A DNA stretch of 63,965 nt, filler included, from an uncultured bacterium (GTDB lineage: Bacteria; DAOPZR01), in NCBI GenBank assembly GCA_964637655.1. It is 10 parts of 10 records of this genome, joined end to end, with 100 filler letters (N's around TTAATTAATTAA, not from the genome) between each part and the next. Parts side by side here need not be neighbours in the genome. Positions count along the whole stretch, not along the records: positions 1 to 6,872 come from CAZWUZ010000207.1; 9 more parts are not named here. One strand, written 5' to 3'. Shown here one piece after another: positions 1-63,965 of this stretch. The translations under genes and the position numbers were made by a program. The notes beneath the pieces were generated by a model. It ran no database searches, was not told the DNA's origin, and saw only the letters and a program-made list of their open reading frames with translations. The first letter of the stretch is position 1, and every line of letters starts with the position of its first letter.

Positions 1-398
1 ACCCCCAGCGCCTGTTCGGGAAAAATAAAGTCAGGCGCATCGGTGGTAAAGGCGCCGACGATGGCGGCAAACTCGCCCGCGCGCGCCTGCTCAATCGCGC
101 GCGACCAGGGCATGGTGCGGTAGTCAACCGCATACCCGGCAGGGGCAAAAACCGCCTGCGCCAGTTCGATCAGGTAGCCGGGCGTATCGCTCCCGGGTTC
201 GCCGTTGTAGGGATACCAGACGTCAGCGACGATGGTGATGACCGTATCGCCGGTGACAACAGGCGGCGCCGGTACGGCCGGCGACGGCGCCTCCGGCCGG
301 CCGCAGCCGGCTAAAGCGACCCAGAGCAGGCAGAGGATAAGGGAGACAATGCCGCCAGCGCGTGCCATTGCCGATGGTGCCGTCCCGGGTCGGAACAT
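1..398 (-). CDS. Solute-binding lipoprotein (SBP family 3-like), runs off window edge
   Basis: Manual translation from ATG 398 (RBS AGGAGG upstream): lipobox ALAGC, then ITIVADVWYPYNG...PGYLIELAQAVF...MPWSRAIEQARAG, typical of family-3 substrate-binding proteins. Not in ORF track. Confidence 0.75.
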   Translation of the reverse strand, partial: MFRPGTAPSAMARAGGIVSLILCLLWVALAGCGRPEAPSPAVPAPPVVTGDTVITIVADVWYPYNGEPGSDTPGYLIELAQAVFAPAGYAVDYRTMPWSRAIEQARAGEFAAIVGAFTTDAPDFIFPEQALG

Positions 399-458
399 CG
401 CCCCTCCTGCCGCACGAGCGTAGCACTGTTTTCCCGGCGCGTCAACGCGCGCCCCGGC

Positions 459-1043
459 TTACTGCAGACGGTCGCTGATAACAATAACCGCCAGCAGAAG
501 CGCATTGCCCAGCCCCACGGCAACCGCAGCCAACGCCACCAGTGCCAGCATACCACGGGCAGTCAGCGCCTGTGCCTGCCAGTCATCGCGCAGCGCGCGT
601 GCGGATACCGTCAGCAACGTGCGCAGGCGACAGGCACCCGTGACTGCGCCTGCCAGCACCAGCAGCAGCGGCAGATACAGACCAAGCCAGCGACCGGCAG
701 TCGTCAGTTGCGGACCGAAGCCCTGGTCCGTCGCCACCCACAGCACCGCTTCCCGCTGCGGAAAGAGATGCCAGCGCCGGAGCAGCCGGCCATACCCTTC
801 TCCTGCCTGTGCGAGGTGCTGACCGTCGCGGACAAAGAGAAAGGCATAGACCCATTCCCTGACCTGCAGCGTGGCATCCTGTGTATCACGCGACCAGTCG
901 ACCGGCATGGGCAGTTCTACCTGTAGCGCGTCTCCCGGTGTCGCCACCCGAATGCGCCACTTGAAATACGACCAGTGCAGGCAGAGCGCGAGAGCGATGA
1001 GCAGCAGCGGGGCCAGGCGCCGCAGCCGCACCGCCGGGGTCAT
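459..1043 (-). CDS. Hypothetical membrane protein
   Basis: 194 aa ORF with three hydrophobic segments; start overlaps the stop of the upstream gene. Confidence 0.6.
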   Translation of the reverse strand: MTPAVRLRRLAPLLLIALALCLHWSYFKWRIRVATPGDALQVELPMPVDWSRDTQDATLQVREWVYAFLFVRDGQHLAQAGEGYGRLLRRWHLFPQREAVLWVATDQGFGPQLTTAGRWLGLYLPLLLVLAGAVTGACRLRTLLTVSARALRDDWQAQALTARGMLALVALAAVAVGLGNALLLAVIVISDRLQ

Positions 1044-1645
1044 GCGACCGGCTCCGGCACAGTCACCGGCACGGTGCAGCGCGCGGCAAAACGTTCCGCA
1101 TCGGCACGGGTGCCGACCACGTCACCCCAATGGATGGGGATGGCCAGCTGCGGCCGCACGGCATTGGCATACACAGCCGCCTCGTCAGCGTTCATCGTGT
1201 AGGTGCCGCCGACGGGAAGGATAAGCGTATCGGCACGCACCGCATCCATCTCCGGAACATGGTCGGTATCGCCGGTGATATAGATGCGTTCCCCGTCAAG
1301 CGTGATGACCAACCCCACCCAGTTGCTGGCGCGCGGGTGGAACGGTTTCGTCGGAGTATAGGCGGGTATGGTCGTCACAGACAGGCCCGCCAGCGTGTAC
1401 GCTGCGCCTGGCCTGACAGCGACAAAGCCCGCCGGCAGGTTGCAATCGGGTGGCGCGGCGACAACGGTCGCGGGCGTCATCAGGCGCGCCACGTCAGCAG
1501 TTGAACAATGATCATCATGCGCGTGAGTGATGAGGATGAGGTCGGCCGGCGGCGCGCCCGGCCGCAGTTTCCACGGGTCGACATACACCCGCTGCGTCCC
1601 GGTCAGCCGCACGCTGCTGTGGCCCAGCCAGTCGATGGTCACCAT
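1040..1645 (-). CDS. Metallo-beta-lactamase-fold hydrolase (UPF0173-like)
   Basis: WLGHSS, VDPW, THAHDDH, GDT, LPVGGTYTM, PIHWG motifs; GGAGG RBS before ATG 1645. Confidence 0.85.
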   Translation of the reverse strand: MVTIDWLGHSSVRLTGTQRVYVDPWKLRPGAPPADLILITHAHDDHCSTADVARLMTPATVVAAPPDCNLPAGFVAVRPGAAYTLAGLSVTTIPAYTPTKPFHPRASNWVGLVITLDGERIYITGDTDHVPEMDAVRADTLILPVGGTYTMNADEAAVYANAVRPQLAIPIHWGDVVGTRADAERFAARCTVPVTVPEPVA

Positions 1646-1710
1646 CGCGCGCCTCCACACACCTGCAGCATAGCATATCGTCACGGATGGCGGTATGCTA
1701 CACTGCGCCC

Positions 1711-2790
1711 ATGGATCGCCTTGTGCCCACGAACGCGGGTGCCTGTTATCCCGTGCTCGACCTGCTCCCCGACCCGCTGCAGATGGTCGCTGCCGACGGG
1801 ACCATTGTGTTCCAGAACCGCGCGATGCGCGCGCTGTTCGGCGACCTCTGCGGCCAGATCTGCTGGCAGGCGCTCAAGGGAACAGACGCGACCGAGTGCC
1901 GCACCTGCCCGCGCCGGCGACTCGAACAGGACGCGTTCCGCGACGAGCAGGTCGAAGTCAGCGCACGCAACGGACGCCGCTACCTGGTCAGCCATTCCGC
2001 GCTAAAGATCGACGGGGCGCCGCACCTCATCGAAATCTACAAGGATGTCACCGAGTTCCGCCGGCTGCTCGAAGAGAACGCGCAGGTGACCGCAGGGGTA
2101 GCCGTGGCGCGCGAGGTGCAGAACAAGTGCATCGCGGTCGCGCAGGACGTGCCCGGATTCACCGTCAACTGGCGCTATCGCCCGTCGCACCTCATCGCCG
2201 GCGACTTTCTCAACGTCCATTACTGGCAGGAACGCTACCTCGCCGCCGCCGTCGCTGATGTCGCCGGGCACGGCATCGGCGCGGCGGCCGTTACCTTCCT
2301 GCTCAAAACCGTCTACGACCAGTTGTGCCGCGAGCGGCTCGGCATGACCGACTTCGCCCGCACCTTGCAGCGCCGCCTGCACGGCTACCTGCTCCCCGGG
2401 CAGTTCATCACTCTCGCGCTCGTGCTCATCGATACGCAAACGATGACCGGGAGCGTGCTCAATGCCGGGCATCCCCCGGTGCTGCATTTCGCCGCCGGCA
2501 GCCGCGCCCCCCGCCGTTTCGACGCGCAATTGCTGCCGCTCGGTGTCACCCCCGCCGCCGGCAGCGTGGTGGCAACCGAATCATTCGCCCTCGCGCCCGG
2601 CGACCGCCTGCTCCTCTATACTGACGGTGCCTTCCAGAAATTCAACCGTTCGCTCGCCGCTTTCATCAGCGCGGCCACCGCTTGCACTGCCGTTTCCCCG
2701 GAACAGTCCGTTGCGGCACTGCTCCCCGCTGATGCGGCCCCGCTCGAAGACGACCTGACCCTGCTGCTGCTTGCCGCCAACCCCGCCTGA
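1711..2790 (+). CDS. PAS-domain PP2C/SpoIIE (RsbU-like) Ser/Thr phosphatase
   Basis: N-terminal PAS-like region; AGDF, ADVAGHG, NAGHPP, YTDG and EDDLT motifs of SpoIIE phosphatases. Start may be 1687 or 1711. Confidence 0.85.
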   Translation: MDRLVPTNAGACYPVLDLLPDPLQMVAADGTIVFQNRAMRALFGDLCGQICWQALKGTDATECRTCPRRRLEQDAFRDEQVEVSARNGRRYLVSHSALKIDGAPHLIEIYKDVTEFRRLLEENAQVTAGVAVAREVQNKCIAVAQDVPGFTVNWRYRPSHLIAGDFLNVHYWQERYLAAAVADVAGHGIGAAAVTFLLKTVYDQLCRERLGMTDFARTLQRRLHGYLLPGQFITLALVLIDTQTMTGSVLNAGHPPVLHFAAGSRAPRRFDAQLLPLGVTPAAGSVVATESFALAPGDRLLLYTDGAFQKFNRSLAAFISAATACTAVSPEQSVAALLPADAAPLEDDLTLLLLAANPA

Positions 2791-2893
2791 CCCGTTTCCC
2801 CACGCGCTCATTCTCGGTCAGTTAGCAGCCGATATAGTGACGGGAGGCGCGCCGCATCAGCAGCGTGTCACTTTGACAGCAGGATGTGTCAGG

Positions 2894-3706
2894 ATGGCGC
2901 TCTCCGCAATCAAGTCGGCACTACTACCCGTATATCATGAACCGGTCACTGTGCCGCCACCTGCAACAGCAGCAGCCGACAACGGGGTCAGCGCCACGCT
3001 GTCAGCGAACGGCATGGCTGCCGCCAATGCGGCGCGGCTCGATGAAGCAATCACCCAGCGCGAATATGAACTGCTGAAACTGCGCGGACTGAGCGATGCC
3101 GAAGTGGCGGACTTCCGCGCGATGGTCGCTGCCGCAGACGAAACGGGTGACCCGCGCGGCTGTATCGCGGACATGGATGCGGCGCAGCGCGAACTGTTGC
3201 GTAAAGCGAACAGTTACGGTTCTGACCTGACTGACGACCGTCTCGCGCAAATGAGCGACGAGGGCGTGGCCAACCTGCTGGTGCGGCAGGACTACCGGGC
3301 ATTCGTCGATTACAACAACGACGGGATGGTTGAGCACGGGGCGGGCATGACCTTCGTCTTCCCGCCACCCAATGCACCGGCCGCGGTCAAGGACGCGTGG
3401 GAGGCGACACTGGCAGAGATGCCGCGCGGCTACAATCGCCTGCTTGCCCCGACACTCTTCATGGTACTGTCGCTGCAGGCCAACATCCGCACCGATGCCG
3501 ACGGCAAAGCCGTTGGGGTCATCGGCCCGGGCGAGGCGGGCTACCGCAACATCTTCGCCACCACCGTCTCAGGGTGGCAGGACCTCTTTGACCGCGCCGA
3601 GGCGTATCTCGACTGGTCGGACACATTCATTACTGAGCCGCAGGCCATCCGGCACCGCAAACTCGACCGGCAGATGCTCGACACCTTCCGCGCGCATCTC
3701 AACTGA
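2894..3706 (+). CDS. Hypothetical protein (acidic, with DYNNDG EF-hand-like loop)
   Basis: Long ORF with host-like codon use; start uncertain (ORF open from 2771). Confidence 0.65.
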   Translation: MALSAIKSALLPVYHEPVTVPPPATAAADNGVSATLSANGMAAANAARLDEAITQREYELLKLRGLSDAEVADFRAMVAAADETGDPRGCIADMDAAQRELLRKANSYGSDLTDDRLAQMSDEGVANLLVRQDYRAFVDYNNDGMVEHGAGMTFVFPPPNAPAAVKDAWEATLAEMPRGYNRLLAPTLFMVLSLQANIRTDADGKAVGVIGPGEAGYRNIFATTVSGWQDLFDRAEAYLDWSDTFITEPQAIRHRKLDRQMLDTFRAHLN

Positions 3707-3721
3707 CACCCCGCACACCCG

Positions 3722-3750
3722 TTGACGCGATAGCGGCACGGTGGTATGCT
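3722..3750 (+). promoter_or_regulatory. Sigma70-type promoter of the peptide/pseudokinase operon
   Basis: TTGACG (3722-3727), 17 nt, TATGCT (3745-3750) with TG extended -10. Confidence 0.75.
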
Positions 3751-3776
3751 CAATGTGTGTTAGGCAGGAGGCGCTG

Positions 3777-3950
3777 ATGGACCGCAAGCCGCAACCGCCA
3801 CAGCCGGATGACCGGCAGCAACCGCAACAGCGCCCGCCGGTTCCCGCCGCGGAAGCCCCGCTCACCAGGGCGGAACTCGATGCCGTTGCCGGCGGGTCAA
3901 CCGATCCCACTGAACATGAGCCCTTCCTCCCCGGAACATACTCTGCCTGA
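3777..3950 (+). CDS. Putative RiPP precursor peptide 1 (57 aa, double-glycine leader)
   Basis: RBS AGGAGG; Pro/Gln-rich leader ending LTRAELDAVAGG, then core STDPTEHEPFLPGTYSA. Confidence 0.75.
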   Translation: MDRKPQPPQPDDRQQPQQRPPVPAAEAPLTRAELDAVAGGSTDPTEHEPFLPGTYSA

Positions 3951-3963
3951 CGGAGGTGCTGTC

Positions 3964-4128
3964 ATGTCCTCACCTGAATCCGCCCCGACGCTGCCCCCGG
4001 TTGCACCACCGGCCGCGGACAGGCGCCATCCCAACGACCGTTTGTCAGACGCGGAACTCGATGCGGTGGCGGGCGGCTTGAAGAGCCAGCCCACGGAAGA
4101 CGAGCCCTTCCTGCCCGGCTACTACTGA
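3964..4128 (+). CDS. Putative RiPP precursor peptide 2 (54 aa, double-glycine leader)
   Basis: RBS GGAGGT; leader ending LSDAELDAVAGG, then core LKSQPTEDEPFLPGYY; paralog of peptide 1. Confidence 0.75.
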   Translation: MSSPESAPTLPPVAPPAADRRHPNDRLSDAELDAVAGGLKSQPTEDEPFLPGYY

Positions 4129-4131
4129 CCG

Positions 4132-5136
4132 ATGCACGCCGTGCTGGTGTCTGCGCGACCGCTGCCGGACAGCGTCGCGCGGCGGCTGGTCGCCGTGGCA
4201 GCCGGGCGCGATACGGGCGACGGTTTTTCCGGCACGCGCTCCGTGCTCATGCGACTGCCGGAGACACTTCCCGGCGGCATCTGTACCCTGAAACTCAAAG
4301 GGGTCGGCTATTGCCGCGACGGCAAACGCGTGTCACCGCAGATGCGCGATTATCTCGACGGCCCCGGTCGCCCGTTCATGGCCCTGCGCGTGGCCCGTGA
4401 CGGACGCATCACCGCGCGGCGTGCCTGCGCGCGCCCGGTGGGCGGCATGCTGCTCGCCAGCGCGCGCAACGAATACCTGCTAACCCGCGCTGCCGCTGCG
4501 GCCGGCGTGCCGGTGCTGCTGCCGGTTGCCTGCGGCGAATATCCGCGCCTGCGTTTCCGCAACCGGCGCCTCGGTTTTGTCGTGCTCGGGCTTCATGACC
4601 GTCACGATCAGCGCATGGGGGAAGCATGGCTGCACCTGCTGCAGCAGGCCGCGGCCGCCCGCGACCCGCGCCGGGCACATGCCGCGCTGCTGCCGCGCCT
4701 GCGCCGCGATATTCGCGCCGCCGGGCAGCTGCTGCGACTGCTGCACGCGGCGGGGTTTGTCAACAGCGCGACCAACCTCAGCAACATCTGCGGACGCGGG
4801 GGTGACTGGCGACTCGGTGACCTCGACCTGCTGCGTCGTACACGCCGCATGACCGCAGCGCAGGAACTGGCCTGGCGCCTGAAGGACTACTACGTGCTGG
4901 CGCTTTCCCTCGCCCGGCGCGCCTGTGTGCCGTCCCTGCGCCGCTACCGGCATCGTCTGCTCGATGTGTTTGGCAACGCATATTTTGGTCCGGGTTATGT
5001 ACCCGGCCGGATGCTGCTGCTCGACCACCTGCGTGCGCGGGAGGTGCTGACCGGCGGTGCGCCGCTGCGCACGGCCGGTCCGCTGGTGCAGTTGCTGCGT
5101 GCCGCGGTCGCGGCCGACCGGCGCGCGCTCAACTGA
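4132..5136 (+). CDS. Protein-kinase-like fold protein, SelO/YdiU-like pseudokinase; candidate peptide-modifying enzyme
   Basis: Motifs in order: [25 protein letters not shown]...[25 protein letters not shown]. These parallel SelO GDGR, LKGAG, GRAVLRS-IRE...LGIP, GFAHGVMNTDNM, DYG. Starts 3 nt after peptide 2. Confidence 0.6.
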
Positions 5137-6872
5137 GACGGAAGCGCGCCGCCAGGTCGGTCAGGTTCTCCGCCTGCCCCGTCAGTTCCTTGGCCGCGGC
5201 GGCGATATGTTCCGCCACCCCCGAGTTTTCCTCGGTCACCGAGGCGACGTTCTGGATCGATTTGGCCACCTCGTCCGCGGTCGTCGTCTGCTCCGTCGTC
5301 GCCGAAGAGATCTGCGTGATGGAGTTGGCCGTCTGCTCCACCCCGGTGACGATGCGCCCGATGGTGCTGCCCGCCGCGTCGGCGAGTTCCAGTCCCTGCC
5401 GCACGCTGTCGCCGCCGGCGCGGATCAGCGAGGCAATCTCCTTCGCCGACTGTGCCGATCGCTCGGCCAGTTTGCGCACCTCGTCCGCCACCACCGCGAA
5501 CCCGAGCCCGTGCTGCCCCGCCCGCGCCGCCTCGATGGCGGCGTTCAGCGCCAGCAGGTTGGTCTGGTCGGCGATTTCGCCGATGGCCGCACTGATCTGG
5601 CTAATCTGCTCCGAACTGCGCGCGATCTGCCGTGTCGCCTCCACCGACTGCCCGATGGCGCTCCCCCCCTGCCGCGCCTCGCCGGCCGCTTCCGCCGCGC
5701 GGTCGCGCGCCTCGATTGCCCCTTTCGCCACGCTGCCGATGGAAGAACTCATCTCCTCGATGGCGGCGGAAAGCTGCTCGATGGTCGCCGCCTGGTTCTG
5801 CGCGCCCGTGGCCACCTCGTGTGCCCCCGTCGCCAGGTTTTCCGCTGAGCCGCGGATATTCCCCGCCGCCTGCTGAATGCCCGCCAGCATGCTGCGCAGC
5901 TGCGCTACCATTTCCTGCATCGACGCGAGGATGCCGGTCGCGTCTGCCGACGCGGTGATGTTCAGGTCGCCCGCCGCCACCCGCTCCGCGATGGCCGCGA
6001 TATGCGCCGGTTCGCCGCCCAGCTGCCGCAGGATGCTCCGCCCGAGCACAAACGCGAGCAGTGCGGTGAGCAGCAACGCCCCCAGCGCCACGCCGCCCGC
6101 CAACAGCAGCGCGCGGTTGGCCTCACCGCGCAGCCGTGCCGCCTGCGCCGTCAGGTCGGACGCGAGACGGTCCTCAACCCGCTTGAGCAGGTCGATTTTC
6201 GCCGTCTGCTGCGCGACCCAGAAGGCGGGATCGACCCCGAAGCCGCCGGCGGCCGCGCGCTCGAACGCGAGCGCGCGCAGGCGCGCCGTTTCCGCTACCG
6301 GCGTTCCCGTCACTGTCGCCTCGTGGAACCGCACCTGCTCCGCCTGCGCCAGCGAGCGGAAGATCTTCTCGTAGGTTTCCTGGGACGCCACCAGCGCGGC
6401 AAAGGCATTGAACATCCCGGGCGCAAAGACGTCGCGCGCAAAAGTGTTGTTGAGCGTCGCCCGCTCGATCCCCGCCCGCTCCTTCCCCTGCAGGAACGCC
6501 GCGTAGGCATTCGCCTGGCGCGCAATCTGCGCATCGTCGCTCAGCGTGGCAATAACCTGCACCGCCTCGAGGAACGCGCCATTGAGTTGCGTGTAGTAGC
6601 CGATTGCCTCGGGCGCGGGCAGGCGCAGCGCGCTGCTCCCCTCGCGCGTCTGCGCCAGTTTCGCCAGCAGCGTCTCCGCCCGGCCCAGCGCGGCGCTGAA
6701 CGCCTCACCATAGCGTGCGCGGTCGAACTCCGCCAGCATGCTCTCCAGTTCGCCGCGCCGCGTGTCGGTCACCTGCCGCTGCGCGGCCAGTTCCGTGCCG
6801 AACTTCTCCCCGCTGCTGCCGAGGAAACCGGCGGTCAGGCCGCGCTCCTTCTGCGTCTCATGCACCAGCGCA
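5129..6872 (-). CDS. Methyl-accepting chemotaxis protein with NIT (nitrate/nitrite) sensor domain, 5' truncated
   Basis: VHETQKERG and [12 protein letters not shown] motifs, TM, HAMP, and [20 protein letters not shown] signalling hairpin. Confidence 0.92.
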
Positions 6873-6972
6873 NNNNNNNNNNNNNNNNNNNNNNNNNNNN
6901 NNNNNNNNNNNNNNNNTTAATTAATTAANNNNNNNNNNNNNNNNNNNNNNNNNNNNNNNNNNNNNNNNNNNN
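6873..6972. other. Artificial contig linker (first of nine)
   Basis: N-run/TTAATTAATTAA/N-run, 100 nt. Identical linkers at 13831-13930, 20769-20868, 27600-27699, 34431-34530, 41126-41225, 47791-47890, 54391-54490, 60990-61089. Contig lengths decrease along the window. Confidence 0.99.
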
Positions 6973-7017
6973 CATAACTTAATAACTTGAGCTCCGTCCC
7001 CTTTGTGGTTACTTTGG

Positions 7018-7446
7018 TTATAAATTGTCGGGGCCGAAGGAGAGCGGCATTAGTTCGTCGATGCTCATGAGTTTATAGCCACCCTTGAGGTTGGCGAGGA
7101 CGACCTGCATGCCGAGGCCCGATTCGCGGATGACCTGGCGGCAGGCGCCACAGGGTGAACCAAGCGCCACGTCGTCATAGACGATGGCGATGGCGGTGAG
7201 GTCGCGGTGCCCTTCGGAAAACGCCTTGAAGATAGCGGTACGCTCGGCGCAGCAGGTGAGCCCGTAGGAAGCGTTCTCGATATTGCAGCCACCGAAGACC
7301 TTCCCCTTCTTCGTGAGCACCGCGGCCCCGACCTTGAACTTCGAGTAGGGGGCATAGGCGTTCTTGCGCGCTTTGGCTGCGGCGGCAATGAGTTTCTTCG
7401 CCTGCACCGCGCTGATTTTCTTTCCCTGCTTTGCTGCCTTCTTCAT
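7018..7446 (-). CDS. cdd: Cytidine deaminase
   Basis: AYAPYSKFKVGAA, GCNIENASY, CAE and SPCGACRQ zinc motifs; start at ATG 7446. Confidence 0.95.
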   Translation of the reverse strand: MKKAAKQGKKISAVQAKKLIAAAAKARKNAYAPYSKFKVGAAVLTKKGKVFGGCNIENASYGLTCCAERTAIFKAFSEGHRDLTAIAIVYDDVALGSPCGACRQVIRESGLGMQVVLANLKGGYKLMSIDELMPLSFGPDNL

Positions 7447-7543
7447 GCTGCACCTCGCCAGTAGAATACCTGACTTATACGACGCCCGCGCCCGCTTGTC
7501 AACTGCCGCGGGGTAGTGTATCGTCGCGCCGGAGGCATACACC

Positions 7544-9016
7544 ATGGCTGACACACTGCAACAGTTCAAGGAATACCTCGCGGACATCAGCAGGTTGTCA
7601 CAGGCGGCGGCACTGCTGTCGTGGGACCTGGAGACGGGGTGCCCGCGCGCGGGTGTGGCGAAGCGCGCCGAGGCGATGGGCCTGTTGTCGCAGGAGATCT
7701 TCTCGCGCAGCGTCAGCGAGCGCATGGGGGGGTTTCTCGACACGCTGGCCGCCACGGAACTCAGCGACGACGACCGCGCGCTGGTGCGCGTGGTCAAACG
7801 CGACTACGACAAGGCCAAGGCGATCCCCCCCGCGCTGGTGCGCGACCTTTCCGTGACCGCGGCGCAGGCGCAGCCCGCCTGGGAGCAGGCGAAAGCAGAC
7901 GCCGCTTTTCCCGCGTTCGCCCCGCACCTCGAAAAACTGCTCGCGCTGAAATGCGAGATGGCAGACATCGTGGGCTGGCAGGGTCACCGCTACGATGCGC
8001 TGCTCGACGATTATGAGCCGGGGCTGACGGTGGCGGAACTCGACCCGCTGCTCGCCACGCTGCGCGCCGACCTCGTCCCGCTGGCTGAGGCCATCATCGC
8101 CCGGCAGGGTCCGGTCCCCGCACTCCCCGCCGGCGGGTATCCGGTCGCCGCGCAGCGCGCGCTGGGCGAGGAGGTGCTGCGCCTGCTCGGCTATGATTTC
8201 GCCGCGGGGCGGTTAGACGCATCGGCCCATCCCTTCTCCATCACCATCAGCGCGGGCGACCATCGCGTCACCACCCGCTTCGACGAAAGGGATTTCCGCC
8301 CGTCGTTCTTCTCCGTGCTGCACGAGGGGGGGCATGCGCTCTACGAGATGGGCATCCCGGCGAAATTCCACGAAACGCCGCTGGGCGAGGGGTGCTCGAT
8401 GGCGGTGCATGAATCGCAGTCGCGTTTCTGGGAGAACATCGTCGGACGCAGCCGCGCTGTCCTCGAGTATGTGCGCCCGGTCATGGCCAGGCATCTGCCG
8501 GCACTCGACGGGCTCGACAGCGATGCGCTCTACCGCCTCGCCAACGGGGTGCAGCGCTCGCTGATCCGCACCGAGGCGGACGAAGTGACCTACAACCTGC
8601 ACGTCATGCTGCGCTATGAACTGGAAAAGGGGCTGCTTGACGGTTCGCTGGCGGTGGCTGACCTGCCCGCGGCGTGGAACGCGAAACTGCGCGACTATCT
8701 CGGGCTGACGCCCACGTCCGACCGCGCGGGGGTGCTGCAGGACGTGCACTGGGCGCACGGCTCGTTCGGCTACTTCCCGTCGTACCTGCTGGGCAACCTC
8801 TACGCGGCGCAACTGGCGGACGACATGACGCGCGACCTTGACCTCGACGCCTGCCTGCGGCGGGGCGATCTGCGCGCACCGCTGGCCTGGCTGCGGGAAA
8901 AAGTGCATGCGCACGGGCGGGCGCTGCTGCCGGCGGAACTGCTGCAGCGCGCGACGGGGAACGCACCTGATGCGCGATATTTCCTCGCCTACCTGCGGCA
9001 CAAGTTCCTGAACTGA
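7544..9016 (+). CDS. Carboxypeptidase, M32 (Taq) family
   Basis: HPF, HEGGH, HESQS, IRTEADE, QDVHW and GYFPSY motifs. Confidence 0.95.
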   Translation: MADTLQQFKEYLADISRLSQAAALLSWDLETGCPRAGVAKRAEAMGLLSQEIFSRSVSERMGGFLDTLAATELSDDDRALVRVVKRDYDKAKAIPPALVRDLSVTAAQAQPAWEQAKADAAFPAFAPHLEKLLALKCEMADIVGWQGHRYDALLDDYEPGLTVAELDPLLATLRADLVPLAEAIIARQGPVPALPAGGYPVAAQRALGEEVLRLLGYDFAAGRLDASAHPFSITISAGDHRVTTRFDERDFRPSFFSVLHEGGHALYEMGIPAKFHETPLGEGCSMAVHESQSRFWENIVGRSRAVLEYVRPVMARHLPALDGLDSDALYRLANGVQRSLIRTEADEVTYNLHVMLRYELEKGLLDGSLAVADLPAAWNAKLRDYLGLTPTSDRAGVLQDVHWAHGSFGYFPSYLLGNLYAAQLADDMTRDLDLDACLRRGDLRAPLAWLREKVHAHGRALLPAELLQRATGNAPDARYFLAYLRHKFLN

Positions 9017-9051
9017 GTATGCGCATGTCCATCACTGACAACAGCGTAAAC

Positions 9052-9083
9052 CGTTCACCGCGGAGCACACGGAGCACGCAGAG
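9052..9083 (+). repeat. Intergenic 9-mer tandem repeat element (CAC-GGAG type)
   Basis: CGTTCACCGCGGAGCACACGGAGCACGCAGAG matches 57203-57234 at 30 of 32 positions. Confidence 0.75.
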
Positions 9084-9167
9084 CGTCACCGTTGCCCGCG
9101 GTTGTTTTTTGCTGCTGCGCATCTGGCGCAGCATGGGCAACACTACTTACCGGCAGGAGTCAGACAG

Positions 9168-9890
9168 ATGAGCGGGTTCTATGCTGCCATCGGCGCGCAC
9201 TACGACGAGATTTTCCCCCTGGACGACGACATGGCGGATTTCCTGCTGCGCGCGCTGCCGCGCGGGCGGGTGCTCGATCTCGGCTGCGCGACGGGAAGCA
9301 TGGCGCTGCACCTTGCGGCGCTCGGCTACGAAGTGCACGGTTTCGACCTCGACGCGGGAATGGTCGCCACGGCGCAGGCGCGCGCGCGTGCTGCCGGGCT
9401 GCCCGCGACATTCGCGGTACGCGACCTGCGCGATACCGCGGCGAGCGGCACTCCCGGCTCACTGCGCGGTGCCTGGTGCACGGGGAACACGCTCGTGCAT
9501 CTGGGGGGCGAGGCGGAGATCGGCGCGCTGCTGCGCGACGTGGCAGTGCTGCTGGCGTCCGGCGGCGTGCTGGCGCTGCAGATCATCAATTACGACCGCG
9601 TGCTCGACAACAGCGTCACGGCGCTGCCGACCCGCGACACCCCGCTGCTCACCTTCACGCGCACCTATCGTCCCGCGGGCGCGCAGCTGGACTTCTGCAC
9701 CCGCCTGACGCTGAAGGCGGACGGGCATTCCTACGACCATTGCATTCCGCTTTACCCGCTGCGGGCGGCGGCACTCGAGTCGCTGCTGCGCGAGGCGGGA
9801 TTCAGCGACGTGAAGTTATCGGGTGATTTTACCGGCACCGCATGGTCAGCAACATCCTACCTGACGGTGGCGATAGCCCGCGTGCCCTGA
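9168..9890 (+). CDS. Class I SAM-dependent methyltransferase
   Basis: VLDLGCATG motif I and GNTLVHL; AGGAG RBS before ATG 9168. Confidence 0.9.
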   Translation: MSGFYAAIGAHYDEIFPLDDDMADFLLRALPRGRVLDLGCATGSMALHLAALGYEVHGFDLDAGMVATAQARARAAGLPATFAVRDLRDTAASGTPGSLRGAWCTGNTLVHLGGEAEIGALLRDVAVLLASGGVLALQIINYDRVLDNSVTALPTRDTPLLTFTRTYRPAGAQLDFCTRLTLKADGHSYDHCIPLYPLRAAALESLLREAGFSDVKLSGDFTGTAWSATSYLTVAIARVP

Positions 9891-9891
9891 G

Positions 9892-10899
9892 TCAGAAACG
9901 GAAATCAGCCAGCACGGGGTGGTGGTCGGAGAGACGATCGTCGTCGTGTTTGACAATGCGACAGCTGCCGGCCACATAGTGCGCGTCGAGCGCCTGTGGC
10001 ACGATGATGTGGTCGATGATGCGGTTATAGGTGCGCCCGCGATACGTGCCTGACACTGTATAATGGGTCGGCGGCAGGAAGGGGGCAGTGAGGAAACGCA
10101 CCCCTCCCACACGTTCCGCCTGCAGCAGCGGCGTCAGCGTGCTCTCCGCGTCGTCGCTGCCATGCTGGTCGTTGAAGTCACCGAGCAGCAGGCAACGGCC
10201 CGCCGCGGCGGTGCCCTGCTGCGCTTCGAGCCAGGCAAGCAGTCCCGCGCATTCCGCCGTGCGCCGGCGGTCGGACGCCCCGCGGTCACGGCCCGACTGC
10301 GCCTTGAGGTGCACCACCAGCGCGGAAAAGACGAGGCCGTTGCTGACAAAATCGGCGGTAATGGGGAGGCGGGCGAAGGTGGTACGCCGCCCGTTCTCCT
10401 CACCGACATAGCGGAAGCGGCGGTCGATCTGCCGCGGGCGCGAGGCGCGCACCTTCTGTTCATTCCAGACCAGTGCCAGGTCCTGCGGCAGGTCGGTATC
10501 GTCAATGAAACCGGCATAGGTTCGTTCGGGATAGCGGCGCTGCAGCGCGGCGATGAAGAGTTCCAGCGCGGCGCGGTTCTCGATCTCCTGCAGGGCGATG
10601 AGGTCGGCATCAACGAGTGCGGCGAGGCGGTCAGCCAGCGCTTCCGTGCCGCGCCGGACATTGCGCCCGAAATCGCCGTACTGCGCGTCGTTGCGGCGGT
10701 CATCATCACCGAAGAACATCAGATTGAAGGTGGCGACCGTCAGCGCGCCGCTGTCCGCCGCAGCTGCCGCCGCGGCTTCCGGCGCATGCTGCACTTCGAC
10801 CGGCACCTCCCCGCCGCAGCCGGCCAGCAGGCAGCCGAGCAGCAGGGCCGCCACGAGCGGCAGCGCTGAGCGCCGCTCAGCCGTCATTGTCGTCGTCAC
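9892..10899 (-). CDS. Endonuclease/exonuclease/phosphatase family lipoprotein
   Basis: LLAGC lipobox; ATFN, ALQE, VHLKA, GDFND, IDHI and SDHHPV motifs. Confidence 0.9.
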   Translation of the reverse strand: MTTTMTAERRSALPLVAALLLGCLLAGCGGEVPVEVQHAPEAAAAAAADSGALTVATFNLMFFGDDDRRNDAQYGDFGRNVRRGTEALADRLAALVDADLIALQEIENRAALELFIAALQRRYPERTYAGFIDDTDLPQDLALVWNEQKVRASRPRQIDRRFRYVGEENGRRTTFARLPITADFVSNGLVFSALVVHLKAQSGRDRGASDRRRTAECAGLLAWLEAQQGTAAAGRCLLLGDFNDQHGSDDAESTLTPLLQAERVGGVRFLTAPFLPPTHYTVSGTYRGRTYNRIIDHIIVPQALDAHYVAGSCRIVKHDDDRLSDHHPVLADFRF

Positions 10900-13830
10900 C
10901 GGCCGGAGCGGGGACGCGCACCTCGCTGTACTCGGTCATGCGCACTTCGCCCTGGTCATAGGCAAAGGTACAGCGCGACAGCTTCTCCTCGATATTGAGC
11001 GTGGCATTGCGCACGGTCAGGCGGCAGCCGGGATGGAGGAACGACATCGCGCCAATGCGCCCCTCGCTGCGCTCGCCCAGTTTCTGCTGCAGCGCCGCCT
11101 GCTGCGTTTCGAGCTTGGCGAGGCGCCCGGTCAGATTGCGCGACGCCGCCTGCAGCTGCAGCAGCAGTTCCTCCTTGGCGGGCGGGAGCGCCCCGGTCTT
11201 CGCTTTCAGTTCCGTCAGCACCTTCAACCCGGTGGCAACCTTGGTGTAATTGGTCTGGTAGTCCTCGAGCATCTTCGTCAGTTCCGCCACCTGCAGGCGC
11301 ACGGTCGGGTCGAGCCCGACCTTGATGATGGTGCGGGTTGCAACTTCCGCGCCCAGTTCGCGGGCGAAGACGGTGCGGGCGGCGCGGATGGTGCCCCCGA
11401 CGATGACCCCCTTCTTCCCGGCGGCACAGTGCACCGTATGCCCGGCACTGACCTCGCTGTGCAGGATGGTCTCGCTGATGACCACGTGGCGGCCGGCGAC
11501 AAGGGTGGCGGACTCGGCGAATTTGGCGCGGATATCGCGCCCGGCTTTGACCTGCGTCCCCTCGCTGCCGATGATGCCGCCCAGCACGATGACATCACCC
11601 TCGGCATCGAGCGTGGCGCGGCTGACGCTGCCGGCAGTAATGTTGCCCGAGGCGCGCACGGCAAACCCCTCGGTGATGCATCCCTTGACCAGCACCGAGC
11701 CGAAAAAGGTGATGTTTCCCGTTTCGAGGTTGACGTCACCGGCGACGTAGTGCACCGGTTCGACCTTGAACAGGTGCCCCATCTGCACCAGCTGCCCGTC
11801 GGCAGTGGCGACGATTTCACGCCCGTCCGCGGAGGCGGCAACGTTGCGCCCGCACTTGACCTGCACGCTGCGCGGCGGCTTTACGGCGATTTCGTTGTCG
11901 TAGATGTCGAGGCCCGGGGTGCCGGCCACCGGCGGATGGAGCACCGCGAGCAGCTGTCCCGCGGTGACGTTCTCGATGAGGTTGAGTTCGCGGAAGTCGA
12001 CCCGCCCGTGTTCGTCCTGAGCCGGGCGCGCTTCCTTCACCTGCGCCACTTTCATTTCGATGCGCCCGTCCTGTCCGGGCACGGGGGCGATGCCCTGCGC
12101 CACCACCACCGGTTCGCCGTAGCGCTGCTCGCTGAAGAGACGGCTGACCGCGGCAGCATCGATGCGCTTGATTCCCTTCTCGGCAAGTTTCTCGAGCACC
12201 TCAGCAGCGGTAACGGCACGCCCGAGCACCCTTGCCGCCGTCACCGTCACCGTGCACTGCAGGCGGTCGCGGCTGATTTCCAGGGTGAATTTCCCGTCGA
12301 GTTCCGGTTCGGGCTGGCGCGGGGCAATGACCACCTCGAGTCCCGACGCCTCCTTGACCGTGTCGGCGAGCAGTTTCGCATCGATTCCGCGGCTGTAGCC
12401 GCGTTTCGTCAGTTCCACCTTGACCGCGGCGGCATCAACTTTCTTCCCCGTGCCGCGCGCCGGGCGGACGGCGAGCAGCAGGCCATGGTCGGCATTGGTC
12501 ATGAGGAACGACCCGTCGTCGTTCTGCGACGCCTGCGCGAGCGCATCCGAGGCCTTGGCCGCGTCGCGTTTCGGCTGTTTGACCGACACCGTAATGATGT
12601 AGGGTTTCTGCCCGACCCCGAAAACCCCCTTGCTCTTTTCCTGCACGACGCGGTACTGCAACTGCTCGACGGGGCGGCCGAGCGCGGCAGCGGCCTGCCT
12701 GAGCCCCGCGGGAATTTCGTCGCAGGTGATTTCGACCGCGGTTTTGCGGGCCGCGCTGCCGGGCACGTAGAGCCGTTCGAGCGCGGCGGGATTCTCCCCG
12801 GCCACGGTCTGTACGGCAATGAACGGGGCAGGCGCCGCCCCGTCGCCTGTCTTGCGCTTGGGCGCAGGGAGCGGATAGACGAGCAGCGCGCTCTCCGGCA
12901 GACCGGTGAAGAGCGCCGCCTGCCGGCGCGCCTGCGCCTCGTCCGCGGCCTGCAGGCGCATCACCTTGCGCAGGCGCTGCAGGCGGGCCGCATGCTCAGC
13001 GAAATCGACCGCCGGCGCCTCACCCGTTGCGGCGAGGTTGATCAGCCCGCGCGGGCGCAGCACGCGCGGGTCGCGGTAGGTTTCCGCGGTGACACGGCCG
13101 CTGCGTTCGACGAACCCGACGCGCTTCTCCGCCTTGGCCAGGGTCAACACGTCGCTGCGCCCGATGGTCAGCTTGACCCCGGGAAATGCCGTGCCGGCGA
13201 CGCAGACCGTGCCCGCCACCGGGTTCTTCACCTGCTCGGCAAGCCGCGCCTCCTGCGCCGCGAGGCGTTCAAGGGCTTCCTCGCAGCGGTTGCGGATGGC
13301 GAGCTGCGCATCGAGCTGTTCCTGCGCCTCGGGCGTGATGGCCCCCGCCCGCTTGCGCGCGAGCAGTTCATGCGTCAGCTGCTGCGCCGGCTCGAACTGC
13401 GCGCGCAGCCGCTGCATTTCGCTGCGCACCAGTTCCAGCGCCTCCTTGTCGGCGCCGCGCGGGGCGGCCAGCACCACCGTTTCGGCCCCCGTACCGCTCC
13501 CCAGGTCGCGGCAGTTGAGTTCGCTCCCCGCCTGCAGCGTGCCCCCGACGACCAGTCCCTTGAGCCCGACGCAGACGATCTTCTCGCCCGCTTTGACCGT
13601 GCAGTGCATCAGTGCTTCGTCGATGATGATGTTGTTGTCCGCTTCGAGGGTCGCACTCTCGGCGAACCCGGCAAAAATATCCTGCCCGGCGGTCACCTTA
13701 CCCTTGCCGCCGCCGCGGATGCCCTTCTTGACGAGGACGGTGCCGCCGGCGCTGAGCGTGGCGCGCCCGACGGTGCCTTCGACGATGATGTTGCCGTCCG
13801 CCTGCAGCGTCACCCCGTCCTCGACACTCC
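10877..13830 (-). CDS. FapA/DUF342 family protein with two DUF342 modules and Jag_N-like domain(s), 5' truncated
   Basis: Two beta-helical DUF342 repeats (GKVTAGQDIFAGFAESATL; VKAGRDIRAKFAESATL), GRVDFREL, VAGDVNLETGNI, and a central VVQEKSKGVFGVGQKP. Confidence 0.85.
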
Positions 13831-13930
13831 NNNNNNNNNNNNNNNNNNNNNNNNNNNNNNNNNNNNNNNNNNNNTTAATTAATTAANNNNNNNNNNNNNN
13901 NNNNNNNNNNNNNNNNNNNNNNNNNNNNNN

Positions 13931-16900
13931 CAATTCTTGAAGGGCGTTGGCCCGCAGCGGGCGGAACTGCTCGAACGGCTCGAAGTGCTGGCGCTGGGCA
14001 ATGCCGACCCGCACATCCATTTCGCCATCCTGCGCGATTTTGCCGACGCGGCGTCAGCGGCGATGCCGCAGGACGAGGCGATCCTCGCCGCGGCGCGTGC
14101 GGGCATTGCGGCGCTGAACGCCCGCGGCGGTGACGGGGGCGGCAACACCTTCTACCTGTTCCATCGCGCGCGGCAGTGGAACCCGCAGGAGAACGCGTGG
14201 ATGGGGTGGGAGCGCAAGCGCGGCAAACTCGAGGAGTGGAACCGCCTGCTGCGCGGCGCCACCGACACCAGTTATGCCGTGCAGGTCGGCGACCTGGCGG
14301 TGCTGCCGTCGGTGCGCTACTGTCTGACCCTCGATTCCGACACGCGCCTGCCGCGCGATACGGCAAAGAAACTGATCGGCATCATTGCCCATCCGCTCAA
14401 TCGCCCGCACTACGATGCCCGTCTCGGCCGGGTGACGTCGGGGTATGGCATCCTGCAGCCGCGGGTGAGCGTGACCATGGCGAGCGCGGCCGGGTCGCTC
14501 TTTGCCCGCCTGTATGCGGGCCATACCGGGGTCGACCCGTACACCACGGCCGTGTCGGACACCTACCAGGACCTGTTTGACGAGGGGATATTCACCGGCA
14601 AGGGGCTCTACGAGGTGGATGCGTTCACCGCGGCGCTCGACGGACGCGCCCCGGAGAACATGATCCTGTCGCATGACCTGTTCGAGGGGGTGTACGCGCG
14701 CACGGCGCTGGTCACCGATGTCGAGGTGGTGGACGACTACCCGGCGAGCGTACTGACCCACGCGCGGCGCCAGCACCGCTGGGTGCGGGGTGACTGGCAG
14801 ATCCTCTGCTGGCTGCTCCCGTGGGTGCCGTCACGGGCTGGCTGGCAGCGCAACCGCCTGCCGCTCATCGCGCGCTGGAAAATATTCGACAACCTGCGGC
14901 GGAGCGTGACGCCCCCCGCCACGGTGGTCCTGCTCCTGGCGGCCTGGTCATGCCTGCCGGGCAGCCCGCTGGTGTGGATGCTCGCGGTGCTCGCGCTGCT
15001 GGCCTTCCCGCTGGTCCCGCTCGCCTGCGCGGTGCCCGTACCGGGCCTGCGCCGGCCATGGGTGGTGGTGTTGCGCGCGGTGGCGGAGGATACCGCGACC
15101 ACGCTGGCGCGGATCATGCTGCAGGTGGTGTTCATGGCGTACGATGCCGCCGTGCGCACCCATGCGATCGTGCTGACCCTGGTGCGTCTGGCGTGGACCC
15201 AGCGGCGGATGCTGGAATGGGAGACCGCGGCGGCGAGCGCGCAGCGCCCGGCACAGCGCGACTACCGTTCGGGGATACGCCATTTCTACCGGGAGATGCT
15301 CGCCAGTCCGGTCCTCGCGGTGGCGGGACTGCTGCTGGCCGCGCTGCGCGGGCCGGGCACGTTCGCGGCGGCCGCGCCGGTGCTGGTGCTGTGGCTCGCG
15401 GCGCCGTCGGTCGCCTGGCGCCTGAGCCGGCCGGTGCAGCCGCGGCGCAGCGAACCGGGGGAGGCGGAGCGCACCCTGTTTTTGCAGGTGGCGCGCCAGA
15501 CCTGGCAGTACTTCGCGACGTTCATGGACAGCAGCAATCACGCGCTGCCGCCCGACAATGTGCAGGAGGTGCCGGAGCAGCGGGTGGCGCAGCGGACCTC
15601 GCCGACGAATATCGGCATGGGGCTGCTGGCGACGCTCGCGGCCTACGATCTCGGGTTCATCGATGTGCCGGAACTGACGCAGCGGCTCGACGCGACGCTC
15701 ACGACCATGGAGGGGCTCGAGCGCTACGAGGGGCATCTGCTCAACTGGTACGATACGCAGACCCTGGCACCGCTGGCGCCATCCTATGTCTCCACCGTTG
15801 ACAGCGGTAACCTCGCGGGCGCGCTGATGGCGCTGGCGGAAGGGTTGCGTCAGGTGCAGCGTGCGGCCGGGGGGGAGACGCTGCCCGGCCGGCTCGACGA
15901 ACTGGCGGCCCGCGCCACGGCGTTTGCCGACGGGATGAACTTCCGCTTCCTCTACGATCCGCAGTTCCGCCTGCTCGCCATCGGCTATCGCCTTGCTGAC
16001 GCCGGCGGCCCCGGCCGCCGTGACACCGCCACGTACGACCTGCTCGCTTCCGAGGCGCGCCTGGCGAGTTTCATCGGCATCGCCCGCGGCGAACTGCCCG
16101 AAACCCACTGGTTCCATCTCGGTCGGCTGATCACCAGCGTTGACGGTGCGCCCACGCTCCTGTCGTGGAGCGCGACGATGTTCGAGTACCTGATGCCGCG
16201 GCTGCTGATGAAGAGTTACCCGGAGACGCTGCTCGAACAGAGTTGCCGGATGGCGGTGCGGCGGCAGATGGCGTACGGCCGCGCGCGCGGCGTGCCGTGG
16301 GGCATCTCGGAATGCGCGTATGCCGCAGTCGACCGGCACGACACCTACCAGTACAAGGCGTTTGGCGTGCCCGGTCTCGGGTTGAAGCGCGGACTGGGCG
16401 ATGAGCTGGTGGTGGCACCGTACGCCACCGCGCTGGCGGCGATGCTGGAGCCGGCGGCTGCGGCCCGCAACCTGCGGCGGCTGGCCGACGCGGGGCTGTC
16501 CGGCGCGTACGGCTACTACGAGGCCATCGACTACACCCATCGTAAAGCCGGCGAGGCGGACGATGAGGCGGCTGCGTCTGCGTCGGGCACGGTGGTGCGG
16601 GCCTACATGGCGCATCATCAGGGGATGATCCTCGTGGCGCTGGCCAACGCGCTCAACGGCGACCTGATGGTCAGGCGGTTCCATGCGGACCCGCGGGTGC
16701 GGGCGACCGAGATGCTGCTGCAGGAACGGGTGCCGCGGCTGGCCGCGATCACGCAGCCGCGTCCCGTCGGGGAGACCCGGCTGGCGGAACCGGCAGCGGC
16801 CATGGCGATGCGTCGTTTCCGCTCACCGCACACGCAGGTGCCGCACGCGCAGTTCCTGTCCAACGGCACCTACACCGCGGTGGTCACCAATGCCGGCGGG

Positions 16901-19900
16901 GGCGCCAGTTTCTGCCGCGGTCGCGCGGTCACGCGCTACCGCGAGGACGGCACGCGCGACCCGGGGAGCCAGTTCATCTACCTGCGCGACGTGCGTGACG
17001 GGGCGGTGTGGTCCGCCACGTTCCAGCCGACCGCGGCGGAACCGGACGAGTACCTGGTCTCGTTCCTCGCGGAGAAGGCGACGTTCAACCGTCGTGACGG
17101 CGATATCGCCACGCAACTCGATATTGCGGTCTCAGCGGAAGACGACGTGGAAGTGCGCCGGCTGACGGTGACGAACCACGGCAGCCGCCCGCGCGAACTG
17201 GAAGTAACGAGTTATGTTGAAATCGTGCTGGCGCCGCCGGCTGACGACCTGGCGCATCCCGCCTTCTGCAAACTGTTCATCGAGACCGAGTACGTGCCGG
17301 AAAACGCCGCCCTGCTCTGCCGCCGGCGCCCGCGCGCGGCTGATGACGCGCCCGTCTGGGCGGTGCATGTCATGAGCCTTGCCGGGCGGATGCAGGGCGC
17401 AGTGGAATGGGAGACCGATCGCGCCCGGTTTCTCGGACGCGGGCGCGGGCCCGACAACCCGCAGGCGCTTGACGGCCGTTCGCTTTCGGGCACCACCGGC
17501 TTTGTCATCGATCCGGTGGCCTGTCTGCGCCAGCGCCTGCGGCTCGCGCCGGGCGGTTCCATGCGGCTGTCATTCGCCACCGGCATGGCGACGTCACGCG
17601 AGGCCGCGCTGGCCCTGGCGGTGCGCTACCACGAACCGAGCGCGGCGGCGCGCACGTTCGCCCTCGCGTTCGCGCAGGCGCAGAGCGCCTGCCGCTACCT
17701 GAACATCTCCCGGGAAGAGGCGCTGTTGTATGAGCGGCTCTCCTCGCGGGTGCTCTACGCGGACGATTCGCTGCGCGCCGCGCCGGAACTGCTGGCGCAG
17801 AACACGCTCGGGCAGCCGGGCCTCTGGCCGCACAGCATTTCCGGTGATCTCCCCATCCTGCTCGTGCGGGTGACTGAGGAGGACGACCTGACGCTGGTGC
17901 GGCAAGTGCTGCAGGCGCAGGAATACTGGCGGCTCAAGGGTCTGCGCGCCGACGTGGTGATCCTCAACGAGCATCCGGTGAGCTACTTCGACGAGATGCA
18001 TGCGGCCCTGACGGCGCTCCTCGACAACGGCCCGTGGCAGAACTGGAAGCACTGTCCCGGAGGGGCCTACCTGCTGCGCGGTGACCGGCTGGGCGCGGCG
18101 GAGCGCACGCTGCTGGTCAGCGTGGCGCGCGCGGTGCTGGCCGGCGACCGGGGTGAACTGGCGCAGCAGTTGCGCCGGCCCGATCCCGCCTGGCCGGTGC
18201 CGCTCCCCTTTGTGCCGACGGCGCCGGTGCCGGTCGCAGTGCCCATGGAGGTGCCGGTGCCGTCGCTGACACTGGCGCACGAACTGGGCGGGTTTGCCGA
18301 CGGCGGGCGCGAATACGCGGTGGTCGTCGACGGGGACCGGGAAACGCCGCTGCCATGGTGCAATGTCATCGCCAATCCGTCGTTCGGGACGGTGCTCAGC
18401 GCGTCGGGCGCGGCCTATACCTGGGCGGGCAACAGCCGCGAAAACCGGCTCACGCCGTTTGCCAATGACCCCGTCAGCGATCCGGCCGGCGAAGCGCTCT
18501 ACCTGCGTGATGACGACACCGGGGTGGTCTGGTCGCCGACGCCAGGTCCGCTGCCGCGCACGCCGGCTGATGGCCGCTGTGTGGTGCGGCACGGGGCGGG
18601 AATCTCGCATTTCACCCGCGCGCTGCATGGCATCCGCCAGTATCTCGATCTGTTTGTCGATCCGGCCGACCCGGTGAAATTCTCGCTGCTGACGCTGGTC
18701 AACGAAAGCGCCGGGGTGCGCCGCCTGAGCGTCTACGCCTATAATGCGTGGGTGCTGGGACCGCCGCAGGGTGGGCCGGGGGCGCTGATTGTCACGGAGC
18801 GTGATGCCGCGACCGGGGCGCTCTTTGCCCGCAACACGTACAGCCAGGAGTTTGCGGGGCGGGTGGCGTTTGCCTACACCGACGGGGCTGCGGATGCGAC
18901 CGGTGACGCCCGCTCGTTTCTCGGCCGCAACGGTGCTACGACCCGGCCGGCGGCGCTGCGCCATGCCGGTCTCTCCGGCCGTTTCGGGGCGGGGCTCGAC
19001 CCCTGCGCCGCGCTGCGCGTCGCCCTCACGCTGCAACCCGGGGAGACGCGCAACGTGGTCTTTATTCTCGGGCAGGGCAACGATGCGGAACAGGCCCGCG
19101 AGCTGGTGCGGCGGCACGGGCACCTGGCCGGCGCGGAGGCGGCACGCGAAGCGAGCCGCCGCGTCTGGGACGACCTGCTGGCGACGGTGCAGGTGCGCAC
19201 GCCCGACGATTCGTTCGACCTGCTGCTGAACCGCTGGCTGCTCTACCAGAACGTGAGCTGCCGCCTGTGGGCACGCTCGGCCTATTATCAGCCGGGCGGC
19301 GCTTTCGGGTTCCGCGACCAGCTGCAGGATGTGCTGGCGCTGACGCTGGCGCGCCCCGACCTGCAGCGCGCGCACCTGCTGCGGGCCGCGTCCCGGCAGT
19401 TCCGCGAGGGGGATGTGCAGCACTGGTGGCATGAGCCGTCCGGGCGGGGGACGCGCACGCGCTGCTCTGACGACCTGCTCTGGCTGCCGTACGCGGCGGC
19501 GCAGTATGTCGCGGCCACCGGTGATACCGGGGTGCTGGACGAAGTGGTGCCGTACCTCGAGGCGCCGCTGCTCGACCCGGGGGTACAGGACGCGTACGGC
19601 GAACCGCGCGTTGCCGCGGCAGCGGGCACGCTGTGGGAACATTGCCTGCGCGCGCTCGACAAGGGGCTGACCATCGGCGTGCATGGCCTGCCGCTGATGG
19701 GGAGCTGTGACTGGAACGACGGGATGAACCGCGTGGGACATGACGGGCGCGGTGAAAGTGTCTGGCTCGGCTTTTTCCTGCACACGGTGCTGACCGCGCT
19801 GGCGCCGTTGTGTGAACTGCGGCAGGATCACGAACGGGCCGCGCGCTACCGTGCCGAGGCCACCCGGCTTGGCGGCATTCTCGAGCAGGCGTGGGATGGC

Positions 19901-20680
19901 GAATGGTACCGGCGCGGCTACTATGACGACGGCATGCCGCTCGGCTCCGCGCAGAACGACGAATGCCGCATCGACGCCATCGCGCAGGCGTGGGCGGCGC
20001 TCTCGGGTGCGGTGCCCGTCCGCTTCGCGGAGCGCGCGCTCGACGCGGTGCGCACCCATCTGATCCGCCGCGGCCCGCAGGTCGTGCTGCTGCTCGATCC
20101 GCCGTTCGACAGCTCGGCGCAGGACCCGGGCTACATCAAGGGGTATCCGCCCGGGGTGCGCGAGAATGGCGGGCAGTACACGCATGGCGCGATCTGGGTG
20201 ATGATGGCCATGGCGAAACTGGGGAGCGGCGACGAGGCGATGGAACTGTTCCACATGCTCAATCCCGTCAACCATGCGCGTACGGCCGCCGACGTCGAGC
20301 GCTATCAGGTCGAACCGTACGTCATGGCGGGCGATGTCTACGCCCACCCGCAGCATGCGGGACGCGGCGGCTGGTCGTGGTATACCGGTGCCGCGGGATG
20401 GATGTACCGCGCCGGGCTGGAAACCATGCTCGGCCTGCGCCGTCGCGGCGACACGTTTGCTGTCGAGCCGTGCATCCCGACGTCATGGCCGGCCTACGAA
20501 ATCAACTGGCGGCATGGACAGACCCGCTACGAGATTGCGGTTACCAATCCGGGGCGCCGGTGCCGCGGTGTGGCGTCAGCCACGCTGGACGGCGTGGCGG
20601 TTGACCATGCCGCCATTCCGCTTACTGATGACGGTGGCGTGCACCACGTCTGCCTCGTGCTGGGCGATCCCGTGGCGTAG
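13931..20680 (+). CDS. ndvB: Cyclic beta-1,2-glucan synthase (Cgs/NdvB/ChvB; GT84 plus GH94 domains), 5' truncated
   Basis: [66 protein letters not shown] and RENGGQYTH. The first ~50 nt look foreign (see findings). Confidence 0.93.
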
Positions 20681-20868
20681 TTGCCGGCAGCGGGAGCCAC
20701 ATGCTACAAACAGCAGACGATGGTGATGCACGCGGAGAAGATGATGCGCTACGATTTTGACCGGAGTANNNNNNNNNNNNNNNNNNNNNNNNNNNNNNNN
20801 NNNNNNNNNNNNTTAATTAATTAANNNNNNNNNNNNNNNNNNNNNNNNNNNNNNNNNNNNNNNNNNNN

Positions 20869-20923
20869 AAGTGGGTCACTTTGAAGTGCCCACGGGTGGG
20901 TCACTTTCAACTGCCCTTTGACA
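20869..20923 (-). mobile_element. Terminal inverted repeat of an IS21-family element at the contig end
   Basis: Minus strand TGTCAAAGGGCAGTTGAAAGTGACCCACCCGTGGGCACTTCAAAGTGACCCAC: TGTCA terminus plus tandem AAAGTGACCCAC subrepeats. Confidence 0.75.
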
Positions 20924-21093
20924 CCCAAATGCCGGCAGTTCAGAACCGGGGACAGTGGTCCTTCTGCCGCCAAGACGCGTATGTGGTCAACCAGTTTGGC
21001 AGCGGCAATGCCATTGTCTTTGGCTAACGCCTCAATGAAACCGGCAACCGGGTCCCGCCGCCCTTGACGAAAATACCGCACCTCCGGAATCAT
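20924..21093 (-). pseudogene. RelE/HigB (Gp49-like) toxin gene interrupted by the IS end
   Basis: MIPEVRYFRQGRRDPVAGFIEAL...IRVLAAEGP...RHLG resembles HigB/RelE N-termini; the frame runs into the IS terminus at 20923. Confidence 0.65.
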
Positions 21094-21099
21094 GGTCAC

Positions 21100-21128
21100 A
21101 GTATAAGCGATAACTTATATTTTGTCAA
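21100..21128 (-). promoter_or_regulatory. Consensus sigma70 promoter with overlapping palindromic operator; leaderless transcript
   Basis: TTGACA-17-TATACT, ATG 6 nt downstream of the -10; palindrome TATAAG-N6-CTTATA at 21102-21119. Confidence 0.8.
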
Positions 21129-21219
21129 GGACTTTTTTTGCCAATCCGGACAATGGTAGTTGAGAGTAATTGGGATCAATTCATCAACTGTTCCTATTTG
21201 CGTTTTGCCTGAGCGTTTT

Positions 21220-21284
21220 GCCTGACGATTAGCGTTCTGCGTTGAGCCGCGCGAGCGGCGAAGCACAGGAACGCGAAGTTAGCC
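21220..21284 (-). mobile_element. Integron attC site (distal), core GTC instead of GTT
   Basis: Minus strand GGCTAAC...51-nt imperfect palindrome...GTCAGGC; 46 of 51 internal nt identical to 22053-22117. Confidence 0.8.
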
Positions 21285-21330
21285 CGCGTTTCAACTATTT
21301 TATTGGGCATGCTTCTCCATGCTCCATAGC

Positions 21331-21987
21331 TTATATCATTATCGTTAGGCAACGGTATATGGCAATAACAACAAACACCCACAGGACAATTGCCAACGCA
21401 ATATTAAGCCATTGAATAACCGGGTGCTTTATCCGCATAAGACATATTCGTACTAGCATCAGCACTAACAATATCAGCAGTAGTCCAATTGTGAAATATG
21501 ATTTACCTGCGCGATAGCCGAGAGGAGGTAACTGTTCTGTCGTGCCTTGGGCAAACACATAACGGATCGTTTCCGATCCATATCGGTCGCCTTTATGCAC
21601 CGACATTACTGTATAATTCGATCCGTCGCTGGTGTAGGCGTAGTTGTTATTCCATGGATCACTTGTAATGGTTGCGATATACGGTCCATTCCAACCGAGA
21701 ACCGTGTCTGCCACTAGTTGGTTGAGAGTGGTGCGGGGAAATTGACTATCGGACACATCGACTTGATATAAAGCCAAAGCGGAATTGAATGCCCCAATAT
21801 CACCGCAGGCCGCGCCAATTTTTGATCTTTCAATATCACTTGTCAGCGGCACTGGCAGTATAGCAAGAAGCGGAATGCCCAACAGAAACAAAACCAACAA
21901 CAGGTAGAGCGGCCAAGCCGCCGGTGGTTTGCGCTGGACAGTAACCGGTGTGGAAATTGCACTTTCGGCATTATTTGGGCAATTCAA
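21331..21987 (-). CDS. Integron cassette gene: membrane protein with GspG/pseudopilin-like domain
   Basis: TTG start with GGAGG RBS; TM, then AFNSALALYQVD...FP...LNQLV...WNGPYI...DPWNNNYAY, then two C-terminal TMs. Confidence 0.75.
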   Translation of the reverse strand: MNCPNNAESAISTPVTVQRKPPAAWPLYLLLVLFLLGIPLLAILPVPLTSDIERSKIGAACGDIGAFNSALALYQVDVSDSQFPRTTLNQLVADTVLGWNGPYIATITSDPWNNNYAYTSDGSNYTVMSVHKGDRYGSETIRYVFAQGTTEQLPPLGYRAGKSYFTIGLLLILLVLMLVRICLMRIKHPVIQWLNIALAIVLWVFVVIAIYRCLTIMI

Positions 21988-22052
21988 TCGTTGCCTCCCG
22001 CGATTAGCGGAAAAACCATTTCGAACACTTTATCATATCTCATCATTTTACA

Positions 22053-22117
22053 GGCTAACGATTAGCGCTCTGCGTTGAGCCGCGCAAGCGGCGAAGCGCA
22101 GAAGCGCGAAGTTGGCC
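22053..22117 (-). mobile_element. Integron attC site (proximal)
   Basis: Minus strand GGCCAAC...imperfect palindrome...GTTAGCC, 65 bp, 16 nt after the stop of 22134-23192. Confidence 0.85.
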
Positions 22118-22133
22118 TTCGTGTCTTCATTTT

Positions 22134-23192
22134 TCAGTCGCCTTCTCTTTGTGCTATTTCATAGATACCAAATAATGCCATATTTCTATTTTCCCAAGGC
22201 CGTGACCTCTCAATGGTGATATATCTTCCGAAGCAGTAGACGTAGTATGGGCTAAGCACTGTCGAGTCTGCAAACTGAATTGTGTTGAACTCCATCGAGT
22301 CAACATCCAATACATTCAAAATACAATTTTTTTGAGAATCGCGGGTACGAAAGCAAATAAAGCGATTCATGGTTTCAAGCAGACTATCAGCACGAATAGC
22401 TTCAACTTCGTACTTGTAAAATACATTCATGTCAAAATCGTACACAATAATCCATGTAATATCTGGGATTGGGCCATTAGGGGGACGCATTCGAGGATAT
22501 GCTGAGAATATAAAATTTCTGCCCGATAAACAAAACTTCCACCCCCATCCTTCAAAACGGTATTCGTCATTTGGCAATAGTTCTTGCCTGATTATTCCAT
22601 TTCTGTCAATAAAATATAAGTGTTCGAGAACCGCCATGACTGACACCAACTGTTGATGTCTCGCAAGTACAACATTTCCCGCATCCGAAACAAATGCCCT
22701 CGTCAACGATATTTCCTTGGTCCATAGCTTAGTACCGTTATCTGTTGATAGTGATATAGTGTTATCGCTATCGTTACGAACTAAGCAATATACACGATTG
22801 TCTGACCATGCAATAACCGTGGCGTTCCCCGGAATGCTAATCCCCTCCCCATCGGCAGTATCACCGGACATTCCAACGGAATCGCCGCTACTTGCCGTGG
22901 CTTCATTTCCTATCAGTTGTCTTTTCATTTGTTCAAATTCGCTTCTCGAACTCGTGCGTGCGACTTGATTGATTTCGAATTGTTCGGTTTTGTGAAATGT
23001 TCGAGTAGCGAGCGCGGATATGTCCATAGGGGCAATATTGGTGTCCGTAGATATGCTTGCAGGTCTGCCTGTTTCGGAAGACGCCTCATTTATATCACAT
23101 ATCCCTGCACATTCACCGATAAATACAACATACAATGTTAGCAGTAGACTGGCCAACCATCTATGGTCCGATGTTGCACGTATTGCGTTCAT
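22134..23192 (-). CDS. Integron cassette gene: hypothetical exported protein (beta-rich)
   Basis: 352 aa AT-richer ORF with N-terminal hydrophobic segment, bounded by GTTGGCC (23246-23240) and an attC. Confidence 0.75.
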   Translation of the reverse strand: MNAIRATSDHRWLASLLLTLYVVFIGECAGICDINEASSETGRPASISTDTNIAPMDISALATRTFHKTEQFEINQVARTSSRSEFEQMKRQLIGNEATASSGDSVGMSGDTADGEGISIPGNATVIAWSDNRVYCLVRNDSDNTISLSTDNGTKLWTKEISLTRAFVSDAGNVVLARHQQLVSVMAVLEHLYFIDRNGIIRQELLPNDEYRFEGWGWKFCLSGRNFIFSAYPRMRPPNGPIPDITWIIVYDFDMNVFYKYEVEAIRADSLLETMNRFICFRTRDSQKNCILNVLDVDSMEFNTIQFADSTVLSPYYVYCFGRYITIERSRPWENRNMALFGIYEIAQREGD

Positions 23193-23239
23193 AGCATTGG
23201 TCTTAGTATCATTATTATTCCCATCCTACATTCATCACA

Positions 23240-23275
23240 GGCCAACGAGTTATTCTGTGAAAGCGTGTAACAACG
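23240..23275 (-). mobile_element. attI-like recombination site heading the cassette array
   Basis: Minus strand ...GTTACACGCTTTCACAGAATAACTC-GTTGGCC. The core is the exact complement of the first cassette's GGCCAAC; no attC palindrome upstream. Confidence 0.6.
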
Positions 23276-23304
23276 ATTGTACTGCGTTGCTTTTGGAAAG
23301 TCAA
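23276..23304 (-). promoter_or_regulatory. Pc-like cassette promoter
   Basis: Minus strand TTGACT-17-TACAAT about 30 nt upstream of the core site, pointing into the array. Confidence 0.75.
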
Positions 23305-23592
23305 GGGGGTGTTGAAATATGTCAAAAAGAGGGTGATTACGCAACGTATAGCCAGAAATGGTGTTGTGCTGGCGGCGGGAAAACGCGCGGGGGCGGGAAA
23401 ATCGCAACGACGATGATAAGTACGCCTATACGGGGTGTTACACGAAAGGGGGGAGCAACTGTGTGGCGGTTACTGACTGGCTGCCGGTCACGCGGCCGAC
23501 CGGGGAACTGCGCCCGCTGCGAATGGGATCGGGCATGCTCGCACGGTTATTGCCGGTAGTAGGTGACGGCAGAACGGAAGGGGCGGTGGGCG

Positions 23593-23622
23593 TTGACGGA
23601 GCCGCCTGACCGGTGCTACGAT
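23593..23622 (+). promoter_or_regulatory. Sigma70-type promoter of the retron
   Basis: TTGACG (23593-23598), 18 nt, TACGAT (23617-23622) with TG extended -10. Confidence 0.6.
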
Positions 23623-23795
23623 GGCTCTGCCACCCTGGCGGCGCACAAGCGCACGGCTGATGTTTCGTCAGCCCGGTCGCACGACCGTTGTTGAGAGTGC
23701 AGGGTATTCATATTCCGGTTGCACCGGAATATGAATAGCAGGGGGCGCGGGGACGGGCGACTGTCCCCGCTTTTCCAACCAAACCAGGAGAGCCA
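23622..23795 (+). ncRNA. Putative retron msr-msd RNA
   Basis: Hairpins at 23641-23652, 23655-23673, 23674-23687, a perfect 15-bp stem at 23705-23737 and a GNRA-loop stem at 23747-23770. Bracketed by complementary ends TGGCTCT..CCTGG / CCAGGAGAGCCA, directly before a retron RT. Confidence 0.7.
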
Positions 23796-23796
23796 C

Positions 23797-24663
23797 ATGG
23801 GCTTCCTTGATTTCCTCTTTGCGGGACGCGGGCACGGCATCGACGAACTGGCGCGGCGCCTGGGCATGGACATAACCGCGCTGCAGGCGGTGCCGGTGCG
23901 CTACCAGACCTTTACCGTCCCCAAACGCAGCGGCGGTATGCGCACCATCAATGCCCCGGAAAAAGAACTGAAAAAACTGCAGCGGAACCTGCTGCGGCGC
24001 GTCTTTGCCCGCTGGCACACGCATGATGCGGTGCACGGCTTCGCGCGCGGGAGGTCCATCCTCACTAACGCGCAGCCTCATGCGGGCAAACCCGTGGTGG
24101 TGCGCATGGACATCCGCGACTTTTTCCCCGCGACGAAAGCGGCACGGCTGACGGAGTTCTTCCGCAAACGCGGATGGAACAAACCGGCGGCAGCGCTGCT
24201 GACGCGCCTGTGTACCCACGAGGGCGGCCTGCCGCAGGGGGCGCCGACCAGCCCGTGCCTCGCCAACATGGTCAATTACGGACTTGATATCGCGCTGGCC
24301 GGATTGGCCGGCCAGCATGGTGCGGTCTATACACGCTATGCGGACGACCTGACCTTTTCCTTTGCCCGAGACGACCGCAACGCCATCCACGCGCTGGTGC
24401 GCCAGGCGAAATTCATCTGTGCCGGCGCGGGCTACACGCTGCACCAGAAGAAAAAACTGCGCATCCGCCGGTAGCATCAGCGACAGGAGGTGACGGGGCT
24501 GGTGGTCAACGTGCGCCCGCAACTGCCGCGGGCGACCCGCCGCCGTCTGCGCGCCGTCGCGCACCGGGCACGCACCGGAAAAATACCGACGCTGCGGCGC
24601 GAACAGCGCGCGGGGTGGGACGCGCTGCTGGGCATGCTCGGCTCACCCCTGCGTCTTTCCTGA
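23797..24663 (+). CDS. Retron-type reverse transcriptase, 288 codons, with in-frame TAG at codon 226 (24472-24474); pseudogene, error or readthrough
   Basis: AGGAG RBS; PKRSGG-R-I-AP, NAQPH (retron region X), DIRDFF, LPQGAPTSP, YADD. After the TAG the frame continues HQRQEVTGLVVN (region Y) to TGA 24661-24663. Confidence 0.88.
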
Positions 24664-24721
24664 GCGGCGCGCGGCACACACCTGCCTTGCACACACGGGG
24701 GGCAGATAAAACGGGAAAACC

Positions 24722-26200
24722 TCAGGACTGACGGGAGAGCAGGGGGCGCTGATCGGTGACGAGCTCGCCGCGACTGCCGTCGACGGAGAAGTGCAGCAGT
24801 TCGACGGTGCCGTCGGGGCGCACGTGGTAGCGCTCGCTGTCGTCGCTGATGCGGCGGAAGTAGCCGCCGCTGATGTCCTGGTAGAGGTCGACGGTGAAGA
24901 CGATGTCGCTGGCGCGCAGTTCACTGCGCGGGCGGACGGCGAAACCGCGGTCGCTCTCAACCACGGCATAGAGACCGTTAGGATTGCGGTAGCCGGCGAA
25001 GAGTTTCCCCTCTTCCTTGATGAAACAGTCGGCATCGAGCGGAAAATCGCCGTGGTCGGTCAGTTCGGTCAGGGCGCGCCCGCGCACGCGGTAACTCTTT
25101 TCCGAGGCGGCAAGCGGCAGCAGCGAAACGAAGCGGTCGGGCGAATGGGTGAGCAGCGTCGTCGGCAGTGACGGGTCGCTGCGCGCGGCGGCGATGTTGC
25201 GGTAGCTGGTATGCACGATGCTGCCGTTATAGTCGACGTCATGCACGAGCACGGCGTCGTCGTAGGCGTGCAGCGCCTCCTGCAGCCGCCGCTCGCTCCA
25301 TGTCTGCTCGATATAGTCGTTGATGTTGCCGTAGACGACGGGGGCGGCGAGAAACTCATCTCCGGTCAGCGGCCCCTTCTGCGGCCGCCGCTCGCTGACC
25401 AGCCGCCGCCAGAGCGCGGGGTCGTAGACCGTGTCGGAACTGAAAACAACCCGCGTCTCGCCGCGGGTAAAACGCAGGGCGATGGTCGGTGGGCCGTGCC
25501 AGGCGGGCTCCTTGAGCGCCTCGACCTGCAGGCCGTTCGCCGCGTCAGTAAAGACGTTGCGCTCCGCGGTGTAAAAGACGGTGTCGCTGAACGCGTAGTA
25601 GGATTCCGGCTCGACCCACAGTTGCGTGGCCGGGTCGCGGAAGAGCAGGCGCGGGCGGTTGGCCTCGGGATTGATGAAAATCTTCGCCTGCTGCGGCGGC
25701 ACCGGCCGGTTTTCCCGGTCAAGGACGCGCCAGACGCGCCCGGCGGGGGAATCGGTGAGCACGACGCGGTAGAGCGGTCGCGGTCCGAGCGTTACCTGCT
25801 CGACGAATTCCAGGTAGGGCATGTCGATGACGGTGCGCGAATCGCCGGAGAGCGAGCGCTCCAACGCCCCCTTGGAATTCTTGTGGAACTCGTCGTGGAT
25901 GGTGTCGGTGGTGACCAGGCGGAGCTTGCCGCTGCACCCCGGGGTATAGCGCTTGAACAGGGCGAGGTCGGTGAACCAGCGGCGGTGGTCCTCGTGCGAA
26001 TGGGTGGCGAAGATGCCGCGCAGCGACTGGATGCCGTCGGTGCCCAGCAGCTGGAAGACGGGGGCGCCGCAGTCGAGCAGGTAATGGTCATTCCCCGCCG
26101 TGATGCGGTAGCCGATGCTCTTGCCGATGAGCGAAAACGGGCCGGAATCACCGATAACGTCGATGAGGATGTCGTGGGCGGACTGCAGCGGTGGCATCAT
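24722..26200 (-). CDS. Metallo-beta-lactamase-fold hydrolase, long uncharacterised type
   Basis: GDSGPFS, LLDCG, THSHEDH, WHG and FSSDT motifs. Confidence 0.75.
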   Translation of the reverse strand: MMPPLQSAHDILIDVIGDSGPFSLIGKSIGYRITAGNDHYLLDCGAPVFQLLGTDGIQSLRGIFATHSHEDHRRWFTDLALFKRYTPGCSGKLRLVTTDTIHDEFHKNSKGALERSLSGDSRTVIDMPYLEFVEQVTLGPRPLYRVVLTDSPAGRVWRVLDRENRPVPPQQAKIFINPEANRPRLLFRDPATQLWVEPESYYAFSDTVFYTAERNVFTDAANGLQVEALKEPAWHGPPTIALRFTRGETRVVFSSDTVYDPALWRRLVSERRPQKGPLTGDEFLAAPVVYGNINDYIEQTWSERRLQEALHAYDDAVLVHDVDYNGSIVHTSYRNIAAARSDPSLPTTLLTHSPDRFVSLLPLAASEKSYRVRGRALTELTDHGDFPLDADCFIKEEGKLFAGYRNPNGLYAVVESDRGFAVRPRSELRASDIVFTVDLYQDISGGYFRRISDDSERYHVRPDGTVELLHFSVDGSRGELVTDQRPLLSRQS

Positions 26201-26252
26201 TGGCAGGAAAGAGCGGAACGAACTCCTTTCATGCGGTCATACGGTGAAAAAA

Positions 26253-26339
26253 TGGTGCCGAGGGCGGGAATCGAACCCGCATGCCCTTGCGAACACTAGG
26301 TCCTGAACCTAGCGCGTCTGCCAGTTCCGCCACCTCGGC
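26253..26339 (-). tRNA. tRNA-Leu(CAG)
   Basis: GCCGAGGTGGCGGAACTGGCAGACGCG-CTAGG-TTCAGGA-CCTAG-long variable arm-GGTTCGATTCC...CTCGGCACCA; encoded CCA. Confidence 0.97.
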
Positions 26340-26352
26340 ACAAACCAACTGC

Positions 26353-26397
26353 TTGTATTGTCGCAATAATAATACTATACTGCGCGTATATTGTCAA
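26353..26397. promoter_or_regulatory. Overlapping divergent promoters for tRNA-Leu and smpB
   Basis: Minus: TTGACA(26397-26392)-17-TATTAT. Plus: TTGTAT(26353-26358)-17-TATACT. Confidence 0.6.
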
Positions 26398-26412
26398 GGG
26401 AAAAGGTGATGC

Positions 26413-26904
26413 ATGGCAGGGCAGAAACCGGAGGCGCGGCAGGCGGCGCAGAAGCATATCGCGCAGAACCGCCGCGCGCGGCATGAATACGAGATTCTCA
26501 GCACGTTCGAAGCGGGCATCGTCCTGCAGGGGACCGAGGTAAAATCGCTGCGCGCCGGGCTGGTCAGCATCGCCGAGGCGTTCGGCCATATCCGCAACGG
26601 CGAACTCTGGCTGCAGCAGTGTCATATCGGGGAATACTCGCACGGCAACCGCTACAACCACGTCCCGTTGCGCGAACGCAAACTGCTGGTGCACAAGCGC
26701 GAGATCCGGCGGCTGTGGCAGAAGGTGACGACGGAGGGGCAGACCCTCATCCCGCTGCGCCTCTACTTCAAGCAGGGCAAGGCGAAGGTGGAAATGGCGC
26801 TGGGGCGCGGCAAAAAGAAGCATGACAAGCGGGGTGACATCCGCCAGCGTGAGGACAAACTGACGATGGACCGCGCCCGGCGCGATCGTGACCGCGGTGA
26901 GTAA
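26413..26904 (+). CDS. smpB: SsrA-binding protein
   Basis: IAQNRRARHEY, EAGIVLQGTEVKSLR, RKLLVHKREI, GKKKHDKR. Confidence 0.97.
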   Translation: MAGQKPEARQAAQKHIAQNRRARHEYEILSTFEAGIVLQGTEVKSLRAGLVSIAEAFGHIRNGELWLQQCHIGEYSHGNRYNHVPLRERKLLVHKREIRRLWQKVTTEGQTLIPLRLYFKQGKAKVEMALGRGKKKHDKRGDIRQREDKLTMDRARRDRDRGE

Positions 26905-27599
26905 CGCCGGGCGCGGACGCCCGCGCTGGTGGCTCTGGTTCGTCGCGGTGCTGGCCGTGCACGCGCTGCTGCTGGGCGGACTCGTGGTGTACCGGCAGGC
27001 GGAGCGCGCGGCGATGACGGACAACGACATCCTGGCGACCGGGAAATATGCCGCCGGCTACCGTGATACCCTGCTGGCGCAGCAGGCAGCGCTGCAGGCG
27101 GAACTGGCGGCCCTGCGCGCGACGGACGGCACGCTGGCGGCGAAACGTGCGGCACTGCAGCGCGCGACGGAACTGGCGCCCCGTCTCGATGAACTGGAGC
27201 GGGAACTGGCTGCTGACGCGGCCGCGCGCGCCGCCATTCTCGCCCGCTGGCAGGCCTATGACCCGGCGGCCGGCGCTGTCATGCAGTTGCCGGGCATGCT
27301 GTTGCTGACCGCGGTGCTGCTTGGCTGGGGCGCGGCAGCCGCACGTGCTGACGGTGTGCTGCGCCGCGTGCGGTGGGGCGCGGGACTCGGCGCGGCCTGG
27401 GCGGGCGCGCTGGCGCTGGTGACGGTAACCTGCCTCTGCCTGATGCAGTCGCTCTACCCGTGGCCGGAACTGGGCCTCATGCGTGCCGTCCCCTTCGTGG
27501 TGATGGCGCTGCTGCTGGCGCTCAACGCGGCGGCGGGCTGGCGCCTGGCGCGCAGCGGGCGTCCGCGCTGGCTGTATCTTGCCACCGCCCTGCTGCTGG
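26897..27599 (+). CDS. Hypothetical membrane protein with coiled coil, 3' truncated
   Basis: TM, coiled coil, then several TMs; overlaps the smpB stop. Confidence 0.55.
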
Positions 27600-27699
27600 N
27601 NNNNNNNNNNNNNNNNNNNNNNNNNNNNNNNNNNNNNNNNNNNTTAATTAATTAANNNNNNNNNNNNNNNNNNNNNNNNNNNNNNNNNNNNNNNNNNNN

Positions 27700-28810
27700 C
27701 CACCGCCTCCTGCAGCATGCGTTTCTCGTTGCGTATGATGATCTCGGGCGCGTTCAGCTGGAAGAGCCGCTCGAGCCGGTTGTTGCGGTTGATCACCCGC
27801 CGGTAGAGGTCGTTGATGTCCGAGGTGGCGAAACGTCCCCCCTCGAGCTGCACCATCGGGCGCAGGTCGGGCGGGATGACCGGCAGCACGTCGAGGATCA
27901 TCCACTCCGGCTTGTTCCCCGAGTTGAGGAACGACGTGATCACCTTGAGCCGGCGCACCGGCTTCGACTCGCGCGGGTCCTTGCCCCCCAGCGCGAGGAT
28001 GTCGTCGAGCGACTTCTGCAGTTCCTTCTTGGCGTCGCCGTCCTTCGCCTTCTTCGCCCGGCCGACCGCGAGTTTCAGCTTGCGCCCGAGCGGGGTCTTC
28101 GCGCCGAACACCTCGACGCGGTCATTGACCAGTTCCACCACGGTGCGCTCGGACGCCGCGCGCAGGTCCTTGTCGAGCGTCTCGAGCTGCTCGCGGTCCT
28201 CGCGCGCCAGCCCCTGCGTCTCCTTGTCGACCTGGATTTTCAGTTCCGCCGCCAGTTTCTTCAGCGGCAGCTGCGCGAGCAGTTTCGCCACCGCGCCGGC
28301 GCCGATATCCGCCTCGAACTTGCGCCCGTGCTCGTCGCGCGCCGCCAGGTACTCCTCCTCGCGCGCGAAGATGTGCCCGGTCTTGAACGGCGACTTGCCG
28401 CCGTCCGTCACCACGTAGTGCTCGTAGTAGACGATGCCCTCGACGTCCTTGACCGACATGTCGAGCAGGATGCTGATGTACGACGGCACCCCCTTGAGGT
28501 ACCAGATGTGGCAGACCGGCGCCTTGAGCTCGATATGCCCCATGCGCGTGCGCCGCACTTTCGCCTGCGTCACCTCGACCTTGCACTTGTCGCAGATGAT
28601 GCCCTTGTAGCGGATGCTCTTGTAGCGCCCGCAGTAGCATTCCCAGTCCTTGGTCGGGCCGAAAATCTTCTCGCAGAAGAGCCCCTGCCGCTCCGGCTTG
28701 AGCGTGCGGTAGTTGATCGTCTCGGGCTTCTTGACCTCGCCCGATGACCAGGTGCGGATCTGCTCGGGCGACGCCAGCCCGACGCGGATGTGCTTGAATT
28801 CGTTGATCAT
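27700..28810 (-). CDS. rpoC: RNA polymerase beta' subunit, 3' truncated
   Basis: [17 protein letters not shown], zinc ribbon, [19 protein letters not shown]. Confidence 0.98.
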
Positions 28811-28823
28811 GTCTGCTGCTCCC

Positions 28824-32306
<3,483 letters not shown>

Positions 32307-32379
32307 CTTCGTGTCCCCCTGGGCGGCCCGTCGGGCCGCCACGCCGGTCAACTCATTTGGATGACAAACGGACAGCGAA

Positions 32380-32431
32380 ATCCGCAGAGGGTACGCCGGC
32401 GCACTCCTGCCGCCGTTTCCCCTCTGCGGAT
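32380..32431 (-). promoter_or_regulatory. rplL-rpoB intergenic stem-loop (attenuator/processing-like)
   Basis: 12-bp inverted repeat ATCCGCAGAGGG / CCCTCTGCGGAT. Confidence 0.5.
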
Positions 32432-32462
32432 CCGCCCCTGGCGCGCTGCGCGCGCGCAGGAG

Positions 32463-32846
32463 TTACTTGACTGCGACGGTCGCGCCCGCTTCTTCGAGCT
32501 TCTTCTTGATCTCGGCCGCCTCTTCCTTCGTGGCGTTTTCCTTGATCTTCGCCGGCACCGCCTCGACCAGGTCCTTGGCTTCCTTCAGCCCCAGCCCGAG
32601 CAGCTCGCGTACCACCTTGATCACTGCGATCTTGTTGGCGCCGAACGCGGACATCTCGACGAGGAATTCCGTCTTTTCCTCTTCCGCCGCCGCCCCGCCG
32701 CCTGCCGCCGGCATCGCTGCCATCGCCATCGGCATTGCCGCCGAGACGCCGAACTTCTCTTCCAGCGCCTTGACGAGTTCGGCCACCTCGAGCACCGTCA
32801 TGCTCTCGATTGCCTTGATGATGTCATCCTTTGCCACTGTCGCCAT
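32463..32846 (-). CDS. rplL: 50S ribosomal protein L7/L12
   Basis: [29 protein letters not shown]. Confidence 0.98.
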
Positions 32847-32857
32847 GATCCGCCTCC

Positions 32858-33373
32858 TTATGCGTTCTTTTTGTCCTTGATTTGTGCCACCACCGCGGCC
32901 AGGCCGCGGATCGGTCCGTTGAGTACGCGCACCAGGCCGGTCATCGGGCTGTTGAGCACGAAGACCAGCTGTCCGAGCAGTTCGTCACGCGACGGCAGTG
33001 TCGCCAGCATCGCCACGCGCGCCTCGTCCGCCACCGCCCCCTCCACCAGGCCACCCTTCAGCACCAGGTGCTTGTGCGCCTTGGCATAGGTGGCCAGCAC
33101 CTTCGCGGGCGCCACCGGGTCGCCGTAGCTGAAGGTGACGGCCGTCGGGCCGCTCAGGTACGCGTCCAGCCCCGCCGCCGCGTCCCCCAGCGCCTTCTTC
33201 ACCAGCCGGTTCTTGTAGACGCGCATCTCCATCTGCTGCGCGCGCAGCTGGTGCCGCAGTTCCGTCAGTTCCTTCACCGTCAGCCCGCGATACTCCGCAA
33301 GAATGACCGCGTTCGCCTTCGCCAGCTTGTCCTGAATCTGCCGGACCTGGTCGATATTCTTCGCATTCGGCAT
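32858..33373 (-). CDS. rplJ: 50S ribosomal protein L10
   Basis: [24 protein letters not shown]; operon position. Confidence 0.97.
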
Positions 33374-33388
33374 GGTCGTCGCTCCGCC

Positions 33389-34099
33389 TTACATTCCCAG
33401 TTTTTCCCAGGTGTCGCGCAACTCAATTTCGAGGCCCGGTCCCATCGTCGCCGCCACCGTCACGCGCTTCAGGTACACGCTGCGCCCGGCAATCGCCGCC
33501 GGCTTGGCCCGCGCCAGCGCCTGCAGCAGCGCCAGCAGGTTGTCCGCCAGCTGCGGCGCGCTGAACGACAGCTTGCCCAGCGTGCTGTGCACGATGTTGG
33601 TCTTGTCCACCTTCAGTTCGATACGCCCCTTTTTGAGTTCCGCCACCGTTTTCGCCACATCCATGGTGACCGTCCCCGCCTTCGGGTTGGGCATCAGCCC
33701 GCGCACGCCGAGCACCTTGCCCAGCTTGCCCACGTCGCGCATCATGTCGGGGGTCGCCACCGACACGTCGAAGTCGGTCCAGCCGCCCATGATCTTGGCG
33801 ATGGTTTCGGCGTCACCGATGAAGTCGGCGCCCGCGTCGCGCGCCTCCTTCTCCTTCTCCCCCTTGGCGAAGACCAGCACGCGCACCGTCTTGCCCGTGC
33901 CGTGCGGCAGGGAGACCGTGGTGCGCACCTGCTGCTCCGCCTTGCGCGAGTCGATGCCGAGGCGCACATGCACCTCGACCGTCTCGTCGAATTTCGCCGC
34001 CGGGATCGCCTTCAGCTGCGTGAAGGCCTCCTCCAGCGACGCGCACTTCGCCGCGCCGAGTTGTTCCTTGCCCGCGCGGTACCGTTTGCCCTGTGCCAT
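33389..34099 (-). CDS. rplA: 50S ribosomal protein L1
   Basis: KFDETVE, LPHGTGK, GLMPNPKAGTV, TMGPG. Confidence 0.98.
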   Translation of the reverse strand: MAQGKRYRAGKEQLGAAKCASLEEAFTQLKAIPAAKFDETVEVHVRLGIDSRKAEQQVRTTVSLPHGTGKTVRVLVFAKGEKEKEARDAGADFIGDAETIAKIMGGWTDFDVSVATPDMMRDVGKLGKVLGVRGLMPNPKAGTVTMDVAKTVAELKKGRIELKVDKTNIVHSTLGKLSFSAPQLADNLLALLQALARAKPAAIAGRSVYLKRVTVAATMGPGLEIELRDTWEKLGM

Positions 34100-34104
34100 G
34101 AGCC

Positions 34105-34430
34105 CTATCCTTCCACGACCAGGCCCATGCTGCGGGCCGTGCCGGCGATGATTTTCACCGCGCCGTCGAGATCGTTGGCGTTGAGGTCGGGCATCTTCAG
34201 CTTGGCGATTTCCTCAACCTGCGCCCGCGTGACGGTGCCGACCTTGGTCTTGTTCGGCTCACCCGAACCCTTCGCCAGTTTCGCCGCCTTCTTCAGCAGC
34301 ACAGCTGCCGGCGGCGTCTTGGTGACGAAGGTGAACGAGCGGTCCTCGTAGACCGTGATGATGACCGGGATGGTCAGGCCGGGCTCCAGCTTGGACGTCT
34401 TGTTGTTGAACTGCTTGCAGAAGTCCATGA
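34105..34430 (-). CDS. rplK: 50S ribosomal protein L11, 5' truncated
   Basis: [30 protein letters not shown]. Confidence 0.97.
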
Positions 34431-34578
34431 NNNNNNNNNNNNNNNNNNNNNNNNNNNNNNNNNNNNNNNNNNNNTTAATTAATTAANNNNNNNNNNNNNN
34501 NNNNNNNNNNNNNNNNNNNNNNNNNNNNNNGTCGAAAAGCTGGACGCCGAGGTCGGCGCCACCGTCGATTTCGACCAG

Positions 34579-34794
34579 GTGCCGAAGATCAGCGCACTGG
34601 CGTCAGCGATTGCCGCCGGCGGGCATGCCATCGACCTGCAGGTGGACGGGGGAATCGGGCCGGCGACGGCGGCGACGGTGGTACGGGCCGGGGCCAACCT
34701 GCTGGTGGCCGGTAACGCGTTTTTCGGCCAGGCCGACCGCGCGGCGGCACTGACGGGCATCATGGCAGCGGCGCGCGCCGGCAACCACGCGTAG
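34579..34794 (+). CDS. rpe: Ribulose-phosphate 3-epimerase, C-terminal fragment
   Basis: LQVDGGI...AGANLLVAGNAFF. Confidence 0.85.
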   Translation: MPKISALASAIAAGGHAIDLQVDGGIGPATAATVVRAGANLLVAGNAFFGQADRAAALTGIMAAARAGNHA

Positions 34795-34910
34795 CAGGCC
34801 CCGGGGGGACACGCAGCGCCTGGTGCATGTTATGCAGACGACGGGCAGGGTGCGTCCGGCGGAGTGCGTGGAGTGGCGGGAGAAAAACTGATTCTCGTGG
34901 AACGGTACGG

Positions 34911-36236
34911 ATGATGCGACGCGGCAACCTTCCCCTGCTGGGCATGCTCCTCGACGTGGTGACGGTCAACGGCGCCTACCTGATCGCCCTGCTGTTCGTG
35001 TTCGGCGGGGCCATCCCGGCGGCGGAATTCGCCCATTACCGGGCCATCGCCATCCTCGTGACGATTCTCTACCTCGGGTCGCTGTACGGGTTCGGGGTCT
35101 ACGACCGCGACTACCGTTATGCGGGGATGGACGATTTTCTCGCGGCGGCGCGGGCCACGGCGCTGGCCGGGGTGCTGGTGGTTGCCGCGACCTTTTACCA
35201 GCGCACGCTCGGGTATTCACGTCTCGGGTTTGCCTACGCGTTTGTCTTTGCCATGGGGCTGACGCTCGCCTGGCGCGGGGTGCAGCGCGGCGCGCACGAG
35301 TACGGCTGGCGGCAGCGGGTCAGCCGCCGGCGCGTGCTGGTGGCCGGGAGCGCGGCAGAAGCGGCGACCGTGGCCAGGCGGCTGGCTGATGACCATCGTT
35401 CCGGCCGCGAGGTGGTCGCCACCTGCGCCCTCACGGAACTGACCATGCCCGCGCTGGTGGCACGCTACAACCGGGAACCGTTTGACGAACTCGTCGTGGT
35501 CGCTGACGGGGCCGACCCGCAGGCGCTGCTCGCTCTGCATGATGCGGCGGCAGCGCTGGACATTCCCTGTCATCTGGTACCCGGTGCCTACGAACTGCTG
35601 CTGGCGCGGGCCCCGCTGCGCGAACTCGGCGACCTGCCGCTGCTCGAACTGGCTGGCGCCGCGCGTCCGAGCCGGGCCCTGGTCAAGCGGCTGAACGATC
35701 TGACGCTGGCGCTGCCGCTCGCGCTGCTGACCCTGCCGCTGGTGCTGCTGCTGGCGCTGCTGGTGCGTCTGCAGTCGCCCGGCCCCGCGTTCTTCAACCG
35801 GCCGCGGGTGGGGCGTCACGGCAAGCAGTTCATCATGTACAAACTGCGGACCATGGTCTGGCGGCCCGAGGCGGATCTCGACCTTACCGTTGACGGCAAC
35901 GACCCGCGCATCACCGGGATCGGGCGCTGGCTGCGCCGCTGGTCGCTCGATGAACTGCCGCAACTGTGGAACGTGGTGCGCGGCGACATGGCGCTGGTCG
36001 GGCCCCGTCCGGAAATCCCGGCAGTGGTGGCCACCTACGCCCCGTGGCAGCACGAGGCGCTGGAAATCATGCCCGGACTTACCGGACTCTCCCAGGTGAG
36101 CGGTCGCGACGCCCTGTCACTGACGGACAAGTCACGTCTCGATATCTTCTACCGCCGGCATCATACGCTGGCGCTCGACATGAAAATCCTGCTCAAGACC
36201 CTGTGGGTGGTCGTCTCGGGCGAAGGGGTCAACTGA
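34911..36236 (+). CDS. Polyprenyl glycosylphosphotransferase (WcaJ/WbaP-like sugar transferase)
   Basis: Four N-terminal TMs; YKLRTM, DPRIT, SLDELPQL, LVGPRP, PGLTGLSQV. Confidence 0.92.
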   Translation: MMRRGNLPLLGMLLDVVTVNGAYLIALLFVFGGAIPAAEFAHYRAIAILVTILYLGSLYGFGVYDRDYRYAGMDDFLAAARATALAGVLVVAATFYQRTLGYSRLGFAYAFVFAMGLTLAWRGVQRGAHEYGWRQRVSRRRVLVAGSAAEAATVARRLADDHRSGREVVATCALTELTMPALVARYNREPFDELVVVADGADPQALLALHDAAAALDIPCHLVPGAYELLLARAPLRELGDLPLLELAGAARPSRALVKRLNDLTLALPLALLTLPLVLLLALLVRLQSPGPAFFNRPRVGRHGKQFIMYKLRTMVWRPEADLDLTVDGNDPRITGIGRWLRRWSLDELPQLWNVVRGDMALVGPRPEIPAVVATYAPWQHEALEIMPGLTGLSQVSGRDALSLTDKSRLDIFYRRHHTLALDMKILLKTLWVVVSGEGVN

Positions 36237-37625
36237 ATGGAACGCATCCTCGTCATCGGCGCCGGCGAAGCCGGACGCATGGTCAGTCGCGAGATTGCCA
36301 CGCACCCGGAACTGGGGTTCACCGTGACCGGGTTTGTCGACGACGATCCCGCCAAGCGCGGCACGGTCATCGATGGCAGCACCGTACTTGGCGGCAAGGC
36401 GGAGATTGCCGTGCTGGTGGCGCGCGAGCAGGTGACACTGGTCATTATCGCCATTCCGTCCGCCCCGGGGCGCGTGATCCGTGACATCGTCTCGGCCTGC
36501 CGTGACTGTGCGGTCAGGGTGCGTATCGTGCCGGGGATTTTCGAGATCATCGCCGGCGATGTGCATCTCAACAATATCCGCCCCATCCGGGTCGAGGATC
36601 TGCTCGGGCGCGAGACGGTGCGCGTGGAAAGCGCCGGCCTGGTGCGCGGCAAGCGGGTGCTGGTAACGGGCGCGGCGGGCTCGATCGGCAGCGAACTCTG
36701 CCGGCAGATACTGCGCGGGGAACCCGGGGAACTGTACGCGCTGGACAACGGCGAAACGGAACTGTTCAATCTCGGGCAGGAACTGGGGGGGCATCAGGGC
36801 TATGTGCCGGTGATGGGCGATATCCGCGACCGGCAGCGGATGACGGCGGTGTTTGCCGCAGTCGAACCGCACCTGGTTTTTCACGCGGCGGCCTACAAGC
36901 ATGTGCCGATGATGGAACGCGCGCCCGGGGAAGCGGTCAAGACCAATGTCTTCGGCACGCAGGCGGTGGTCGAACTGGCGGTGGCGCACGGTGTGGAGCG
37001 GTTCGTGCTCATCTCGTCGGACAAGGCGGTCAACCCGACCAACGTGATGGGGGCAACCAAGCGGCTGGCCGAGCGCGTGGTGCTGGCGGCGGCGGGCGGG
37101 CCGACGAAGTGCGCGGTCGTGCGCTTCGGCAACGTGCTGGCCAGCCGCGGCAGCGTGGTGCCGATTTTCCAGGCGCAGATCGCCGCCGGCGGTCCGCTGA
37201 CGGTGACGCATCCGGACGCGGTGCGCTACTTCATGACCATTCCCGAGGCGGCGCAACTGGTGATCAAGGCGGGCGGGTTCGGCGAACACGGCGAAATCTT
37301 TCTGCTCGACATGGGCGACCCGATCCGCATCCAGGACCTGGCGCGCAACCTCATCACCCTCTCCGGGCTGCGGCCCGACCAGGATATCGAGGTGACGTTC
37401 AGCGGTTTGCGGCCGGGGGAAAAACTGTTCGAGGAACTGCTGACCAGCGGCGAGGGAATCGAGCCGACCGCGCATCCGAAGATCTTCCGCACGGCACCGG
37501 AACCGCTGACGGAGAACCTGGTCGCCGGCCTGGCGGCGCTGGCCGCCGCGCCGACGGACCGGGAGACGCTGCGGCTGCTGCGCGAGCTGGTGCCCGAGTA
37601 CCGCCCGACCTACATCCCGGTGTGA
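36237..37625 (+). CDS. UDP-sugar 4,6-dehydratase (CapD/PglF/WbpM-like, without N-terminal TMs)
   Basis: GAGEAG, VEDLLGR, GAAGSIGSEL, HAAAYKHVP, VRFGNVL, GLRPGEKL. Confidence 0.93.
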   Translation: MERILVIGAGEAGRMVSREIATHPELGFTVTGFVDDDPAKRGTVIDGSTVLGGKAEIAVLVAREQVTLVIIAIPSAPGRVIRDIVSACRDCAVRVRIVPGIFEIIAGDVHLNNIRPIRVEDLLGRETVRVESAGLVRGKRVLVTGAAGSIGSELCRQILRGEPGELYALDNGETELFNLGQELGGHQGYVPVMGDIRDRQRMTAVFAAVEPHLVFHAAAYKHVPMMERAPGEAVKTNVFGTQAVVELAVAHGVERFVLISSDKAVNPTNVMGATKRLAERVVLAAAGGPTKCAVVRFGNVLASRGSVVPIFQAQIAAGGPLTVTHPDAVRYFMTIPEAAQLVIKAGGFGEHGEIFLLDMGDPIRIQDLARNLITLSGLRPDQDIEVTFSGLRPGEKLFEELLTSGEGIEPTAHPKIFRTAPEPLTENLVAGLAALAAAPTDRETLRLLRELVPEYRPTYIPV

Positions 37626-37644
37626 GCTGTTGCCGCGAGGCCCG

Positions 37645-38316
37645 TCAGGCGCGCCAGCGGAACGGGGAGAAGTCGGTGGCGCGGTCGTACACATCCTCCT
37701 GCTCGGCGCGCTTGAGCGCGCGGCAGGCGGCGCAGGTGAGCGGCGTCACCAGCACCTCGATACCCACCTTGAACACATAGTTGGAGACGGCGACCGCGTA
37801 CCAGACCTCCGCCGGCCATACCCCCCAGAACGCGACGAACAGAAACACCAGCGTGTCGAGCGCTTCGCCCGCGAGGGTCGAGACGATGGTGCGCAGCCAG
37901 AGCCAGCGGCCGGCGGTCGCGACCTTGAGGCGGGCGAGCAGATAACTGTTGCAGAACTCGCCGGCGAGGAAGGCGAGCAGCGAGGCGAGGACGATACGCG
38001 GGAACTGGCCGAGAATGGCGGCATAGGCGGCCTGGTGCGGCCAGTCGGCGGCGGCGGGGAGCCGTTCGACCAGCGCGAAGAGGGCGGCGGCGAAGAGCAG
38101 CCAGGCGAACCCGGTCCAGATGAGGCGGCGGCAGCGGGCATAGCCGTAGACCTCGGTGACGATGTCGCCGAGGATGTAGGCGAGCGGGAAAAGCAGCGTG
38201 CCGCCGTCGAACGTGAACGGGCCCAATTGCAGCACCTTGGTCGAGGTGACATTCGACAGGATGAGCACCGCGACGAGCGCGACGCTCAACTGGTCGAGGT
38301 GACGGTAGGGGCGCAT
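37645..38316 (-). CDS. Queuosine precursor transporter (YhhQ/VUT family)
   Basis: FPLAYILGDIVTEVYG, RIVLASLLAF, LWLRTIVST. Confidence 0.9.
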   Translation of the reverse strand: MRPYRHLDQLSVALVAVLILSNVTSTKVLQLGPFTFDGGTLLFPLAYILGDIVTEVYGYARCRRLIWTGFAWLLFAAALFALVERLPAAADWPHQAAYAAILGQFPRIVLASLLAFLAGEFCNSYLLARLKVATAGRWLWLRTIVSTLAGEALDTLVFLFVAFWGVWPAEVWYAVAVSNYVFKVGIEVLVTPLTCAACRALKRAEQEDVYDRATDFSPFRWRA

Positions 38317-38317
38317 G

Positions 38318-39229
38318 TCAGACCGCGGGGATGATCTGCCACACCTCGACCATGTGGTCGGGGTGGTAGGACTGTTTGGCGCGGCGCAGGCCGGGAATGC
38401 CGAGATCCTGCTCCCGGTTGAGCCAGGGATAGTCCGCCGCCGCCTGCGCGGCGAACTCGCGGTTGATCAGCTGGTAAAGCCCGTCGATGTCGGTGTCCGC
38501 TTTCTCGATGTAGACGACGAACGTGTCGTCCGCCAGCGGCTCGCCGAGCGCGATGGCGACGAAGGTCCCGTCGACACGGATGGCGCCGCCGCGCAGGCCG
38601 AGCGCGCAGGGATTGGCCAGCAGCTGCCCGATGGCGGCATGCTCGCGCAGCAGTGCGGGCGTCGCCGGGCAGCCGTGCACCGTGCACCAGCGGGCAGCAT
38701 ACTCGCGGAAGGCGGGCACGGTTTGCGGGGTGAGGGGAACGTAGTCGTAGACCAGGGTGCGGCGCAGGCGGTTGAGATGGTTGCGCTTGCCGTCGTACTT
38801 GCGCCCGGGCAGGTCGATGAGGTCGCGGGTGCGGTAGACATAGTCGTCGTTGTCCGGGTCGCGCGTCACGGTGAAGGCCGGGTCGCCGGCGAGCGCGGCA
38901 GCGACCGGGGCGGTGACGAACTTGAACCGGCAGCCCGGCTCGGCGGCCGCGACTGCGCGCATGGCGGCCACCGGGTCGGGTGTGTGCAGCGGTTCGAGGT
39001 ATTCATGCCCGCCGTCGTCCGGGCAGTCGCGGACCAGCACCGCCTCGCCGAGCCGGCAGAGTTCTGTACGGTCGGTGGTGTGCCAGGCGAAGATGTTGGC
39101 AAAACTGTAGACCGAAGAATGCTTGGGCGAAGCGGTGAAGAGGGCACGGAAGAGCGGCGCGTCGTCGCACACCACGCGCCGGACCGCGGGGTATTCGGGC
39201 AGGGGAGTGATGACAGCGGTGGCGCTCAT
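38318..39229 (-). CDS. DUF2156 family (lysyltransferase-like GNAT domain) protein
   Basis: DYVY...L.GRKYDGKRNH, IEKA, NREQDLGIPGLRRAKQSYHP. Confidence 0.9.
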   Translation of the reverse strand: MSATAVITPLPEYPAVRRVVCDDAPLFRALFTASPKHSSVYSFANIFAWHTTDRTELCRLGEAVLVRDCPDDGGHEYLEPLHTPDPVAAMRAVAAAEPGCRFKFVTAPVAAALAGDPAFTVTRDPDNDDYVYRTRDLIDLPGRKYDGKRNHLNRLRRTLVYDYVPLTPQTVPAFREYAARWCTVHGCPATPALLREHAAIGQLLANPCALGLRGGAIRVDGTFVAIALGEPLADDTFVVYIEKADTDIDGLYQLINREFAAQAAADYPWLNREQDLGIPGLRRAKQSYHPDHMVEVWQIIPAV

Positions 39230-39281
39230 GCAAGGTTCCTTTCCGGCATGCGCGGTACTCTACACCCTGACGGTGGCAGGG

Positions 39282-39836
39282 TCAAGGGCCGGCGAGCAGC
39301 AGGCGCAGGCCGAGGAGGATGAGGATGAGGCCGCCCGCCGCGCGGGCGGCGCGCTGCAGCCGGCTGCCGCAGAGGGTGCCGAGCCACACGCCGCCCGCGG
39401 CGATGACGAAGGTGGTCAGGCCGATGCACAGGGCGGGCAGCAGGATGGGGAGGCCGAGCAGGGTGAGGGAGAAACCGACGGCCAGCGCGTCGAGCGAGGT
39501 GGCGATGGCGAGCATGGTCAGCGGCAGCAGGGCGATACGGTGGATGACCGGACAGTCGTTTCGCCGTGCGTCGTACAGCATCTTGCCGCCGACCGCAGCG
39601 AGCAGCACAAAGGCAAGAGCGGGCGCCGCCGCGGCGACGAGCGCGGCGAGCAGCGAACCCGCGAGCCCGCCGAGCAGCGGCATCAGGCCCTGAAACCCGC
39701 CGAAAAAAACACCGACCAGCAGCGCCGCGCGCAGCCGGTTGCCGCCGAGCGCCAGCCCGTAGCAGACCGCGACCGCGAACGCGTCCATGCTGAGCGCGAT
39801 GGCGAGCGCGAACAGCGCGCCGGACGAGAGGGTCAT
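39282..39836 (-). CDS. mntP: Manganese efflux pump
   Basis: ALSMDAFAVA, FQGLMP, AIATSLDALAVG. Confidence 0.9.
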   Translation of the reverse strand: MTLSSGALFALAIALSMDAFAVAVCYGLALGGNRLRAALLVGVFFGGFQGLMPLLGGLAGSLLAALVAAAAPALAFVLLAAVGGKMLYDARRNDCPVIHRIALLPLTMLAIATSLDALAVGFSLTLLGLPILLPALCIGLTTFVIAAGGVWLGTLCGSRLQRAARAAGGLILILLGLRLLLAGP

Positions 39837-39837
39837 G

Positions 39838-40659
39838 TCAGGTGACGGTCAGGGTGTCGCCTTCACGGGCGGCGGAAACGCGGCCCGTGAACTGCGTCTG
39901 GTAGTCCTGCTCGAGCCGCGCGAGCTCCTCGTCGAGGCGGGCCGGGTCGTGATGGAAAAAAACCACCTGGCCGCAGCCGGCGTCGCGCGCCAGCTGCAGC
40001 ACCTGCTCGCAGGTGGAGTGCCCCCAGCCGCGGCGGCGCGGGTATTCAGCATCGGTGAACTGCGCGTCATGCACGAGCAGCTGCGCACCGCGGCAGAATT
40101 CGACGAGGCGGGGATAGGCGGTGACCGGCTTCGCCGCCTGCAGCTCGTTGTCGGTGATGAAGACCAGCGCGCGGGAGCCGCAGTCGACGCGCACGCCGAC
40201 CGTCGGGGCGGGATGATTGACCGGGCAGAGGCGCAGGCGGCAGGGGCCGAGGTCCTCGCCGCCGGCCGGCACCTCGGCAAACTCGATGGTGGCGCGCAGG
40301 TCGGCGAACGCGACGGGAAAATACTCCAGTGCCATCTGGCGGTCGAACATGCGGCGCAGCGGCGGCAGGCAGCGCGGGCAGCCGCGCAGGCGCAGGCGTA
40401 CCGCCGGGTCGTAGACCGGGGCGAAGAAGGGGAACCCGTGGATATGGTCCCAGTGCGTGTGGGTTACCAGCAGGTGCAGGTCACGGGTGCCGCGCTGCTG
40501 CAGCAGTTCGCCGAGCCGGCGGATGCCCGTGCCCGCGTCGATGATGAGCTGCTGGCCGTCCTGCTCGACGCTGACACAGCAGGTGTTGCCGCCGTACTGC
40601 ATGGCGCGGCTGTCGGGGACCGGCACCGAGCCGCGCGTACCCCAGAACGTCAGCTGCAT
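39838..40659 (-). CDS. Metallo-beta-lactamase-fold hydrolase (PhnP/ElaC-like)
   Basis: FWGTRGS, YGGNT, DAGTG, THTHWDHIHG, WGHST, FHHDP. Confidence 0.9.
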   Translation of the reverse strand: MQLTFWGTRGSVPVPDSRAMQYGGNTCCVSVEQDGQQLIIDAGTGIRRLGELLQQRGTRDLHLLVTHTHWDHIHGFPFFAPVYDPAVRLRLRGCPRCLPPLRRMFDRQMALEYFPVAFADLRATIEFAEVPAGGEDLGPCRLRLCPVNHPAPTVGVRVDCGSRALVFITDNELQAAKPVTAYPRLVEFCRGAQLLVHDAQFTDAEYPRRRGWGHSTCEQVLQLARDAGCGQVVFFHHDPARLDEELARLEQDYQTQFTGRVSAAREGDTLTVT

Positions 40660-41125
40660 TCAGCCACCTCCCGGCCGAGCGCGGCGGCGCGGTCGAGGCA
40701 GTCGGGGTGGTGCCGGACCGCGCCGGCTTCTTCGCCGCCGGGACAGAACAGCTCGCCGGTGAAACGCGCGCCGGCAGTGGCGAAAAAGTTGGCGGCCACG
40801 CTGCGGGCGTTGCGGTAGAAGTCCTGCCGGTCCGTCGCCGCGGTGACGAACAGCACGCCGCGTCGCGGCGTGTCGCGCGGCAGGGTGTGATACACCTCCC
40901 GCGCCTGCCAGCGGCATTGCAGACGGTCGATGCACATCTTGGTTTGTGCGCTGAGCCCGCCGAAGTAGAGCGGGCTGGCGAGGATGATGCCGCTGGCGCG
41001 GTCGAGCAGCGGGTAGACCTGCTGCAGGTCGTCGCGCAGCAGGCAGGAACCGTCACGCGGGGCGTCGGGGCAGGCCTGGCAGGGGCGGAAGTGCAGGTCG
41101 TTGAGGATGACGGTTTCCGTCGTCG
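40650..41125 (-). CDS. Flavodoxin family / iron-sulfur flavoprotein, 5' truncated
   Basis: Manual translation: RPCQAC...SCLLRDDL...ASPLYFGGLSAQTKMCIDRLQC. Confidence 0.85.
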
Positions 41126-41247
41126 NNNNNNNNNNNNNNNNNNNNNNNNNNNNNNNNNNNNNNNNNNNNTTAATTAATTAANNNNNNNNNNNNNNNNNNN
41201 NNNNNNNNNNNNNNNNNNNNNNNNNTACGTCCGGCCGTGTCTGCCCT

Positions 41248-41282
41248 GCCGCTTCGCGGCTTCCTCTCCCGGCGGGAGAGGG
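41248..41282. repeat. REP-like palindromic element
   Basis: GCCGC-TTC-GCGGC followed by CCTCTCCC-GGC-GGGAGAGG near the contig end. Confidence 0.5.
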
Positions 41283-41400
41283 GAAACACAGTAACCGGCT
41301 GAATGGTTGCGAATCTGCTCTCTTACGCGTTCCGCCTGACTGTGACTGCGACTACCACTACCTGATGCCGGCGGCTGCCACCGATAGCGAACGGGCACGA

Positions 41401-41625
41401 TCAGACGAGCCAGCCGTCCTTGCCGCCGGCGCGGGCGGGCGGCGGCGGCGCGTCCGGCAGCGGCACGCGCGCGTCGCACGGCGCACCTGTCGTCGTCAAC
41501 ACCGTCACACAGGGGAGCGCCTTCCCCTTGAACCCGAACACGTCACAGGCGTAGGGAAAGCGCTTGTCGTAGGTAATGCGGAAATGGCGGCACCCGTAGC
41601 AGGTGACCCCCGCCCCCTTCGTCAT
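41401..41625 (-). CDS. Small Cys-rich hypothetical protein
   Basis: MTKGAGVTCYGCRHFRITYDKRFPYACDVFGFKG...C; ATGA overlap with the upstream gene. Confidence 0.75.
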   Translation of the reverse strand: MTKGAGVTCYGCRHFRITYDKRFPYACDVFGFKGKALPCVTVLTTTGAPCDARVPLPDAPPPPARAGGKDGWLV

Positions 41626-42590
41626 TTGCCCGGAGCGCGCACCGGGAACGACGGGTCGGCCGGCCGCGCCGGCGCCGCCGGCGACGGGCGCGGCGTCGTT
41701 GCGGAACTCCCCGACGACGGCGTGGTAATCGTAATGTAGCGGTTGAGATCGGTGATGGCGCCCGTCGCCGCGTCGATGCTGAACGCATGCCACTGGTCCT
41801 GCCCGCGCTCCCAGTGCACGACCCCGCTGCGCCGCACCGTGCGGCCGTCGGGCAGGGTGATCTTCAGGCCGGCGGTCACCGAGGCGGTGGGCGGGCGTTC
41901 ACGGTTGGCAAAATACACCGACACAACATAGGTGCCACGGGTGTAGTTGTCGCTGCCGTAGCGGTCGAACACGAAATACTCAGGCGTCCCGCCGGTCGAC
42001 TGATCGCTGCCGCACTTGTTGAAACTGCGCAGTACCATGTTCTGCCCGGCCGCATCCCAGATCTCAAGGTCGAGATCGATCGGCTCGCTCCAGGTCAGTT
42101 CGACCCGCACCTTGCCCGTCCCCGCGGGCGGGATTGCCGGCACGTCGGGCGTGCCCGGGGCATCCGGCACGACGACCGTGCCGCCCGGGTCGACCGGCAC
42201 CGTCACCGGCCCCTCCGCCGCAAACATGCCGCTGAGTTTGTCGCGAAAATGCCAGATACCGAAGGCGATACCCCCGGCACAGAGCAGCAGCAGCCCGACG
42301 ACGAAGAACCCGACAATCCCCCACAGGCAGCCGCCGCTCTGCTTCTCCTGCTGCACTGCTGCCGCGGCCGGCGTCGGCGTTTCTGCTGCTGCCGGCGCGG
42401 CGGCGGTTGCTGGCGCAACAGGTTCAACCGGTGGTGCAGCCGGTTCAGCCGCCGGGGTGACCGGTCCTGCCGGGGCCGCAGCGGGAGGCGGGGTGTTCCC
42501 CGGTGCGGGTGGCGGCGCGTTCAGCGCCCCGCAATGAACGCAGACCAGTGCCGTGCCGATCTCCTTGCCGCATTGCGCACAGTGTGCCAT
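41622..42590 (-). CDS. Zinc-ribbon, single-TM protein with exported domain
   Basis: CAQC..CVHC, Pro/Ala linker, TM, then VELTWSEPIDLDL domain. Confidence 0.75.
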   Translation of the reverse strand: MAHCAQCGKEIGTALVCVHCGALNAPPPAPGNTPPPAAAPAGPVTPAAEPAAPPVEPVAPATAAAPAAAETPTPAAAAVQQEKQSGGCLWGIVGFFVVGLLLLCAGGIAFGIWHFRDKLSGMFAAEGPVTVPVDPGGTVVVPDAPGTPDVPAIPPAGTGKVRVELTWSEPIDLDLEIWDAAGQNMVLRSFNKCGSDQSTGGTPEYFVFDRYGSDNYTRGTYVVSVYFANRERPPTASVTAGLKITLPDGRTVRRSGVVHWERGQDQWHAFSIDAATGAITDLNRYITITTPSSGSSATTPRPSPAAPARPADPSFPVRAPGK

Positions 42591-42652
42591 GTTCTTCCTC
42601 CCTGCCTGATGGTTGCTGCATCATACCCGAAAGTGGAACCTCCGGGCAACTC

Positions 42653-44038
42653 CTACGGGACCAGCGGAGCCAGCGTCGCCCCCGGGAAAAAGAAGGCGAC
42701 AATCTGCGCCGCGCTCCACCCCGCCTCCGCCATCCCCTTCGCGCTGTACTGCGCCAGCCCGACCCCGTGCCCCCAGCCCAGTCCGCGCAGCACGAAGCGC
42801 GCGCTGTCGCCGCTGATTTCCGTAAAGAGCGTGCTCTTGCAGGCGTCAGGCCCGAGCGCGCTGCGGAACTGGCTGCCGGTAATTTCGACGGTACGGCGGC
42901 TGCCGCGCACGCGCATTTTTGTCGCGCGTCCTGACGGCCCGGTAGCGGTGATGTCCAGTCCGTGCACCTGCCCGACATTCCACGCGCGCAGTTTGTCACC
43001 CAGTTGCCAGCCGGTCAGTGCCAGTTCCCAGCGGTGGTGGGGCGAGGCGGCGCTGAACGGATCGTCGCGCACGGTGAAGTAGGGCAGGTCGCGTCCCCAG
43101 GCCTCGCCCGAGGTGGCGAGGCGACCGCCGGAATCAGCGCTGAAATACGCGGGCACCACCGTCCCTCCCTGCTGCAGCACGAGTCCGCGCGTGGCGTCGA
43201 CCGCGGCGCGCGTCGATTCGCTCTCCGCCCCGAAGCCGCCGAAGATCATCGCCGCCGCGTCGAAGTCGTAGGTCTCGCCGCGCCGCCCGGACAGGCGGCT
43301 CATGACATAGGAGCGCGCGGCAATCGCCTGCGCCTGCAGGGCGGCGGCGGGCCAGCGCGGCGACATCTCGCGCCCGATGACGCCATAGAGGAATTCCTCA
43401 AGGTCGAGCCGATTGACCGCAGTCAGCGTATTCCCCGCCTGCGTGACGATGATGACGTTGCGATAGGTGCTGCGCCCGACGGTAACGGGCCCCGAGGCGG
43501 TGAGCTGCACGCGCACGGAGCGCGTCGCCGTGCCGCCAAGGCGGATACCGCCACTCCCCGCCGCGAGGCGCAGGGCGCCGCGCACCGCCGGCAGCAGCAC
43601 GCCGCCGGTCGCCGCGTCGGTCACCTGCAGCCCGTTGCCGCTCACCGACAGTTCCGTCCCGGAGGCAACCAGCGCCCGCACGGGGACGGGCGCGGTCGCC
43701 GCCGCAGGCGGCACGGGCCGCACGTCCGGTTCGGTAGTCGTCAGCACCGCCGGCGTCGTCCCGCCGCGCGCGGCGAGAAAATAGGCCGCGTCAGCAAGGC
43801 GCGGTTCACCCGTCACCTGCCGCCAGGCGGACAGCGCGTCGGCCGTGCGCCCGAGGCGGTCGAGGGCGATACCGCGCAGGAAATAGGTTTCATCAGCGTC
43901 AGGAAGCTGCTGCAGCATGGTCAGCGCGGTCGCCGGCTGCCCGGCGCGCAGCAGCGCCCGCACCTCAGCGTCGGAGGCAGCCGTCACCGCGGCCGCGGAA
44001 AACAGCATCAGCAGGGAACAGAGCAGAGCGCGCAGCAT
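42653..44038 (-). CDS. SpoIID/LytB domain protein
   Basis: LEEFLYGVIGREM, ALQAQAIAARSY, GLGWGHGVGLAQY. Confidence 0.9.
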   Translation of the reverse strand: MLRALLCSLLMLFSAAAVTAASDAEVRALLRAGQPATALTMLQQLPDADETYFLRGIALDRLGRTADALSAWRQVTGEPRLADAAYFLAARGGTTPAVLTTTEPDVRPVPPAAATAPVPVRALVASGTELSVSGNGLQVTDAATGGVLLPAVRGALRLAAGSGGIRLGGTATRSVRVQLTASGPVTVGRSTYRNVIIVTQAGNTLTAVNRLDLEEFLYGVIGREMSPRWPAAALQAQAIAARSYVMSRLSGRRGETYDFDAAAMIFGGFGAESESTRAAVDATRGLVLQQGGTVVPAYFSADSGGRLATSGEAWGRDLPYFTVRDDPFSAASPHHRWELALTGWQLGDKLRAWNVGQVHGLDITATGPSGRATKMRVRGSRRTVEITGSQFRSALGPDACKSTLFTEISGDSARFVLRGLGWGHGVGLAQYSAKGMAEAGWSAAQIVAFFFPGATLAPLVP

Positions 44039-44071
44039 ACGGTTATGACACCCGTCGCCGCCGCGCGGTTA

Positions 44072-44698
44072 TCATGGTGTCTGCGCCGGGCGCAGGGCAG
44101 CGGTATCAAGCGCCGCCACGAACCGCGCGTACGACTCGTACCATTCGTCGTGGAACCCGTAGCCGCCGGCGCGCAGTTCCTGTTCCGCCGCCGCGGCTGT
44201 CCAGTGCTGCACCACCATGCGGTAGACCGCCACCGCCGTCCCCGTGCGGTCAGACCCGTGCAGACAGTGCACGTAGACCGGGGTGCGCGCAGGGTCGGTG
44301 ACGATGGCAATAAACCGTGCGAGCAGGGCGGGATCGGGTTCAGCAAAGGGGTGGAACGGGAGCGCGACATAGTCGAGTCCCGCCGCCCGCGCGGCTTCCT
44401 CCTCCCCGTGGAAGTAACGCAGGTTGACCACCGTGCGCACCCCGAGTTGTTGCAGTGCCGTCATGCCGGCCGCCAGCGGTTCCGGCTGCCCGCCGCGGTA
44501 GAGGGAATCACTGACCACATGCAGGTTGGGGAGACCCGGACGCGGCAGCGGCTGCGCCCAGGTAGCCGGGCGGGCGGCAGTGAAAGAGACGGTAGCAGCG
44601 GCAAGCGGGGCGGTATCCGCCGGCGGCGGCGGCGGCGGCGACGGAGTGCACGCGGACAACAGGAGACAGCCAAGCAGCAGGAGCGTCGCGCGCCTCAC
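44072..44698 (-). CDS. Tyrosine/dual-specificity phosphatase, lipoprotein
   Basis: LLSAC lipobox, LYRGGQP, HCLHGSDRTG (CX5R). Confidence 0.9.
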   Translation of the reverse strand: MRRATLLLLGCLLLSACTPSPPPPPPADTAPLAAATVSFTAARPATWAQPLPRPGLPNLHVVSDSLYRGGQPEPLAAGMTALQQLGVRTVVNLRYFHGEEEAARAAGLDYVALPFHPFAEPDPALLARFIAIVTDPARTPVYVHCLHGSDRTGTAVAVYRMVVQHWTAAAAEQELRAGGYGFHDEWYESYARFVAALDTAALRPAQTP

Positions 44699-45702
44699 GC
44701 GGCGCTGTCCCGCACGATGATGCGGGCAAGGCAGCGGGTGAAGAGTGCGGCCTTGCTGCGCGGGGTGCCGCCGCGCAACTGCGCGTTGAGTTCCGCGAGG
44801 AGTACCAGCGCCCGCCGCAACTCCGCCGCGCGAAAATATTTCGCCTGCTGCAGCAGGGTGCGCATGACTAATTCATGGCGCTTGAGCTGCTGCTGGATCA
44901 TGCCGGGGCTGCGTCCCGCGTCAAGCAGTTCGCGCACGACACACAGGTCGCGCAGGCGGCTGCGCAGCAGGCCCCAGAGCGGCAGCACCTCCTGCTGGCG
45001 CAGCAGGCGTTCCGCCTGGATGAGCGCTTCCACCCGCCGCTGCCCGACCGCGTCGATAAACCCCCACAGGTTGCCTTCCCCTTCGCCCGCCAGCGCGCGC
45101 TCGACATCAGCCAGGGTTACGCTGTTCCCCTGCGCATGGTCACGCAAATGCTGCAGGCACCACTCGAGTCCCCCCGCATCCTCCGCGCGCAGTTCGCCGA
45201 GTCGCTGCGCCGCCGCATCCTCGATATGCACCCCCGCGGTGGTGAACCACTGCTTGACCGCGGCGCGATCGCTCGTCGGGGTCGGTTTGCACTCGATGAC
45301 CTGCGCGTGTTTGTGTTTCTTTTCGCCCTCAAAGTACTTGCGCAGCGCCTCCGAGACATCGCGTTTTTCCTCGTCGATACGCAGCACCAGCCAGGTCCCG
45401 GGTGCCGGGTTATCGAGGTAGGCCGCGAAGCGTTTGAGCCCGTCGCTGCGCCCGTCCACCGCCCCCTGCGCGTCGAGGACGACCACCACCTTCCCCGCGG
45501 CAAAGAGCGAGGTTTCGCTCAGTTCACGGAAGAGCGACGCGACGGCGCCCGCGTCGGTGCCGTAGAGGCGCTTGATCTCGACCTGCGGGTCCTGTGCCCG
45601 GGCGTGCGCGATGATACGGTTGGCCTGTTCCTCCTGCCGGTGCCGGTCGCGGCCGTAGAGCAGGGTGACGGGGGCGGGGGATGAGGCGGGCGGGACGGGC
45701 AT
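44695..45702 (-). CDS. holA: DNA polymerase III delta subunit
   Basis: TLLYG, SLFAAGKVVVV, YLDNPAPGT; position after an lptE-like gene. Confidence 0.8.
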   Translation of the reverse strand: MPVPPASSPAPVTLLYGRDRHRQEEQANRIIAHARAQDPQVEIKRLYGTDAGAVASLFRELSETSLFAAGKVVVVLDAQGAVDGRSDGLKRFAAYLDNPAPGTWLVLRIDEEKRDVSEALRKYFEGEKKHKHAQVIECKPTPTSDRAAVKQWFTTAGVHIEDAAAQRLGELRAEDAGGLEWCLQHLRDHAQGNSVTLADVERALAGEGEGNLWGFIDAVGQRRVEALIQAERLLRQQEVLPLWGLLRSRLRDLCVVRELLDAGRSPGMIQQQLKRHELVMRTLLQQAKYFRAAELRRALVLLAELNAQLRGGTPRSKAALFTRCLARIIVRDSAA

Positions 45703-46247
45703 CAGCGGCTGTAGCGCGACCAGCCCTCGAGTACGCGGTTGGCCACGAGCGCGGCGATATCGTCAGCAAGACGCTGCTGCACCTCGACCTCCGTCTCGAT
45801 GGGCGCGAGGCGCTCCGAGTAGGTCGACTTGCTGTAGATGTCGCGGTCACGCCAGAGCGGCGTGTCGCTCCCCGTCTCGTGCAGCGCCGTCTCGACCCAG
45901 ATGCCGACGTTGTACTGCAGCACCTCGTCCTGGTCGTTGTAGACGGTCGGTTCCTTGACGTAGCGGTAGATGCGCGTGCGCAGCACGAGTTGCGCCTGGT
46001 CGGCGGTGCCGACATAGAGGCGCCCGTCGGCGATGAACTGCTGGATAATTCGGTTGGAAAGGTAGTCCTCAATCCCGTACTCGCGCGTGTCGTTGCGCAC
46101 CGTCGGGATGAAGATGGTGCGGATGTCGACCCGCTCGCGCTGCCCGCGGTTCACCCCGGGAAGCGCCACACGCCCCGCGTCCTCACGCGGTCCGGTGCAC
46201 CCGAGCGCCATGAGCGTCAGTAGCAGGCAGCTAAGTTGCTTCCGCAT
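45702..46247 (-). CDS. LptE-like LPS assembly lipoprotein
   Basis: ALGC lipobox; TIFIPTVRNDT.EYGIE...FIADGRL; lptE-holA synteny. Confidence 0.75.
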   Translation of the reverse strand: MRKQLSCLLLTLMALGCTGPREDAGRVALPGVNRGQRERVDIRTIFIPTVRNDTREYGIEDYLSNRIIQQFIADGRLYVGTADQAQLVLRTRIYRYVKEPTVYNDQDEVLQYNVGIWVETALHETGSDTPLWRDRDIYSKSTYSERLAPIETEVEVQQRLADDIAALVANRVLEGWSRYSR

Positions 46248-46815
46248 CGTCCGCCTCCCGTGCGTTGCAGAAGTTCATCGCCGCGGCGGCGCCGGAGCGC
46301 AGCCACAGTTTCACCGTCTCGACCGCCTTCGCCGCGCCGGCCGCGACCGCGTCGCGCTCCGCCGGGGGAATCGGGGCAAGCACGTAGTCGTCAAGCGCCT
46401 GGCGCGAGTCGCGCCCCACCCCGACACGCAGGCGCGCGAACTGCGTCGTGCCGAGCGCGTCGATCACCGACTGCAGGCCGTTATGCCCCCCCGCCGACCC
46501 GGCCAGCTTGAACTTCACCCCGCCGGGGGGGAGGTTGACCTCGTCGGAGACGACCAGCAGGTCGGCCGGCTTGAGCCCGAGCGTCGTCAGCCACGCCTGC
46601 ACCGGCCCGCCCGACAGGTTCATGTAGGCCTGCGGCCAGATGACCGTGACGGGCTCGCCGGCATACGTGCCGCTGACCGCGCGGGCACGGTGCTGCCGGC
46701 TCTCCTCCGGGCGCCGCAGCAGCGCGGCCACCCCGTCGGCGACGACAAAACCGGCATTGTGCCGCGTCCCGACGTACTCGGGACCGGGATTCCCCAGCCC
46801 GGCAATAAGCCGCAT
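46231..46815 (-). CDS. pth: Peptidyl-tRNA hydrolase
   Basis: GLGNPGPEY..TRHNAGF, YMNLSG, GGHNGL, RLRVGVGR. Confidence 0.97.
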   Translation of the reverse strand: MRLIAGLGNPGPEYVGTRHNAGFVVADGVAALLRRPEESRQHRARAVSGTYAGEPVTVIWPQAYMNLSGGPVQAWLTTLGLKPADLLVVSDEVNLPPGGVKFKLAGSAGGHNGLQSVIDALGTTQFARLRVGVGRDSRQALDDYVLAPIPPAERDAVAAGAAKAVETVKLWLRSGAAAAMNFCNAREADDAEAT

Positions 46816-46824
46816 CGGCGCGGC

Positions 46825-47571
46825 TTACTTCTTCTTGGCGTCCTTCTTGTCGCCGCCCTTGGCGTCGGCCTTGGCATCCTTCGCCCCGGCCTTGGCGTCG
46901 CCCGCCTTGGCGTCTCCATCCTTCTTCTCGCCTTCGGCTGCCGCACCCTCCGCGGGCGCCGCACCCTCCGCCGGGGCCGCGCCTTCCGCTGCCGCCGCCG
47001 CGCCGGGCTTCGCTTCCTCTTCCTTCGCCGGCATGGTGATGGTGACCACCGCACGGCCGCCTTCTGTCACGGCAACCACGCCGGCCGGGAAGGCCAGGTC
47101 GGAGACGTGCAGCGCCTGCCCGATATTGAGCGGCGCCACGTCGACGGTGATCTGTTCGGGGAGGTCCTTGGGCATGCAGCGGACGCGCACGACGCGCATC
47201 TGCACGTCCATGACGCCGCCCATGACGATACCGGCGGGGGTGCCGGTGCAGACCAGCGGGACTTCCGTCTCAATTTCCTTGTTCATATCGATGCGGAAAA
47301 AGTCCAGGTGGAGGAATTTTTCCGACACCGGATCGATCTGGATCTCGCGCAGCAGCGCGTCGAAGCGGTCGCTCCCCATCTGCAGCGCGAAGATGACCTT
47401 CTCGCCGCGCTTGGTGATCGTCTGGGTGAAACTCCGCTCATCGAGCGTCAGGCCGAGGGCATCCTGCCCCTGCCCGTAGAGAATCGCCGGGATTTTCCCC
47501 GAGCGCCGCAGGGCGTTCGTGCCGCCCTTGCGCACATCGCGCGGTTCCGCGCTGAGCACTGCCTGTTCCAT
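46825..47571 (-). CDS. rplY: 50S ribosomal protein L25 / Ctc
   Basis: LRRSGKIPAILYG, HLDF, long C-terminal form. Confidence 0.95.
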   Translation of the reverse strand: MEQAVLSAEPRDVRKGGTNALRRSGKIPAILYGQGQDALGLTLDERSFTQTITKRGEKVIFALQMGSDRFDALLREIQIDPVSEKFLHLDFFRIDMNKEIETEVPLVCTGTPAGIVMGGVMDVQMRVVRVRCMPKDLPEQITVDVAPLNIGQALHVSDLAFPAGVVAVTEGGRAVVTITMPAKEEEAKPGAAAAAEGAAPAEGAAPAEGAAAEGEKKDGDAKAGDAKAGAKDAKADAKGGDKKDAKKK

Positions 47572-47940
47572 GTCCTGCCTCCTGATGGTGAAACACGTTT
47601 TACGTTATGCGCTGCGACATAGGCGCCTGCCCGTATCCATGGGATATGTCGGGAGCCGCACCGCATAGGCCTGCTGACAGCAGTAATGCCCATATACCAT
47701 AGATGCGCGCGCTTGTCAACCGGCTTTGGTTGCGGGCAGCGATTCCGCATCTGGGTATAATTGCCAACGCCAGGTTTCACCCGCAGGTTCNNNNNNNNNN
47801 NNNNNNNNNNNNNNNNNNNNNNNNNNNNNNNNNNTTAATTAATTAANNNNNNNNNNNNNNNNNNNNNNNNNNNNNNNNNNNNNNNNNNNNGCATAATCCG
47901 GAGTTCGGCATTATGACGCTTATGCCGCATTCGGCATAAT

Positions 47941-48105
47941 CGTCATTCATTTGCCACGCACCTGCTGGAGAACGGCTACGACATCCGCACCATACAGGAA
48001 CTGCTCGGACATTACGATGTGAAGACGACGATGATTTATACGCATGTCGCCAGTCGCAACCGGCTGGGTGTCAGGTCTCCGCTGGACAATTCAGCACAAG
48101 CATAG
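47941..48105 (+). pseudogene. intI: 3' fragment of an integron integrase-like tyrosine recombinase
   Basis: Manual translation [49 protein letters not shown]; in-frame TGA at 47914 upstream. Confidence 0.8.
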
Positions 48106-48261
48106 GATGCAGGGCGGCGGTGAGAAATTTCACCGCGCCATTCCTGTGTGTCTTGCGACAGCATGGCGGATTTCGTTGACGGGGCAGGCGGGCGGGTGCT
48201 ACGATACGCGCACTGACAGGAAGCGCAGGGAGGCGAACATGAACCTTACGGAGCACAGGCC

Positions 48262-48516
48262 ATGCTGACCGTTTACGGCGCGGCATGGTGCCCGCACTGC
48301 CGGCGGACAGTCGACTGGCTGAAAGCGAAGAACATTCCCTTCACCTACGTCGACATGGACACGGTCGATGCGGGGACGGAGAAGCGCGTGACAGACGCCA
48401 ACGGCGGCGATGACTGGGTGGTGCCGACGCTGGAGTACCAGGGCAAGTGGCGGCGCGGGCAGTTCTTCCACGAGGAGAAACTGACAGCTGACCTCAAGGC
48501 GTGGGGCGTGTTGTGA
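48262..48516 (+). CDS. Glutaredoxin-like (NrdH/mycoredoxin-like) protein
   Basis: WCPHC and VPT motifs. Confidence 0.9.
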   Translation: MLTVYGAAWCPHCRRTVDWLKAKNIPFTYVDMDTVDAGTEKRVTDANGGDDWVVPTLEYQGKWRRGQFFHEEKLTADLKAWGVL

Positions 48517-49169
48517 CCTTTCGCGCCGTCCTCTTCGACCTGGACGGCACGCTGCTCGACACGCTGCAGGACCTCGCTGACGCGATGAACGGCGCGCTGG
48601 CCGACCTCGGCCACCCGCCGCACCCGGTCGGGGCCTACCGCTACTTCGTCGGCAACGGTGCGGTGAATCTCGCGCGGCGCACGCTGCCGGAGGCGGCGCG
48701 CACGGAGGAGCAGGTGGCGCGCGCGGTGGCCGCGTTCAGCACGCGCTACGCAGAGAACTGGAACGCGACCACCCACCCGTATCCCGGGGTGATGGCGCTG
48801 CTCATGGCACTGCACGAACGCGGCCTGACGCTCGCCATCCTGACCAACAAACCTGACGCATTCGCACAGCAGACGGTGCAGGCACTGCTCCCCGCGCAGC
48901 TGTTCGCGGCGGTGGTGGGGATGACGCCGCAGCGGCAGACAAAGCCGGATCCGTCAGAAGCGCTGCGCCTGGCGCGGGAACTCGGCATCCCGCCGGCGGA
49001 GTGGCTCTATCTCGGTGATACGGCAACCGACATGGAAACCGCGCGGGCGGCGGGGATGTACCCGGTCGGCGCCTTGTGGGGGTTCCGCACCGCGGACGAA
49101 CTGTGCGACAGCGGTGCGCAGGTGCTGGCGGCGCAACCGGCTGACCTGCTGCAGGTGCTCGATGCCTGA
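48513..49169 (+). CDS. HAD hydrolase, phosphoglycolate phosphatase-like
   Basis: FDLDGTLLDT, LTNK, KPDP, LGDTATD, ALWGFR. Confidence 0.92.
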   Translation: MTFRAVLFDLDGTLLDTLQDLADAMNGALADLGHPPHPVGAYRYFVGNGAVNLARRTLPEAARTEEQVARAVAAFSTRYAENWNATTHPYPGVMALLMALHERGLTLAILTNKPDAFAQQTVQALLPAQLFAAVVGMTPQRQTKPDPSEALRLARELGIPPAEWLYLGDTATDMETARAAGMYPVGALWGFRTADELCDSGAQVLAAQPADLLQVLDA

Positions 49170-50007
49170 ACTGAAATTTGACGACTACGCGCTGCTCGAT
49201 TGCGGCGGCGGGCGGAAACTGGAGCGTTTCGCGGGGTATACGGTGGTGCGCCCGGCGGTGGCGGCGACGGAAGCAGTGCAGCACCCGGAGTTGTGGGGGT
49301 CGGCGAACGCGGAATATGTGCGCACGGCAAAGGGCCGGGAATGGCAGGTCGGGTGTGAACCGCCCGCGAACTGGCAGATGACGGCCGGCCCGCTCCGTTT
49401 CGGCCTGCGTCTGGCAGCGGGAGGACAGGTCGGCATCTTTCCGGAACAACTCACCAGCTGGCAGTGGCTGCAGGAGCGGGCGGCGTTCAGCGCGGCCGGG
49501 GAGCGGGTGCTGAATGCTTTCGCCTATACCGGGGGCGCCACACTGGCCCTAATGACGGCGGGGAGCGCGGTGCAGACGGTACATCTTGACGGGTCGCGTC
49601 CGGCAGTCAAATGGGCGCAGGAGAATGCGGTACGCAGCGGGGTGACGGGAGGCGTCTCATGGGTGGTCGAGGATGTGCTGACCTTCATGAAGCGGGAAGT
49701 GAAGCGCAAACACCGCTATTCCGGCCTGATATTCGATCCGCCGGCGTTCGGGCGCGGACCGGCCGGAGAGTGGTCACTGACCCGTGACCTGCCCGTGCTG
49801 CTCGACCTTGCGGCGGCACTTATGGCTGACGGGGGATTCTTTCTGCTGAGCATGCATGAACCGGGCATGACCGGTACTGAACTGGTCGACCTTGTTGCCC
49901 GGCATGGAGTTATGCCACGTAAAACCATGGAACATGGCGGCCTGCACCTGACCGCACACAGCCGGATACTGACCGCAGGGGTGTACGCGCGCGGCCTGAG
50001 CGGTTGA
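49162..50007 (+). CDS. SAM-dependent methyltransferase (RlmI/RlmK-like)
   Basis: DYALLDCG.GRKLERF, GIFPEQ, LNAFAYTGGAT, DPPAFGRG. Confidence 0.88.
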   Translation: MPELKFDDYALLDCGGGRKLERFAGYTVVRPAVAATEAVQHPELWGSANAEYVRTAKGREWQVGCEPPANWQMTAGPLRFGLRLAAGGQVGIFPEQLTSWQWLQERAAFSAAGERVLNAFAYTGGATLALMTAGSAVQTVHLDGSRPAVKWAQENAVRSGVTGGVSWVVEDVLTFMKREVKRKHRYSGLIFDPPAFGRGPAGEWSLTRDLPVLLDLAAALMADGGFFLLSMHEPGMTGTELVDLVARHGVMPRKTMEHGGLHLTAHSRILTAGVYARGLSG

Positions 50008-50032
50008 CAGCATCACCACCATATCATATAAT
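50004..50032 (+). promoter_or_regulatory. Perfect consensus sigma70 promoter of metK
   Basis: TTGACA-17-TATAAT. Confidence 0.85.
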
Positions 50033-50107
50033 TACCTCTCTACGGACGGGCTCTGACCTGCCGCAGCGGCAAAATAAACCCGCATAAGGGTACGGAGGCG
50101 ATACGCA

Positions 50108-51268
50108 ATGAAACAGCTGTTTACTTCGGAAAGCGTGACAGAAGGACATCCTGACAAGGTTGCCGACCAGATTTCGGACGCGGTGCTCGATGCACTGCTG
50201 ACCAACGACCCGAACAGCCGGGTGGCCTGCGAAACGATGGTCACGACCGGCATGGCGCTGGTGGCGGGCGAAATCACCACCAAGGGGTACGTTGACATTC
50301 CTAAACTGGTCCGCTCGGTGGTCAAGGACATCGGCTATACGCAGGGCGCATTCGGCTTCGACTCCAATACCTGCGCGGTTCTGGTGGCGCTGGACGAGCA
50401 GAGCCCGGACATCTCGCAGGGCGTCACTGAGGGGCAGGGGCTGTTCAAGGAACAGGGCGCGGGCGACCAGGGGATGATGTTCGGCTATGCCTGTGACGAG
50501 ACGAAGGAACTGATGCCGCTCCCCATCCAGCTGGCGCACCGGCTGTGTGAAAAGCTCGCCGCGATCCGCAAGTCGGGCGAACTCGAGTACCTGCGCCCGG
50601 ACGGCAAGTCGCAGGTGACGGTGGAATACGAGAACGGCAAACCGAAGCGGATCGACGCGGTGGTCATTTCGACGCAGCACGGCCCGACGGTCCCCTACGA
50701 GACGATCAAGGCGGACATCATCGAGAAGGTGATCAAGCCGATCTGCCCGGCGAACATGCTCGACGCGGAGACCAAGTACTACGTCAACCCGACGGGGCGT
50801 TTCGTGGTCGGCGGCCCGCAGGGCGACTGCGGCCTGACGGGGCGCAAGATCATCGTCGACACCTACGGCGGCATGGGGCGGCACGGCGGCGGCGCGTTCT
50901 CGGGGAAGGATCCGTCGAAGGTCGACCGGTCGGCGGCCTACGCGGCGCGCTGGGTGGCGAAGAACATCGTCGCGGCCGGGCTGGCGACGCGCTGCGAAGT
51001 GCAGCTGGCGTATGCCATCGGCGTGGCGCAGCCGGTCTCGGTGCGCGTCGACACGTACGGGACGAGCAAGTACAGCGAGGAACAGCTGACCAGGGCGGTC
51101 ATGGAAGTGTTCGACCTGCGCCCGCGCGGCATTCTCGAGCAGCTCGACCTGCTGAAGCCGATTTACCGGCAGACGGCGGCCTACGGCCACTTCGGGCGCG
51201 AGGCGAAGACGGGCTTCACCTGGGAACGGACGAACAAGGCCGAGGACCTGAAGAAGGCCATCAAGTAA
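50108..51268 (+). CDS. metK: S-adenosylmethionine synthetase
   Basis: [35 protein letters not shown]. Confidence 0.98.
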
Positions 51269-51287
51269 CTGAACAGACGCACATGAC

Positions 51288-51326
51288 ACCGGCCGGGGAG
51301 GGGCTCCTTCCCGGCCGGTTTGTGTG
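51288..51326 (+). terminator. Putative intrinsic terminator after metK
   Basis: ACCGGCCGGG / CCCGGCCGGT stem followed by TTGTGT. Confidence 0.55.
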
Positions 51327-51353
51327 TCTGCATGAGGGACACGGACAGAACTG

Positions 51354-52664
51354 ATGAAACCGTTGTACAGCGGCGTGCGCGGCACGCGCGACCTGATCGG
51401 AGCGGAAGCACAGCGGCTGCTGCGGCTGGAGCGCTCGCTCGGCGACTGGTGTGCATCGTTCGGCTATCAGCCGATCATCACGCCGGTCTTCGAGGAGGAA
51501 GCGCTCTTTACGCGCAGCATCGGCACGGATACTGATGTCGTGCACAAGGAAATCTACCGTTTTGCCGACCGCAAGGGGCGGCAGCTGGCGCTGCGTCCCG
51601 AGGGGACAGCCGGGGTCTGTCGCGCGCTGCTGCAGCATCCGGGCTTCGCCGCGCGCCCCGAGGGGCGTTTCTGCTACAGCGGCCCGATGTTCCGCTACGA
51701 CCGGCCGCAGGCGGGACGCTACCGCCAGTTTTTCCAGTTCGGGGTCGAGTGTTTCGGCGAGTGCGGCCCGTTCGCCGATGCCGAGCAGGTGCACATGATC
51801 GACGCGTGGCTGCGCGCGGCGGGCCTGACGGACTACGAGGTGCGGGTCAACAGCATCGGCTGCGCGGCGTGTCGCGGGAATTTTACCGCGGCGCTGCAGG
51901 AGCGCTGGCGCGGTCACGCGGAGGAACTCTGCGGCGACTGCCGCGAGCGGCTGGAGCGCAACCCGCTGCGCGTGCTTGACTGCAAGGTGAAGGAGTGCTT
52001 CTCGCGGCGGGGTGAGGTGCCCGCGGCGACGGAACTGCTCTGCGACTGCTGCCGCGATCACTTCACCCGCTTCTGCGCCCTGCTCGACAGCGTCGGGTTG
52101 CGCTACCGGCAGGATGACCGTCTGGTGCGCGGGCTCGACTACTACACGCGCACGACGTTCGAATTCGTCAGCACGGCGCTCGGGGCGCAGTCGGCATTCC
52201 TCGGCGGCGGGCGCTACGACGGCCTGCTGGCGCAACTGGGCGGCCCGTCGGTGCCGGCCATCGGCTGGGCGGCCGGGCTCGACCGGCTGCTGACGCTGCT
52301 GCCGGCGGAATTCCCGGCGGTGACGGCGGCGGCGCCCGGGCGCTGCTGCGTGCTGGCCCTCGGCTCGACGGAGGCGGAGGCGCGCTGCTTCCCGCTGGTC
52401 GTGGAACTGCGCCGGCGCGGCATCGACGTGCGCTGGCCCGGGCGCCCGGAGAAACTGGGCAAACAACTCAAGGAAGCGAACCGCATCGGGGCGGCGTGCG
52501 TGCTGATTATGCACGAGGATGAAGTGCAGAAGAATGTTGTGCAGGTGAAGGATTTTATCGGGCAGAGCGGGACGAAGGAATTCGCCCTGGGCGCGGACGC
52601 GGCGGTGCTGGCGGACGCAGTGAAAAAACATATTGACGGATTGCAGGCGGCAGACAGGAGCTGA
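51354..52664 (+). CDS. hisS: Histidine-tRNA ligase
   Basis: [34 protein letters not shown]. Confidence 0.97.
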
Positions 52665-52666
52665 AC

Positions 52667-54390
52667 ATGGCACAGTACCGGACACAGTATTGCGGCACGG
52701 TGACGAAAGCGGCATTGGGACAGACGGTGCGCCTCGCGGGGTGGGTGAACCGCTACCGCGACCACGGCGGCCTGATTTTCATCGACCTGCGCGACCGCAC
52801 GGGCATCGTGCAGCTGGTGTTCAACCCGCAGACGAACGCGGAGCTGCACGCGCAGGCGCACAAGCTGCGCGGCGAGGATGTGATCAGCGTGGCGGGGGCG
52901 GTCATCGCCCGCTCACCCGAGACGGTCAACCCGAAACTCCCGACGGGGGAGATTGAAGTGGCGGTGACGGAACTGCAGGTGCTGAACCGCGCGCAGACGC
53001 CCCCGTTCTTCCCCGCGGACGACGACATCGTGGTGGGCGAGGACGTGCGCCTGAAGTACCGCTACCTCGACCTGCGCACGGCGCGCATGACGCGCAACCT
53101 GCGCGCGCGCCATCGCGCCTCGACGCTGCTGCGCAATTACTTCGACGCGCAGGGCTTCTGGGAAGTGGAAACGCCGATGCTGACGCGCAGCACCCCCGAG
53201 GGGGCGCGCGACTACCTCGTCCCGTCGCGGCTCTACGCGGGCAGATTCTTTGCGCTGCCGCAGTCGCCGCAGCAGCTCAAGCAGATCCTGATGATGGGCG
53301 GGGTGGACCGCTACTACCAGGTGGCGCGCTGCTTCCGCGACGAGGACCTGCGCGCCGACCGCCAGCCCGAGTTCACGCAGATCGATCTCGAGATGTCATT
53401 CGCGGACGAGGATGATGTGCTGACCGTGGTCGAGGGGGCGGTGGCGCAGCTGGTGCAGGAAATCGCCGGGGTCGCGGTGCCGCTGCCGCTGGCGCGCGTC
53501 ACGTACGACGAGGTGATGGCAAACTACGGCTGCGACAAGCCCGACCTGCGCTCGCCGCTGGTACTGACCCCGGTGGAGAGCATCTTCGCGGGGACAACGT
53601 TCAAGGTGTTTCGCGCGGTGCTCGACGGCAAGGGGCTGATCAAAGCGCTGCGCGTGCCGGGCGGCGGGAAACTGTCGCGCAAGGATATCGACCTGCTGAC
53701 CGCGGGTGCGGGCGAGCACGGGGCGAAGGGCCTGGCGTGGATGAAGGTGACGGACGCCGGGTTCGAGTCGTCCATCGTGAAGTTCTTCACGCCCGAGGAA
53801 CTGGCGGGGGTGAAGAGCGCGACAGGGGCGCAGGCGGGCGACATCATCTTCTTCGTCGCTGACGCGCCCGGCGTGGTCAACGCCGCGCTGGCCTGGCTGC
53901 GCGTGAAGGTGGCGCGCGACCTCGGGCTGTTCGACGAAAAGGCGTTCCGCCTGCTCTGGGTGGTCGATTTCCCGCAGTTCGAGTACTCGGCGGAGGACAA
54001 GCGTTTCGTCGCCATGCATCATCCGTTCACGCAGCCGCAGGCGGCGACCGCGCACTTCCTGTCGAGCGATCCGGGGAAGGTGCGGGCGCGCGCCTATGAC
54101 ATCGTCATGAACGGCACGGAGATCGGCGGCGGCAGCATCCGTATCCACCAGCCGGAGCAGCAGCGGGAGATGTTCGCCGCGCTCGGGCTGACCGAGGAGC
54201 AGGTGCAGGAGAAGTTCAGCTACTTCATCGAGGCGCTGGCCTACGGCACGCCGCCGCACGGCGGCCTGGCGCTCGGGCTCGACCGGCTGCTGATGCTGCT
54301 GCTCGGCGAGGGGTCGATCCGCGACGTCATCCCCTTCCCCAAGACGCAGCGCGCGGTCTGCCCGCTGCCCAACGCCCCGGGGACGGTGGC
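52667..54390 (+). CDS. aspS: Aspartate-tRNA ligase, 3' end truncated
   Basis: [39 protein letters not shown]. Confidence 0.98.
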
Positions 54391-54490
54391 NNNNNNNNNN
54401 NNNNNNNNNNNNNNNNNNNNNNNNNNNNNNNNNNTTAATTAATTAANNNNNNNNNNNNNNNNNNNNNNNNNNNNNNNNNNNNNNNNNNNN

Positions 54491-55046
54491 CCCCGCCGGC
54501 GCGCCGGATCAGGGCAATGGCCTGCGCCGCGGTCAGCACCGCCTTGGGCACAAACGCCGGCCCGTCACGCCCGATCAACCGCTCGAACGCCTCGTGGATG
54601 CTGCCGACCACCCCGCGGTCGTGCAGGAAGCGCGCCAGATGCGGACGGCCGATGGCGCCACCGTTGGCGCGCGCCCAGAGTTCGTCGACGGGCACGGCGA
54701 TGCCGAGTTCGCCGAGTTTGGCCACCATCAGTTGCATGCGCGCTTCGCGCGCCTCGCGCAGCTGCAGCAGCGCCGCCACCAGTTCCGCGTTGTTACCGTC
54801 GACGTAGTAGCCGAGGATATGCTGCTGCCCGCGCACGGTCTGCGTGCTCAGTTCGATGGCGGGGACGATTTCGATGCCGTGCCGCACCCCCGCCTCGACC
54901 GCGTCAGGAAAGCCGCGTACCGTGTCGTGGTCACTGAGTCCGAGGGCGGTAAAGCCGAGGTCCTTCGCGCGCTGCACCGCCGCCTCGGGCGTATAACTCC
55001 CGTCGGAATAGACCGTATGCACGTGGAGGTCGGCGTAGCGTTCCAT
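54491..55046 (-). CDS. PHP domain phosphoesterase (TrpH/YciV-like), 3' truncated
   Basis: DLHVHT.YSDG, SDHDT, HILGY, GRPHLA. Confidence 0.92.
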
Positions 55047-55144
55047 GAGCGGCCATCATACCGCCGCCCGCGCCGGTTGTCAACCGCCCCGGGTGCGGCA
55101 GGGCGGATGCGCGACAGGGGCAAATCTGCTATACTGAAAGCATC

Positions 55145-55741
55145 ATGCTGGCCCAGTTTCAGCGCCTTGGTGCCGAACTGCTGCAGTTCGGCATCAACGC
55201 CTCACACTCCGGGAATATCAGCGTTCGCGCCGGCGACCGCGTGGTCATCACGCGCAGCGGGTCGATGCTGTCGCAGCTCGCCGCGGGCGACCTGGTCGAG
55301 GTGTCGCTGAGCGGCGACGAGGTGGGCGCCGCATCACGCGAACTGGTGGTGCATCGTGCCATCTACCGCGGGACCAACGCGCGCGCCATCCTGCACGTGC
55401 ACCCCCCGTGCACGACCATGCTCTCGCTTATCGACGACGAGATCATCCCGCTCGATTCCGAGGCCTTCCACTTCCTCAAGGCGGTGCCGGTGCTGCGCTG
55501 CAAAGAGACCATCGGCTCGCCCGAAGTGGCGGAGAAACTGCCGCCGGTGCTCGCCCGCCACGGGAAGATTGCCGTACTCGCCACGCACGGCAGTTTCGCC
55601 ATCGGCGACTGTCTCGAAGACGCCTACTTGTGGACAACGACGCTCGAACGCGCCGCCCACCTCATCTACCTGACCAAAACCTTCGACGCCGGCGCCTACC
55701 AGCGGGCGCGCCGGCTCATGCAGCAGAAACTGCGCCGGTAG
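55145..55741 (+). CDS. Class II aldolase/adducin family protein
   Basis: SGNISVR, ASRELVVH, LHVHP, THGS. Confidence 0.9.
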   Translation: MLAQFQRLGAELLQFGINASHSGNISVRAGDRVVITRSGSMLSQLAAGDLVEVSLSGDEVGAASRELVVHRAIYRGTNARAILHVHPPCTTMLSLIDDEIIPLDSEAFHFLKAVPVLRCKETIGSPEVAEKLPPVLARHGKIAVLATHGSFAIGDCLEDAYLWTTTLERAAHLIYLTKTFDAGAYQRARRLMQQKLRR

Positions 55742-55747
55742 GCACCC

Positions 55748-57118
55748 GTGCTGCGCGAACCGTGGGATGTCACCCCGCTGCCGGCGGAACAGCGGACGCG
55801 GGTGGCGGCCTGCTACCCGCGCGCGCTGGCCGACCTGAAAAAGGCGGCCGCGGAAGCCGGGTACCGCAGCACCCCCGTTTATCCCTGCCCCGACGAGGAT
55901 TACACCCACTGTCTCTATTTCCTGCATGTGTCTGCCCCGTTCACCCAGTGGGTCGAGGCCTACCTGCAGCATCTGGCCGCGCTGCCCGATGACCCCACTC
56001 CGGCCGTGACGGCGGAAAGCACGCCGGCCATCGTACTTGCTCCCGCCCCGCGCGGCCTCCCCCTGAAAGGGATTCTCACCGCCGCGGCTGTAGCTGCCTG
56101 CCTGCTGCTCGCCTTCGCCTACTGGCACGGCTGGCTCGAGACGGGCGCCAGTGCAGGGCAGCGCGCCGCACTCACCGGCTTCCACACCAGCCTTGCCGGA
56201 GCGCTGGCGGCACCTGAGCGGGAACCGGCTGACGGCGGGTCAGCGGTCCCGGCGACAGCACCCGACCGGCCCGCACGCCCGGAACCGGCACCGGTCGCAC
56301 CGGAACCGGAACCGGTTCCCGCGCCGGCATCGGCCGTCGTCACCGGCAATGCCCGGCTGACCCTCTGGGTGGTTGATGTCGGGCAGGGGGACGGGCTCAT
56401 CCTGCGCTATCCCAACGGCGCCTTTGTCGTCGTCGATGCCAACCGCAATGCCGCGCCGAAAATGCGGGAGATTCTCACCGCCGAAGGGTGCAGCCGCCTG
56501 GCGGCCATGGTCATGACCCACGCGCACAGCGACCATCTCGGCGACCTGGCCGACCTGCTGCCGCGCTACCGCACCGCGCAGTTCCTCGACCCGGCCTTCC
56601 CGCATACCAGCAGCGGCTACCGCCGCCTGCTCGAAGCGGTGCGCCGGGCCAGTGTCCCCTACGTCACCCCACAGTCCGGGCAGCAGTTCGCCTGGGACCC
56701 GCGCGTGCGCACCACCGTACTCTCCGCCGGCTGCCCGCCGAATGACGACAACATCAACAACTCCTCCATCGTGCTCCACCTGCAGTTCGGCAGCACCACG
56801 TTCCTGCTCATGGGCGATGCGGAAACCCCCGTTGAAAACGTGCTGCTCGCCCGCTATCCCGGACGTCTGCGCGCCGATGTGCTCAAGGCGGGGCATCACG
56901 GGTCGGCCACCTCGTCGAGCGCGCCCTTCCTCGCCGCCGTGCAGCCGCGTCACGCGGTCATCTCCTGCGGCGAAGGCAACTCCTTTGGCCACCCGCACGA
57001 CAAGACCCTGCGCGCACTCGCTGCTGCCGGCACAACGGTCTGGCGCACCGACCGCCACAGCACGGTCATGGCCGTCAGCGACGGCACCCGCGTCGCCATC
57101 ACCCCCGCCCGCCCCTGA
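55748..57118 (+). CDS. ComEC/Rec2-like MBL-fold hydrolase with N-terminal extension and TM
   Basis: DVGQGDG, THAHSDHLG, NNSSIV, MGDAE, KAGHHGS, FGHPH. Confidence 0.88.
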   Translation: MLREPWDVTPLPAEQRTRVAACYPRALADLKKAAAEAGYRSTPVYPCPDEDYTHCLYFLHVSAPFTQWVEAYLQHLAALPDDPTPAVTAESTPAIVLAPAPRGLPLKGILTAAAVAACLLLAFAYWHGWLETGASAGQRAALTGFHTSLAGALAAPEREPADGGSAVPATAPDRPARPEPAPVAPEPEPVPAPASAVVTGNARLTLWVVDVGQGDGLILRYPNGAFVVVDANRNAAPKMREILTAEGCSRLAAMVMTHAHSDHLGDLADLLPRYRTAQFLDPAFPHTSSGYRRLLEAVRRASVPYVTPQSGQQFAWDPRVRTTVLSAGCPPNDDNINNSSIVLHLQFGSTTFLLMGDAETPVENVLLARYPGRLRADVLKAGHHGSATSSSAPFLAAVQPRHAVISCGEGNSFGHPHDKTLRALAAAGTTVWRTDRHSTVMAVSDGTRVAITPARP

Positions 57119-57162
57119 CCAGCCGGCCGCACCGGAGCAGCCAGGCAAAAAGCAATTGTTTG

Positions 57163-57349
57163 ACCACGGAGTACGCGGAGCGCACGGAGAAAACCGCAAC
57201 GACGTTCACCGCAGAGCACACAGAGCACGCAGAGGAAAACCGGAGAACAGCGTGGGAAGCTGGCCCTGCGGGCGGCATCACGCCACAGACACAACAGCAA
57301 TGTTCTCAGCTGACCGCAGACGCTCCGTGTACTCCGTGTGCTCAGTGGT
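57163..57349. repeat. Cluster of three CAC-GGAG 9-mer tandem elements (two direct, one inverted)
   Basis: 57163-57189, 57203-57234 and inverted 57323-57349, between convergent genes. Confidence 0.75.
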
Positions 57350-57419
57350 AGAATGGTTTGCTGTGGCGGAATTTGCTTGTGGCGGAAACGGAGGGAGAAA
57401 TCGCTCCCGGGGTGGCGGG

Positions 57420-59858
57420 TCAGCGGATGATGGCGACCGGCAGCACCGCGATGGCGCCGTTCGCCTCAATTGCAATCAGGTAGATCCCGCTCGCCACCTC
57501 GGCCCCGCGCCCGTTGCGCGCGTCCCACACCGCCGTCCCGGTGCCGCTGATGCCGCTCACTTCCGCCACCTGCTGGCCGGCCACATCGTAGATGGTGATG
57601 CGCGCAGCGTTGGGCAGGTTGGTGAGGCGAATCCCGGTCATGCCGGCAACATTGCCGTCATAGGGCATGCCCGTCGCCGGGTTGCCGTCGAACGGCTTGT
57701 AGGGATTGGGAAAGACGCGCAGCAGCGACAGGTTGGGGGCCGGCGCGGTCAGGGCGGGAAAAACCCCGTAGAACGACAGGTGGGCAACACGCACGGCAAT
57801 GGTCCCGGCCGTCGCGTCCTGCCGCAGCGCTGCGGGCGTCCCGTCCGGCCATGACAGCGCGAGTCCGGGCACCTGCAGCACATCACGCCAGCGCTCCTGC
57901 TCCCCGTCAAACCAGTAGATGCGCAACGTTGCGGCCAGCGCCGGGGCGCAGGCATAGGTGAAGGTCAGCGTAATGCCGTCATAGGGCGCCGTACTGTCGC
58001 CAACGCTGTTGCCGTTGGTATCGTACACGGTCAACGCCAGCAGCGGCGCGGTCGTCGAATCGGGCGCGCCCGCCTCGCCGCGGTTGCCGCTCCCCAGCAG
58101 CAGCGCATACTCCGCCGCCGTCGGATAGCGCACCCCCAGCAGCTGGCCCGCGGCGGGCGTCGTCCAGTCGACGGTCACCGTCAGCGTGCCGCCGGCAATA
58201 CCGAGGTGTGCGGTCAGCGTGTCCGTCGCCCCCTGCGGGATGGCCACCATGCTGTCGGCGGCAAGCGCGACGGTCACTACCGCCGAATCGCCCGCCGGCG
58301 CAGCCACCGGGCGGTCACTGAAATAGAGGCCGAAGACCAGCAGTCCGCTGTTGCCCGCGCTGTCGGCAGCTGCCAGCGTGCAGGTATTGATGCCGCGGGC
58401 CAGCGTCAGCGTACCGGCAAAACTCCCGTCCGCCGCGACCGCCAGCGTGGAATCGCCCGCCACCGTGCGCAGGGTGACCAGCACCGGCGTATCGAGTTCG
58501 TCACGCACCACGCCACGCAGTTGCTGCACCGCCGACGTGCACAGGCCCGGGGCCGGGGTCAGCAGGGTCAGCACCGGCATCGAGGTATCGGCTGAGAGAA
58601 AGTCGACAAACGCCGTATCACCGGCAAACGCAATGTTCACGATACGCAGGCCGCCCGGCAGGCCATCGTTGCGCCGCAGCGACGGGGTCGTCGTGTCGCT
58701 CAGGAAGGTCTTGCCCGTGGTGCCCGGAAACGGGTCCCCCCCGTCGTCCCACACGCTCTCGGTGCCATCCGCTTCGAGCAGTTCCACCCGCCGCGGCACA
58801 CCCGCATTGAGGTTGTTGAGCGACAGCGAACCGATGCGGTCGTCACAGTGCCAGACCAGCAGCCCCTCGTTCGGCAACCACGCATCGTAACCGCGCTGCT
58901 GCCGGTTCTCGACGAGAATATACTCACTGTCCCCGAGCACCAGTTTGACTGCCGCCGGGGTATCGCTCCACGGGCCGAGCGCATGACCCGGCGCATCCTG
59001 CCGCCACAGGGTGAGCGGGTCAAGCCACCCGAGGAAAAGTTTGCCCCATGCCGACGGATGCGCGGGGATACTGCCGGGCGTGATACCGTTCCACATCCCC
59101 TGGTCCATCAGTTCCCATTCGCCGGCCACCGGGGTGCCGGTGGCGGTGTTGTAGAGGTCAGGGAGTCCCAGCGCATGCCCGAATTCGTGCGCCCATAACC
59201 CGAGCGGCGAATCCTCCGCCACGAGGATGTACTGGCTGGCCGTCACCCCGTCGACCACCACCCCGCCCGGAATGGTGCCGCTATGCGAAAAGATGTCGCC
59301 GGCCGCCCAGGTCAGTTCCTCGCCGCTCCCCGCATGAACAATGACCAGATAGTCAAGCGTGCCGTCGGCATCGACATCATAGGGAGAGAAATCGAACCCG
59401 GCGGCATCCGCCAGCAGCACCGCCTCCTGCGCCAGGCCGGCAATAGCCGCGTTGGCGTCGTCGAGACCGCCGGCGCTGTTGGCGCCCCAGTACGCTTTCG
59501 TCTGCGCCGAACGCAGCCAGTTCGTCGACACGGTGCCGGTCAGCGACAGCTGCCCGTAAGAGGCCTCACGCCAGTAGTGGTTGAGCGCACCGGCAGCGGT
59601 CCCGAAGGCGAGGTTTTCATAAAAGGCCTGCGTATGCCCGCCGTCGCCGGCAGCGTCGGCAAAATCGATGCGCAGCACCGCCACGCGCGCGACTCCCGCC
59701 GGCGCGGGTGCGTAGCGCACCGCTTCCGCCCGGTCGCGCTGCCCGGACGGCAGTGCGTCCGCGGTCGCGCGGTCGCGCGGGGTGCGCGGCAGATAACGCG
59801 GCGCCGCGGTAGCCACCGTCGTGGCGGCCAGCAGCAGCAGCGTCAACAGCAGGCGCAT
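57420..59858 (-). CDS. M6 (immune inhibitor A) metalloprotease with FlgD-Ig/T9SS-like C-terminal domain
   Basis: Signal peptide; HAGSGEE, AHEFGHALGLPDLY, WELM, VENRQ; C-terminus VFPNPY...IYDVAG...WDARN...ASGIY...VAIIR. Confidence 0.9.
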   Translation of the reverse strand: MRLLLTLLLLAATTVATAAPRYLPRTPRDRATADALPSGQRDRAEAVRYAPAPAGVARVAVLRIDFADAAGDGGHTQAFYENLAFGTAAGALNHYWREASYGQLSLTGTVSTNWLRSAQTKAYWGANSAGGLDDANAAIAGLAQEAVLLADAAGFDFSPYDVDADGTLDYLVIVHAGSGEELTWAAGDIFSHSGTIPGGVVVDGVTASQYILVAEDSPLGLWAHEFGHALGLPDLYNTATGTPVAGEWELMDQGMWNGITPGSIPAHPSAWGKLFLGWLDPLTLWRQDAPGHALGPWSDTPAAVKLVLGDSEYILVENRQQRGYDAWLPNEGLLVWHCDDRIGSLSLNNLNAGVPRRVELLEADGTESVWDDGGDPFPGTTGKTFLSDTTTPSLRRNDGLPGGLRIVNIAFAGDTAFVDFLSADTSMPVLTLLTPAPGLCTSAVQQLRGVVRDELDTPVLVTLRTVAGDSTLAVAADGSFAGTLTLARGINTCTLAAADSAGNSGLLVFGLYFSDRPVAAPAGDSAVVTVALAADSMVAIPQGATDTLTAHLGIAGGTLTVTVDWTTPAAGQLLGVRYPTAAEYALLLGSGNRGEAGAPDSTTAPLLALTVYDTNGNSVGDSTAPYDGITLTFTYACAPALAATLRIYWFDGEQERWRDVLQVPGLALSWPDGTPAALRQDATAGTIAVRVAHLSFYGVFPALTAPAPNLSLLRVFPNPYKPFDGNPATGMPYDGNVAGMTGIRLTNLPNAARITIYDVAGQQVAEVSGISGTGTAVWDARNGRGAEVASGIYLIAIEANGAIAVLPVAIIR

Positions 59859-59859
59859 G

Positions 59860-60429
59860 TCAGCGCACCAGCGCGCGCAGCGGTGCGAACAGCGGGTCGA
59901 ACGGCCCGCGCAAAGCCGCGGGAATCTCCGGCAGCTGCACCATGAGCACCAGCAGCGCCGCCCCCGCCGACACAAAATAGGCGCTGACCGTCAGCCAGGC
60001 CGCGTGCCGCCAGGTAAGCGCCCCGTAATGACGCAGGCGCGTGACGATCAGCCACAACTGCCAGCCCGCCGCCACCCAGCGCAGGTGCGGTACGGCAGCG
60101 ACGAGCAGGCAGGGGGTGCTCGCCGCGAGGATGCGCGCGGCCAGCGACAGCGGCATACGGCGTCCGCTCCCCGCCGCCAGCAGCAGGGCCAGCAGCAGGA
60201 ACTGCGCGAGCGCCACCGGGTAGGTGTACAGCGGACTGACGTCATAGGTGAGCCAGCGCGACAGCGACGGCAGCAGCAGAAACGCGGCGGCCAGGGAAAG
60301 CAGCTGCCAGAGCGGGAGGGCCAGCACCGCATCGCTGTGCGGGCCGGGCGCACGGAAGAGGCCGCGCAGCAGCGTGCGCGGCGTCAGCGGCAGCGGCGCG
60401 CGCCCGATGACTGCCGGCGGGCGGGCCAT
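59860..60429 (-). CDS. Hypothetical multi-pass membrane protein (Yip1-like)
   Basis: ATG 60429; about five hydrophobic segments; coupled to neighbours. Confidence 0.6.
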   Translation of the reverse strand: MARPPAVIGRAPLPLTPRTLLRGLFRAPGPHSDAVLALPLWQLLSLAAAFLLLPSLSRWLTYDVSPLYTYPVALAQFLLLALLLAAGSGRRMPLSLAARILAASTPCLLVAAVPHLRWVAAGWQLWLIVTRLRHYGALTWRHAAWLTVSAYFVSAGAALLVLMVQLPEIPAALRGPFDPLFAPLRALVR

Positions 60430-60433
60430 CAGG

Positions 60434-60989
60434 TTATTCCAGTTCGGGGAAGTAGCCGCGGTACTTCGGGTCGAGATCCTGCGCCTCGAGGTAATGGCGC
60501 TTCGCCGCCTCCGCCTTCCCGTCGCGGAAGAGCAGCAGGGCGAGGTTGAGATGGGCCGACGCGGCATACGGGTCCTGCTGCAGGGCCAGTTCGTACTCGC
60601 GCTGCGCCTGCACGAAATCCTCGCGGATAAGGTAGAGGTTGCCGAGGTTGACATGCACCCCGGGGTAGCGCGGGTTGGCACGCGCCACCTCGGTAAAGTA
60701 GCGCAGCCCCTCGTCGTGGAACGCCGCCTGGCTGTAGAGCAGCCCGGCGTAGAACTTGCGCGCGTTGTCATCGGGGAGTTTGCTCCCCCAGGTGAGAATG
60801 AGCTGGCGGATCTCCTCCTCCTTGTGCGCGCGGTACTGCGCGTCGTCCTGCGCCAGCAGCGCGGCGAAAGTTGCATCGTCATAGGTCGCGCGCTGCGGTT
60901 CGGGGTCGAGCGTCGGCGGCTGGTAGGTGTTCCATGCCTGCGCCGTGTTGAGCAGGGTGACGTTCCCCTTGTCGAACAGCCGCGTGTAC
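60434..60989 (-). CDS. Tetratricopeptide repeat protein, 5' truncated
   Basis: VHVNLGNLY...A..EYELAL..DP..ASAHLNLA repeats. Confidence 0.8.
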
Positions 60990-61089
60990 NNNNNNNNNNN
61001 NNNNNNNNNNNNNNNNNNNNNNNNNNNNNNNNNTTAATTAATTAANNNNNNNNNNNNNNNNNNNNNNNNNNNNNNNNNNNNNNNNNNNN

Positions 61090-63965
61090 GCGCGAGCCGT
61101 TCCGCCTGCTGGCGCACCGCGGCCAGGTCGAGCAGCAGCGCGGTTTCCGCCGGCAGCGGCCCGAACCGCTCGCACAGCTCGTCGCGCAGCGCGGCGAGCG
61201 CGTCCGGTTCCGCGCACTGCGCCAGCCGCTTGTACAGTTTCAGCCGTACCTTTTCGTCCGGGACATACGTTGCCGGCAGCGTGCCGCTCACCGGCAGGCG
61301 CAGCGCCGGCCCGGCCTCCGCGCGGGTCCGCCGTCCCTCGTGGCGGGTCAGTTCGTCCTCGAGCAGCTGCGTGTAGAGCGGGATGCCGACCGCCTCGAGC
61401 AGCCCGTGCTGCTCCTCGCCGAGGACGTTGCCGGCACCGCGGATCTCCATGTCGCGCAGCGCCAGCTGGAACCCCGCGCCCAGCTCGGTGAAGGTTTCGA
61501 TCGCCTCGAGCCGGTCGCGCACGTTCGTCCCCAGTGGCAGGGTGGGCGGGTAGGAGAAAAGGGCGGTGGCGGCGACGGCGGCGCGCCCGACGCGCCCGCG
61601 CAGCTGGTAGAGGTCGGCGAGCCCGAACTGGTGGGCGTCGCGCACGACCAGGGTATTGACCCGCGGCAGGTCGAGTCCCGACTCGACGATGGCGGTGGTG
61701 ACGAGGATGTCATAGTCGCCGGCGAGGAAGGCGGCCATGGTGTCCTCGAGTTCGTCGTCCGGGAGCTGCCCGTGCGCGATGGCGACCCGCGCCTGCGGGT
61801 AGCGCTGCCGCACCTCCGCGGCGCAGCGGTCGAGCCCCTCGATGCGGTTGCGCACGTAGAATACCTGCCCGCCGCGCGCGAGTTCCGCCTCGATGGCGCG
61901 CCGTTCCTCCGCCTCGTCGTAGGGGATGACCTTCGTCGCCACCGCCTGTTTCTGCGGCGGCGGGGTCTCGATGACCGAGATGTCGCGCAGCCCGCTGAGC
62001 GCGAGATTGAGCGTGCGCGGGATGGGCGTGGCGGTCAGCGTGAGCACGTCGACCAGTTCGCGCAGCGCCTTGAGCCGCTCCTTGTGGCGCACCCCGAAGC
62101 GCTGCTCCTCGTCGATGATCACCAGCCCGAGATCGAGGAACCCGACGTCCGCGGAGAGCAGGCGGTGCGTGCCGATGAGCAGGTCGACGTCGCCGCGCTG
62201 CGCCCCGGCCACGGTCTGCCGCTGCTGGCGCGGCGAACGGAAACGCGAGAGCAGCCCGACCGTGAACGGGAAACCGCGCAGCCGGGCGCGGCAGGTCTGG
62301 TAATGCTGCTGGGCGAGCAGCGTGGTCGGGCAGAGGAATACCACCTGTTTGCCGCCGGCCATGACCGCGAAGGCGGCGCGCAGCGCCACCTCGGTTTTGC
62401 CGAATCCGACGTCGCCGCAGACGAGACGGTCCATCGGGCGCGGTGCGGCAAGGTCGCGCGCCACCGCGGCGAAGGCGCGCTCCTGGTCGAACGTCGGGGT
62501 GTGCGGGAAGCCGGCGGCGAAGGCCGCGGCCTCCGGCGTGGCGACCGGGTAGGCGTGACCCGCCTGCGCGAGGCGCGCGGCATGCACGGCCAGCAGCTGC
62601 TGCGCCAGTTCGCGCACGCTCGCGTGCAGGCGCCGCGCGACGTTTCCCCAGCTGCCGCCGCGCATCGGGCTGAGCGCGGGATGCAGTTCGCTGCCGACAT
62701 ACTTGTGGATGAGGTGCAGTTTGTCGACAGGCACGTAGAGGATGTCGCCGCCGGCATAGGCGATGCGCAGGAAGTCGCCACCCTGTTCCGGCATCGGCTG
62801 CAGGCGCTCGAAGCGCCCGATGCCGTACTGCAAATGGACGACGAAGTCGCCCGGCTGCAGGTCGAAGAGCGCGGTGACGGGCGAGGCGTCGTCGGCATGG
62901 CGCCAGGCGCGGCGCGAGGCGGGGCGCTGCGGCGGGCGCACGGGCCGGTAGCAGAGCAGGTCCGCCTCGGTGAAGAGCAGCGCCAGCGGCGACGGCAGTG
63001 CCGCGGGCATGAGGGCGGTGCCCGCCGCGGGCGCATCGGCCGGGAGTGCCGCGCGCGCGGGAAAGCCGCGCTCCGTCAGCGCTGACGCCAGCGCCAGCGG
63101 CTCGCGGTCGGGCGGCACGAAGAGTGCCGCATGCCGCCGTTTCCCCGCGGCCGCGAGCACGTTGTCGGGCAGGCCGGCGCTGTCGGCGGCGAGCAGTTCG
63201 GGGAGCGACCGCACGGGTACAGTGAAACCGCCATGCGCGTCACGGGCCGGCGGCACGAGGTCGAGTGCCGGGCCGGCGTGCAGCCGCGCATACGCGGCGC
63301 TGCTGTCGCCATGATGCGCGGCGAGCAGCGCGGTGAACTCCGCGGGAAAGGGCAGGCCCCGCTGCGCGTCCGCCAGCGCCTGCGCCTGTGCGGCGAGCGT
63401 GCGCTGCAGCGCGGCGGGCTGCCAGACAGCGGTGAGCATGCCGTCGCGTGCCAGCGCGTCCGCGGCGTCGATGGTGAACCCCGCCGCACGCCCGAGCAGG
63501 TCGAGCAGCGGCATCTCGCGCCCCGCGGCCAGCGCCTCCTTGAGCGGGGCGAAGACCGGGGTGCGGAACGGGCGCAGCAGCGCGGCGAGTTTCTCCCGGT
63601 GCGCCTCCGTCAGCGCGAAGGCGCGCCGCGGGGCGATGGTCGCCGCGTCGGTGCGCCGCACCGCCATCTGGCTGACCGGGTCGAAGAGCCGCAGGTCCTC
63701 GAGCCGGTCGCCGGCGAAATCGAGCCGGCAGGGGAGCGCGTCGCCGGCCGGCCAGACGTCGACCAGCCCGCCGCGCACGGCGCAGTCGCCGCCCGCGCGC
63801 ACGCTGCCGACCGCGCTGTAGCCGAGCGCGCCGAGGCGCGCGCGCAGTTCGTCGCGCCGGATGCTGTCGCCGCGGCGCAGCGACAGCGGCTGCCCGCTGC
63901 CGGCGCGGTCGGGATAACTCGCGGCGAGCGCGGCCGCGTCAGCGATGAGAATGCCCGCGGTGACG
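61090..63965 (-). CDS. mfd: Transcription-repair coupling factor, partial
   Basis: GDFVVHLQYGIG, CGDVGFGKTEVA, IIDEEQRFGV, TATPIPRT, QLRGRVGR, RDMEIRGAGN. Confidence 0.96.

Follow-up and report, generated by a model that had tools for sequence, protein, structure and literature searches.

What is an enzyme of kinase shape, lacking the catalytic aspartate, doing directly behind two genes for small secreted peptides? The question is posed by an open reading frame at positions 4132..5136 (plus strand) of the window, by which is meant the whole 63,965-nucleotide stretch of DNA analysed. In all likelihood its product is an ATP-dependent maturase of the neighbouring peptides; in our reading the leader guides it, and the peptides that it matures form an undescribed RiPP family. 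The enzyme and its precursors probably define an undescribed family of enzyme-modified peptides, because an Asp-less kinase-shaped enzyme is always found just behind secreted-peptide genes that share one acidic motif.

The locus is compact. Positions 3777-5136 would form a three-gene operon of two precursors and one maturase, all on the plus strand. A putative sigma-70-like promoter (3722..3750, plus strand; TTGACG, a 17 nt spacer and TATGCT, with TG before the -10), assigned by consensus match only, precedes the first precursor gene and is the sole promoter-like site within 2600-5400, where shuffled sequences gave a mean of 0.2. Precursor peptide A (57 aa; 3777..3950, plus strand), delimited by an ATG after AGGAGG and by the precursor alignment, has a short leader ending in ELDAVAGG and the core STDPTEHEPFLPGTYSA, which recurs in identical form in loci L052 and L053. 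Precursor peptide B (54 aa; 3964..4128, plus strand) has the same leader end, and its core is LKSQPTEDEPFLPGYY. The stop codon of precursor B is followed by a 3 nt gap and then by the ATG of the maturase, P0001, a 334 aa open reading frame without internal stops. A sequence-only reading of this DNA had placed the enzyme in a peptide operon and had described it as very Arg-rich beside acidic cores. Both descriptions hold, as two precursor genes lie directly upstream, the enzyme contains 15.9% Arg (four neighbouring open reading frames have 6.5-7.4%) with a pI of 11.5 and a net charge of +33, and the two cores have net charges of -3 and -2. Does the system include other genes? An upstream 311-aa open reading frame was considered and rejected: it belongs to no family, the closest relative (L053) does not have it in front of its peptides and the promoter-like site separates it from the peptide genes. 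Partner enzymes could lie beyond the contig, which is only 6.9 kb long. A C39 peptidase domain is encoded in the genome G000 on a different contig.

All the motifs quoted in the sequence-only reading occur, in the kinase order stated there, in the translation of 4132-5136. Across the 99 domains of an HMM alignment, contributed by 97 proteins (P0001 and 96 library representatives), their key residues are near-invariant; these relatives came from an exhaustive search, and a word-indexed homologue search gave one, P0002. The GTRSVLM strand (residues 34-40; 4231..4251, this and the following on the plus strand) carries Arg36, present in 90 of the 99 domains. LKLKGVG (residues 53-59; 4288..4308) represents beta3, with the ATP-binding Lys56 (95/99) and Gly57 (80/99) in a K-G-x-G motif that aligns with the KGxG of SelO. 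The start of helix C (residues 104-115; 4441..4476), a helix that spans 108-123 in the AlphaFold2 model, brings Gly104 (97/99) and Glu114 (95/99), the salt-bridge partner of Lys56. Just after beta5, at the hinge or start of helix D, lies Asp159-Gln-Arg161 (4606..4614), where Arg161 is a family-specific arginine found in 86 domains. The catalytic loop (residues 204-219; 4741..4788) has Ala213 at the HRD-Asp position and the metal-binding Asn218 (Asn in 84 domains, Gln in 12). It also has Asn215 where most relatives carry His (70/99), and Ser217 at the position of the SelO/YdiU Asp, where the family has Gly in 37 domains, Asp in 19, Asn in nine, Ser and Ala in six each and Glu in five. LGDLD (residues 228-232; 4813..4827), the DFG equivalent, supplies the metal-binding Asp230 (96/99), and 67 domains have an acidic residue, Asp or Glu, at position 232.

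The maturase keeps the ATP- and metal-binding Lys56, Glu114, Asn218 and Asp230 but is without the catalytic Asp. That the loop has no Asp had been read from this one sequence, and the family bears it out: position 213 is Ser or Ala in 16 of the 99 domains each, Asn in ten, Phe in nine, Met or Tyr in eight each and His or Gln in seven each, and Asp falls outside these eight commonest residues. Divergence within the family is deep (23-39% identity). The maturase has no match at E<=1 in Pfam, NCBIfam or PADLOC, and phmmer against PDB sequences gave just a chance CdiA match (E 0.76). The second of the two genomes searched in the window's phylum has no family member, and among 60 'relatives' searched the sole match is a weak fragment (E 0.0026) containing stops. 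Locus L005 lies in the genome G062, and a search of 401 genomes from the phylum of G062 gave one full-length member, that of G062 itself; the other 34 matching genomes are taken to carry generic kinases, because the catalytic-loop region alone matches.

Where does such an enzyme belong among kinase families? The AlphaFold2 model is kinase-like (pLDDT 93.6, pTM 0.92). Foldseek gave at least 149 matches at E<=0.001, 278 chains reach Z>=8, and the matches listed are almost all of kinase fold. PknA was among the proteins with which a profile-to-PDB search aligned both the DFG-like motif and the catalytic loop (E ~5e-4). The kinase fold anticipated from the motifs is therefore present in the predicted structure. 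From the fold, the retained ATP/Mg residues and the missing catalytic Asp, non-canonical chemistry is plausible, in line with the earlier suggestion.

The sequence-only reading went further and saw SelO-type motifs, with AMPylation as its main idea: ATP would be bound in the flipped, SelO-like orientation and AMP transferred to the conserved Ser/Thr hydroxyl of the peptide. Part of this stands. Nominally, the structure matches SelO/YdiU proteins best (Z 14.5-15.2, with 232-250 residues aligned; the best, PDB 6EAC, has Z 15.2 over 244 residues at rmsd 4.2), and among the kinase families listed they align the most residues (237-250, spanning model residues 1-334), a length exceeded by the NIS synthetase AcsD alone (263). 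With VIA Z values of 15.2 for SelO, 14.8 for PRPK and 14.6 for WaaP, and about 12 for ordinary kinases, the structural lead of SelO, taken from a predicted model, is a tie with PRPK and WaaP. The family has the K-G-x-G of SelO and likewise no HRD Asp. An ESM-Atlas feature search brought up an 'MchC protein' cluster (rank 18, score 0.93, 35% of members with PF02696), which is a lead only. The accessible text of 10.1101/692707 describes three arginines of YdiU, R87, R170 and R177, that grip the beta/gamma phosphates of the flipped nucleotide, and proposes D246, the Asp of NTDN, as general base. In hhalign (67% probability), Arg36 falls against the Arg of SelO LGDGR and Arg161 against the second Arg of R...SHxR. 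The first is taken as the equivalent of YdiU R87 because 20 residues separate it from the beta3 Lys in either protein, and the second as that of R177 because of a 7-residue spacing; by the same low-confidence alignment the first Arg of R...SHxR, taken as R170, falls on Gly153. NTDN is invariant across the five SelO sequences used, and the earlier likening of the catalytic loop to it fails at the proposed base, as its Asp is Ser217 here and is Asp in just 19 of the 99 domains. Arg161, moreover, lies within a predicted peptide interface (see below) and not clearly in the nucleotide pocket, and the amino- and carboxy-terminal regions of SelO are absent. Membership of the SelO family is what did not stand: PF02696 matches none of 65 relatives at E<=1, and the hhalign probability to SelO, with a profile drawn from five genomes and without E. 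coli YdiU, is a low-confidence 43-67%, compared with 96.4-98.5% (E 1e-9 to 3e-15) against Kdo/WaaP. AMPylation of the peptide is, on this evidence, unlikely.

By sequence, the best match is to Kdo/WaaP, the LPS kinases, which the sequence-only reading had named as a result that would count against it; the intact catalytic Asp that was to go with such a match is absent. In Pfam searches of the 65 relatives at E<=1, the matches are weak and all to kinase families (Kdo 6, with a best E of 0.0086, WaaY 2, ABC1 1 and Pkinase 1), and the Kdo cut-off of 21.3 bits is passed by the relative P0019 only (23.9 bits), P0001 having no match. Among atypical kinases the family comes closest to Kdo/WaaP, Bud32/PRPK and SelO, and it is a member of none of them. 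Might the enzyme still be an ordinary small-molecule or LPS-sugar kinase, with peptide genes that are unrelated neighbours? The profile match and P0019 would speak for it. The lost Asp speaks against it, as do the absence of LPS genes nearby on the window's contig, a co-fold with the peptide that passes its controls and, most directly, the genetic linkage. A close homologue of the enzyme follows one or two motif-bearing, double-glycine-leader peptide open reading frames in 14 of the 14 loci with upstream DNA, and the precursor frame ends 3-187 nt before the enzyme match. An ordinary kinase beside unrelated peptides is accordingly hardly credible.

The linkage is strict across lineages, although 14 loci are not 14 independent events because many are near-duplicates; by our own grouping they form about seven sequence-distinct groups. 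Two loci are labelled as an Actinomycetes and a Planctomycetaceae MAG, and the other 13 are metagenome contigs. The count covers close homologues; for the distant member L064 (440 aa) the upstream DNA extends over only 144 nt. In four actinomycete loci (L056, L058, L060 and L062) the enzyme-precursor pair is flanked by radical-SAM/SPASM genes.

The precursors are united by their cores. The shared motif, P-[ST]-E-x-E-P-[FW]-x-P-G, is found in 31 of 33 database relatives of the precursors; those closest to precursor B are P0110 and P0116, on contigs of 16-20 kb. In these 31 cores Pro is present in all, Ser/Thr in 30 and Glu as first acid in 30 (the remaining one having Asp). The second Glu is present in every core and is the sole acidic core position without variation; its position in the core ranges from 7 to 10 and is 7 in 21 of the 31. 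Leaders of three types, short, Nif11 and NHLP, occur in front of the same core. The Nif11 leader model TIGR03798 was matched above cut-off (E 3e-14 to 3e-18) by three of the seven precursors scanned and by neither of the window's two short-leader peptides; one relative's precursor has an NHLP-type leader according to precomputed Pfam domains.

Which residue of the core is modified? Two targets suggested earlier can be put aside as conserved ones. Tyr follows the motif in just 15 of the 31 cores and so cannot be the conserved site of AMPylation or of any other modification, and activation of the C-terminal carboxylate is unlikely as a conserved step because the C-termini of the cores vary. One proposal has the enzyme act on peptides as an acidophilic Ser/Thr kinase: it would bind ATP in the ordinary orientation and pass the gamma-phosphate on to the invariant Ser/Thr within P-[ST]-E-x-E, and the phosphopeptide would be either the final product or an intermediate. 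Its closest family, Kdo/WaaP, consists of phosphotransferases, and the Ser/Thr is nearly always there to be phosphorylated. Kinases of the CK2/Fam20C type recognize a consensus with acidic residues at +1 and +3, and the acids of the core fit it. The very basic character of the enzyme would suit such a substrate, and His215 (70/99) or Asp/Glu232 (67/99) could substitute as base. The canonical catalytic Asp is missing family-wide, however, His215 is Asn in P0001 itself, conservation of the enzyme-precursor pair does not extend to a lyase or phosphatase, and the predicted complex described next does not favour the Thr. Peptide phosphorylation is a possibility to be taken seriously, though on the doubtful side.

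The maturase was co-folded with ATP, two Mg and precursor B. The score is 0.71 (runs of 0.71, 0.78 and 0.01) and the best of three controls reaches 0.36; the mark used is attained by 116 of 157 solved complexes and by 2 of 215 mismatched pairs. This score is the model's own confidence, from a predictor blind to acceptor chemistry; at least 6% of contacts are shared between the runs, and a partner pLDDT of about 33-56 leaves the peptide fold uncertain. The predicted complex has residues 24-35 of the leader resting on residues 258-273 and 296-306 of the enzyme. The interface also includes residues 213 and 215-217 of the catalytic loop, where Asn215 and Ser217 touch core Glu47 and Leu216 touches Phe49. 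The contacts of the catalytic loop with the lowest error include Glu47 but not Thr44. The predicted complex thus lends tentative support to leader binding, and in it the invariant Glu comes to lie at the loop.

A large leader-binding surface on the C-lobe, as predicted here, together with the lost Asp, would also suit a non-catalytic pseudokinase that binds the leader and passes the peptide to a radical-SAM maturase, an exporter or the like, and the radical-SAM/SPASM genes of the four actinomycete loci could be such partners. A scaffold would not be expected to retain Lys56, Glu114, Asn218 and Asp230 in 84-96 of 99 domains over 23-39% identity, however, and no second maturase gene lies by the pair on the window's contig or in locus L005. 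A scaffold role is very improbable.

We propose, tentatively and with the balance leaning somewhat against the scheme as a whole, that the carboxylate of the invariant Glu is what the enzyme activates; the chemistry is drawn by analogy. Helices of the C-lobe would bind the leader end, L-[ST]-x-[DE]-E-[LM]-x-x-[VM]-x-G-G, and this binding would place the core segment P-[ST]-E-x-E-P-[FW]-x-P into the active site. ATP would then activate the side-chain carboxylate of the second Glu (Glu47 in precursor B) as an acyl-phosphate or acyl-adenylate. A nucleophile, in the simplest case the Ser/Thr three residues upstream, could capture the activated Glu to give a small lactone, after which an ABC exporter with a C39 peptidase would cut behind GG and export an acidic peptide of 12-25 residues. 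We know of no precedent for an i to i+3 Ser/Thr-Glu lactone. The missing Asp would be explained, because a carboxylate needs no general base. A further-reaching reading, that this is a kinase-fold peptide ligase or cyclase that activates the invariant Glu (as an acyl-phosphate or a flipped-nucleotide acyl-AMP) and closes an ester or amide, is possible if rather doubtful; the catalytic Asp would have been given up because the nucleophile is the core Glu carboxylate. The nearest sequence family, Kdo/WaaP, comprises ordinary phosphotransferases, an observation that runs counter to Glu activation. The invariant Glu residues may also be specificity determinants rather than targets, because [ST]-E-x-E reads as an acidophilic kinase site. 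A lasso-like head-to-side-chain lactam was considered as another product and set aside, because the predicted contacts include the leader, so that the N-terminal amine is not free; B or C lasso proteins are not present.

Kinase folds that have lost the Asp and keep metal and nucleotide ligands have repeatedly been found to carry out unexpected chemistry, e.g. AMPylation by SelO, glutamylation by SidJ and NMPylation by NiRAN. Here such a fold comes with a tiny, genetically linked substrate, with cores down to 12 residues, and as there are three candidate target residues, the question of catalysis is directly testable. The apparently undescribed precursor/maturase pair joins the world of Nif11/NHLP leaders and occurs in lineages far apart, one of them a phylum represented by two genomes only in the collection compared. 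It also provides a first functional handle for an unnamed family of at least 96 representative clusters. In the literature outside subscription journals, no paper was found that describes the enzyme family or the core motif.

How does the maturase compare with known systems? With SelO/YdiU (PF02696; PDB 6EAC, 6K20, 6LNA) it shares the conserved metal-binding Asn and DFG-type Asp as well as the helix-C Glu and the K-G-x-G at the beta3 Lys; that SelO has no HRD Asp is stated in the accessible text of PMC3281104. The differences are considerable. SelO open reading frames are of 475-520 aa, whereas the maturase, at 334 aa, is about 150 residues shorter and has neither the QFG N-terminal region nor the C-terminal regulatory domain (about 100-150 residues) of SelO. 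Only a G-x-R-S remnant aligns with the LGDGR region, and the maturase has a beta insertion of about 50 residues between beta3 and helix C, unlike SelO. The settings differ too, a peptide operon in one case and redox stress in the other. Kdo/WaaP (PF06293; PDB 6DFL) is closest by profile-profile comparison and is the top Foldseek match (E 2.2e-6; Z 14.6), with a similar size and lobe layout, but the catalytic Asp of its H-x-D-x-x-x-x-N is replaced by Ala213, its profile is gapped opposite Asp159-x-Arg161 in hhalign, and its context is LPS genes rather than peptide precursors.

In biological setting the MchC/MceJ proteins of the class IIb siderophore microcins come near, as they have a kinase fold, are encoded beside a ribosomal peptide with a double-glycine leader and are needed for its maturation. 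MchC was named in the sequence-only reading as a remote relative of SelO, and this link is in print, in the accessible text of PMC3281104, where its HRD-type motif is described as variable. The maturase is set apart by the absence of siderophore genes here, and among the neighbours scanned, on what is for the window a short contig, there is no HlyC-type acyltransferase corresponding to the partner MchD/MceI. Class IIb microcins are about 60-90 residues long, and the cores here are smaller, acidic peptides of 12-25 residues. Class III/IV lanthipeptide synthetases (LanKC/LanL; CurKC, PDB 7WJ6/7WJ7) offer a leader-guided kinase fold that acts on Ser/Thr, and the CurKC kinase domains are structural neighbours of the maturase (Z 12.3-12.4). 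The kinase domains of LanKC/LanL keep the catalytic Asp, however, and are fused to lyase and cyclase domains, whereas the maturase stands alone. The lanthipeptide-type Cys is found in none of the 31 cores, and the only sign of LanKC among the relatives is a weak match of one of them (E 0.0047; 15 bits, where the cut-off is 575).

For activation of a Glu or Asp side chain and closure of an ester or amide, the ATP-grasp graspetide ligases and the lasso cyclases may serve as a working analogy, although the maturase family is neither ATP-grasp nor asparagine-synthetase-like. NIS synthetases adenylate carboxylates, and two are structural neighbours of the maturase: AcsD (PDB 3FFE; Z 13.2), whose 263 aligned residues make the longest alignment listed, and SbnC (Z 11.3, 250 aligned). 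A kinase-fold enzyme that adenylates carboxylates, SidJ, is described in the accessible text of PMC6858067. If the maturase is indeed a ligase or cyclase acting on the invariant Glu, it would give the lasso cyclases and the ATP-grasp graspetide ligases a kinase-fold counterpart and would found a new RiPP class, whose core is P-[ST]-E-x-E-P-[FW]-x-P-G.

The most useful result is a pairing that the sequence-only reading merely touched on, namely that of the kinase-fold enzyme (P0001) with small precursor peptides encoded directly ahead of it. The operon sits on window positions 1-6872, which alone represent C207, a short contig from a MAG assembled in 485 contigs; genes past 6872 are therefore not its neighbours. 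Runs of N at 6873-6920 and about 13,830-13,880, seen as X in translations, are contig joins. Precursor A (3777-3950, 57 aa) and precursor B (3964-4128, 54 aa) both have Shine-Dalgarno sites and lie upstream of the enzyme gene, the stop of precursor B being 3 nt ahead of the enzyme ATG. Both leaders terminate in ELDAVAGG, and the cores are STDPTEHEPFLPGTYSA and LKSQPTEDEPFLPGYY, respectively. A promoter-like site at 3722-3750 is the sole one in the 2600-5400 region, where no terminator-like sites were found. It separates the peptides from an acidic 311-aa open reading frame (2771-3706, + strand, pI 4.9) that matches no Pfam, NCBIfam or PADLOC family and is not present ahead of the peptides in L053, the closest relative locus. 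A gene for a PAS and SpoIIE/PP2C-type phosphatase (1687-2790, + strand; PF07228, E 1.9e-32), two genes upstream of the enzyme, is not beside the pair in the other loci inspected and is treated as unrelated. On the minus strand, a NIT-domain methyl-accepting chemotaxis protein gene (5129-6865) is convergent with the enzyme gene, the 3' ends overlapping by 8 nt.

Is the pairing conserved? Fifteen loci encoding enzyme relatives (from two species genomes and 13 metagenomes) were examined together with the window. A motif-bearing peptide reading frame is present 3-187 nt ahead of the enzyme match in all 14 loci with usable upstream DNA, the window included, although many are near-duplicates and, by our own grouping, represent about seven sequence-distinct groups. 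Outside the 14 are L059, with 44 nt of sequence ahead of the match, and L064 (a 440-aa protein, 31% identical where it matches), with 144 nt upstream. That the enzyme has no relation to the peptides is thus the least credible reading considered, and a highly improbable one.

Searching with a profile of 12 precursors retrieved 33 clusters (E<=0.01), of which 31 carry the core motif P-[ST]-E-x-E-P-[FW]-x-P-G. Among the 31, the motif opens with Pro (31), Ser/Thr (30), Glu (30, with one Asp), a variable residue and Glu (31), followed by Pro (30), Phe/Trp/Met (31), a variable residue, Pro (29) and Gly (28). The Tyr after the motif is absent in 16 of the 31, and many cores terminate at ...EPFLPG. 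The Nif11 leader model TIGR03798 matches three relatives above cut-off (E 3e-14 to 3e-18); no model matched the short leaders of other loci, those of the window included. In P0127, a 94-aa precursor, the core TKPTEDEPFLPG stands behind a leader with precomputed Pfam matches PF02979 and PF14407, which reads as NHLP-type. As the core occurs on short, Nif11 and NHLP-type leaders, there are three leader types, and the core is a module that moves between them. It is accompanied by a P0001-type enzyme in every locus with upstream DNA.

Several loci show unusual features. In the two closest relatives (L052:3-140 and L053:549-707; enzymes 87-94% identical), the first precursor core is identical, STDPTEHEPFLPGTYSA, but the leader ahead of ELDAVAGG is replaced, and no ATG, GTG or TTG start yields at least 25 aa; either recombination, leaving a scar, or an atypical start could account for this. 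The short-leader precursor at L054:2460-2660 (L055 is alike) reads ...LRWVAGGTKPSEDEGYTPV and then a stop, with YEPFMPGDE carrying on in the next frame, which looks like an insertion or frameshift within the core motif; the adjoining Nif11-type precursor in L054 is intact. L005, titled a Planctomycetaceae MAG, has at 1109-1945 a remnant of the lipoprotein-like gene found ahead of the precursor in an Actinomycetes locus (L004:31-1020), and the C-terminal stretches are very similar by eye. Transfer of the L005 locus could explain this, as could mis-binning of its contig.

Other genes offer hints of further steps. A single C39 peptidase domain was detected in the MAG (E 9e-37), close to the end of a different contig (C158:6505-9115), and its protein is a candidate exporter and leader peptidase for the window peptides. 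Upstream in L005, the translation shows by eye what looks like the C-terminus of an ABC-transporter-type ATPase. Radical-SAM genes occur near the pair in four actinomycete loci (L056:7961-9451, L058:770-2530 and 7869-9503, L062:2-1246, and L060), SPASM domains being recognised in L058:770-2530 and L062; contig C207 has no radical-SAM genes. They may represent a second maturase for Trp-containing cores, or a neighbouring cluster. L058 also carries a transposase and a further Nif11-like peptide (10582-10866, N-terminal sequence, by eye).

The enzyme frame (4132-5136, + strand) is open over 334 residues, and all five motifs quoted from it earlier are present in the order stated. Searched exhaustively with phmmer, 1.84 billion representatives yielded 96 relatives at E<=1e-3, of which 23 reach E<=1e-10 and four E<=1e-30. 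The Arg-rich character had been correctly noted (15.9% Arg, pI 11.5, against 6.5-7.4% Arg in four neighbouring reading frames). In contrast, the relatives P0003 and P0006 are Lys-rich and Arg-poor. These members, the 96 relatives and a confident AlphaFold2 model (65-sequence alignment; pLDDT 93.6, pTM 0.92) show that this is a genuine gene rather than a spurious frame in high-GC DNA. Some distant members (P0010, P0015, P0036, P0069 and others) lie inside very large proteins of 1,600-7,652 aa, P0010 with additional M54-peptidase-like and RmlD-like regions and P0036 with hydrolase and GH15 domains; gene-calling fusions are possible.

P0001 has no matches at E<=1 in Pfam, NCBIfam or PADLOC, but the kinase fold proposed from its motifs is borne out by the model in two structure searches. 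Foldseek against the PDB gave at least 149 matches at E<=0.001, including, among the matches listed, WaaP (6DFL, E 2.2e-6), SelO (6EAC, E 1.9e-5) and the pseudokinase ROP5. VIA-align, independent of Foldseek and run on 48,161 chains, put SelO first (Z 15.2, 244 aligned, rmsd 4.2), followed by WaaP (14.6), Bud32 (13.3), RioK1 (12.4) and the CurKC lanthipeptide kinase domain (12.3); the NIS synthetase AcsD scored 13.2 over 263 aligned residues. On re-alignment of the Foldseek top 1000, SelO/YdiU (seven entries, Z 14.5-15.2), PRPK (five entries, 14.0-14.8) and WaaP (14.6) are tied ahead of ordinary protein kinases at about 12, and the predicted fold therefore groups with atypical kinases. SelO is nominally the first match to the model, not set apart from PRPK and WaaP.

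Profile comparisons point elsewhere. With hhalign profiles made from genome reading frames matching PF02696 (SelO, five) and PF06293 (Kdo/WaaP, seven), the family scored 96.4% (E 1e-9) to Kdo/WaaP and 42.7% (E 2.5e-4) to SelO in an 8-sequence alignment, 97.5% (E 5e-12) and 58.6% (E 9.5e-5) with 17 sequences, and 98.5% (E 3e-15) and 66.9% (E 5e-5) with 65; both profiles are shallow, but the gap is large and consistent across alignments, and SelO against Kdo as a control gave 94.4%. Among the 65 members, Pfam matches at E<=1 were to Kdo (six), WaaY (two), ABC1 (one) and Pkinase (one), and none to SelO; at stricter thresholds, P0019 is the sole one of 54 relatives to pass the Kdo cut-off. That the family is a SelO subfamily is rejected on the hhalign preference and the lack of PF02696 matches. 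The enzymes form a separate branch of the kinase-like superfamily, with LPS kinases nearest by sequence. Plain Ser/Thr phosphorylation at an acidophilic site would suit the relationship to Kdo/WaaP and the strongly basic character of the enzyme, and is a serious though somewhat doubtful reading.

Conservation was counted over 99 domains in 97 proteins from an HMM alignment. Several positions are widely kept (K56 in 95, E114 in 95, D230 in 96, N218 in 84 with 12 Gln, D252 in 82 with nine Glu), as are the family-specific R36 (90), G104 (97) and R161 (86). The catalytic Asp was rightly reported missing: its position, aligned to the PknA HRD Asp and the Kdo Asp, is Ala213 in P0001, and the eight residues most often found there across the family (S, A, N, F, M, Y, H, Q) do not include Asp. 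Position 215 is Asn in P0001 and His in 70 of 99 domains. Directly before the metal-binding Asn, position 217 is Asp in 19 of 99 domains, as in the SelO NTDN, and Glu in five; the Asp-bearing subset may be more SelO-like than P0001. A non-catalytic scaffold is very unlikely.

In YdiU, according to 10.1101/692707, the nucleotide is flipped, its beta and gamma phosphates being gripped by R87, K107, R170 and R177; metals are bound by N247 and D256, and D246 is the proposed base. The P. syringae counterparts listed in a review (PMC8097203) are K113, E136, R176, R183, N253 and D262. Mapped by motif and spacing through a low-confidence hhalign alignment, whose SelO profile is without E. coli YdiU, R87 would correspond to R36 (R-to-K spacing 20 residues in both), K107 to K56, R177 to R161, N247 to N218 and, by motif rather than alignment, D256 to D230; R170 falls on G153 and is lost, and D246 on S217, Asp in those 19 domains only. 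The R36 and R161 mapping and the structural rank of SelO are compatible with SelO-like AMPylation of Ser/Thr, which we consider unlikely.

Co-folding of the enzyme (65-row alignment) with precursor B (12-row alignment), ATP and two Mg scored 0.71, 0.78 and 0.01 (median 0.71; best of three controls 0.36). In the calibration, which was ligand-free and without custom alignments, 116 of 157 solved complexes attained the mark, as did 2 of 215 mismatched pairs. The runs share at least 6% of contacts, with partner pLDDT of at least 33. As a prediction, this lends support to binding, short of demonstrating it. The highest-scoring run places leader residues 24-35, among them the invariant Leu27 and Glu31, against C-lobe helices 258-273 and 296-306, while helix D and the catalytic loop are lined by core residues 41-52. 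Within the core, contacts with the lowest error are those of Glu47 with N215, S217 and residue 259 and of Phe49 with residues 216 and 163, and R161 falls within the predicted interface.

What chemistry might this represent? The basis of the proposed mechanism is the kinase fold, intact nucleotide and metal ligands, the absent catalytic Asp and a strict genetic association with GG-leader peptides whose [ST]-E-x-E segment is invariant. A leader-guided, ATP-dependent modification of that segment would be followed by GG cleavage and then export. Tentatively, we put first activation of the invariant second Glu carboxylate, which would then be captured, e.g. by the Ser/Thr three residues upstream; this would explain loss of the general base, and the absolute conservation of the second Glu and the predicted geometry at Glu47 are consistent with it. 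Kinase-fold precedents are SidJ and the NIS synthetases, the latter structural neighbours of P0001. Glu activation and Ser/Thr phosphorylation differ little in weight.

Among known maturation systems, MchC is given as a remote SelO homologue, in agreement with the sequence-only reading, and as needed, with the HlyC-type acyltransferase MchD, for siderophore attachment to microcin H47 in the account of Dudkiewicz et al. (2012, PMC3281104). A possible tie of the present family to MchC is an Atlas feature lead (rank 18, score 0.93, 175 shared features). No stand-alone kinase-fold maturase with such cores is described in the full texts searched, which lie outside subscription journals, and the minimal conserved pair of precursor and pseudokinase-like enzyme appears to define an undescribed RiPP family. 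The SelO label given to the enzyme is only partly supported. P0001 is without the proposed substitute base and the terminal domains of SelO, and Kdo/WaaP is nearer by profile, but it has in common with SelO the K-G-x-G motif, the absence of the HRD Asp and perhaps, on the low-confidence alignment, two of the three phosphate-binding Arg.

Follow-up and report, generated by a model that had tools for sequence, protein, structure and literature searches.

An integrase-less attI-Pc platform with a cassette array lies beside a putative stand-alone retron in an uncultured bacterium

The window analysed in the present study is a 63,965-nt stretch in which contigs of an uncultured bacterium (genome G000; 65% GC, 485 contigs, 90.6% complete) were joined by N spacers, and the locus described here lies on one 6.7-kb contig, C210 (window 20869-27599). 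Its features are listed in Table 1. An array of two full integron cassettes and a third one cut by an IS end runs leftward from an attI site, and the terminal repeat that cuts the array is one that we take, from the repeat pattern, to be IS21-like. A retron promoter, a structured RNA and a retron-type reverse transcriptase (RT) run in the opposite direction; the neighbours of the RT are the leader on one side and a convergent MBL-fold gene on the other. The GC content was 43-46% in the cassette ORFs, 64-70% in host genes and 66% in the RT. The array starting at the core at 23246, the Pc-like promoter, and the divergent promoter with its structured RNA and retron RT had been proposed in a first-pass annotation, and all of them were confirmed. 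The contig belongs to the lineage, since the gene order smpB, tRNA-Leu and MBL-fold gene was common to G001, the one comparison genome of the same family, at 68-74% identity. At this locus in G001, the next gene was an endonuclease-V-like ORF (named by inspection), and no RT, leader or attC was found there. The other 39 comparison genomes share only the domain with G000, so the absence of the RT from them is uninformative.

Table 1. Features of the cassette array, the intI leader and the retron (window positions)
Feature	Position	Strand	Remarks
IS21-like (presumed) terminal repeat at contig end	20870..20924	.	cuts the array; matches the contig starts of C155 (55 nt, identical) and C280 (85%)
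Cassette 3, cut by IS end	20925..21225	-	own promoter 21128-21100 (11/12 match); small-ORF start at 21099, leftward
attC closing cassette 2	21220..21284	-	R'' GGCTAAC, R' GTCAGGC
Cassette 2 ORF, 218 aa	21331..21987	-	GC 0.46; GspG/T2SSG pseudopilin-like domain between hydrophobic segments
attC closing cassette 1	22053..22117	-	R'' GGCCAAC, R' GTTAGCC
Cassette 1 ORF, 352 aa	22134..23192	-	GC 0.43; family: none
attI	23240..23275	-	core G/TT at 23246; degenerate L box 5 nt upstream; further GTTACAC-type repeat
Pc-like promoter TTGACT-17-TACAAT	23276..23304	-	consensus match; position kept in homologous leaders
Rest of intI leader	23305..23463	+	ends in purine-rich RBS and GTG (23461-23463) in the intI ATG register of G001
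Retron promoter TTGACG-18-TG-TACGAT	23593..23622	+	divergent from Pc, TG-extended
Retron ncRNA (msr-msd)	23630..23743	+	closing arms 23633-23637/23739-23743; candidate branch G 23638; three msr hairpins; msd hairpin 23705-23737
GC-rich hairpin separating ncRNA and RT	23745..23770	+	also in homologues
Retron-type RT, 288 codons	23797..24663	+	NAQPH, YADD, VTG; GC 0.66, host-like; in-frame TAG 24472-24474

The two attC sites were each 65 bp long and 83% alike. On the bottom strand, the site at 22053-22117 folded with a z of -4.2, and the site at 21220-21284 with a z of only -1.4. A profile of this attC family gave 37 hits on 14 contigs of G000. The start of each cassette was complementary over seven bases to its own attC (GTTGGCC with GGCCAAC in cassette 1, GTTAGCC with GGCTAAC in cassette 2), and these core-site matches were as expected for integrated cassettes. 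The complementarity fixed the head crossover at G23246, upstream of which no attC arm was found; a degenerate L box and the Pc-like promoter were present instead. The cassette 1 ORF had no match in Pfam, PADLOC, NCBIfam or PHROGs, and in the Atlas it fell only into unnamed clusters, at 0.90 with low recognition. The cassette 2 ORF matched PF08334 in Pfam (E 2e-12) and had 13 further matches in G000 (38-65% identical), which represent a host-expanded pseudopilin family; such likeness to a host family was seen in only 1 of the approximately 29 cassette ORFs examined. The ORF piece of cassette 3 had no match in Pfam or PHROGs, and we assume that this cassette resembles a toxin-antitoxin cassette. 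With no fewer than two attC sites that share one orientation and no intI nearby on the 6.7-kb contig, 4.3 kb of which lie on the intI side, the array is a CALIN by definition. Compared with a complete integron, the simple attI site and Pc were found at the array head (Pc by consensus match only), and intI was missing beside attI, where the leader is followed by no IntI remnant.

The stretch 23247-23463 is non-coding and was homologous to the leader that precedes a full intI in G001. The register of the two was the same, as the window leader ends in AACT/GTG at 23461 and the intI of G001 has AACT/ATG. That this stretch is an intI leader ending at the start-codon register had been missed in the first-pass annotation. 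Its statement that no intI coding remnant lies between the array and the retron was upheld, since none was detected behind the window leader by tblastn, with a profile built at the DNA level from four intI 5' ends, or with an N-terminal protein profile. The window leader was also homologous to three more G000 loci, namely C230 (blastn E 5e-8), C59 (E 2.5e-9) and C445, of which the last was weak by profile (E 0.38), yet identical to C230 at 26 of 28 nt at the core. The other G000 leaders adjoin nitroreductase-like, radical-SAM-like and pilin-like ORFs (names by inspection). A motif in the leader was considered as an SOS box and rejected, as visual inspection of the regions upstream of recA and the two lexA-like genes in G000 did not reveal it.

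A leader profile built from the four G000 leaders (C210, C230, C59 and C445) was used to search 17 stretches of G001 chosen for attC, leader or intI matches. It found nine leaders, with E values of 3e-19 to 2e-5 and one weak match at 0.036, bringing the homologous leaders of the two genomes to 13; the attI of the window was aligned with 11 other leaders. Of the nine G001 leaders, eight stand at the head of like-oriented attC sites, and the remaining one (L012) is immediately followed by a full intI. Behind the other leaders, intI was found at various stages of decay: frameshifted (L148), with a large internal deletion (L149), reduced to approximately 42 codons (L150) or to the ATG alone (L154), and nothing recognisable as intI followed L145, L147, L156 and L158. 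The G000 assembly, with its 90.6% completeness and 485 contigs, held no intact intI and only three 3' fragments at contig starts, two of them behind a repeat end. A search with a 54-aa fragment for the full-length IntI of the same species gave best matches that were 74-90% identical, none of them the same. These sequence comparisons suggested that the bacterial family carries many integrase-less attI and Pc platforms and that most intI copies are decaying. The loss of intI, previously an assumption, is supported by this homology.

The junction between the two halves of the locus was examined in contigs from four public runs of three studies (X1, X2, X5 and X6; contigs only, depth 2-6), of which two (X1 and X2) are possibly related to the source sample. 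X1 bridged cassette 1 to attI (22878-23312) and X2 bridged the leader to the ncRNA (23316-23717), both with 0 differences, and the passage from the ncRNA to the RT was bridged by X2 and X6. A misjoin, named in the first-pass annotation as something that would overturn it, was rejected because the overlaps of the four bridge every point from approximately 22910 to 23930 with at least 31 letters on each side; the whole region was spanned by overlapping pieces and not by a single contig. X5 matched 23244-23447 (204 nt) with 0 differences and continued with 81 unlike letters beyond the attI core. X6 departed from the window sequence at 23242 and had an ATG 15 nt after the core G. Since both leave the window at the attI core, they carry different first cassettes there. 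The cassette switch at the same core in two other studies indicated that the site has turned over cassettes, although X5 and X6 are short contigs that may come from a duplicated leader elsewhere, and the swaps may predate the loss of intI. The turnover probably proceeded through IntI acting in trans.

The RNA upstream of the RT (23625-23800) folded at a z of -6.2. A UUCG-loop hairpin was present within 700 nt upstream of the RT in 23 of the 24 homologue loci with at least 50% identity, in 17 of 22 at 45-50% and in 9 of 42 below this, as surveyed in the 88 of 91 RT loci with enough flank. In a five-helix model (closing arms, three msr hairpins and the msd hairpin) of 25 sequences, 89.7% of cells were paired and 20 of the 29 pairs showed double changes; these figures lean high, because the model came from the same alignment, the sequences were hand-picked for a clear match and the 3' arm of the window was misaligned. 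None of 500 shuffles reached the model, and slid controls gave 35-45%. Promoter boxes similar to those of the window were seen by eye before the RNA in several RT-homologue loci. The search against Rfam 15 gave no family for the ncRNA, with only tRNA-Leu at the gathering threshold and three chance matches at E 0.9-4.8.

Two of the features that define a retron were found at the locus: a contiguous ncRNA with closing inverted arms, a candidate branch G and an msd hairpin (a structure read from the same alignment), and the NAxxH, YADD and VTG motifs in the RT. The RT scored best against retron RT models (PADLOC RT_XIII, E 3e-83), and the group II intron model gave 50 bits against a cut-off of 300. 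The type XIII partners, SWIM zinc-finger and HEAT/ARM genes linked to the RT, were absent. Judged from its sequence, the retron is a stand-alone one, with its own promoter, msr-msd RNA and RT and no partner gene. A further observation, which the first-pass annotation had missed, was an in-frame TAG at RT codon 226 in the G000 assembly. The near-identical X1 (677 nt, 2 differences) and X2 (246 nt, 1 difference) and the related X6 had a C at 24472, and the 93% identical RT of P0002 was intact; the piece of X5 at this position comes from a distant RT. Recoding of the TAG was not needed, given the C in these contigs. The RT subfamily was found mostly in Planctomycetota-like MAGs.

The more far-reaching suggestion of the first-pass annotation was a recurring RT-integron arrangement bearing on the origin of cassettes, with attC arrays enriched upstream of RT homologues. 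It was examined in 91 RT-homologue loci, which were the best 80 of 592 from genomes and 11 from metagenomes (72 with at least 2 kb upstream) and leave out the closest homologues P0002 (93%) and P0003 (67%). None of these 91 loci carried IntI, an attC array or the leader, and neither the family attC profile nor the leader profile gave a significant match in them. Two matches to the IntI profile were rejected, one lacking the IntI insert region (L117) and one being a 97-aa piece (L104). A generic attC heuristic yielded 152 candidates dispersed over 1.11 Mb, at a recovery of only 14 of 25 known sites, and inspection of the five loci richest in them revealed no homogeneous array. Two loci with a GC drop upstream (L041 and L076) were likewise inspected and had no array. 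In 44 viral RT loci (at most 43% identity), no attC, leader or ncRNA match was found. No conserved neighbour of the RT emerged, the largest neighbour cluster comprising 3 of 49 close RT loci.

The leaders gave the same picture, as the RT adjoins one of the 13 and the other 12 have no RT beside them. By PF00078, G000 and G001 have one RT each; that of G001 is group II intron-like and lies away from arrays, with neither an attC nor a leader next to it. In the comparison with a relative that had been proposed, G001 showed many arrays (34 attC-like matches), no retron RT or ncRNA, and no array at the counterpart locus. The outcomes for the RT homologues, the leaders and G001 are of the kind that the first-pass annotation had named as refuting a recurring arrangement, and the RT-integron link was not supported.

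Taken together, we consider it very probable that the locus reflects the loss of intI and the chance adjacency of an integron platform to a stand-alone retron. A chance juxtaposition after intI loss had been one of the two readings offered at the outset, and it was supported by the leader homology and the decay series. Two independent elements would lie back to back. One would be a chromosomal integron platform that lost the intI coding sequence and kept attI and Pc together with the leader as far as the intI RBS; Pc would read into promoterless cassettes, and new cassettes could still enter attI when IntI is supplied from another locus. The family would have multiplied such platforms and let most intI copies decay. 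Active integrases carry a fitness cost, according to the available part of PMC3510236, and the loss of intI from the platform is consistent with this cost. The other element would be a member of a stand-alone retron subfamily that occurs in unrelated neighbourhoods, and it would make branched msDNA from G 23638 by copying the msd hairpin. That the retron stands where intI would be expected would follow from the deletion or replacement of intI at this site, and not from the retron acting as a substitute for IntI; we infer the order of intI loss and retron arrival, and no empty site lacking the retron was seen.

A different history of the platform is unlikely, although several details speak for it. 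The attI-Pc leader could be a module that was copied to new chromosomal sites without intI, for instance by IntI acting at a GTT overlapping the intI start and at attI or attC, and the site beside the retron would then be a landing that never held a whole intI. Consistent with this, three G001 comparisons, L150 with L154 (91% identity) among them, showed homology ending 0-3 nt from the intI start register, and the homology between C210 and C230 ended 17 nt past this register. On the array strand, the first bases of most leaders are GTT, which lies in an inverted-pair motif resembling that of attI. However, intI remnants of every length were found, as ordinary decay predicts, and the bases beyond the GTT were kept (an A before it; ATG or GTG in L154, C210 and C230), unlike in a G/TT crossover. 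Selection on an operator over the RBS would explain the same edge.

It is very unlikely that the retron is functionally tied to the array, its RT or msDNA helping to make or deliver single-stranded cassette DNA and so replacing or assisting IntI. We regard as highly doubtful, too, the specific version in which an effector-less, domesticated retron at the intI position copies host transcripts, such as those of the pseudopilin family, into ssDNA that IntI in trans integrates at attI. An RT cannot perform strand exchange, which counts against the retron replacing IntI. A tie would accord with the divergent position of the retron, 130 nt from the intI start register, at a junction that is real, with the resemblance of cassette 2 to a host-expanded family (up to 65%), and with the origin of cassettes, stated to be unknown in the available part of PMC4889954. 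In near-identical contigs the RT is intact, and its GC content is like that of the host, which points to a long resident. Against this stand the single leader of 13 with an RT, the empty result for the 91 homologue loci (best 80 of 592 plus 11), and the many attC-like matches of G001 without a retron RT or ncRNA. In addition, the ncRNA had no second copy or attC likeness in G000, the msd DNA was modelled as a perfect stem without an R box or extrahelical base, unlike attC, and likeness to a host family was confined to the one cassette ORF. The absence of an attC after the RT by the attC profile agreed with the first-pass view that the retron is not itself a cassette. It is extremely improbable that the retron is an anti-phage system with an effector from the array or in trans, its adjacency selected as a defence hot spot. 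Such a role would fit the best score of the RT, against retron RT models, and the defence functions that retrons and integron cassettes both carry. However, PADLOC gave no match for cassettes 1 and 2 or the gene downstream of the RT, the first cassette varied between samples, and no conserved partner was found in the 49 RT loci; the term defence island used earlier was not borne out, as no defence gene was detected among the cassettes scanned.

The preferred reading, intI loss with chance adjacency, places the locus among known systems. The proposal that an RT helps to form cassettes stems from group IIC-attC introns and reportedly goes back to Leon and Roy (2009). The known RT-integron link is that of these introns, whose maturase RTs are inserted into attC inside the array, as described in the available text of PMC4424553 and PMC7923331. 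The present locus shares with them an RT beside an integron array, but its RT is of the retron type and lies outside the array; a group IIC-attC intron was rejected, as the RT is not inserted in an attC and scored far below the group II cut-off. The connection with an RT, on which the appeal of the locus rested, is not sustained, and what is left is modest yet usable, namely the persistence of attI and Pc platforms without intI.

Stand-alone (orphan) retrons, as described in the available parts of Mestre et al. (2020; PMC7736814) and the SPIRE survey (PMC13712802), consist of (msr-msd)-RT without an effector. The window retron agrees with them in its NAxxH and VTG motifs, its contiguous ncRNA with closing arms and its lack of an associated protein. 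It differs from those described there in occurring mostly in Planctomycetota-like MAGs and in its three-hairpin msr, absent from Rfam 15, and from type XIII, its best RT profile, in lacking the SWIM/HEAT partners. A stand-alone subfamily with a covarying RNA that is absent from Rfam 15 would be well suited to asking what role retrons without an effector play.

A CALIN is a cluster of attC sites without intI. Among the routes proposed for CALINs by Cury et al. (2016; PMC4889954) are the loss of intI and mobilisation in trans, and these authors also note that for most integrons a search for attI was not feasible. In Xanthomonas, integrons whose intI is inactivated are reported in a preprint (bioRxiv 10.1101/2025.06.18.660453), again with intI loss and mobilisation in trans as proposals. 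At the level of titles and the first lines of abstracts, the literature searches gave nothing that dealt with retrons heading integrons or with lineages in which several platforms retain attI; the ncRNA models of Mestre et al. may cover the ncRNA. Like the CALINs and Xanthomonas integrons in these partial sources, the window array carries no fewer than two attC sites and no intI beside them. Unlike them, it retains attI and Pc together with the leader as far as the start of intI, it belongs to 13 platforms over two genomes that form a decay series, and its intI-less site shows cassette turnover. The 13 aligned attI sites come from a little-studied lineage. Some CALINs may accordingly be platforms that still express and receive cassettes, and not dead arrays. 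Relative to these known systems, the locus appears to be new in degree, with many attI and Pc platforms per genome, a visible decay series and turnover at a site without intI.

The attI-Pc-intI leaders of the source genome and its sole family relative were compared. It was observed that every leader carried two similar inverted-pair motifs, GTT..TAYAC-N6-GTRYAA, the first at attI and the second across the intI RBS, and that one of the relative's leaders with no recognisable intI behind it (L147) carried a perfect 24-bp palindrome. These motifs possibly serve IntI autoregulation.

Inverted-pair motifs in the leader of the window array
Feature	Window position	Location
Inverted-pair motif 1	23250-23275	at attI
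Inverted-pair motif 2	23430-23460	over intI RBS

The central domain of the pseudopilin-like cassette 2 (21331-21987, minus strand) was 38-65% identical to 13 other GspG-like stretches of the source genome, which lay in surroundings of higher GC. Cassette 2 looks to have been taken from a family expanded in the host. Elsewhere in this genome, the cassette at C271:1687 encoded a 73-aa ORF with 93% identity to a C446 gene, which followed a 3' fragment of intI and was not covered by any attC mask. A neighbouring contig within the window held a 2247-aa ORF (13937-20680), by inspection cyclic beta-glucan synthase/GH94-like, with no relation to the array or retron.

At two loci of RT homologues, a second copy of the retron promoter/ncRNA preceded a non-RT ORF: at L041:7029-7128 the copy was partial (70%) and lay 769 nt upstream, and at L020:3087-3213 it was complete and lay 2.6 kb upstream. 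The close RT homologues P0017 and P0065 were longer and carried a TIGR03067 label, suggesting that domain fusions exist within the RT subfamily of the window retron.

One terminal repeat occurred at contig ends of the source genome (C168:21-80, C215:1-59, C480:1566-1620, and C130:1-60), immediately preceding the H[ST]FAT motif in four genes for tyrosine recombinases, of which two were intI. This repeat may explain the absence of a whole intI from the assembly, and we presume that it is similar to RIT-element ends.
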